A stretch of 37,136 bases of DNA. It comes from Promethearchaeota archaeon (lineage in GTDB: Archaea; Asgardarchaeota; Thorarchaeia; Thorarchaeales; Thorarchaeaceae). Below, piece after piece: positions 1 to 37,136 of this stretch (within the stretch, counting starts at the first letter, position 1; every line of letters begins with the position of its first letter). Where the stretch lies: assembly GCA_048939765.1 (NCBI GenBank), contig JBHLPF010000012.1, forward strand, positions 41,351 through 78,486. The letters are read 5' to 3'. The position numbers and the translations under genes were made by a program. Under the pieces are notes generated by a model. It had not been told where the DNA came from and searched no databases. It saw nothing but the letters and a program-made list of their open reading frames with translations.

Positions 1-94
1 CTCTCGGCGATTGTCGGGAGCCATTGCCCTTCTTTTTCTCTCGTGCATCATGTTTATCAGAAGTGAGTCAGAACAAGACATCTTGTGAGCCGAT

Positions 95-1033
95 ATGCCA
101 CTCCGTGATGAACTCAACGGTTTCCTAAGAATGCCCAGATCGTTCTTTGGCATAAGAGAGCCTGAAACTGGGATTCCTGATGTGGGAGTGTTGGGTGTAC
201 CATATGATCTGACTTCTAGTCATATGCCAGGATGTCGTTTTGGTCCTGATGCCATCAGAGCAGCGACAGACTCTGAGAGGTCCCACAGCTTTCCTCTTAG
301 TATCGGTAAAGGCGCCATCATAGGGGATGAACCGCTGTCAAAGCTCATAACCTTGGAAGATATTGGCGACCTTGAGGTAATGGGACGCCTTCCTGAAGCT
401 GCCCAAGTCGATATCTCAGAAGCTGCCGCTAAGCTTGCTTCATTAGAACCCAATTACCTGTTTCTGGGGGGCGATCACTTCATCACTTATCCGCTCCTAA
501 AGGGAATCAAACGCGCTAATCCTGGGCGATATGGGATTGTCTATTTTGATTCTCATGCTGACTTCTACGAAGATTATGGTGGATACTCATTATCACATGC
601 TACGACTCTCAGGCGGCTTGTCGAGGAGAAGGTCGTGGAGATTGAAGATGTAGTTGCATATGACCTTCGATCAGCTCTTCCTGAGCAGAGGAAGGCCCTT
701 CTCGGAGAGGATACTCTGGTTCATACCTTCGAGTCATTTCAGGAATCGCTTGATGCAGTATGCGAGCGTGTTGATTCGATATATGTGTCCATAGATCTTG
801 ATGTACTTAGGCCTAGTATCGAGTCTAGCGTCAGCCATCCAGAATCTGGTGGTCCTGATGTTGAAACGCTGGTCGCATTCATCAGAACCTGTTTTGCAAC
901 CGGAAAGGTTCGATACGTCGATGTGGTGGAACTGAATCCCTTGACTGACAAGTCCGGTTTCGGAGCCATCGCCGCACGTGATATTGTGAAGGAAGTCCTT
1001 ACTGGATTCGCTCTTCAGAAAGGCTTAAATTAG
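95..1033 (+). CDS. speB: Agmatinase / arginase-family ureohydrolase
   Basis: Motifs GVPYD, G.RFGP.AIR, GGDHFIT, DSHADF (DAHxD), SHAT, SIDLDVL and VELNP. Confidence 0.85.
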   Translation: MPLRDELNGFLRMPRSFFGIREPETGIPDVGVLGVPYDLTSSHMPGCRFGPDAIRAATDSERSHSFPLSIGKGAIIGDEPLSKLITLEDIGDLEVMGRLPEAAQVDISEAAAKLASLEPNYLFLGGDHFITYPLLKGIKRANPGRYGIVYFDSHADFYEDYGGYSLSHATTLRRLVEEKVVEIEDVVAYDLRSALPEQRKALLGEDTLVHTFESFQESLDAVCERVDSIYVSIDLDVLRPSIESSVSHPESGGPDVETLVAFIRTCFATGKVRYVDVVELNPLTDKSGFGAIAARDIVKEVLTGFALQKGLN

Positions 1034-1060
1034 TAGTAATTACACATAATTTCGGCAGAG

Positions 1061-1786
1061 ATGACAATTGCTGAAGAGAGAATAGAGCAAGTGAGCTCAC
1101 GAGCAGAGGCGACACTTAGGGAATTTGGATTTGGTGCACACGAGTCTTCGGTGATACTAGCGCTGAACCAGTTCGAGAGCGCAACTGTAGCTGATCTCTC
1201 TACTGCAACAGGAATCCATCACGCGAATCTGTATTCTGTTCTTGATGGTCTTGTATCTAGAGGTTTGGTCATTGAACATGAAGGTAGACCTAGGAGATTC
1301 GAGTTCACTCCATTATCCAACGCGAGAGACCTCCTATCCACAAAGTTGGACCAGCTTATTCTGGACATGGAGAGGATACAACAAGAGCGAGAAACCAAGC
1401 AGCATCTGCCCACGCTGATATACACAATCCGTGGCAGGTCTATAGTTGAATCAAAGATACAGGGCATGGTTTCGAAGGCAACAGAACGGATACTCCTCGT
1501 AACGCCCACCCTGGAGATGTTTGATGAGCCCTTGCACGTTGCATTGAAGACTGCATCTGAACGCGGTGTTTCGATACGATTGATAGTTGCGGAGGCGGCT
1601 GACGAGCTGGACTATAAGGTTGAGCAAAGAATCAGGGAAGATACACTCGCCGTGAATCTTGTGGTCGATGGTGCGGAAGCCCTGATTTCGATGCCTGACC
1701 TGTCGGTATGTGGATGGGCTGATAATGCACTGATATCTCTGCAGCTCGAGGGATTCCTTGAGCAGACATGGAATATGTCGAGGTAG
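1061..1786 (+). CDS. TrmB-family transcriptional regulator
   Basis: N-terminal wHTH (ATVADLS..TGI....LY.VL..LV.RGLV....GRPRRF) followed by a PLD-like effector domain (A.ERGVSIRLI, LVVDG.EALI). Confidence 0.9.
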   Translation: MTIAEERIEQVSSRAEATLREFGFGAHESSVILALNQFESATVADLSTATGIHHANLYSVLDGLVSRGLVIEHEGRPRRFEFTPLSNARDLLSTKLDQLILDMERIQQERETKQHLPTLIYTIRGRSIVESKIQGMVSKATERILLVTPTLEMFDEPLHVALKTASERGVSIRLIVAEAADELDYKVEQRIREDTLAVNLVVDGAEALISMPDLSVCGWADNALISLQLEGFLEQTWNMSR

Positions 1787-1792
1787 CACACT

Positions 1793-3166
1793 ATGGTAGA
1801 TTATGATGTTATTGTCGCTGGTGCTGGTACAGGAGGCGCAATTACAGCCCTCACTCTAGCCCAGAAAGGTCATTCAGTCTTGGTATTGGATAGAAAGGCG
1901 AGGGACACAATTGGCCTGAAGACTTGTGGGGACGCTCTAGGTGCCCATCACATCCGAGAGCTGAAGGAGATGATAGGTCTCCCTGACTTGCCGAAGGATA
2001 TTGTCGAACACCATGTTTCAGGAATGGACCTATACGCCCCTGATGGAGAGCACAAGCTCACAATGGTTGGAGAGACCACCAGGGGTTACTCGTTCAATCG
2101 TCACAAGATGGGACAGTGGTTGGTTTCTCTAGTGGAGAAAGCTGGTGCTGAGGTATCAGCTTCTACTCGAGTCAAGAAGCTGCTTTTTGAAGATGGAAAG
2201 GTCTCTGGAGTCAGAATCTCAAAGGAAGGGGAGGATGCTGAGAAGGACCTAACTGCAAGAATTGTTGTAGACGCAACAGGTGCCACTGGGATGCTCCGCC
2301 GTCAGCTACCAGACAGTTCACCCATTGAGAAGACTGTGGCAAAGGAAGATCAAATGGTCGCATGGAGAGACATCTACGAGACTCCAGAATACGAATTCGA
2401 GACCCCAGACATCCTAGAGATTCATTGGAATCAGGAACAGACACCTGGGGGGTATACGTGGGTCTTTCCCGCGGGTTCCCACAGAGTCAATGTTGGGCTT
2501 GGGGTCATGATGATTCCAGGTTATACCCATCCAAAGACAATCTTCGATAGATTCGTCAGGACTAACTGGGATTTCATGAAAACCAAACTCATGACATACG
2601 ACAGCAGTGGAGGGATTGCTCCCATTCGGCGTCCTATAGACACAATGGTGGATGACAACTTCATGCTGGTTGGAGACTCAGCATGCCAAGTCAATCCGAT
2701 CCATGGAGGTGGAATTGGCTCCTCCATGCTGGGAGGCGTCCACGCCGCAAATGTTGCGTCTGATGCCATTGAGAGAAATGACACGTCCATTGAATCTTTG
2801 TGGGCCTACAATCCGCGATATATGGAAGCTTACGGAATAAAGCAAGCATCACTTGATGTCTTTAGATGGTTCTTGCTCAATGTCACAAATGACGAGATTA
2901 ACTTCGCATTTCAGAAAGGAATTGTCAAGGGGATTGATTTGCTCAGTGTCAGTATAACGGGCAAGATGGAGATTGGAATGGGTGACAAGTTCAAGCGATT
3001 GGTATCTGGTATCGGGAATATCCCGCTGCTTCGAAGAGTAAACAAGGTAGCCGGCTTGATGGAAGACGTGAAAGAAGTCTATAGACAATATCCCGACTCA
3101 CCAAAAGGACTTGAAGCTTGGAAAGCTCGTTTAATCCCCATTTACGAAGCTGCAAAGGCATTGTAA
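1793..3166 (+). CDS. Geranylgeranyl reductase (digeranylgeranylglycerophospholipid reductase-like)
   Basis: YDVIVAGAGTGG FAD motif, KTCGD, VVDATG, PGGYTWVFP (PxxYxWxFP), LVGDSA.QVNPIHGGG. Confidence 0.92.
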   Translation: MVDYDVIVAGAGTGGAITALTLAQKGHSVLVLDRKARDTIGLKTCGDALGAHHIRELKEMIGLPDLPKDIVEHHVSGMDLYAPDGEHKLTMVGETTRGYSFNRHKMGQWLVSLVEKAGAEVSASTRVKKLLFEDGKVSGVRISKEGEDAEKDLTARIVVDATGATGMLRRQLPDSSPIEKTVAKEDQMVAWRDIYETPEYEFETPDILEIHWNQEQTPGGYTWVFPAGSHRVNVGLGVMMIPGYTHPKTIFDRFVRTNWDFMKTKLMTYDSSGGIAPIRRPIDTMVDDNFMLVGDSACQVNPIHGGGIGSSMLGGVHAANVASDAIERNDTSIESLWAYNPRYMEAYGIKQASLDVFRWFLLNVTNDEINFAFQKGIVKGIDLLSVSITGKMEIGMGDKFKRLVSGIGNIPLLRRVNKVAGLMEDVKEVYRQYPDSPKGLEAWKARLIPIYEAAKAL

Positions 3167-4146
3167 TGAATCTCGGACTAGTGCATTATATGAGAAGTAT
3201 AGGAATCGCAGGGGGCGTTCCTCTCTACGCTAAAGATGACTCATTTCTCTCGTATTTCAACAGCCCATATATTGGTCACAAGCGCAGCAGTTCCATAGAT
3301 GTGTATCCGTCACATCAATCATGGAACGGACCGGCATTCTCTCCTGTAGATGGAAGAGTACTACGAGTCAAGAAGCTAAGAATGGGGATGAAGAAAGTCT
3401 TCCCCACATCTGATTCTGACTATGCTATCGCTATCACTCCTGAAGAGGACGACGAGGTTGTTGTCCGAGTGTTACATTGTACACCGAGCTTGTCAGAAGG
3501 CGATCTTGTATCAAAAGGCGATGTGATTGGTGAGCTTCTCAGGTCACGCTACTTCTGCTTTTGGACAAGGCCTCATTATCATTTAGATGTCATGGATTCA
3601 AAACACTTCCTTAGGTCCTCTCAGTCATTCCCGCTCAATCTTGAATTGAAGCCAGCTCAAGTAATCTCTGGAGATGACACGAATCAGTTTGAATGCGAAG
3701 TGATTAGCTGTACTAAATCTGTGATCGTTGTGGTAGCAAAACGCCAAGCGTTTGTGAAAGCAGGTGACTGGTACGGTCATCTGGCCATATTGGGTGATAA
3801 TGGCAATATAGGACTCATAGATGCAGGTATTCCACACTATGAGCAGGGAGGGATAGTTGGATCTAGCTTGGTTCAAACTGGCGCAACAATTAGAGTATGG
3901 AACACTGAGGTTGGACGAGTTACTGACTCAAGAGAGGGAATGGCAGTGTTCTCAACTGATTTGAGTTTCAGAGTGTTTCTGGGGCAATACAGAATGAGGG
4001 GGATTTCACATCACCTTTATTCAAAACATCAGCTTGCGAATAATAGCCCACCAATCATTTTGATACCACTCTCGTACGGACAGTATGAGGGCAAATTGAG
4101 TGAGGGTGATCGGTTTGTGCTATCAACCTCTCTTCAAAGAATATAG
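3166..4146 (+). CDS. Conserved archaeal hypothetical protein with M23/LytM-like metallopeptidase motifs
   Basis: ATG at 3166 overlaps the GGR stop (TAATG). Contains NSPY.GH....IDVYP, SPVDGRV, GD.V.KGD.IG and PHYHLDV. Confidence 0.6.
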   Translation: MNLGLVHYMRSIGIAGGVPLYAKDDSFLSYFNSPYIGHKRSSSIDVYPSHQSWNGPAFSPVDGRVLRVKKLRMGMKKVFPTSDSDYAIAITPEEDDEVVVRVLHCTPSLSEGDLVSKGDVIGELLRSRYFCFWTRPHYHLDVMDSKHFLRSSQSFPLNLELKPAQVISGDDTNQFECEVISCTKSVIVVVAKRQAFVKAGDWYGHLAILGDNGNIGLIDAGIPHYEQGGIVGSSLVQTGATIRVWNTEVGRVTDSREGMAVFSTDLSFRVFLGQYRMRGISHHLYSKHQLANNSPPIILIPLSYGQYEGKLSEGDRFVLSTSLQRI

Positions 4147-4189
4147 TTGCTGAATCAATGGCGGATGTCTATCATCTCATCTGTAAAAT

Positions 4190-4356
4190 CAAGAAAAAGA
4201 TAGAGAGGAGAAATGAATTCACACATAGCTTAGAAGCATTGTATGCTGCAAACATGATTGCATACGTATTAAGAATGAAGGTGGAATCTTCAAGTCCAGC
4301 ACTTCGAGAACGCAAGGAAGGCAAGAACAACGTCCTATATACTTGAAGATTCCATG
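4190..4356 (-). ncRNA. Putative small RNA with two hairpins and a U-rich end
   Basis: Perfect 14-bp inverted repeat at 4282-4295/4341-4354. Second hairpin at 4241-4265. TATATATA at 4377-4384 upstream on the minus strand. Pyrimidine/U tract at about 4190-4215. Confidence 0.45.
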
Positions 4357-4371
4357 TGATAGTATTACGTG
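4355..4371. promoter_or_regulatory. Operator copy 1 (TGTGATAGTATTACG)
   Basis: The 13 bp ATAGTATTACGTG (4359-4371) is identical to 4540-4552 and lies next to a TATA-like element. Confidence 0.6.
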
Positions 4372-4518
4372 TTACGTATATATATCCTGCTATTGAATTG
4401 AATTGTGACCAGAATTGCGCATCTGGCTGTTGAATTGAATATAGAACAAATGGAGATTGCTTACAAGCTGAGATCAATCTACAAGGGAGAGTCAATTAGG
4501 GCATTGTAGATGACATAG

Positions 4519-4552
4519 TTTATAAGTAATGATATCGTAATAGTATTACGTG
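4519..4552 (+). promoter_or_regulatory. TATA box plus palindromic operator copy 2 upstream of the RHH gene
   Basis: TTTATAAG at 4519-4526. Perfect palindrome CGTAATA-G-TATTACG at 4536-4550. Confidence 0.65.
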
Positions 4553-4602
4553 GAAAGATATACCGGAATACAATGTTAGATATGATTGAAACAGGTGATT
4601 AG

Positions 4603-4935
4603 ATGGCTGATAAGAAGAGTACATCAAAAAGCGCTGCACAGCTTAGCCTCAGAGAAGAACTTCTTGGGGAGCTTTCAGCAGAGGAATTTAGTCTTAAAAA
4701 GCGAGAAGTATCTGTGATGACCCGGATGAGTATGGATATTGTCGAAATCCTTGATGCTCTTGTTGAACTTGAGATTTTTAAGAGCCGATCAGAAGCAGTT
4801 GCAGCTTTTGTCGAGAAGTCAATCGTATCTCGTCATGACCTATTCGACGAAATAAAGGTACAGGCAAAGGAAATTACTCGAATGCGTGAAACCGCTAAGC
4901 AGCTTGCATTTAAGGCAATGCAGGACAAAAGCTGA
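4603..4935 (+). CDS. Ribbon-helix-helix (CopG/NikR-like) regulator with a C-terminal helix
   Basis: VSVMTRM...IVEILDALVELEIFKSRSEAVAAFV matches the RHH pattern (strand, LD.LV, SRSEA). SD AGGTGA lies upstream. Confidence 0.75.
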   Translation: MADKKSTSKSAAQLSLREELLGELSAEEFSLKKREVSVMTRMSMDIVEILDALVELEIFKSRSEAVAAFVEKSIVSRHDLFDEIKVQAKEITRMRETAKQLAFKAMQDKS

Positions 4936-5134
4936 GCAATGCATTCCAACCTAATTCTGATAGAAGTCATGGTAGACAGGTGGGGGACCCTAATCCAATA
5001 GTAACTCATGCTTCAGGCGAAATCATTCCCAGACTTGTGCAGATTGGCTCATCAGATCCCACTCCTTGCCCGGTTGATTGTACGAAAGGGCATAAACGTT
5101 CCCTCTAATCTCGGGAGAGCGACACGGTTAAAGC

Positions 5135-6145
5135 GTGAAGGCACAACCGTCGAGATTGATTGAGTTGGTCGAGAGAATCCGTCTTTCCATTGGAACCGCA
5201 ATTCAGATGGGACTGGAAACGGGGGAATTGGATGAATGCTTCTCGACAGCATTTCTAATGACATACACGAAAGGACGCTGTAGTGCTAACTGCGCATTTT
5301 GTCCTCAGGCTAGGGAAAGCAAATCATCGTCTGATCGCCTTTCTAGAATCTCATGGCCTGTCTATAGCTGGGACGATATCGTGGGGCAATTCTCAGAAGA
5401 GTCGCCTTTTAAGCGCATATGCATTCAGGTTCTGAATTCGCCCAACATTGTTGATGATGTTGAGCGAATAGTCACGAAACTTAGAGACACGACACAGATT
5501 CCCATCTCAGTCTCAATTCATCCTCTATCAGTAGATGAGATGATGAGGCTGCATGCGGCAGGAGCTACCGGCATTGGCATCGCCCTGGACGCGTGCACCG
5601 AAACTCTGTTCAACAAGATCAAAGGAGAAGAGCGCGAGTCACCATACAGGTGGCAGAGTCATATCGAAGCTTTATCCAATGCCCTTGCAGTGTTCGGCGA
5701 GGGGAATGTTGCTACACATCTAATTGTGGGACTAGGTGAATCTGAGGAAGAGATCATCAGGTTTCTGAAAGAAATGAAACGCCTTAAGGTTCGGGTGGGT
5801 CTCTTTGCATTCACGAACATTCGAGGAACGGCGTTGGAGCACTGGAGTCAACCAGATGTGACAACTTACAGACGGGTTCAGGTTGTTCATTACCTCCTCA
5901 ATAATGGAATCCTTGACGATGATCAAATCAGAGTAGCCCAGACCGGAGAGATTCAACTGGATCTATCCCCGAACCGCTTGAAGGAAATCTTATCATCTGG
6001 AGCCGCGTTTCAGACATCCGGCTGTAAGGACTGCAATCGCCCTTACTATAATGAGCGTCCGAGTGGGCCGCTCTACAACTACCCACGACCTCTCACGCAA
6101 GAGGAAGTAAAAGAGGCAATTGCTGATACTGGCTTGGTGAGTTGA
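5135..6145 (+). CDS. lipS2: Radical SAM protein, archaeal-type lipoyl synthase subunit LipS2
   Basis: CxxxCxxC (CSANCAFC). C-terminal TSGCKDCNRP resembles the LipS2 TxGCPxC(N/D)RP motif. Directly upstream of lipoate ligase genes. Confidence 0.75.
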   Translation: MKAQPSRLIELVERIRLSIGTAIQMGLETGELDECFSTAFLMTYTKGRCSANCAFCPQARESKSSSDRLSRISWPVYSWDDIVGQFSEESPFKRICIQVLNSPNIVDDVERIVTKLRDTTQIPISVSIHPLSVDEMMRLHAAGATGIGIALDACTETLFNKIKGEERESPYRWQSHIEALSNALAVFGEGNVATHLIVGLGESEEEIIRFLKEMKRLKVRVGLFAFTNIRGTALEHWSQPDVTTYRRVQVVHYLLNNGILDDDQIRVAQTGEIQLDLSPNRLKEILSSGAAFQTSGCKDCNRPYYNERPSGPLYNYPRPLTQEEVKEAIADTGLVS

Positions 6146-6146
6146 G

Positions 6147-6914
6147 ATGGAAGAGGTCCGTTTCCTTGGCCTTACTACCAATGACGCGTACATGAACATG
6201 GCAATTGATGAATCAATTATGCTTGCAATGAAAGCGGGCCATGTTCCCCCGACTCTTCGTTTCTATCGATGGAATCCTTCTGCTGTTTCGATAGGCACTT
6301 TTCAGGGAATGACTGAGGAGGTTGATTTGAACTTCTGCAAAAGCCAAGAGATCGATTATATCAGAAGAATCACGGGAGGAGGGGCAGTCTACCATGATTT
6401 TGATGGGGAGATCACTTACAGCATTATCTTACCAAAGGGACACAGACTTGCTTCAGATGATATCATAGAGTCCTATCGCTTACTATGTGGAGGAGTAGTA
6501 AAAGCACTCGAGCATCTCGGGATTGCAGGAGAATTCAAACCAATCAATGATGTGATTGCAAGCGGAAAGAAGGTTTCTGGGAACGCTCAGACTCGAAGGC
6601 ACTTGTGTGTACTTCAACATGGTACTATCCTGCTTGACCTGGACGTGGAAACTATGTTCTCAGTCCTTAAGGTTCCTGAAGAGAAGATTTCTGACAAGAT
6701 GATAGCAGATGTCAAGGAGCGAGTCACTTCAGTTAGAGACCTATTGAATCGAGCAGTGTCGTTTGAGGAATTAGCAGAGGCCCTAGAGGTTGGTTTTTCC
6801 AAAGCTCTGGCAATTGACCTCATTCTTGGCGATTTGACAACTGAAGAAACTCAGACTGCTGTGCGTCTTAGATCTGAGAGGTATAGCCAAGATGAGTGGA
6901 ATCTCAGGAGGTGA
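6147..6914 (+). CDS. lplA: Lipoate-protein ligase, catalytic (N) subunit
   Basis: NMAIDE, PTLRFYRW, RRITGGGAVYHD, KKVSGNAQ, LQHGT. Confidence 0.95.
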   Translation: MEEVRFLGLTTNDAYMNMAIDESIMLAMKAGHVPPTLRFYRWNPSAVSIGTFQGMTEEVDLNFCKSQEIDYIRRITGGGAVYHDFDGEITYSIILPKGHRLASDDIIESYRLLCGGVVKALEHLGIAGEFKPINDVIASGKKVSGNAQTRRHLCVLQHGTILLDLDVETMFSVLKVPEEKISDKMIADVKERVTSVRDLLNRAVSFEELAEALEVGFSKALAIDLILGDLTTEETQTAVRLRSERYSQDEWNLRR

Positions 6915-6919
6915 TTTTG

Positions 6920-7213
6920 ATGAGTTACTACAGCCATAAAGTTCCAGGAGGCAAGCTCATCAAAGTGAAGGTTGAATCAAAGGATGATCGCATCCAGGAG
7001 ATCACTCTTCTGGGTGATTTCTTTCTGCACCCAGAGCATGTGCTAGAGGAGATTGAGGAGTCGCTGCTAGGTGTCAGACTCTCTAAGGATGCTGTGATAG
7101 AGAAGCTGAAGGCAGTGCTAGACGAGAACAATGCAACAGTAATTGGTGCAGATGCTGAGGATTTCGCTGAAGCCATTATAGCAGCATGGATGAGCTTAGA
7201 CCACAACCCATAA
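6920..7213 (+). CDS. lplB: Lipoate-protein ligase accessory (C) subunit
   Basis: KVPGGKLIKV and GDFFLHPE. SD GGAGGTGA precedes ATG 6920. Confidence 0.9.
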   Translation: MSYYSHKVPGGKLIKVKVESKDDRIQEITLLGDFFLHPEHVLEEIEESLLGVRLSKDAVIEKLKAVLDENNATVIGADAEDFAEAIIAAWMSLDHNP

Positions 7214-7248
7214 CACTCAGCAAGCTGTCGTCAGTTTAGTGACTTGCA

Positions 7249-8118
7249 TTGAAGCTGGCCAGATTTGTAGAAGGTTCACGAGTTGTTGCTGGTTTAGTGA
7301 TTAATGACCGCATCGAAATGTACGACTCTTTGGGATCGGATCCATTCGGCGATTTCATTGAACAATATCAACCAGACGAAATAGGATTGAACGAATTCAT
7401 AGAATCAATGATAGAAGGGCAGGACTCATTGTCCTATGATTTGTCTTGGGTTGAGCCCCGTTTAATCGTGCCAATGGTGCCTTCCGAGGTATGGGCAGCG
7501 GGTGTCACATACAAGAGAAGTGTGGAGGCCCGTGAGGATGAGACCGGCGTGAAGGGAATATACGACATGGTCTATGAATCAGAGCGTCCAGAGATTCTCA
7601 TCAAGGGGCTTGGCTATAGAACTGTGGGCCCAAATGACATCATCTGCATTAGGAGTGATTCCACTTGGAATGTTCCAGAACCAGAGTTTACTCTGGTCTA
7701 TGGGGAGAAGAAGGTCGTTGCATATATGATTGGCAATGATGTCAGCTCAAGAGATATTGAGGGTGAGAATCCACTGTATCTTCCACAGGCAAAAGTATGG
7801 CGCAATTCATGTTCTATCGGACCGTATCTTGTAACAGCAAACGAGGTGAAGGATCCGCGCAATGTTGGAATCTCCTTGGTCATTCATCGTGATGGTGACA
7901 TCGTATTCTCAGGTGAAACAAGCACCGCCAACATGAAGAGGAGATTTGAGGAGCTCACTGAGCATCTCTTCAGGGACAATCCAGTCCCTAGAGGGACAGT
8001 GATGTTAACTGGTGTAGGAGTGGTGCCCCCTGATGATTTCACGCTCAAACACGGTGACTTAGTCGAAATCACAATGGAAGGATTAGGAACCATGAGAAAC
8101 TATGTGCATCAACTGTGA
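7249..8118 (+). CDS. Fumarylacetoacetate hydrolase family; 2-keto-3-deoxy-pentonate dehydratase (KdaD/XylX)-like
   Basis: EVWAAGVTY.RS, RSDSTWNVPEPE, GNDVSSRDIEGENPLYLPQAK. Confidence 0.85.
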   Translation: MKLARFVEGSRVVAGLVINDRIEMYDSLGSDPFGDFIEQYQPDEIGLNEFIESMIEGQDSLSYDLSWVEPRLIVPMVPSEVWAAGVTYKRSVEAREDETGVKGIYDMVYESERPEILIKGLGYRTVGPNDIICIRSDSTWNVPEPEFTLVYGEKKVVAYMIGNDVSSRDIEGENPLYLPQAKVWRNSCSIGPYLVTANEVKDPRNVGISLVIHRDGDIVFSGETSTANMKRRFEELTEHLFRDNPVPRGTVMLTGVGVVPPDDFTLKHGDLVEITMEGLGTMRNYVHQL

Positions 8119-8157
8119 CGCCTGCAAAGAGTGAAATACTTGGATACATTTCATAGT

Positions 8158-8544
8158 ATGATTGCAATGTCTGTGTTTGATAATGACATGAAGATAAGGA
8201 AGATAGATGCTGATATTGACAAGTTCAAGGAGGACCTTCGTCTAGCAGAATCACAGCTTCAAGGTATTGATTCTCGCCTTGATGTTGATGTCGAACGCTA
8301 CCGTAGTGCTGCAAAAGCACGAAGGGATGAGTATGATGCCATAAGGCAGAGAGCCAAAGCAGCGGAAAATGCTTGGAAGTCTGCTGACAAGGATTTTCAA
8401 CATGCCAAAAAACAAAAGGACAAGCAAGTATCGGACCTAAAGAAACGTGTTGAGAATCTAAGAAAGCGGATCAAAGATGCCGCTAAGACTCGCAACAATC
8501 GAATCAGAGAGATAGAGAGGGAGAGAGAAAGGCAGCGGGCATGA
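8158..8544 (+). CDS. Small, highly charged coiled-coil protein
   Basis: K/R/E/D-rich heptad pattern throughout. Start could be 8158 or 8167. Confidence 0.7.
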   Translation: MIAMSVFDNDMKIRKIDADIDKFKEDLRLAESQLQGIDSRLDVDVERYRSAAKARRDEYDAIRQRAKAAENAWKSADKDFQHAKKQKDKQVSDLKKRVENLRKRIKDAAKTRNNRIREIERERERQRA

Positions 8545-8620
8545 TAGGGAAAGAAAAAGCTAAAGTATAGGGGCGTTTGACAAACAAGCCTAGAAACCAC
8601 ACCTGCCGCCAAAGAGAGGA

Positions 8621-9604
8621 TTGTCTATGAATGCATACTTTATGATAGTGTTGTTGTCATTTGTCCTGTTCTTTGTGGTGTGGGCTCTCGGCTGGCTTCT
8701 TGAAACTCTTTCCAGCTTTGTCCTAAGCACTGCGCGCAATCCTGGCTCAAGGGCATGGTACATGCTCGTAGGTCCTGGAGTAGCACTGCATGAATCCTCT
8801 CATGCCTTGGGATGTGTCTTCACTAGAACAAAGATTGTGGAGTTCAAACCGATCAATGTGACAGTCGAAAAGGATAGAATCATTCTTGGGTATGTTCGAT
8901 ATGTCAATCCTGCAAGTTCCTTGAAGCGTGCTGTGATTAACCTCGCACCAGTTGCCGTGTCACTAGTCCTTCTCACTTTCTTCGCGCTTGCAGCAACCTA
9001 TCTTGTCCCCGGAACTCGTCTTGGAGGGCAGGCAATCGACTTATTGTACACGCTCATTGATATCAAGTCACAGCCAGCAGCACTTGCTGACTGGATGCTC
9101 CCAGTGGAGTTGATTGGAGGCTTCCTGTACAGTTTTCTCTATGCATTCTCAGGTCTTACTGTCATTAATCCATTATTCTGGATCATAGCTTTTCTTGCAA
9201 TGACGATAATGTTCAGTAATGCGCCCTCTGATGTTGACATAAGGAATGCTAAGAATGGTCTGATATTCATCGTTGTATTCAATCTCATCTGGCTTTGTGT
9301 AGCATATGTCTTTCCTTCAGCTGGCCTTGTTCTCCTAGGCTTTTACGAGCTTCTTGCCGTTATGTTTGCACTAGCTCTTGCATTTGCTGGACTTGGATAT
9401 GGCTTCTTTATTCTAGTAGCAGGTCTTGCGAGAATCAGATCTCCCCTACAAGCAGTCCCACTACTTGGTTGTCTTGGCACTGGTATCTCTTTATCCTATT
9501 TCGCGATTGGCACAGCAGCCTTTCAGACAGTTGCATCCATTGGTGTCCTAGTAGCTTTAATGTTTCTTCTTCTAGCGATAAGGAGCACTAGAGCATCCGG
9601 GTAG
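8621..9604 (+). CDS. Polytopic membrane protein, putative M50-like intramembrane zinc metalloprotease
   Basis: PGVALHESSHALG (HExxH in a hydrophobic segment), LGYV, I.LAP, NAPS..D and many TM helices. Confidence 0.7.
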   Translation: MSMNAYFMIVLLSFVLFFVVWALGWLLETLSSFVLSTARNPGSRAWYMLVGPGVALHESSHALGCVFTRTKIVEFKPINVTVEKDRIILGYVRYVNPASSLKRAVINLAPVAVSLVLLTFFALAATYLVPGTRLGGQAIDLLYTLIDIKSQPAALADWMLPVELIGGFLYSFLYAFSGLTVINPLFWIIAFLAMTIMFSNAPSDVDIRNAKNGLIFIVVFNLIWLCVAYVFPSAGLVLLGFYELLAVMFALALAFAGLGYGFFILVAGLARIRSPLQAVPLLGCLGTGISLSYFAIGTAAFQTVASIGVLVALMFLLLAIRSTRASG

Positions 9605-9660
9605 CCAGTTGCTCCAGACTCGGACAAATTTGGACAGGTGGTTATATAGCTTCGATTGGA

Positions 9661-9894
9661 CAATATGATGTAGAGTTGTTCAATGGCAAGAAGCAAGTCA
9701 ATGAACTAATTCTACGGTCGCCGTGAGTTGCGCGGAGACAGAAAACGCCTGTGGAGAGGACGCAAGACGTCATCGTAAATCCTCCGAGATTTGCGTGATG
9801 CTGCTTCGATGAATCAGGAACTGAACTTCGACACGGAATGTTATGTCCATGTGTGTGTAAGTTTCAGGCAACGGTAATACCTACTTCCATATTG
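9661..9894 (+). ncRNA. Putative structured non-coding or leader RNA, family unknown
   Basis: TTATATAG at 9642-9649. Long hairpin 9670-9715. Hairpins 9768-9800 and 9821-9867. Long-range pairing 9720-9731/9868-9875 and 9661-9667/9888-9894. No credible ORF. Confidence 0.6.
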
Positions 9895-9925
9895 CTTAGG
9901 TCATTCCTATACTTGGGTACAGAGT

Positions 9926-10273
9926 ATGACCAAGATACAAATCGTCAGAAGACCTTCTCTAATTAGCCCTCGGCATCTCCTGAGGTACGTGTTCTCAACC
10001 GAAATGCAGGTTGAACAGGCAGCCAAGATTCTCAACGAGATAGTGCAGAGTGATGGCGTTGTTATGGATTCAGACTGGCGTCGATTCGTATTATCTAGCC
10101 GCGGGCTATATGTGAAAGTGATGAGAAAGCTGAGAGACACAGGACTGGTTGAAAAACGAATGGGTGAGTTCAGGCTGGCAAGTGATTTCTCCAACTCACT
10201 TGGAAAGATGGCTGACTTTTGGACTCAGATTGTTGGTTCCTTCCAAGGTGGAGACAAGGCGATTGCATTCTAG
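9926..10273 (+). CDS. Small winged-helix protein
   Basis: LYVKVMRKLRDTGLVEKRMGEFRLASDFS: recognition helix plus wing. Confidence 0.7.
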   Translation: MTKIQIVRRPSLISPRHLLRYVFSTEMQVEQAAKILNEIVQSDGVVMDSDWRRFVLSSRGLYVKVMRKLRDTGLVEKRMGEFRLASDFSNSLGKMADFWTQIVGSFQGGDKAIAF

Positions 10274-10275
10274 GG

Positions 10276-11856
10276 CTACTCTACCTCGCCTTCCTTGATC
10301 TTCAGTTCTCTAAGCGTAGAAACTGCTTTGTCTCCCTTGATCTTCAACACTCCAAGCTTGTCATATTGGCGGACCCATTTCGTTACGAGCCCGACAGGCT
10401 GGGCTAGTGTCTTCGCAAGGTCTGCAATGGGGATCGAACCAACTTCATCAACCAGGATGAGTACCTTGGTGCTGGACTCCTGGTTCAGCACATTTATGTA
10501 TCTCTTCACACGCTCGTCTGAGATATCTCTCTGCTCTAGGGCGACATCTCGCTCCTTCTCCATGAGTCGAGTAGCTTTCTCAAAGGCCTCCTTCTGCATC
10601 TCTAATTTCGGTATCTTATCTTGGGTGGCCTTCAATTCTGCTTCCAGATCGTAGATCTGCTGCTCCATCTCCTTTATACCCTTGATTTTGTCTTGAATTG
10701 CATTCAGTTCGTCGAGTCTGGATTGGCTCTCCACTTCTGCTGATTCTCTTTCCTTCACCAGGCTCTCCGCTTGCCGCTGCAATTCCAGAATTTTCGCTTG
10801 GCTCGTATCAGCCTCAGCGCGTTTCTCTTCCAGCGCCTTATCAACCAGCGCCAGCTTTGCTTCTAATGCCTCATATTCCGCATCTGACTTGGTGCTCGCT
10901 GTCTTGGCTACTTCGGCCTCGCTTTTATATACCTCTAGCTGGCTCTCTGCCTCCTTGTATTTCAATCGGAGTTCGTTAGCCTCTGCTCGGACAGTATCAA
11001 GTTCATCCGTTCTGGCTTTGATGGAGGCATCTTTCTTCACAATGTCTTGCTTGAGAGCCTCTACCTTGTCATCATACTCCTTGAGCTTACGAGCCAACTC
11101 CTCCGTTGCGGCATCAGCTGTCTTCGTCTTGTCCACGATGCTCTGCAATGACTTAATCTCTCGCTCGAGCTTCGCTATCTCTGCATCTTTTTCAGCTAGA
11201 CCAGTCTGGAGTGACATCCCATCTTCCTCCAGAGTTGTCATGAAAGATCTCACAATATCCTGCTGCTCCACGATTGTGGTTCTCAAATCAAGTTCGGACT
11301 CACGCACTCTTTGAGCGAACTCCTTGAATCGCTGTTGAGTTTGCTCAACAATCTTGTCAACAAGGTCCTTCTCAAGCGCCGCGAATTCGTTGTCGACAAT
11401 GTCAACAAATGTAGCTTCAATGAAGCTCTTGAAGAACTTCATTCTCAGTCGCTCCACCATTTCTTCAGAGATTCGCGACTTGAGCTCGACTACTTTTCCC
11501 CTAAAGGTCAGAAGTTGGGCTGCAAATACTCCTACGACACCTCTCTGTAGTGATGAAATATCGGCTCGAAGATTCTCCAGCTTTCGAAGAAGCGCATCAA
11601 ATCCTGCAACGGCTTCTCCTGCATCAGCCGGACTCTCGCGTCCCTCCGGGATCTCCATACCTTCGACAAATTCCAATGCCACCGCTGCAGCAGAAAGAAG
11701 ATCATCACTAGAATCCACCGGCATCATGACTGGTTCAGAATCATCCAAGCCCTGTGCCATTCCCTGAATATGTACCTCATCTAGTGCGGCTTTTTTTAGC
11801 GATTCTTGGAGTTTCGCCTTTTCCTCATCCGTCAACTTCTCGTCGTCAGGAGACAT
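10276..11856 (-). CDS. Long coiled-coil protein with an acidic N-terminus and a C-terminal winged helix
   Basis: Roughly 370 aa of E/K/L/A heptads. C-terminal KVLILVDEVGSIPIADLAKTL...VTKWVRQYDKLGVLKIKGDKAV. No Walker A motif. Confidence 0.8.
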   Translation of the reverse strand: MSPDDEKLTDEEKAKLQESLKKAALDEVHIQGMAQGLDDSEPVMMPVDSSDDLLSAAAVALEFVEGMEIPEGRESPADAGEAVAGFDALLRKLENLRADISSLQRGVVGVFAAQLLTFRGKVVELKSRISEEMVERLRMKFFKSFIEATFVDIVDNEFAALEKDLVDKIVEQTQQRFKEFAQRVRESELDLRTTIVEQQDIVRSFMTTLEEDGMSLQTGLAEKDAEIAKLEREIKSLQSIVDKTKTADAATEELARKLKEYDDKVEALKQDIVKKDASIKARTDELDTVRAEANELRLKYKEAESQLEVYKSEAEVAKTASTKSDAEYEALEAKLALVDKALEEKRAEADTSQAKILELQRQAESLVKERESAEVESQSRLDELNAIQDKIKGIKEMEQQIYDLEAELKATQDKIPKLEMQKEAFEKATRLMEKERDVALEQRDISDERVKRYINVLNQESSTKVLILVDEVGSIPIADLAKTLAQPVGLVTKWVRQYDKLGVLKIKGDKAVSTLRELKIKEGEVE

Positions 11857-12184
11857 ATCTATCCCTCAGTGGCCGAGCAAATGATATGAGCAATACGTCA
11901 GGTATAAGGTTTGTGAGAACGTACTCGGAAAACGTATCCGGTTATTCAAACGCGCTAATTACAGAGAATCAAGGAGGCTACGTTTCTCGACGATTCTCTC
12001 CCGTACTTCTCAGTCTTCTCAACTCAGAGCAATCTATCGAGGGCTGTGGCAATCTCCCATTAATACGTAAGGTAGCACATCCTCTGACCAGGAAGTCGAG
12101 GAGATTTAGCCACCGAGAGACTTCTGCTTCTCTATTGAGCGTTCTAGTCCACGACTTCATCTGACACCGGGGTCGAAGATAACT

Positions 12185-12745
12185 CTAGGTTCTTGCGGCA
12201 TCAAGGAAGTATATGCCTGCGACTATGCCAGCCGCTATGTAGAAAATGCGATGCCAGTCAGTCCAGGCACTACCAGTGATCAACGGGACCAAAATGTTCA
12301 CAGCACCAAAAGCTAAGAACACCAAGGCAGCAACAATGGAAAACTGACTAAATTCCTCGCGAAGCAACCATGCAGAAATCCCTGCAGTGATCCAGCCCAG
12401 GCTTAAGACTATCCCGCCAACCAACGCGAAATATATGTACCAATCAGGATTAGGATCAGGCAGGCCAAGCAAGTAATGCACCAGGGGAACCATGATATCC
12501 CACACGATGATGCATATACCACTGACTAGCGGAATGATGTTCCCGCTCTTTCGCCATAGTCCCAAGAACCCTATACTGATTAGGATATTAGCCACGATAA
12601 GTATCGGCCAGAAATATGCATCAGGGATCCAGTCCGACCAGTCAACGCCGATAAACCGTCCAAGAGTTCCTGGAATGTATAATATTGCGATGATGAAACC
12701 GCTAATAGCACCGAGTACAAACGAAGCTTTTGTTCCATTACTCAA
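12185..12745 (-). CDS. Hypothetical membrane protein (about 6 TM helices)
   Basis: Hydrophobic helices. TTG start preceded by GAGGAG. Confidence 0.8.
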   Translation of the reverse strand: MSNGTKASFVLGAISGFIIAILYIPGTLGRFIGVDWSDWIPDAYFWPILIVANILISIGFLGLWRKSGNIIPLVSGICIIVWDIMVPLVHYLLGLPDPNPDWYIYFALVGGIVLSLGWITAGISAWLLREEFSQFSIVAALVFLAFGAVNILVPLITGSAWTDWHRIFYIAAGIVAGIYFLDAART

Positions 12746-12982
12746 TGATTCTCTCCTCTCCTAATAGTGTTGAAATACAAGAAATCACTGCGTTCTCTCA
12801 GACAGACTGAGAGAGAGTCTAGAAGCTGTGTCATAGATATGGCAACACTGTGAACGAGAGTATGCACGGAGCTTCGACAAAAGGTCTCCGGAGTTTCTAT
12901 TTATTCCTGAATGACTCGATAAATTGAATGAATGATGGAGATGGAGTAGGATGAAGCTTTTACATCACCAGAATAATACTGG

Positions 12983-14251
12983 TTGAATGAAAGCGCTTAT
13001 GAGAATCAGTTGAATCATCCAAAATTGATGAAAGCAAATTCCTCGACCCTCAGAGGACTGACGGTGGCAGTGCTTGGATTCAATGCAAGACCAATTGCGT
13101 GCTCAGCAACGAGAGCTGGAGCCAGAGTTATTGTATCTGATTATTGGGGCGATGAGGACCTAGAAGCTTGTGCATCAAAATGGACTGCCGTCCTAGAAGC
13201 TATACCTGGCAAGAGACAGAGGGCACCCTTGCAAAAGCGAGTTCATGCTAGCTTGGTTGAGAACCTGTTGGAATCTATTGACAATGAGGAAATCGACCAC
13301 CTATTTGTTGGGAGCGGCTTTGATGATAACACCAAATCACTAGCGGAATTGGAGAAGAAGATGCCTATTACTGGCAACTCGACGGCGCAGATGCAAAGAG
13401 CGCGAAATAGAACGGCAGTTGAGAAACTAGCTGAGAGCTACGGGCTTGAAATCCCCATGAGTCACCGGGCAAGAACATTGGATGAAGCCTACATGAGATG
13501 CGATGAGGTGGGCTATCCTTGTGTAATTCGTCCTCCTTCGACTGGGGGTGGAAGTGGAATATCTCTAGTTATGAATCCAAGTCAAGTGGAGGCGGCATGC
13601 TGGAGGCTAGAAGCTGAAATAGAGATTCCCGAGGTTATTGTCCAGCAATACATCTCTGGTGTTGACGGATCTGCATGTATTCTTTCAACAGGCGATAAGG
13701 CAACTGTTCTGTCGGTTCAGGGCCAGCTAATTGGAATGCCATCAGCGGGGAGGAATTGCGATTTCGTCTATTCCGGGAATTACATGCCTATGCGTCTTCC
13801 CAAGAACTTGAAACATCTAATCATTGAAAGTAGCAAGTCATTCGGCACGGATCTTCACCTCTCCGGCACCAATGGAATTGACTTTGTTGTGGACAAGAAG
13901 GGACGCGTCTGGTTTCTGGAAATCAATCCAAGGTTTCAAGGAACACTGGAGATGCTAGAACGGGCATCCAGCATTTCTGTGACTGAATTACACACTGATG
14001 CATGCGATGGGATTCTGCCATCAGAGCTGCCTTCGTTCATGCCCTGCATGAAACTTGTGATTTTCGCTCGACGAAGCGGAAGTGTTCCTGCTCTAAGCAA
14101 ATTCAACAACACTGTGGACCGCACGCCTCAAGGGGTACTTGTAGATAGGGGTGATCCTGTATGTACTATCATAGAAACCTCCTCCTCTCTCAAAGACTGC
14201 TATAGTCGCGTTCTATCGACCTCAAATGGTATACAAGGGGAAATCGCATGA
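12983..14251 (+). CDS. ATP-grasp domain protein (COG2232-like carboligase)
   Basis: R.IA.SA.RAG, DYWGD.DL, GSGFDD, GGGSGI, QQYISG, GIDFV, LEINPRFQGT. Start may be ATG 13028. Confidence 0.85.
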   Translation: MNESAYENQLNHPKLMKANSSTLRGLTVAVLGFNARPIACSATRAGARVIVSDYWGDEDLEACASKWTAVLEAIPGKRQRAPLQKRVHASLVENLLESIDNEEIDHLFVGSGFDDNTKSLAELEKKMPITGNSTAQMQRARNRTAVEKLAESYGLEIPMSHRARTLDEAYMRCDEVGYPCVIRPPSTGGGSGISLVMNPSQVEAACWRLEAEIEIPEVIVQQYISGVDGSACILSTGDKATVLSVQGQLIGMPSAGRNCDFVYSGNYMPMRLPKNLKHLIIESSKSFGTDLHLSGTNGIDFVVDKKGRVWFLEINPRFQGTLEMLERASSISVTELHTDACDGILPSELPSFMPCMKLVIFARRSGSVPALSKFNNTVDRTPQGVLVDRGDPVCTIIETSSSLKDCYSRVLSTSNGIQGEIA

Positions 14252-14339
14252 TTTCTCTTTGATTGAAGTCACCGATGGAGATTCAGCAAATGTATATCTG
14301 GATTAATGCACACTTGATACTCTGTAGAGGAGCCAGAAG

Positions 14340-15416
14340 GTGAGCCTCATGAGAGTATGTCCGAAGTGTAACAAATCAAATCTGCCCACACGCAAATACT
14401 GCATTCGCTGCGGCGCATCCCTAATAGTGCCGCCTAAGAAACGGGCAGTTGTTGATGATTCACCCAAGCCTGCCGTCCCTGAGCTTGGTCGGGTGACCAC
14501 AGGTGAAGATATGGCTCGCCAGGCAACTGAGTCTGCTGCTCCGCCCCCGACAACAGACGATAAATGGGTCAAGCCGAGCGAAGTTTCTCGTGATCGAGTA
14601 CGAGCTGCGCCAGGAGCTCATCGAAAGTCTGAGCTGGAGAAGGCCCGTGAGGCGTTTGCTAGAGCAGAGGACGTAGGAATAGACGAAGAAGGTACAGGAG
14701 TGATAGAGACTCGTATGCTTCGGGCAAGCGAGGTCAGAGAGCTGCTTGAGGCTACTCAGGCTGCTGCAGATGCACCAGCTCCAATGATGATGGAGGGCTC
14801 CGAATCCTTGACTCCTGAGGAGATGGAACTTATGCAGCCTACAATGCCGAAGGCTGAATCACTTGAGGAGCAGATACTCGGAAGTCACTCCGCTTTTGTT
14901 GCTTCGGAGGAACCAGAGAGTCCAGCACCTGAGAAGACTCTAGATAGCGATGTTTCTGCAGGGTTTACTTCCTCAAGATATGAAGAGGAAGATGGAGAGA
15001 TTGATTTTAGACTGCCTGGAGATATGCCCACAGTGACTGCAGAGACATTGACACCTACACCCACTCCCGCCACGGCTCCACCCACTCCTGCCCCAGCACC
15101 AACACCCACTCCTGCGCCTACGCAGGTGGAGGCAAAAGCTGTTGCTTCATCGGGAGAAGATGAGCTTGACTACGTAACCATCTGCCACAAATGCGGGGAG
15201 CCAACGAATATAGATCAGTTCGAGTATCCAGCAGAGGTCTATAGTGCAATGGGTGCTGCTCGATTGAAGCAGGCTCGGTTCTATGTAGTACAAGGCAAAC
15301 CGGACCAAGCCAAGGAGAGCCTTCGGATAGCAAGGAGTCTCTACAAAAAGGCTAGTGACGAGACCGGACTCCATGAGACCAAGAAGCTTATTGATTCTCT
15401 TGCGAGAGAGAGCTAG
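14340..15416 (+). CDS. Zinc-ribbon protein with an acidic/Pro-Thr disordered linker and a C-terminal TPR-like hairpin
   Basis: CPKC..CIRCG, TPTPTPATAPPTPAPAPTPTPAPT, CHKCG, G..DQAKESL..A..LY. Confidence 0.75.
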   Translation: MSLMRVCPKCNKSNLPTRKYCIRCGASLIVPPKKRAVVDDSPKPAVPELGRVTTGEDMARQATESAAPPPTTDDKWVKPSEVSRDRVRAAPGAHRKSELEKAREAFARAEDVGIDEEGTGVIETRMLRASEVRELLEATQAAADAPAPMMMEGSESLTPEEMELMQPTMPKAESLEEQILGSHSAFVASEEPESPAPEKTLDSDVSAGFTSSRYEEEDGEIDFRLPGDMPTVTAETLTPTPTPATAPPTPAPAPTPTPAPTQVEAKAVASSGEDELDYVTICHKCGEPTNIDQFEYPAEVYSAMGAARLKQARFYVVQGKPDQAKESLRIARSLYKKASDETGLHETKKLIDSLARES

Positions 15417-16258
15417 GCTTCCAACCAGAGCTGCGTGAACTTGGTTCGCTCATCAATGAATTTCTCTGGGTCCTTACACATCATGAGAAACTTGCCAGAA
15501 TAGCCTCTCTCCTTCAATTCTCGGAATATAGGCTGGAATTCTATCTCTCCTTCTCCAATCGGAAGGTGTTCATCATATTCTCTAGCAATGACCAAGAGCT
15601 CTTCGGGTGCAACTTCTCTCTTGAGTCTAAGGTCTCTGACTTTGCTCACCATTAGCGCGCCATGATTGTCATGCACATTCACAATGGCAATATGGTCGTA
15701 GAATGACTGGATCACATCTAGCGCTCGATTCCTGGTGGCCATTATTTGTCCGTGTCCCACGTCGAGCGCAATCATCATGTTAGGGCATCTCTCAAACAAA
15801 AGAGTAAGCTCAGTGTAATAGAGGCCGAGAGTTTCTACCGCAAGCTGTATTCCGCTTTCCTTCGCAGTATCACACAGGAGCGGCACCCACTCTAGAAATG
15901 CATCTATCTCTTCATCCTTATAGAACAGTGTGGATAATGCAGAATGCGTGGTGACTAGTTCAGCGCCAATCTCAGCACCAACGTCGATATAGGGCACTAT
16001 CTCTCTGGGGAAATCCATGGGCCTCCAGCATGGGTCGCTGGGGAGATGCAGAGTCGGCATAACGCCTGTATCCTCAAGAATTCTTCTTACTTCTCTGAAA
16101 TTCAGGCTGTAGTTCAGGTCCATTCGCAAATCAATGAAGTCGGGATTATGAGCAACTCCCTTCTTCACTTGGTCTATGTGTCTAGCGAAAGTGCCAATTT
16201 CCATGGAAGTCCACACAATCGATTCAAAGCGGCTGGCTTTTGTTAGTTTTGGTTCCAC
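15413..16258 (-). CDS. Sugar phosphate isomerase/epimerase (AP endonuclease 2 TIM-barrel) family
   Basis: TLHLP, LAVE, LDVGH, VHDN, DEHLPIGEGEI. Confidence 0.85.
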   Translation of the reverse strand: MEPKLTKASRFESIVWTSMEIGTFARHIDQVKKGVAHNPDFIDLRMDLNYSLNFREVRRILEDTGVMPTLHLPSDPCWRPMDFPREIVPYIDVGAEIGAELVTTHSALSTLFYKDEEIDAFLEWVPLLCDTAKESGIQLAVETLGLYYTELTLLFERCPNMMIALDVGHGQIMATRNRALDVIQSFYDHIAIVNVHDNHGALMVSKVRDLRLKREVAPEELLVIAREYDEHLPIGEGEIEFQPIFRELKERGYSGKFLMMCKDPEKFIDERTKFTQLWLEA

Positions 16259-16394
16259 CGTCTGGAATCTCTTCTCCCAGACAGATTAGTCATATTTATT
16301 GCTCAGGGAAGCATAGTCCCATCGAGCTGCGTAAGCGTTATATGACTCAATGAAGTCGGTTCGTAAATAGGCCTAGCCGTGGAGTGTAACAGAT

Positions 16395-16931
16395 CTGCCT
16401 GAAGACATCTCATACCTGTTCAAGCTTGTTTTTCTCGGAGAGGGAGCAGTGGGCAAAACAAGTCTAGTCGGCAGATATGTCTACGACTCATTTGAAGGCG
16501 ATTACCTGGCCACCATTGGCACAGACATTCATGTCAAGACTGTCCAGGTTGATGAAACCATGGTCAAGTTAGTCGTATGGGATATAGCTGGACAAGATGA
16601 TTTCGCTCAGCTTCGAAAGGCCTACTATCAGAACGCCTCAGGGTCCTTTTTTGTCTTTGACTGCACACGTCCAGAAACACTCGAAAGAATCGGGGAGTGG
16701 GTCGACGCTTTATACGGCGTGACAAAGACGATCCCATTAGTGCTTGTTGAGAACAAAATTGACCTACAATGCAAGATTGACCCTGCAAAAGTCGAGAAGA
16801 TAGTGAAGAAATATGGATTTACACATGTCCGCACCAGTGCGAAAGAAGACACAAATGTCGAAGAGGCATTCATACAAATGACACGGGAGATTCTCGAGAA
16901 GACAAAAGCCAGAGGTACAACTTCACTATGA
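16395..16931 (+). CDS. Rab-like small GTPase (probable CTG start)
   Basis: YLFKLVFLGEGAVGKTS (G1) begins upstream of the listed GTG 16449. Also TIG (G2), WDIAGQ (G3), YYQNA, NKID (G4), TSAK (G5). Confidence 0.92.
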   Translation: MPEDISYLFKLVFLGEGAVGKTSLVGRYVYDSFEGDYLATIGTDIHVKTVQVDETMVKLVVWDIAGQDDFAQLRKAYYQNASGSFFVFDCTRPETLERIGEWVDALYGVTKTIPLVLVENKIDLQCKIDPAKVEKIVKKYGFTHVRTSAKEDTNVEEAFIQMTREILEKTKARGTTSL

Positions 16932-16991
16932 CACTGTATGCATGCGGAAAGTTAACATATGAAATGTATAGTATTCAACGGGGAGTCCAGA

Positions 16992-17504
16992 GTGAGTGAA
17001 CCTGACTTTGTCTACAAAATTGTGTTCCTTGGGGAGTCTGGAGTTGGAAAGACTTCTCTGGTTCAAAGATTCGTATATGACAGTCTAAGTCCAGAGATGG
17101 CTCAGACCATCGGAGCCGTTCTACATGTGAAGACTATTACACTTGATGATACAAACTACAAGCTAATTGTATGGGATCTTGGCGGGCAAGAGTCCTTCAG
17201 GCAACTACGCGAGCAATTCTGCACCAATGCGAGCGGAGCCTTCTTTGTCTTTGATCGTGGTCGCCCAGAGACCCTTGGAACCATGGACACTTGGCTTGAG
17301 TCGCTATACTCATCAGCAGGGAAGGTCCCAACTACCGTCGTTGAGAACAAGATTGACCTCGACCCAGTATTTAGCCAAAATGATATCCAATCTGAGATTG
17401 GCAAACGTGGCTTGAAACTGATGCAGACAAGCGCAACTGAAAGCTTGAATGTGGACCAGACATTTGAGGACTTGGTAAGGACTATCCGTGGACGAAGGTC
17501 CTAG
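16992..17504 (+). CDS. Rab-like small GTPase
   Basis: GESGVGKT, TIG, WDLGGQE, NKID, TSA. GTG 16992 follows SD GGGAG; ATG 16959 is an alternative start. Confidence 0.92.
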   Translation: MSEPDFVYKIVFLGESGVGKTSLVQRFVYDSLSPEMAQTIGAVLHVKTITLDDTNYKLIVWDLGGQESFRQLREQFCTNASGAFFVFDRGRPETLGTMDTWLESLYSSAGKVPTTVVENKIDLDPVFSQNDIQSEIGKRGLKLMQTSATESLNVDQTFEDLVRTIRGRRS

Positions 17505-18196
17505 TGTGGAGCATCTGGAGCACTGCCCTTGTAAGCCAAACCGAGCTTTTTCTTCTCTCCTGTTACCATGTACACAGCGCGCTCTGCTATAGCAAAAGCT
17601 TGATCTGCTGCCCGTTCGCAATACCGACCAACGATTACATAGAACATCGCCATCGTTGTGATGTCCTTTCTTTTTCTGAGATATTCAGCAATCTCCTCAA
17701 ACATCTCGGAGGTTTCCCTATCACTATCAGCCTCCATTTTTTCCAAGTCATCGATATCAGAGAGGTCATTCTCCAAGACTCCCTTCATTGCAATCTCGAG
17801 GGTCTTATTCGCCAAATCCGCCACATAGGGCAGTGATTCCAGCTCTTTGAAGTGCTCCATGCCTTCACACAGCTTGACTATATGTGCAATCTTGTAGGCG
17901 TATCTACCTACGCGGTGAAGATGATGCGCTACTTGTAGATACGTAGCTAGTCTTCGTAGGTCAGAAGCGACAGGCTGTCTCCGTGCGATGGTTTCGAAAA
18001 CGTTAGCTTCAACTCTGCCAGAAAGGTCCTCCAGTGCCTGAGACTCCTCTTTGACCTCGGATGCCATATCTTGGTCTAGAAGCTCAAACGCTTTCATTGA
18101 CTTCATGAACGCTCCCGTCGAGAGTTCATAGAGTTCTCTCAGCCTGCTGCAAATCTCTTCAATGTGAAACTCGAGTTGTTTGTGCATACCACTCAC
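17501..18196 (-). CDS. phoU: Phosphate uptake regulator PhoU
   Basis: IARRQPVASDLR, two PhoU repeats (ERAAD), directly after pstB. Confidence 0.92.
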   Translation of the reverse strand: MSGMHKQLEFHIEEICSRLRELYELSTGAFMKSMKAFELLDQDMASEVKEESQALEDLSGRVEANVFETIARRQPVASDLRRLATYLQVAHHLHRVGRYAYKIAHIVKLCEGMEHFKELESLPYVADLANKTLEIAMKGVLENDLSDIDDLEKMEADSDRETSEMFEEIAEYLRKRKDITTMAMFYVIVGRYCERAADQAFAIAERAVYMVTGEKKKLGLAYKGSAPDAPH

Positions 18197-18970
18197 CTAT
18201 CCTATCCTTCCAGTGATAAATGCCTCCGTCCTCTCATCTGATGGTGCTTCAGCTATTCTGCTGGTCTTGTCGAATTCTACGAGCTCACCAAGGTATAGGA
18301 ACGCCGCTTGGTCAGATACTCTGAACGCCTGCTGAACATTATGAGTGACCATTATAATTGTGTAGTCTTGTTTCAGCTGAACAATTAACTCCTCTATCTT
18401 GCCCGCACTAATAGGATCAAGTGCTGAAACGGGCTCATCCATCAGCAACACGGGAGGGTCAACGGAGAGGGCTCTGGCAATGCAGAGACGCTGTTGTTGT
18501 CCCCCAGAGAGATTAGGGGCTGGCTCCTCAAGGCTGTCTTTTACTTCATCCCAAAGAGCTGCCTTTCTCAAAGATTGTTCCACGAGCTTTTCGAGGTCAT
18601 CCTCATCCTTCCTCCCATGCAGCTTTGGTCCGTATGTTACGTTCTCTCGCACACTCATTGGAAACGGATTGGGGCGTTGAAAGACCATGCCGACGCGACG
18701 TCTCAGTTCGTACACATCTGAATCCGGGGCGTAGATATTCCCCCCCTCAAGGAGAACTTCACCGCTCATTCTGAAACTCCCAATTGTGTCATTCAATCGA
18801 TTAAGACTTCTGAGGAAAGTTGACTTTCCACATCCGCTAGGGCCCATCACAGCAGTTACCGAATTGTCCTCGAAGTAGCAGCTGATATCCTTCAGAATCT
18901 TCTTCCTTCCAAACCATGTTGAGAGGTTTCTGACCTCTATCTTGTATTGTGGTGTCATCAGTTTAGACAA
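18197..18970 (-). CDS. pstB: Phosphate ABC transporter ATPase
   Basis: [47 protein letters not shown]. Confidence 0.97.
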
Positions 18971-19979
18971 TCCTCCGTGTCAGTTTTCGAAGAACTATAT
19001 TCGCTATGATGTCGACTGCGAGAACCATAAGCAAGAGGACCAGTGCGGCTCCATGAGCCTTGGCCTGCAGGTATTCCCTTGGATCAGTTATGTAGGACCA
19101 GACAGTGTACGGTAGGGAAGCGACCCAAGAACCACCTCCAGTGACGCTTGTTGGAACACCAAGAGAGTTGCCAGCTGTGAAAATCAAAGGTGCTGTTTCA
19201 CCCATTACACGCCCAACCGCCAACAGGACTCCTGTGATAATTCCAGGAATTGCTGCACGAATAGTCACATTCCACGTAGTGGTCCATTTTGTTGCCCCCA
19301 GCGCCAAAGATGCTTCTCTTAGCGCCATCGGTACCTGTTTGAGCGCTTCCTGAGTTGTCCGTAGCACTGTAGGTATCATCATGAAAGCAAGAGTGAACCC
19401 CCCAGCTATGAGGCCCAATCCAACATGGAGGAAGTCAACAATGAAGGCGAATCCGAAGGCACCGAAGACAATCGACGGAATCCCGGCCAAAACATCTGCA
19501 GCAAACTCAATGGCATTGGTGACCGTACCAGGTCGTGCGTATTCGGTGATGTATACTGCTCCTAGCACACTGAGAGGAATTCCAACCATGCATGCAACGA
19601 CCATCAGCAGGATAGTTCCAGCGATTGCATTTCTAATGCCCCCTCCAAGTCCCGGTCCCGGAAATGTACCGAAGAACTCCAAGCCCTGCCCTGGTCCTGA
19701 TCCGAAGACTTCAGGGACTCCCACAGATAGAACCTCAGAGAGGACCATGAAGAAAGGTAACACTATAACGACAATGCAGACTCCAAGTAGTATCTTGAAC
19801 ATGAAGTCTGCAAATGTTCTCTTGGAACTCACCTGCAACTTGAGATAGCGCAACAGCGATGTGAGTCTACCATCAGCTACAGGCACAACTGCATTCTCTT
19901 TGTATCGCTGTTCCTCAGAGATGGTCGATTGTCTTGTCATGTGAATCTTCACCTTATCCCCTTTGTCTTCATTCCCCAT
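18963..19979 (-). CDS. pstA: Phosphate ABC transporter permease PstA
   Basis: [38 protein letters not shown]. Confidence 0.95.
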
Positions 19980-20902
19980 CGAATGAACAGCTTTGCCATG
20001 ACTGTAAATGAAATGGACATCAGCATCAGCACGAGCGCAACTGCAAACAATGCCGAACGCCAGAGAGGAAACACGAAGGCATATCCCAACTGGTTCGTTA
20101 TTATCGAGGTCATTACATACGTTGGATCGAAGAGTGAGAATGGTATCTGCAGAGCATTGCCTGTCACCATTAGTACCGCCATTGTTTCTCCCACTGCCCT
20201 GCCAAGTGACAACACAATTGCAGCGCCAATCCCTGGCATTGCTGCTCCCATGACGACTTTCCGGGCGGTTTCTGTACTTGTTGCACCCAGAGCAAGCGAT
20301 GCTTCGCGGAGTGTACTGGGTACGGACCTGAGCGCATCATCAGAGACCGTAACAATTGTTGGCAGAAGCATAACGGCTAGAATGACTCCTCCAGCAAGCA
20401 GGCTGAGGCCATTCGATTCTATTCCAAACGCAGGTGCAAGGACCGACCCTATCCAAGGCGCGATGACAAGATACGCCCAGAGGCCGTAGACAATTGAAGG
20501 AATAGCAGCCATCATTTCTATAATCATCCTAATGGGTCCCCTGAGTCGATGGGGACAGAACTCGCTCAGAAACAAAGCTCCAGCCAATCCCAGTGGGACT
20601 GCAATTCCTATGGCAAGGAGCGTGCACATGAATGATCCAGTGATGAAAATAGCAATGCCGTAGAGGTCTCGATTAGGGTCCCATGTTGGATTAGCAATGA
20701 TTCCTATGCCTCCCTCTGGAGCAGCGAAGATAGGAAGAGACTCATACCAAAGAAATGTCAGAATCAGAACTATTACTGCAGAGCTTGCAAAAGCTGGGAC
20801 AAGCAATCCGAATCTTCCGAATAAATCAATTCGAGCAGGGCCTTTTGACGTTTGAATCTCCTTGATGAGTTGTGAGAATTCTTCTTTGACTTGCTGCGCC
20901 AT
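19949..20902 (-). CDS. pstC: Phosphate ABC transporter permease PstC
   Basis: WDP...YG, AAIPSIVYGLW, GRAVGETMAV. ATG 20902 follows GGAGG. Confidence 0.95.
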   Translation of the reverse strand: MAQQVKEEFSQLIKEIQTSKGPARIDLFGRFGLLVPAFASSAVIVLILTFLWYESLPIFAAPEGGIGIIANPTWDPNRDLYGIAIFITGSFMCTLLAIGIAVPLGLAGALFLSEFCPHRLRGPIRMIIEMMAAIPSIVYGLWAYLVIAPWIGSVLAPAFGIESNGLSLLAGGVILAVMLLPTIVTVSDDALRSVPSTLREASLALGATSTETARKVVMGAAMPGIGAAIVLSLGRAVGETMAVLMVTGNALQIPFSLFDPTYVMTSIITNQLGYAFVFPLWRSALFAVALVLMLMSISFTVMAKLFIRWGMKTKGIR

Positions 20903-20916
20903 AGCTTGGCCTCCTA

Positions 20917-21969
20917 TCAAGAATCTGTAGGATCTAGAGATGCGACAAGGCTGATAGAATAGTCAATCGCGGCTGTTCCATTGATAGGAACATAGCCCAC
21001 ACCTGATATGAATGTCTGACCACGGGTAAGGACCCAGTCCATGAAGATCAGAACCTGCCAAGCTACATTGTCTTCGTGAACCATGTAGTAGAGAAGTCGG
21101 GCAATTGGATATGCTCCCTCAAGATTTGAGTTCATTAGGTTGGCTCCCGGATCCGATAAGACGGAGGGTATTGCCTTCAGTGCGTTAATCAGGGATGGCT
21201 CTATGTATTCGTCGATTGAGGGATTATACAAATCTGCAGGAATTAGCCCTTCCATGAATGCAAGACCAACATACCCAATTCCTTGCATGTCTCCAAGAAC
21301 CCCGGTGGCAACCCCGGGATTGCCATCAACGGAGCTTATCTCTGGAGACCATGACAGTGTTTCACTGTGCCCTAATCTCCAAGTATAGTTCGCGTATGGG
21401 TTGGCATTTTCATCAGCTGTTTCAAGCCACTTGGCGAAGGTGGCCGTCGTTCCGCTCGCGTCAGATCGGACGTAGACATTGATGGAACCACTTTGCTCAA
21501 CACTGACTCCAAAGGTTGATTCTAGTTCTTCCCATGTTGAGATGTTTCGCTGGAAGATAGCGACTGCCATGTCACAGTCCAGAGCGAATGTTGACCCGTT
21601 GACTTCAGGATTGACTACAATTCCTAGAGCATCTGCTGAAACAGGGATTATTCTCACCCGAGGATTCTCCTGGATATATTCATCTTCGGGATACGAACTC
21701 GTTGCACCGACATCAATTAACTGTTGAGCGATCTGAGATTGGCCAAGTCCGGACCCTCCCGCACCTGGATTGACAATGAACGACTGAGACTCGTTCTGGA
21801 ACTGTGTCGCCCATTCCTGTGAAAGAGTGAAGACAGTTGTTGAACCTGCTGTAGTGATTGTGTAAGGGCCGCTACCAAACTCAGTCGGCGGTGTCAGGAC
21901 CACCACGAAACCAAATGCAATGAGCATTCCTAGGATGAATACAATTAACTGCCGCTTGATGCTGACCAT
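20917..21969 (-). CDS. pstS: Phosphate ABC transporter substrate-binding protein
   Basis: N-terminal TM anchor, GSTTV, GGSGLG, RSDASGTT, IGYV, YPIARLLY. Confidence 0.95.
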   Translation of the reverse strand: MVSIKRQLIVFILGMLIAFGFVVVLTPPTEFGSGPYTITTAGSTTVFTLSQEWATQFQNESQSFIVNPGAGGSGLGQSQIAQQLIDVGATSSYPEDEYIQENPRVRIIPVSADALGIVVNPEVNGSTFALDCDMAVAIFQRNISTWEELESTFGVSVEQSGSINVYVRSDASGTTATFAKWLETADENANPYANYTWRLGHSETLSWSPEISSVDGNPGVATGVLGDMQGIGYVGLAFMEGLIPADLYNPSIDEYIEPSLINALKAIPSVLSDPGANLMNSNLEGAYPIARLLYYMVHEDNVAWQVLIFMDWVLTRGQTFISGVGYVPINGTAAIDYSISLVASLDPTDS

Positions 21970-22025
21970 TTCGATTTTCTCTCCTTTCCCTAGTCATCCC
22001 GGCCTGACGAACTCATAGTTAAGCA

Positions 22026-22167
22026 ATGTGCATTTACACATCAGTCCTTCTGTGGCGTAAATGTAACATATGCATAGAATTTCGCAGTTCTTTTACGTCT
22101 GACAGATACATAACATTCAACTAATATAGTTGAATGAATTGCATTTACATCATTGAACAGCATTTAC
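22026..22167. promoter_or_regulatory. Divergent pstS/regulator control region with a palindrome and CATTTAC repeats
   Basis: CATTCAACTA-ATA-TAGTTGAATG at 22114-22136. CATTTAC at 22031, 22142 and 22161, inverted at 22057. Confidence 0.6.
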
Positions 22168-22199
22168 GTATGCTGCAGCAATGAATTGGAGTCAGTGGC

Positions 22200-23204
22200 A
22201 TGTCGACAAATACTCGGAAGCTCAACAAAGTAAGAAACTCGTTCTATGTATATCTCCCAAAGGATTGGATTGACAACCATAAACTGAGTGAAAAATCGGA
22301 GGTCAGAATAGTTCAAACTCCTGAAGGCACATTGGAGATATTCCCTCCACAGTTTGAGAGAACTGAACCAGAAGTGTTGAAGTTCGAAATGGAGGATACA
22401 AGTCAAGGCCGGATTGAGGGGATTCTCATAGGAGGTTACATTGTTGGTGCCAATGGTATGGAGTTCAGTTTCTCTGATAGCATAAACATGACCACTCGAG
22501 AGATGTTCAGCCAGTGGATTAGAAGGCTCCCGGGCTTTGAAATCCTAGATGAACATAGTCAGAGCCTTACAGTGAGCGACACCAGTGAGAAACAGCTGAT
22601 TTCTCCTATTCTCAGAAGACAGTTCGCAACGGCCAAATTCATGCTAAATGGACTAATCAGTGCTATAACATCTGCTGAACTAGAAAGTGCACAGAGAATC
22701 CTTGACAGAGACGAGGATGTGGATCGACACAGGTATTTCGTGGAGCGTCTGTGTCATCTTGCTCTTCAGGATCCTTCCTACGCTAGGAAAATTGGTATTT
22801 CCCCGGCAGACTGTCTACATTTCAGTCTGGCGACGAAGTACATAGAGCGGATTGCTGACCATGTATGTGGCGCCATGCAACAAATGATACAACTAAGGTC
22901 AGGTGATCCAAAACTAGGCAAGTCGCTCGAGAGCTTGGGTAATGCCTATGATGAAACCGTTCGAGCCTTCTTCTCCATTGAAAGCACCAATCAGAGGAAT
23001 TCGATAACCAATGTATCGAATGACGCCTTTGAGGCACTTAATCTATCAAAGCGAGTTTCAGCTCGATTATCCAGGCTTGAGGGATCAAGACATCGGCAAG
23101 GCCCAAGAATGGTTCTCCTGCTGATGCATCTAGAACGCATTGCATCATATTGTGCAGACATTGGAGAAGTTGCGATCAATAGAATAATCGAATTCAATCT
23201 CTGA
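22200..23204 (+). CDS. Archaeal AbrB-PhoU phosphate regulator
   Basis: N-terminal AbrB (RKL.KV.NSFYVYLPKDW) plus PhoU repeats (DEDVDR, IERIADH, LERIA). Confidence 0.9.
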   Translation: MSTNTRKLNKVRNSFYVYLPKDWIDNHKLSEKSEVRIVQTPEGTLEIFPPQFERTEPEVLKFEMEDTSQGRIEGILIGGYIVGANGMEFSFSDSINMTTREMFSQWIRRLPGFEILDEHSQSLTVSDTSEKQLISPILRRQFATAKFMLNGLISAITSAELESAQRILDRDEDVDRHRYFVERLCHLALQDPSYARKIGISPADCLHFSLATKYIERIADHVCGAMQQMIQLRSGDPKLGKSLESLGNAYDETVRAFFSIESTNQRNSITNVSNDAFEALNLSKRVSARLSRLEGSRHRQGPRMVLLLMHLERIASYCADIGEVAINRIIEFNL

Positions 23205-23266
23205 GTGATTTAGATAGGGATTTGAGGATTTTGTAGGTTTATATACCAGATACGTGCGATGCGTGT

Positions 23267-24874
23267 ATGCAAGTGGTGGAGATTGCATTCAACATTGTCG
23301 GCGGGCTTGCATTATTCATGTTTGCCATTACAATGCTGAGGGAAACTTTGGGGAAGGTGTCTGGGGCTCGTGTTGTCAGAATTCTAGAGAGAGTCAGTAG
23401 TAATCCGATAAATGGCATGGCCGCGGGGACGGCCACTACCTTCATGACGCAGAGCTCAAGCATAACAGTACTAACTCTAATCGGCTTTGTTAATGCGGGC
23501 ATGATGTCATTCAGGCAATCAGCAAATGTCATACTAGGGTCAGAGATTGGCACAACAGTGACAGCACAACTCGTTTCTTTTGACATAGGAGTTGCATTTT
23601 GGCCATTAGTAGCCATTGGCTTCTTCATGAGTTTCTTCTTCAAGAACGAAAAAGTCAAACTCACTGGGAAAGTGATCTTCAGTCTCGGCCTTCTCTTTCT
23701 AGCAATGGATTTCATGAAGCAGGGAGCCAGACCCCTGACATCTGACTATCCTTTCTTCAAAGACCTGATTAATGACTACGGAGCTATTCCTGTTCTCGGG
23801 ATTTTGATTGGCGCTCTGATTGCAGGAATAACTCAGAGCAGTTCAGCAACTACAAGTCTAGTAATTGCAATGGGCGCAGCAGGAGTCATCGATTTGGGCC
23901 CAGGAATTGCCCTCGTGATGGGGGCAAACATAGGAACTTGTTTTCTTGAGTTGTTCGCCGCTATTGGTGCGACTACTCCCGCCAAGAGGACTGCTGTCGC
24001 CCAGGCACTAATCAATGTCATAGGAGTGACAATTTTCCTGCCATTCTTGGCACCCTTCACGGCTCTAACACAAGCTACGGCAGTAGAACTACCAAGGCAG
24101 CTCGCTAATGCTCATACGATATTCAATGTAATTGTAAGTTTCATATTCGTACCACTTGTAGGCGGATTAGTGAAACTATGCGAGCGTCTCGTTCCTGACA
24201 AGGAAGGCGAGATTATTGGTCGCTACCATTTTGATGATCAGATGTTGAATATGCCTCAAGCAGCACTAATCGAAGCCGAGCGTGAGATTATTCGCACCGC
24301 AGAGTTGACAATACAGATGATTCAATGCAGTAGAACGGCCCTTCTTGAAGGTCAGACAGAGGAAGGGGATAGAGTCATGCTCCTTGAAGATGAAGTCGAC
24401 GACAGATGTAGGACAACAGAGGAATTCATTGACAAAATCCGAGAAGAGGAATTGGGTGAGCTTGATATCATTTGGCGAATGAAGCTACTTGCAGTTCTAA
24501 CTGATGTCGAACGAGTTGGAGATCTTTCTCAGAATCTTGCTGAATTTGCGCTTGATCGTTTCGAGAATGGTGTGGCTTTTTCTGATGCAGCGATTAAGGA
24601 TCTATCAAAGATGTTCGAGATGGTCGAAGAAACCTATTCGACATCAATCGAATCTCTACGCACTCGAAACAAGAACTTAGCCAGAGTAGCCCTTGATCTA
24701 GAAGATGAAGTTGATGTGTTTGAACGTAAGATTCGTGATGCTCATAACAAACGGCTTAAAGAAGGCGTCTGCATGCCGGAAGCTGATACTGTATTTGTTG
24801 AGTCTATCCGCAATCTCGAGCGGATAAGTGATCATGCAGACAACATAGCATTGGATGTGATAATGGAGCATTAG
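23267..24874 (+). CDS. Na/Pi cotransporter family protein with C-terminal PhoU domains
   Basis: Two QSSS repeats, GANIGT, ANAHT.FN, ERVGD and LERISDHA. Confidence 0.93.
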   Translation: MQVVEIAFNIVGGLALFMFAITMLRETLGKVSGARVVRILERVSSNPINGMAAGTATTFMTQSSSITVLTLIGFVNAGMMSFRQSANVILGSEIGTTVTAQLVSFDIGVAFWPLVAIGFFMSFFFKNEKVKLTGKVIFSLGLLFLAMDFMKQGARPLTSDYPFFKDLINDYGAIPVLGILIGALIAGITQSSSATTSLVIAMGAAGVIDLGPGIALVMGANIGTCFLELFAAIGATTPAKRTAVAQALINVIGVTIFLPFLAPFTALTQATAVELPRQLANAHTIFNVIVSFIFVPLVGGLVKLCERLVPDKEGEIIGRYHFDDQMLNMPQAALIEAEREIIRTAELTIQMIQCSRTALLEGQTEEGDRVMLLEDEVDDRCRTTEEFIDKIREEELGELDIIWRMKLLAVLTDVERVGDLSQNLAEFALDRFENGVAFSDAAIKDLSKMFEMVEETYSTSIESLRTRNKNLARVALDLEDEVDVFERKIRDAHNKRLKEGVCMPEADTVFVESIRNLERISDHADNIALDVIMEH

Positions 24875-24950
24875 ACTCATTTACTTGTGCAAGAGTTTAT
24901 GATGACATCTTGCAGAGCCAACATAGTTATCCCAAATGGAAGACTGACGC

Positions 24951-25790
24951 ATGGCGGCAAAGAAGCTCAACGATTTGGACGGCAAGGAGTGGGTCAAGAG
25001 CACCAAGTCATGGTTTGTCGTCAATCCCCGATCCAGAAACAGGAATCAGATGACTCATCCAGCGAAATTCCCGGAGGAGCTTGTAACTCGTTTTGTAGAA
25101 TATTTCACCAGAGCTGGTGGCTGGGTTATCGATCCATTTGCAGGGGTAGCCAGTACTATGGTCGCTTGCAAGACATTGAACCGCAGTTCGGTTGGCGTAG
25201 AGCTCAATCCTGAGTTCGTCGAAATCGGACAAGAGGAATTGAAGTCAATTTCTGGATCTGGAACTCATCACATCCTAACAGGTGACTCATTGGACATCGC
25301 AGCGATTTTGGAAACACAATTTGGCGATGAGGTCCCTGAGTTTGATTATCTTATCACCTCTCCACCATACTACAATATGCTCAGGAAGTCGAGAGGGGGA
25401 AATGAAACCGTCCATAAAGAGAGGGGGGAAAAGGGACTCAAACAGCATTATAGCGGTTCTCCTTCTGACCTGGGTAATATAGAATCCTATGAAGAGTATC
25501 TAGAAAATGTTGGCCTAGTTATTGATGCGGTGTATCCATATTTGCGAAACGGAGCATATCTGACAGTTGTGGTTCAAAACATGCGTGATGAAGGAAACCT
25601 CATTCGGCCTATTGCCTGGGACTTGGCGAGACGCATATCTGAAACTTACCAATTGCGTCAGGAGCAAGTCTGGTGTCAGGACAACAAGCGGTTAGGATGC
25701 TGGGGCTTTCCATCTACGTATGTTTCGAATGTACACCATCATTATTGTTTGATTCTCCAGAAAGAAGTTGTGAATGATGACTTATCTTAA
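24951..25790 (+). CDS. Amino-methyltransferase, probable N4-cytosine DNA methyltransferase
   Basis: HPAKFP, DPFAGVAST (SAM binding), GVELN, then catalytic TSPPY. Confidence 0.85.
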   Translation: MAAKKLNDLDGKEWVKSTKSWFVVNPRSRNRNQMTHPAKFPEELVTRFVEYFTRAGGWVIDPFAGVASTMVACKTLNRSSVGVELNPEFVEIGQEELKSISGSGTHHILTGDSLDIAAILETQFGDEVPEFDYLITSPPYYNMLRKSRGGNETVHKERGEKGLKQHYSGSPSDLGNIESYEEYLENVGLVIDAVYPYLRNGAYLTVVVQNMRDEGNLIRPIAWDLARRISETYQLRQEQVWCQDNKRLGCWGFPSTYVSNVHHHYCLILQKEVVNDDLS

Positions 25791-25844
25791 CTTGGCCTAT
25801 ATGAAACACATCGCCAGAAACCAGTGATTCGAGGCCCAATGGCG

Positions 25845-27476
25845 CTAACCAGAGTTGAAGAAATGAAATCCGTCAAAGTCATCGTCGGCATCCATGACGA
25901 TTGTTTCCTCTGTTGAACAAGCCTCAATAAGACCCTGCTCAGTATCAAATGGTAGGGTGGTGTTAGCAGCAACTAGCACTTGGAAAGTATATTCACTCAG
26001 CAAGATTGGCTCAACGGAGCTCGTGCTCTCTTCTGGGGAATACAGAAGATTCATGACAATGAGTAATTTACTCCCAACTTGGAGCCAAGGAACAAAGAGT
26101 TTGTTATCGTCAAAGGTGATTTCCAATTCATCCATGAAGTTGTATGAGCCTGCCGGAATGAATGGACTGCAGCTGGCGATGAAGAGAAATACGGGTCTTG
26201 GCCAGCGTCCCGGTTCCTTGAGCCAGATTGAAAGATGCCGTATGCTGAAGTCTATAGGTATATCGAGGTTCATCTCCAGTTCACAGATGTCCAAAGGCCA
26301 GTTGTTCTCCAACGTAACAGTGAACACGACTCTATTTGACCAGAAACGAGATCTGTAAATTGATGATTCAAGATTCAGGCTTGCCAATACGACCTCAATA
26401 GTGTGCGGCTCTTCTATATTCTCAAACTCATCTTTGCTATAGAACGAAACATTTCGCAAGCCGTCTTGACGTGAGAGATAGAATGGCTCAGTATATTCGA
26501 GCCAAGGTCCTCCATCGATACTATACATGGTCGTGATGTCTGATGCCTGTTCGCTTGAAGCTATGAGAGTAAACTCTGTATTTGATGTGACGTATGTCGT
26601 ACCGCTCGTATCCACGTAGTGCGTTCCCATATCTAGGGTGGTTACTGGGGCCGCCGTCGGTAGTGAGGCTGGTGGCATTATAGATTCATAGAATTCAATT
26701 GTGAAATTCCATACAGCACTCCAATCACTAGGATTTCCAGCGATGTCGAAAGCTTGGCATCTCCAGAAGTATGTTCCCTCTTCGAGATTGTGGATTGTCA
26801 AGTTTAGAGTGGAAGCAGCTAGGGTTTCCTGAAGGAAAAGGGTATCTGCCGAGAAGATGCTGGAGTTATAGACTTCGATGACTGACGACTGGATGCCACT
26901 GATATCTGATGGCACCTTCCACTCCAGAGTAGCTGTACCCTGATCAAATTCCGTTCCGTCCAAAGGCGCGATCAATGAAGGTTGCCCTTCATATAATGTG
27001 TCGATACGAAATGTCCAAGTTGCACTGAATTCTCCAAGACTGCCATTGAGAGTCCTAACTGCCCAGGAATAGTCACCATCAGTTTCGCCCCGTATTCCCG
27101 ATGCTGAGTTTAGCCAAATCTGAAATGAAGTGGCAGCTACTGGGATATAGATCGGTTCAGCTCGGCCGGGTGTCATGAGCATCAACTCATATCCTTGAGC
27201 ATCTGTAACAGGGTCCCACTCGAAGACAACTGGCTCGGCATCAATTTGACTCTGTCCAAAGATTTCACCATCTCCTGGCGCGATAAGGCCTGGCGGCGGG
27301 AGATCGGATACTATCATTTGTGCGGGGAGCTTTGATAGAGACAAATCGGCTGATTCGCCCGTCGCCATTTCAGCTACATTCCCTGAGCAAACAGCCGTAC
27401 TCAGGACTAGTAGAAATGCACATGATAATAATAGGAATGTCAACCGATCTTGGCTCTGCAGCTTTTTCCTCTCCAT
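25845..27476 (-). CDS. Secreted/surface protein with two FN3-like repeats and a further beta-sandwich (OmpL47-like) domain
   Basis: Signal peptide. Repeats P.LIAP.DG...W...G.Y.W.(V/C)...S..W.F.I. Then APVTT...YSIDGG.W..Y..PF. Confidence 0.75.
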   Translation of the reverse strand: MERKKLQSQDRLTFLLLSCAFLLVLSTAVCSGNVAEMATGESADLSLSKLPAQMIVSDLPPPGLIAPGDGEIFGQSQIDAEPVVFEWDPVTDAQGYELMLMTPGRAEPIYIPVAATSFQIWLNSASGIRGETDGDYSWAVRTLNGSLGEFSATWTFRIDTLYEGQPSLIAPLDGTEFDQGTATLEWKVPSDISGIQSSVIEVYNSSIFSADTLFLQETLAASTLNLTIHNLEEGTYFWRCQAFDIAGNPSDWSAVWNFTIEFYESIMPPASLPTAAPVTTLDMGTHYVDTSGTTYVTSNTEFTLIASSEQASDITTMYSIDGGPWLEYTEPFYLSRQDGLRNVSFYSKDEFENIEEPHTIEVVLASLNLESSIYRSRFWSNRVVFTVTLENNWPLDICELEMNLDIPIDFSIRHLSIWLKEPGRWPRPVFLFIASCSPFIPAGSYNFMDELEITFDDNKLFVPWLQVGSKLLIVMNLLYSPEESTSSVEPILLSEYTFQVLVAANTTLPFDTEQGLIEACSTEETIVMDADDDFDGFHFFNSG

Positions 27477-27648
27477 GGAGCGAAGCCTACTGGTGGTGAA
27501 CTGCTATCTGATGACACACGCGGTGGTCCAACGACTCCTTTTGACCCGTTTTAAGGTTTATAACAAAAACAATCGTTTCAATTTTTGTGGAATTCCTTAC
27601 GAAAAATGAGGCGGATGGTTCATAAAGAAAGCACTTCTGCGAAGAATC

Positions 27649-28521
27649 ATGTCTGAGGAACTCCGAGATCTTAAGCTATCAGATCATCCAGCAGTAAATG
27701 ATCTATGCATGGGAATATGGGGCGGGCGGGATTATGTGCCCGATAGTTTTCCAAAATGGATTGAAAATGACCTCAATTATCCCATCGGAATCTTTTCTGG
27801 AGATGTCCTTCAGGCAATAGGCAATCTCGAAGTCAAATCTGGCAAGGAATCCGGATGGGTCAAGGGGCTCAGAGTCAGAGAATCCCAGAGAAGAAAAGGT
27901 CTTGCGTCTCGGCTTGTTGATGAGATGATTTTGAGGGCAAAGAAGGAAGGATTGGACTATCTGAGATATGCCACGAGCTCTCGGAATATCGCTTCGATGA
28001 AGGTTGCGGAGAATCTCGGATTCGAGCTTAAGAATGGTGTCTGTTATTTCAGACTGGAACCACCCTTTCCTCCTCACCCAGCTCCTAGTCCTAATATCAT
28101 CCCTCTTTATGTTGGTCACGACCGTCTACACGATATTCTAGCAACTAGTGATTTGATTCCGGGTGACACTTTTGCAGTACGATGGGAGTTTCATAACAAG
28201 GATGTCATCAGCTTGGAATCGATACTCGAAAGCGAGACCGCACACCTGGTCTTTGGAGACAATGGCAAAGCAGAATCCCTCACCTTCTTTTCTAGTTTCG
28301 ATAGAAACGGCCAGCGGACAACCGCCTTTTCGATCTTTTCTACAAATCGATCAATCTTTGTTGACGTCTTATCAAGAGCCTTGGACTATCTTGAATCCAC
28401 GAAAACCGAACGAGCCGCTTTCTTCCTAGGGCCACGAGTTGAGGAATGGGTGGAATTCACTATACCTGTCCCTAAGGAATTCGCGGGACGACGCTTTCTT
28501 CTATATGAAATGAAGGTATAG
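27649..28521 (+). CDS. GNAT-family N-acetyltransferase
   Basis: GLRV...RRKGLAS and N.AS..VAE.LGF. Confidence 0.88.
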   Translation: MSEELRDLKLSDHPAVNDLCMGIWGGRDYVPDSFPKWIENDLNYPIGIFSGDVLQAIGNLEVKSGKESGWVKGLRVRESQRRKGLASRLVDEMILRAKKEGLDYLRYATSSRNIASMKVAENLGFELKNGVCYFRLEPPFPPHPAPSPNIIPLYVGHDRLHDILATSDLIPGDTFAVRWEFHNKDVISLESILESETAHLVFGDNGKAESLTFFSSFDRNGQRTTAFSIFSTNRSIFVDVLSRALDYLESTKTERAAFFLGPRVEEWVEFTIPVPKEFAGRRFLLYEMKV

Positions 28522-28539
28522 AGAAACAAGTGTCAAGAG

Positions 28540-28581
28540 GAGATAGAAAAAGAAAGAAGGGAAGGCTGGTTTCACCAGCCT
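28540..28581 (-). terminator. Hairpin plus U-rich tract terminator
   Basis: AGGCTGGT-TTC-ACCAGCCT (28563-28581) lies just after the stop of 28585..28947, followed on the minus strand by CCTTCTTTCTTTTTCT. Confidence 0.65.
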
Positions 28582-28584
28582 GAA

Positions 28585-28947
28585 TTACCTGTTCTCAAAG
28601 TGTATCTTCGTGCTCGGATTGATGAAATAGAGCAAGACAATAAGGCTCAGAGCTACGCCTGGCCAGTTTGAGCCTGTAGCATAGAGAAAGATTGCAATGA
28701 TGTTGAAAATTACAGTCATCATCCAAGCGGAATAGTCCTGCTTCAGAACCTGAGTGTAAAGCCATATCGCAACCACTGCAAGAATGACACCTAGGAGTGC
28801 TAATTCATCCTCCCAAATTGCGTATTCTATCCCGCCAACAATCAATCCAGTCATAGCTGCGAGCAGGAGTAGGTACCCAGCTTGGGTCACTTCTTTGGGT
28901 CTAGGTCCTGTTGGACCCCCTTCATCAGGCATTGGTATTTCGGTCAT
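28585..28947 (-). CDS. Small membrane protein (about 4 TM)
   Basis: Hydrophobic helices. RP..V motif before TM1 and LYF..P..K.HF at the C-terminus. Confidence 0.75.
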   Translation of the reverse strand: MTEIPMPDEGGPTGPRPKEVTQAGYLLLLAAMTGLIVGGIEYAIWEDELALLGVILAVVAIWLYTQVLKQDYSAWMMTVIFNIIAIFLYATGSNWPGVALSLIVLLYFINPSTKIHFENR

Positions 28948-29000
28948 AGCCAATACGCTTGATTCCGTGACACTTTATTCTTTCGAAACAGCGGACCTGA

Positions 29001-29474
29001 CTAGTCTGAGTCATCCTCGTACTCCTCAAGCACAGACCAATGTGGCGCATATGTGATGGGTTCGAGGTCCCTCTGCTGTAGTTCAATCTCCTCGACTTCC
29101 GCAACTCTCTTCCGCAGAGTGTACGACTTGGCACCTTCCCACCAGAGGTATGCACTGAGGTCCTTCGAGAACTCGCCTTGATACCTCCCACAGGTTCCCC
29201 CACAGAACACCTTATCCTCCCTTATCTCAAGTGTACCCTCACACCACTTGCAGGCCGCCTCTCTACCATGAGCATGAATCCGTCCGTCCACTACTCGCAC
29301 GAGAAGAACAGTGCCATCAAAGTTGCAGACGCCCCACTCTTTCTTCTTAGTGACCGTTTTCTCCCAAATCTCCCCTGTGGGAACTCGGAGCTTATCTGAC
29401 GAGTCCTGTTTCTTCTTCTTGTCCTTGCTGGACTCGTCAAAGTCAGTCAGCCGCGTCTGCACAGTACGCCTCAT
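29001..29474 (-). CDS. Zn-binding hypothetical protein with an N-terminal PIP-box-like motif
   Basis: ATG 29474, QTRLTDF, CNFD, CKWC, CGGTC. Confidence 0.65.
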   Translation of the reverse strand: MRRTVQTRLTDFDESSKDKKKKQDSSDKLRVPTGEIWEKTVTKKKEWGVCNFDGTVLLVRVVDGRIHAHGREAACKWCEGTLEIREDKVFCGGTCGRYQGEFSKDLSAYLWWEGAKSYTLRKRVAEVEEIELQQRDLEPITYAPHWSVLEEYEDDSD

Positions 29475-29521
29475 GATCCATTGTACTGATGTGGCGCTGA
29501 TAAACATGTACCTCTCGATGT

Positions 29522-30487
29522 TTATCCAGAGAGCTCCTCCAAAAGGCCCATCATCCATTCATCGAAGGGCTTATTCTTGGACCAGGTGTCCTCGAAAGGA
29601 GTCATTATGAGTTCGCCATTGACTTCTCCAACCATTCCGCCGTGTTTTCCGCCCAAGAGACATTCAATTGCAAAAGCTCCTAAGCGAGTCGCAAGAATCC
29701 TATCGAAATGAGTTGGATTTCCCCCTCGCTGAATATATCCTAACACTGAGACTCTGCATTTCTCTCCAACCCTCTTAGAAAGCTCTTCGCCAATAACAGT
29801 GGCATTTCCAAGCTCATCGCCCTCGGCAACCACAACAAGGACGCTCGACTTCCCCTTCTCTCTCGCCTCAATCACCTTCTGAGCGAGTTCTTCGATTTTC
29901 GTTGGGGTTTCTGGAATCACAATTGCCGATGCTCCTGTTGCAATACCTACATGAACTGCAATGAATCCATGATGCCGTCCCATTACCTCAGCCAAGAAGA
30001 TTCGAGAGAAGGCTTCTGCTGTATCCCGTATCTTATCCAACGCTTCCAGTGCGTTGTTGACAGCAGTATCAAAGCCAATCGTGTAATCTGACCCATAGAG
30101 ATCGTTATCAATAGTGCCCGGCAGTCCTATCAGTCGACCCTTCCAATGCTTGCTCAATGCCGCCAAACCCCGCATCGTTCCATCGCCTCCGATTGCCACC
30201 AACGCATCCAATCCCCTTTCTTCCAACACAGTTGCGGCTCTCTTCAGACCTTCCTCCGTCTTGAATTCTTCAGACCGGCCAGTGGTTAGCATTGTGCCTC
30301 CACGATGCAGAATTCTTGAAACAGACCTTGAGTTCAGTTCATGTATCTGACTGGTCAGAATTCCATGAAATCCTCCAAATATGCCGTATATCCTACAATT
30401 ACGACTGATACCAACTCTAGTTATGGCCCTGATAGCTGCATTCATTCCAGGACCATCTCCACCACTAGTGAGAACTCCGATTTTCAT
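29522..30487 (-). CDS. pfkA: ATP-dependent 6-phosphofructokinase (PfkA family)
   Basis: LTSGGDGPGMNAAIR, IGGDGT, PGTIDND, EVMGR, LGYIQRGG. Confidence 0.97.
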   Translation of the reverse strand: MKIGVLTSGGDGPGMNAAIRAITRVGISRNCRIYGIFGGFHGILTSQIHELNSRSVSRILHRGGTMLTTGRSEEFKTEEGLKRAATVLEERGLDALVAIGGDGTMRGLAALSKHWKGRLIGLPGTIDNDLYGSDYTIGFDTAVNNALEALDKIRDTAEAFSRIFLAEVMGRHHGFIAVHVGIATGASAIVIPETPTKIEELAQKVIEAREKGKSSVLVVVAEGDELGNATVIGEELSKRVGEKCRVSVLGYIQRGGNPTHFDRILATRLGAFAIECLLGGKHGGMVGEVNGELIMTPFEDTWSKNKPFDEWMMGLLEELSG

Positions 30488-30526
30488 AATTCTTTGATAG
30501 CTTTATGGAGATAAAAAGAATCAGCA

Positions 30527-31006
30527 TTAGGAAACAGAGGCACGTTCTCGGAAGAACATCAGATAGTCTGTCCCTGGCACATCTTTTCCAAGCAGCCTTA
30601 GGGCTGATGCAAGCTGCCCTCTATGATGTGTGGTATGTAGAATGTATTGGATGAAGAAATCCATTGCTTGAATTTCAAATGGCTCATCTGATATATGCGG
30701 GACCTTGATTGTGCCCTGTGGAATTTCTCTAACAACCTCAGTCAGACGAGCATCTAATTCGCTCCACTTGGAAATCATTTCGAGTTTTGAGGCCTGGGCT
30801 ATCCACTTGTAAATACCATCATCCCATTTGTCATCTGCGATATTGAAGCATGTGGCTAACGCCCCAACTATGTGTTCGCATATCGAACGAACGCTTTGCT
30901 GTCCAACTACCTTCTTTGTGAATTCTTTCTCCTTCAGATGTTCAACAACCTCTCGCATCTTGTTTCCAGTCCACATTTGATACTCAGCGAGCTCTTTGAA
31001 GGTCAG
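30527..31006 (-). CDS. DinB/YfiT-family protein (probable CTG start)
   Basis: SVRSICEHI and HTTHHRGQL...LR.LG. GGAGGG lies 6 nt upstream of CTG 31006. Confidence 0.85.
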   Translation of the reverse strand: MTFKELAEYQMWTGNKMREVVEHLKEKEFTKKVVGQQSVRSICEHIVGALATCFNIADDKWDDGIYKWIAQASKLEMISKWSELDARLTEVVREIPQGTIKVPHISDEPFEIQAMDFFIQYILHTTHHRGQLASALRLLGKDVPGTDYLMFFRERASVS

Positions 31007-31130
31007 CCTAATCCCTCCAAAGGGGAATGTGCATAACCTATACACTTCGGGCTTATCTTTCCTTTGCAGTGACTTATTTGATAACATCCAGCACACAATG
31101 AAGCATATTCCGAAAGCGTGGAGATTCTCA

Positions 31131-32090
31131 TCAGACCAATCCTTTGAGTCTGAGAAAGATTAGCAGTGGTGTAGTGATGATGAGGCTCGCCAAGACCACC
31201 ACAACAAATGCAAGCGGATCCTGCTCCAGGGGCAAGTCAACATTCATTCCGTAGATCGAAGCAATGAGCGTAGGAACACTCACCAACAAGGATATGGACG
31301 TGAGAGTCTTCATGACCCTATTCAGATTGTGTCCAACAATGGAATCATACTGATCCATGGCATTTGATATGAGAGTCCTATAGATTGCACTCAATTCCAT
31401 CTGTTGTTGCAGGTCCACCTCTAACTCCTCAAGACGATCTTCGTCAAGAACAAGTCTCCCGAAACTCTGGAGCCTTTTCATTTGACGTAGAACCTTCAGG
31501 TTGGACTTCAATGCAGCTTCCATGTAGATTGCGTCTCTCGAAAGCTGGAAGAAACGGTCCAATTGAGAAGGATAAAGTTCTTTGAGAATCCGGCCTTCCG
31601 TGTCGTGAATGGTTGCTTCAATGATATCAAGCATCGTTTCAAAGCTGTGGATGACAATCTCCCATGTATTGTAAATCACTCCACTTACCGTGGTGGTACG
31701 CCGCAAAACTCCCTTGAGCCGTCTCTTGCGCAGAGGAATTTCTTTATTCTGAACTAGAATGATGTCACGTCCATTGGTGAAGAGACCTATAGGATTCGTG
31801 GAGTATTCTCTATCCTCCCCTTCCAGGTCTACGGGTACTCTCAGCACAACCATGACGAATTTATCTTCAACCTGAAGCCTAGGCCGTTCGTCAAGGTCTT
31901 GAATGTCCTGCAGGTCTTCCAAATCGACCTCGAATTTCACAGATAACTCGGCAAGAATATCAGGCCCGGAATCGACTACTTGAATTAGCAGAGGTTCGTC
32001 TGGTGTGCTCTTTAGGTCCGGGTAATCTATCCCACTCTCCAGTGCCGTTATAGTAAGCCTGCTGGCTTCTTGTTTTTCCGCCGTCGTCAT
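31131..32090 (-). CDS. corA: CorA-family Mg2+ transporter
   Basis: D.DERPR, LNRVMKTLT, PTLIASIYGMNV (GMN motif), two C-terminal TM helices. Start 32090 or 32099. Confidence 0.93.
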   Translation of the reverse strand: MTTAEKQEASRLTITALESGIDYPDLKSTPDEPLLIQVVDSGPDILAELSVKFEVDLEDLQDIQDLDERPRLQVEDKFVMVVLRVPVDLEGEDREYSTNPIGLFTNGRDIILVQNKEIPLRKRRLKGVLRRTTTVSGVIYNTWEIVIHSFETMLDIIEATIHDTEGRILKELYPSQLDRFFQLSRDAIYMEAALKSNLKVLRQMKRLQSFGRLVLDEDRLEELEVDLQQQMELSAIYRTLISNAMDQYDSIVGHNLNRVMKTLTSISLLVSVPTLIASIYGMNVDLPLEQDPLAFVVVVLASLIITTPLLIFLRLKGLV

Positions 32091-32258
32091 CGAGCTCACC
32101 TCTATCCATCTTGTTTAACCTCATTTTCGATGTGTGTGTTACATCTGCGTTGTTCGAGTCTCTTAGAACCAAAGAATGCAATGGGGTATCGCACCCTTAA
32201 GGAGCAACTAAGATTCTCTCGCTATCTCTTTTAGGGTTTTCCGAGAGAGTAGAGAGCG

Positions 32259-33575
32259 CTAGATGACGACGCTCTCCACCTCAACCTTACGATTCTTTTG
32301 GCTTAGAGTGTCTGCTTGTATTCTCTTTCCGCCATACAGCTCGGCTTCGGCTTCACCTCGATAGAGCGCATCAGCAATTCTAGCCATTGCATCAGACTTC
32401 ATAATACCTGAACCACTGGCTCCAGTCAATACTAGCACTCCGCACTCATAATAGACGAAAGGTATTGCATCTGGACTATAGCTGTATCCTCCTGCCCAGC
32501 TCCCAACAGGCCTTGCTCCAACAAAGCCTGGGAAGTATTTGGAAAGGACTGGATAGACGCTGTTTTCATAATAGGCGCTCTCTGGATTATCATAATCCGA
32601 CGTCTGGATGTAGTCATATCTTCTCCCCACCTTGTCACCACATCCTATCCAGAATCCGCGCTCCTGTACTTGTGGTCGGAAGTAGACTCCAGCTGAGGGC
32701 AGAATGGTGAATGGGATTGTGTTCATTTCACTGAATCCCTTGGTGTCAAGTAGTTCCTCCATGCCAGGCTTCCCTTCTGCATGCAGGGCAAAGATATGTC
32801 TCTTCTTGGCTTTCGTTCTGCTATCCATTCCAATTGGATCTAGCAATTCGTTCGTCCACGCACCCGTTGCAAGGACGACAGTTTCGGCTCGAATGATTCC
32901 ATCTTTGGTCTTGACTCCGGTCACTTTCTTCTTCTGCCATACAAATGGCTCTCCAGGAAGGTCGAGCTTGGGATCAGCCTCGAGCAAGAGGCCCTCGACA
33001 TTGACATTGAACCTTGGTTTCACGTCGCTGATCTTCTTGAACTCCTCGAAGTACCACTCAACTAGTCTAGTAGGATCTAACACACCACAATCTGCTCCAA
33101 ACAGGCCAAAGTCGACCTCTTGAAGGTTCATTAGCTCTGCTTCTTCATCATTGGTGAAGTCCACATTTAGACCGGGGATCATCTCTTTGAGTTGTTTCTT
33201 ATCATATACTTTGTAATGGATATTGGACTGCTTCATTTTTCGCATCCAGTTCTGAACGCTTTCATGATTGAACTGGGAATCGCTGAGCAGCCAGAGATAG
33301 CCGCACTTCTCAAAGAGAAGCTCAAATCCAATGTCGTTCTGGACATGTTCAAAGTACTTGATTGATGTGTCAGTCAGCAACTGATTAGTGGAGGACGCAA
33401 ACATGTTTCTTACAGCGGCTGCACTCATAGCCGTATTCGCCTGCCCAGCCATGGGCATTCTGTCCAGAAGGAGGACCTTCTTCTCGGGACTATTCTTCTG
33501 GAGATAGTATGCTGCCGCAACTCCTATGACGCCTGCACCTACAATGACGATATCGAATGATTCCTCAGCTGACAC
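32259..33575 (-). CDS. FAD-dependent oxidoreductase, DAO/sarcosine oxidase beta-like
   Basis: DIVIVGAGVIG, VVLATGAW, WAG.Y..SPD..P, G.SG.GIMK. GTG 33575 follows SD GAGGT. Confidence 0.88.
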   Translation of the reverse strand: MSAEESFDIVIVGAGVIGVAAAYYLQKNSPEKKVLLLDRMPMAGQANTAMSAAAVRNMFASSTNQLLTDTSIKYFEHVQNDIGFELLFEKCGYLWLLSDSQFNHESVQNWMRKMKQSNIHYKVYDKKQLKEMIPGLNVDFTNDEEAELMNLQEVDFGLFGADCGVLDPTRLVEWYFEEFKKISDVKPRFNVNVEGLLLEADPKLDLPGEPFVWQKKKVTGVKTKDGIIRAETVVLATGAWTNELLDPIGMDSRTKAKKRHIFALHAEGKPGMEELLDTKGFSEMNTIPFTILPSAGVYFRPQVQERGFWIGCGDKVGRRYDYIQTSDYDNPESAYYENSVYPVLSKYFPGFVGARPVGSWAGGYSYSPDAIPFVYYECGVLVLTGASGSGIMKSDAMARIADALYRGEAEAELYGGKRIQADTLSQKNRKVEVESVVI

Positions 33576-33638
33576 TTTGGCTACCTCTACATCACAGCCG
33601 CGGTGGTTGTATGCGCGCCTAAAACCTTTTACGCTCAT

Positions 33639-34250
33639 TCATTTGGGAAGATTAAGGATTATTACTTTGATTGCTTCAGCAATGGTGCCTAACGACATCG
33701 TTGCGAGGTTTGGGTTCTCCTTTTCGATTGCCTGCTGCGGAAGGGGCGGAAAGTGAATGAAGGTCGCCAAGAGATTCATCTCGCTGGCGCCAATCCATTC
33801 CATGACTTTGTAGAGTAACCAGTTGCATCCAAAGACTCCTGCATGATAGCTCACAAATGCAGGGATGTCTTCATTCTCGACTGCTTGGACCAAGGGACGA
33901 GGATCCAGATTCGCGAAATAGGCTGGAGGCCCCTGATCAGAGATCAAATCAGTTTCGGGGATATTGCCATAGTTGTCTGCTCTCGTAGTGCTTCTCGCAT
34001 TGACTGCAATTCTTTCAATTGTTATTGCTGGTCTACTTGCTTGACCAGTGCATAGGAGCACATTCGGAGAGTGATTCTCCACTAGTTTCTTCAACAATGC
34101 GAATGCAGTATTGTAGTCTAGGGGGAGAACTTCGCCTACAATCTCGAAGTTGCCAATTCTCTTGCCATCGACAACCTGTGCCAATTCAGCTGAGGGATTG
34201 ACTGAATAACCATCGAAAGGCTCGAATCCAGTGATTAGTGCTTTTGGCAT
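33639..34250 (-). CDS. pcp: Pyroglutamyl-peptidase I
   Basis: LITGFEPF...NPS, IERIAVN, AG.F.CN (catalytic Cys), FIH.P. Confidence 0.95.
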   Translation of the reverse strand: MPKALITGFEPFDGYSVNPSAELAQVVDGKRIGNFEIVGEVLPLDYNTAFALLKKLVENHSPNVLLCTGQASRPAITIERIAVNARSTTRADNYGNIPETDLISDQGPPAYFANLDPRPLVQAVENEDIPAFVSYHAGVFGCNWLLYKVMEWIGASEMNLLATFIHFPPLPQQAIEKENPNLATMSLGTIAEAIKVIILNLPK

Positions 34251-34315
34251 GATGTTCTGTTATTAACATAGCATGCACTTTAGCACTGCGTTTCTAGGAA
34301 CCAGAGCATTGTATT

Positions 34316-34975
34316 CTACAAAATCGAGGACACAATGAACCAAAGACCCAAGAGAATTTGGAATACTCCTATTCCAACACTGACCCAGTTAATCCCACCA
34401 ACCTTCACAGTCTTGGTCGCCTTATCTGACCCGAGGGATAGAAATGCCCCAAAAACGAAATCCGTGGAAATATGGGTGAAATACATCAAAGCGCCTGCAA
34501 GGAAGACGGTGCCAATGCCAACCTGGAGCTCCGCCACCAGCAGCGTCACACTTGAAAGACCTATGGCAAACCACCACAGGAGGAAGTACGGCGAGAGAAG
34601 ACTGACCACTGCTCCTTGAGCAGTTGCCTCTATCATGGTAGATGCCGTGCTCCTTTCCTCATTGTTTGGCAATCGACTCTCATCCTTATGGCGATAGTCC
34701 TTCAGTGCCAGAAACCCAAAGAGAATGACAACAACGCCTCCGAATCCTGCAATCAAGTCTATTGCAAATTGAGTCAATTCAAGGGCTTGAACCCCGACAA
34801 TAATCGCTGCAATGATTCCTAATTCAATGATGGCGTGACCCACCATAGGCATTATCCCATGGAGCTTATCGTGTCGACTTGCCTGCATGACCACAGCTGC
34901 TGATAGTGGTCCTGGTGCAAGGGCTCCTGTCAGAGAGACCATCCACCAGAATGCTAGGATCTCGACGACTCCCAT
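34316..34975 (-). CDS. LysE-family translocator
   Basis: SLTGALAPGPL, GHAI.E, SPYFLLWW, H...D. Confidence 0.88.
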   Translation of the reverse strand: MGVVEILAFWWMVSLTGALAPGPLSAAVVMQASRHDKLHGIMPMVGHAIIELGIIAAIIVGVQALELTQFAIDLIAGFGGVVVILFGFLALKDYRHKDESRLPNNEERSTASTMIEATAQGAVVSLLSPYFLLWWFAIGLSSVTLLVAELQVGIGTVFLAGALMYFTHISTDFVFGAFLSLGSDKATKTVKVGGINWVSVGIGVFQILLGLWFIVSSIL

Positions 34976-35030
34976 ATGTCAACCTCTCTCATTTCAGCGG
35001 TCAATGCCTCAAAAACGTGGTGCTATAGCT

Positions 35031-35057
35031 CTGGATATAGCTCAGGACTATATCCAG
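35031..35057. promoter_or_regulatory. 10-bp inverted repeat between the divergent LysE and DUF389 genes
   Basis: CTGGATATAG-CTCAGGA-CTATATCCAG. Confidence 0.55.
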
Positions 35058-35153
35058 GTGTATCACGTGTATTACAGACATTATACATTCGTTTCTAGAA
35101 AGCCTTAAGAGCTAAGAAGCGGGAACCGAGTGCAATCTCGGAGCTGCACGTAA

Positions 35154-36305
35154 GTGAAACAAGTCCAGATAGTAGTACCCTTCGAGAAGACCGAAGCGGT
35201 TTACGACTTCCTTCTAGATGGTCTCAACGTGAAGAACATTATGAAGTACACGTCAGATAATGCACATCTACTCACCTTTAGAATTCCTGATGATGGTGCA
35301 CTAGAGACCATGGAGAAGCTCAAGTCACGAGGGGTCGGTGTTGAGTTTGGATTCATAGATATTCTCGACTTGAAGGCATCTCTACCAAGGGAGAGTGAGG
35401 AAGTTCGAGAAGGCATTATGCAGAGAGATGCCTCTCTTGCAGTTGAAGAGATCTATGAGAATGTGAAGTCTCAATCTTCTTTGAGCTTCGACTTCCTTGC
35501 CTTCACAATCTTCGCCGCAGCAATGGCTGGATTCGGTCTCATTATGAACAACGTGACGATAATTGTTGCTTCGATGCTGCTAAGCCCGCTGATGGGGCCA
35601 ATGCTAGCTGTTGCCTTGGGCTATGTGGTGCAGGATCGCAATCTGTTTGTTAAGGGAACAGTGAATGAACTCATCTCCTTGGGTCTCTCTCTTGCGGTCG
35701 GAGTTGTTCTTGCCATAATCATCGCTGTTGCAAGTCCGACTTACATGGCAGTTGTAGAGCATGATGTTGCTTCCGAAGTTTATACGGAGATCACTAGACG
35801 CGGTGGACTACCTACCCTTCTCTTTCCTTTCTCATCATGGGATGTTGGTGTAGCTATCTTCTCCGGTGCTGCAGTCGCGATATCGGTTACTAGAGGCGAC
35901 ATGTCTTCACTTGTCGGTGTTGCCATTTCAGCTGCGCTCATGCCGCCTGCAGTAAATGCATCCCTAATGGTTGTACTAGGCGCTCTCACAGGTTCCTCAG
36001 TTGGTGTATCAATTGGCGTGAATTCAATCCTTTTGCTTGGAATGAATATAATCCTCATCGACGTATTTGCAATTGTGATGTTCAGAATCAAGAGACTAAC
36101 TCCTATGGCTGATAAATCAGCAACATGGAGGGCTGTGACAGAGTTTAGACAGACTCGCTCTGGGAGCCTTTATCATATTGCAAATGAGGGGTCCGCCACA
36201 AAGGCAGACGCGCCGAACTCAGCAGCAACTTTCACGCCGGCCCCGACATCTACACCAACACGGGCAACTGATAGACCAGATAAATCAGATGAACCTGGAG
36301 ACTAG
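35154..36305 (+). CDS. DUF389 / TIGR00341-family membrane protein
   Basis: IIVASMLLSPLMGP, EI..R, LVGVAISAALMPP. Confidence 0.9.
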   Translation: MKQVQIVVPFEKTEAVYDFLLDGLNVKNIMKYTSDNAHLLTFRIPDDGALETMEKLKSRGVGVEFGFIDILDLKASLPRESEEVREGIMQRDASLAVEEIYENVKSQSSLSFDFLAFTIFAAAMAGFGLIMNNVTIIVASMLLSPLMGPMLAVALGYVVQDRNLFVKGTVNELISLGLSLAVGVVLAIIIAVASPTYMAVVEHDVASEVYTEITRRGGLPTLLFPFSSWDVGVAIFSGAAVAISVTRGDMSSLVGVAISAALMPPAVNASLMVVLGALTGSSVGVSIGVNSILLLGMNIILIDVFAIVMFRIKRLTPMADKSATWRAVTEFRQTRSGSLYHIANEGSATKADAPNSAATFTPAPTSTPTRATDRPDKSDEPGD

Positions 36306-36387
36306 GGAGAGAAAATACCCAGCTGGTAATACTCGCTTTCTTAGAATTCTTACCTAGGTTAACACTTGATTGGAGTCCTGATTAGAG

Positions 36388-36660
36388 ATGGGTGCGCCTA
36401 AGGGAACGAAAAACAAGCTATTCAAGGGTCTGACCGAGCACGATGTTCTCACATTTGAAGAGGAGAAGATGCGCTTCCAACGAAGAATGGGGAGAAAAGT
36501 CACAGACCTTGAGTTCTTGAGACATTTGTTGATGTCTGCGTCTCGTCCACTAATATCTGTAAAAGAGGGGTTGTCCGAGGGATATCTTGCTGGGAGCCGT
36601 CCCATCTATGATAAGAGCGATACTGTTCTTTCACGTTACAGAGAGCAAGCTAAAGACTAA
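36388..36660 (+). CDS. Small basic protein, possible RHH-like DNA-binding protein
   Basis: 90-aa ORF with strand-helix-helix pattern ...MGRKVTDLEFLRHLL. Confidence 0.55.
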   Translation: MGAPKGTKNKLFKGLTEHDVLTFEEEKMRFQRRMGRKVTDLEFLRHLLMSASRPLISVKEGLSEGYLAGSRPIYDKSDTVLSRYREQAKD

Positions 36661-36680
36661 TTCAACTAGTGATACGAAAC

Positions 36681-37136
36681 TTATTGTCCATAGAAGCGTG
36701 CGAGGAATTCTTTGAAGTAGGGGCATAAGCTTCCCATCCAGTACAGATTGCCAAAGCATTCCTTTGAAAGAGCTTTTCGTTCAACGCGACATTCAAAGTT
36801 CCTTTCACCATCAAAAAACACGCATAGGTCGCTTTCGATGCTTGAGTCGTCGTAGATTCTTCTCCTGACCTCTCTCATCAGATCTGAGTCGCTGGAGCTA
36901 TACCAGTCCTCTGATTTGCCCATCAGTTCCTCAACCGACTTCACAATCTCTGGGTCTGGCTCCTCTTCCTTTATCCACTGAGTCACGAGTACACTCATAT
37001 CGGCATTGAAGGCAGAGAGCGGCCACCCAATGTCATCAGAGACCTCCCTGGCGCGTTTGTAGAAGGTGATAGCATCATCGAACTCCCCTGTGAGGAAATG
37101 AGCATCTCCTGTCAAGAAGAGCGCAAGGACGAGAAA
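36681..37136 (-). CDS. TPR-containing protein, C-terminal part (5' end lies outside the window)
   Basis: GDAHFLTGEFDDAITFYKRA is TPR-like. Four Cys near the C-terminus. Confidence 0.7.
   Translation of the reverse strand, partial: FLVLALFLTGDAHFLTGEFDDAITFYKRAREVSDDIGWPLSAFNADMSVLVTQWIKEEEPDPEIVKSVEELMGKSEDWYSSSDSDLMREVRRRIYDDSSIESDLCVFFDGERNFECRVERKALSKECFGNLYWMGSLCPYFKEFLARFYGQ

Follow-up and report, generated by a model that had tools for sequence, protein, structure and literature searches.

The 320-bp gap between a 327-aa membrane-protein gene and a 115-aa gene in the window (the whole 37,136-nt stretch of archaeal DNA analysed here) raises the question of what occupies it. The gap contains no ORF of at least 60 aa, in agreement with the initial annotation, which found nothing credible to translate and proposed either a novel non-coding RNA or a switch-like 5' leader of the gene at 9926. 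We consider it very probable that positions 9602-9874 are a non-autonomous, internally deleted tnpB element of the IS607 family that carries a guide-RNA scaffold. Observed here are the homology, the boundaries of the insertion and its empty sites, the structure with its covariation and the TAM-like motif, and the features concerned lie along the window as follows.

8621-9604: 327-aa membrane-protein gene, left neighbour of the gap
9599-9601, + strand: GGG, predicted TAM, directly left of the element
9602-9874, + strand: protein-less mini IS607-type element, 273 bp, with its boundary set by empty orthologous sites
9602-9641, + strand: left-end block (TAGCCAGTTGCTCCAGACTCGGACAAATTTGGACAGG), collinear with tnpB upstream sequence in L020, L015 and the mini copies
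9642-9649, + strand: TATA-box-like TTATATAG, from the tnpB promoter; the box is a prediction
9670-9715, + strand: hairpin 1, the leader hairpin of the MFE fold, with the fossil tnpB start (ATG 9684 ... TAA 9708-9710)
near 9710-9715, + strand: internal-deletion junction, inside hairpin 1
9717-9739, + strand: 5' hairpin of the omega-RNA scaffold, with covarying pairs (CG:11/GC:10, UA:16/CG:4)
9748-9820, + strand: RAGATH-18-like long stem-loop, a below-threshold match to Rfam RF03064
9821-9867, + strand: 3' stem-loop (hairpin 3 of the initial annotation), with a covarying outer stem (CG/AU, CG/UA, GC/AU, AU/GC)
9868-9874, + strand: scaffold tail GCAACGG, the right end of the element, where similarity among all copies stops
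9875-9894, + strand: predicted 20-nt guide (UAAUACCUACUUCCAUAUUG), in the host flank outside the element
9926-10273: 115-aa gene, right neighbour of the gap

Elsewhere in the window, the genes at 10276-11856 (- strand, 526 aa) and 8131-8544 (+ strand, 137 aa) are predicted to encode coiled-coil proteins unrelated to the element; neither protein matched a Pfam family above threshold.

A structured RNA is encoded on the + strand of the gap, as had been proposed. RNAfold of 9661-9895 gave a structure of -74.2 kcal/mol that contains hairpin 1 (9670-9677/9708-9715, 9678-9682/9702-9706 and 9684-9687/9697-9700), hairpin 2 (9768-9800) and hairpin 3 (9821-9828/9859-9867) just as they had been drawn, together with a terminal CAAUAUG/CAUAUUG helix. 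The excess of folding energy over shuffled sequence was z = -3.10 on the + strand, where 1 of 200 shuffles was as good, against z = -1.32 on the - strand.

Copies of this sequence are found well beyond the gap. By our covariance model, R1, the genome that contains the window (G000) holds exactly three: the window copy (locus A), a copy on contig C29 (locus B) that is 82% identical to the gap sequence over 272 nt, and a copy on contig C37 (locus C) that is 74% identical over about 170 nt. Matches to R1 occur in 26 of the 71 genomes of the order, at 1-37 per genome, and a DNA search of 41 relatives with the core (9716-9875, about 160 nt) returned a maximum of at least 18 copies in one genome. 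As is typical of repeats, the core often lies at the end of a contig. A weak additional R1 match in the window at 37056-37118 (13 bits), inside a minus-strand ORF, was judged to be chance. In one relative, G024 (L013, L022, L026, L030, L033, L035), there are at least 15 copies of a unit of about 316 bp, and the six units compared are 91-93% identical, which suggests that a related gene-less guide-RNA element has recently multiplied in this genome.

The source of the core is indicated by its longer relatives. In L020, L032, L014, L015, L023 and L031 an ORF of 408-420 aa stops about 120 nt into the core, and because these ORFs carry the Pfam domains HTH_OrfB_IS605, OrfB_IS605 and Cas12f1-like_TNB we identify them as TnpB. 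Directly upstream of tnpB in L014 is an ORF for a serine recombinase with a Resolvase domain (PF00239, 1.1e-18), which is the IS607 arrangement, and in L020 and L015 the left end of the element lies directly before tnpB. The window copy encodes no serine recombinase. An origin among IS200/IS605 elements (Y1 transposase), with hairpin 1 as the left-end hairpin, was considered and set aside, since a serine recombinase is encoded in a relative and fossil tnpB codons are what hairpin 1 aligns to.

That alignment extends over the whole left third of the element. Positions 9602-9715 keep the order of the full-length copies, namely the CAGYTGC...ACTTGGACAA block, the TATA-like box and the first tnpB codons, with ATG 9684 ... 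TAA 9708 aligned to the tnpB start M..KAYRYELD. From this collinearity the element can be read as a left end, a promoter and about nine codons, followed by a deletion of about 1.1 kb and the last 160 nt or so of the full-length form; the tnpB remnant in the 5' third thus amounts to about nine fossil codons, and fossil tnpB codons are present on either side of the deletion. The TTATATAG that the initial annotation had pointed out at 9642-9649 is indeed there. It is conserved among the mini copies as TTATATAG, TTATATGG or TTATGTAG and is aligned in full-length copies with the TTAAAA or TTATAA that precedes tnpB, and transcription is predicted from the sequence to start near 9670-9676. A hairpin occurs at the place of hairpin 1 in all seven mini copies examined, with its sequence altered in L011 and L012. 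Scanning for sigma-70 promoters and terminators yielded nothing of use in an archaeon. The C37 copy (G000:C37:125033-125316, L003) is a different deletion derivative, with an extra insert after the left-end block and more of the TnpB C-terminus left as a fossil (residues ~320-407, interrupted by in-frame stops). Its orthologue in G002 shares 98% identity with it.

The remainder of the element is the scaffold itself. The loop of its 5' hairpin donates GUUG (9727-9730) to a 4-bp pseudoknot with CAAC (9869-9872) in the tail; this helix shows 98.8% pairing across 21 copies, of which 16 have GC, 3 have UG and 2 have UA at one pair. Between the two halves of the pseudoknot lies the long stem-loop, built of a CCUG/CAGG base, a UGGAG // GAUGAAU internal loop and a variable apical stem, which is hairpin 2 of the initial annotation and covaries. 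In the 21-copy alignment A2, scored against the MFE structure of the window plus the pseudoknot, 82.5% of cells hold standard pairs and the covariation score is 0.218; shifting the partners by 1-3 columns lowers these values to 33-39% and 0.05-0.08. Across the homologous copies, 20 pairs are changed on both sides. These counts are support rather than a formal test, as the sequences are related and the structure was derived from one of them. Pairing is kept at 83% in the 16 gene-less copies and at 80% in the five full-length copies.

Two of the longer-range helices first proposed for this RNA must be revised in light of the scaffold. Within the closing helix 9720-9731/9868-9875, the GUUG/CAAC portion stands as the pseudoknot and the GCCG portion belongs to the local hairpin 9717-9739. 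The helix said to join the ends (9661-9667/9888-9894) does form in RNAfold, yet its 3' half is host flank, which relatives have at their empty site too, and so it is not part of the design of the RNA. The mutually exclusive pairings noted alongside them are accounted for by the pseudoknot and by chance pairs with flanking sequence.

Comparison with Rfam likens the long stem-loop to a known module. At gathering thresholds nothing in the window matches. The RNA is, as the earlier view had it, no SRP RNA, RNase P RNA, tRNA or riboswitch. With E-values in place of the gathering score, the top match is RAGATH-18 (RF03064), at 9748-9820 of the + strand, with 23.9 bits and E 0.042, a score that falls far below the gathering score of 44.9 bits. 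The match nevertheless spans the full model (1-71) and shares with it the conserved motifs CCUGUGGAG ... CGAUGAAUCAGGAA, and RAGATH-18 recurs below threshold at the corresponding position in L003, L014 and L013 (25.3-28 bits), so that over four copies it is the best and only recurrent Rfam similarity. Matches to RydC (E 0.64) and SpR10 (E 5.6) were taken as chance. Ren et al. 2024 (PMC11061315) showed RAGATH-18 to be the central module of the IS607 TnpB reRNA, with some 50 nt before it and some 60 nt after it, a 20-nt guide next, and a pseudoknot connecting the loop of the 5' hairpin with the 3' flank; reRNAs of this type have been structurally characterised. Many bacteria, among them Bartonella, Methylacidiphilum, Competibacteraceae and Ktedonobacteria, also contain the exact core motif GCCUGUGRAGAGG...GAANCAGGAA, and the same pattern matches MAGs of Thorarchaeota, Heimdallarchaeota and Hydrothermarchaeota (L061-L140), from which we conclude that the reRNA core is widespread and common to both domains.

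The ends of the element are fixed by relatives that lack it. The 327-aa gene has orthologues in 33 of 41 family genomes, and in G002, G009 and G011 the 115-aa gene lies directly next to it, the element being absent, such that ...CATCCGGG is joined directly to TAATACCTACTTCC... (with a slash for the junction, ...CCGGG/TAATACC... in short form). Across the empty site G002 reads ...AGAGCATCCGGG/TAATACCTACTTCCATATT..., and across the occupied site the window reads ...AGAGCATCCGGG(TAGCCAG...GGCAACGG)TAATACCTACTTCC..., with the element in parentheses. GGTA is found at both junctions, leaving the boundary ambiguous by 4 bases; G002 has a single GGTA copy, and there is no target-site duplication. The element has inserted into the 327-aa membrane-protein gene precisely at its stop codon (window 9599-9604 and 9873-9877), which is GGG TAA at the empty site of G002 and GGG TAG when occupied, the stop being supplied by the element and the protein left unchanged. 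Both occupied and empty states were also found in Logan contigs from related strains in public sediment and mangrove metagenomes. The features by which a mini-element is recognised are all found: it is gene-less, it keeps both ends, it has several copies, and it is polymorphic for presence and absence.

Occupancy at orthologous loci does not simply follow relatedness. Locus A is occupied in G000 and G014 (L019), locus B in G000, G014 and G001, and locus C in G000 and G002. The three relatives with an empty locus A are closer or equally close ones, and G002, which is empty, is closer than the occupied G014; judged from these sequences, the pattern would imply either scarless loss or repeated insertion.

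This distribution also bears on the proposal that the gap is a leader of the gene at 9926. In a reduced form of this proposal, the element would act mainly as a promoter-bearing 5' leader that alters expression of the 115-aa gene as a side effect of insertion. The element is oriented towards 9926 and has a TATA-like box, neither an oligo-T tract nor a hairpin terminator was found after it, the distance between the upstream stop and the 9926 start is only 51 nt at the empty site, and the arrangement is kept in G014. The gene at 9926 is intact without the element in G002, G009 and G011, however, and the C29 and C37 copies precede genes unrelated to it, so the RNA is independent of its downstream gene, as the first of the two initial proposals would have it, the switch-like leader is not supported, and linkage to 9926 is not conserved across genomes. 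Nor is there a ligand-type conserved core or an Rfam riboswitch match. We regard a primarily leader-like role as unlikely.

Under our preferred reading, that of a non-autonomous tnpB element, the scaffold should end where the element does and the sequence beyond it should serve as guide. All 25 copies agree up to GGCAACGG and then diverge, being unrelated beyond that point unless their loci are orthologous, and the end of the scaffold coincides with the element boundary and with the empty-site junction. The guide of the window copy is on these grounds predicted to begin at 9875; its length of 20 nt is the value given in PMC11061315. The guide differs between loci, and that of the window recurs unchanged at the orthologous locus of G014 and at the G002 empty site. 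When the three G000 guides were searched against G000 they matched their own flanks only; the best other matches, of 16-17 nt with one mismatch and E of at least 0.5, were taken as chance.

The left junction is G-rich at all six loci examined: CCGGG(/TA) in the window, GAGGG(/TA) at C29 (locus B), TGGGG(/TT) at C37, GG at both L020 and L011, and GGGG at L015. At the empty site of G002 (CCGGG/TAATACCTACTTCCATATT) the G-rich motif lies immediately before the guide-matching sequence, and a TAM next to a guide-matching target at the empty site is what the homing model requires (PMC10055086; 10.1101/2023.11.20.567912). Published TAMs of IS607 TnpBs are AGGAG and GAGGG (PMC11061315), which the G-rich left junctions resemble, and the GGG left of the window element is a putative TAM. 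The guide starts at unrelated loci resemble each other in pairs, CAAGGATTAT (C29) with CAAGAACTAT (C37) and TAATACCTA (window) with TAATACGTA (L020 of G018), a likeness that may be due to chance or to a preference for target sites that extends past the G-rich motif.

Taken together, these features suggest how such an element would persist. The left-end promoter would drive a transcript made of the leader hairpin, the scaffold and about 20 nt of flank as guide, and binding of the scaffold would fall to a cognate TnpB provided in trans. Scarless excision would leave the GGG-flanked empty site (...GGG/TAATACCTACTTCC...), which TnpB would cut at its predicted target, the GGG-flanked TAATACCTACTTCCATATTG, and homologous recombination after the cut would then restore the element. 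Transcription, TnpB binding and cutting are steps that we infer.

Whether the window copy could still be served in this way depends on the TnpBs of its own genome. A search of the G000 assembly, which is 88.5% complete, found no cognate TnpB and no serine recombinase of this element family, leaving use in trans unsupported in this genome; G014 and G013, of the same genus, do encode a cognate TnpB. The sole TnpB gene found in G000, on C12 (G000:C12:28626-29714; L036:1495-2685), encodes an intact protein of 396 aa with the D/E/D catalytic residues present, but is only 37-39% identical to cognate TnpBs, and neither R1 nor Rfam detects a related guide-RNA scaffold beside it. Because no cognate TnpB was found and the C12 TnpB is distant and without such an RNA beside it, the window RNA is most likely the orphan relic of a once-mobile element, and continued use of this copy is hardly to be expected.

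The alternative is that the RNAs of the three gene-less G000 elements are not decaying relics and have been maintained, either as working trans-acting guides kept by the host or for a distant TnpB, or as host-retained promoters. It derives from the occupation of orthologous sites across several species (loci A, B and C) and from the conservation of one locus well above its flanking gene: between G000 and G014 the element at locus B is 92.5% identical and the adjacent gene 77.7% (the C29 copy, L002, against G014:C189, L009, with an adjacent gene region of 403-409 aa). Constraint could account for this excess, as could gene conversion or recent homing. Every helix of the scaffold has likewise been kept without coding constraint, as have the promoter and hairpin 1, and the catalytic residues of the one G000 TnpB are intact. 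Against this, the element at locus A is 78% identical between the same two genomes and so evolves like its flanks (72-81%), the element was lost from or never present in closer relatives, the G000 guides match only their own flank, and the distance of the C12 TnpB from the cognate proteins has already been noted. We consider such maintenance very unlikely.

The chance that this is a free-standing RNA family of a new class, unrelated to transposons, is close to nil, since a significant fold on one strand, a promoter-like box of its own and silence in Rfam at gathering thresholds are set against direct homology to tnpB 3' ends and element right ends and an insertion/empty-site polymorphism, each of which already contradicts it, as well as fossil tnpB codons flanking the deletion and a RAGATH-18 core. 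The novelty claimed in the initial annotation is not supported, given this homology and the RAGATH-18-like core of TnpB reRNA in the scaffold. Several points also count against the tnpB-element reading that we prefer: the low RAGATH-18 score, the missing cognate TnpB and serine recombinase in G000, a TATA box and transcription start that are predictions only, the occupation of G014 when the closer G002 is empty, and a full-length scaffold that overlaps about 120 nt of tnpB, which an ISFba1-type reRNA does not.

Among the closest known systems, the ISFba1-type reRNA (RF03064, PMC11061315) shares the order of its parts, namely a 5' hairpin, a RAGATH-18-type stem-loop, a 3' stem-loop, a pseudoknot and a guide, as well as the conserved CCUGUGGAG ... 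GAUGAAnCAGGAA within the long stem-loop, a position at the right end of a tnpB element, a G-rich left junction (GAGGG at locus B) and a serine recombinase in one full-length relative of the window element. It differs in that the archaeal copies score only 24-28 bits against RF03064 (gathering score 44.9), that published reRNAs lie outside the gene, that tnpB has been deleted from the window copy, and that the host is an Asgard archaeon and not a member of the Firmicutes. Gene-less elements that encode omega RNAs and need TnpB in trans have been described (Meers et al. 2023, PMC10055086), and the PATE-like IS200/IS605 derivatives of that study resemble the window element in being protein-less, in keeping both ends and the scaffold, and in needing TnpB from elsewhere. 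They belong to bacterial elements of the Y1-transposase (IS605) type with palindromic ends, whereas the window element is of IS607-type lineage, has no terminal hairpin requirements or target duplication, and fuses the left-end tnpB promoter directly to the scaffold. The IS607 omega RNAs of CboIStron and ISXfa1 (Zedaveinyte et al., 10.1101/2023.11.20.567912) are alike in a guide RNA that overlaps the right end, in a TGGG-type TAM and scarless serine-recombinase excision, both predicted for the window element, and in nexus stem-loop pseudoknots with the scaffold 3' end; unlike them, the window copy has neither a group I intron nor a nuclease gene.

The window RNA is thus a case of a known mechanism class, carried by a selfish element of a familiar type, and is neither a new RNA class nor a leader of the gene at 9926. 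Because gene-less omega-RNA elements and RAGATH-18-type reRNAs have both been published, it adds little to mechanism, but the locus is a clean natural example in which an exact empty site, a G-rich TAM-like motif and a guide are found together. Its value is mainly one of annotation. Many structured repeats of about 160 nt in Asgard genomes resemble new non-coding RNAs, and no Rfam model reports them at threshold; they are the TnpB guide-RNA scaffolds of IS607-type elements and of their gene-less derivatives, and the R1 covariance model could be used to mask or annotate this scaffold family in Thorarchaeota-like genomes.
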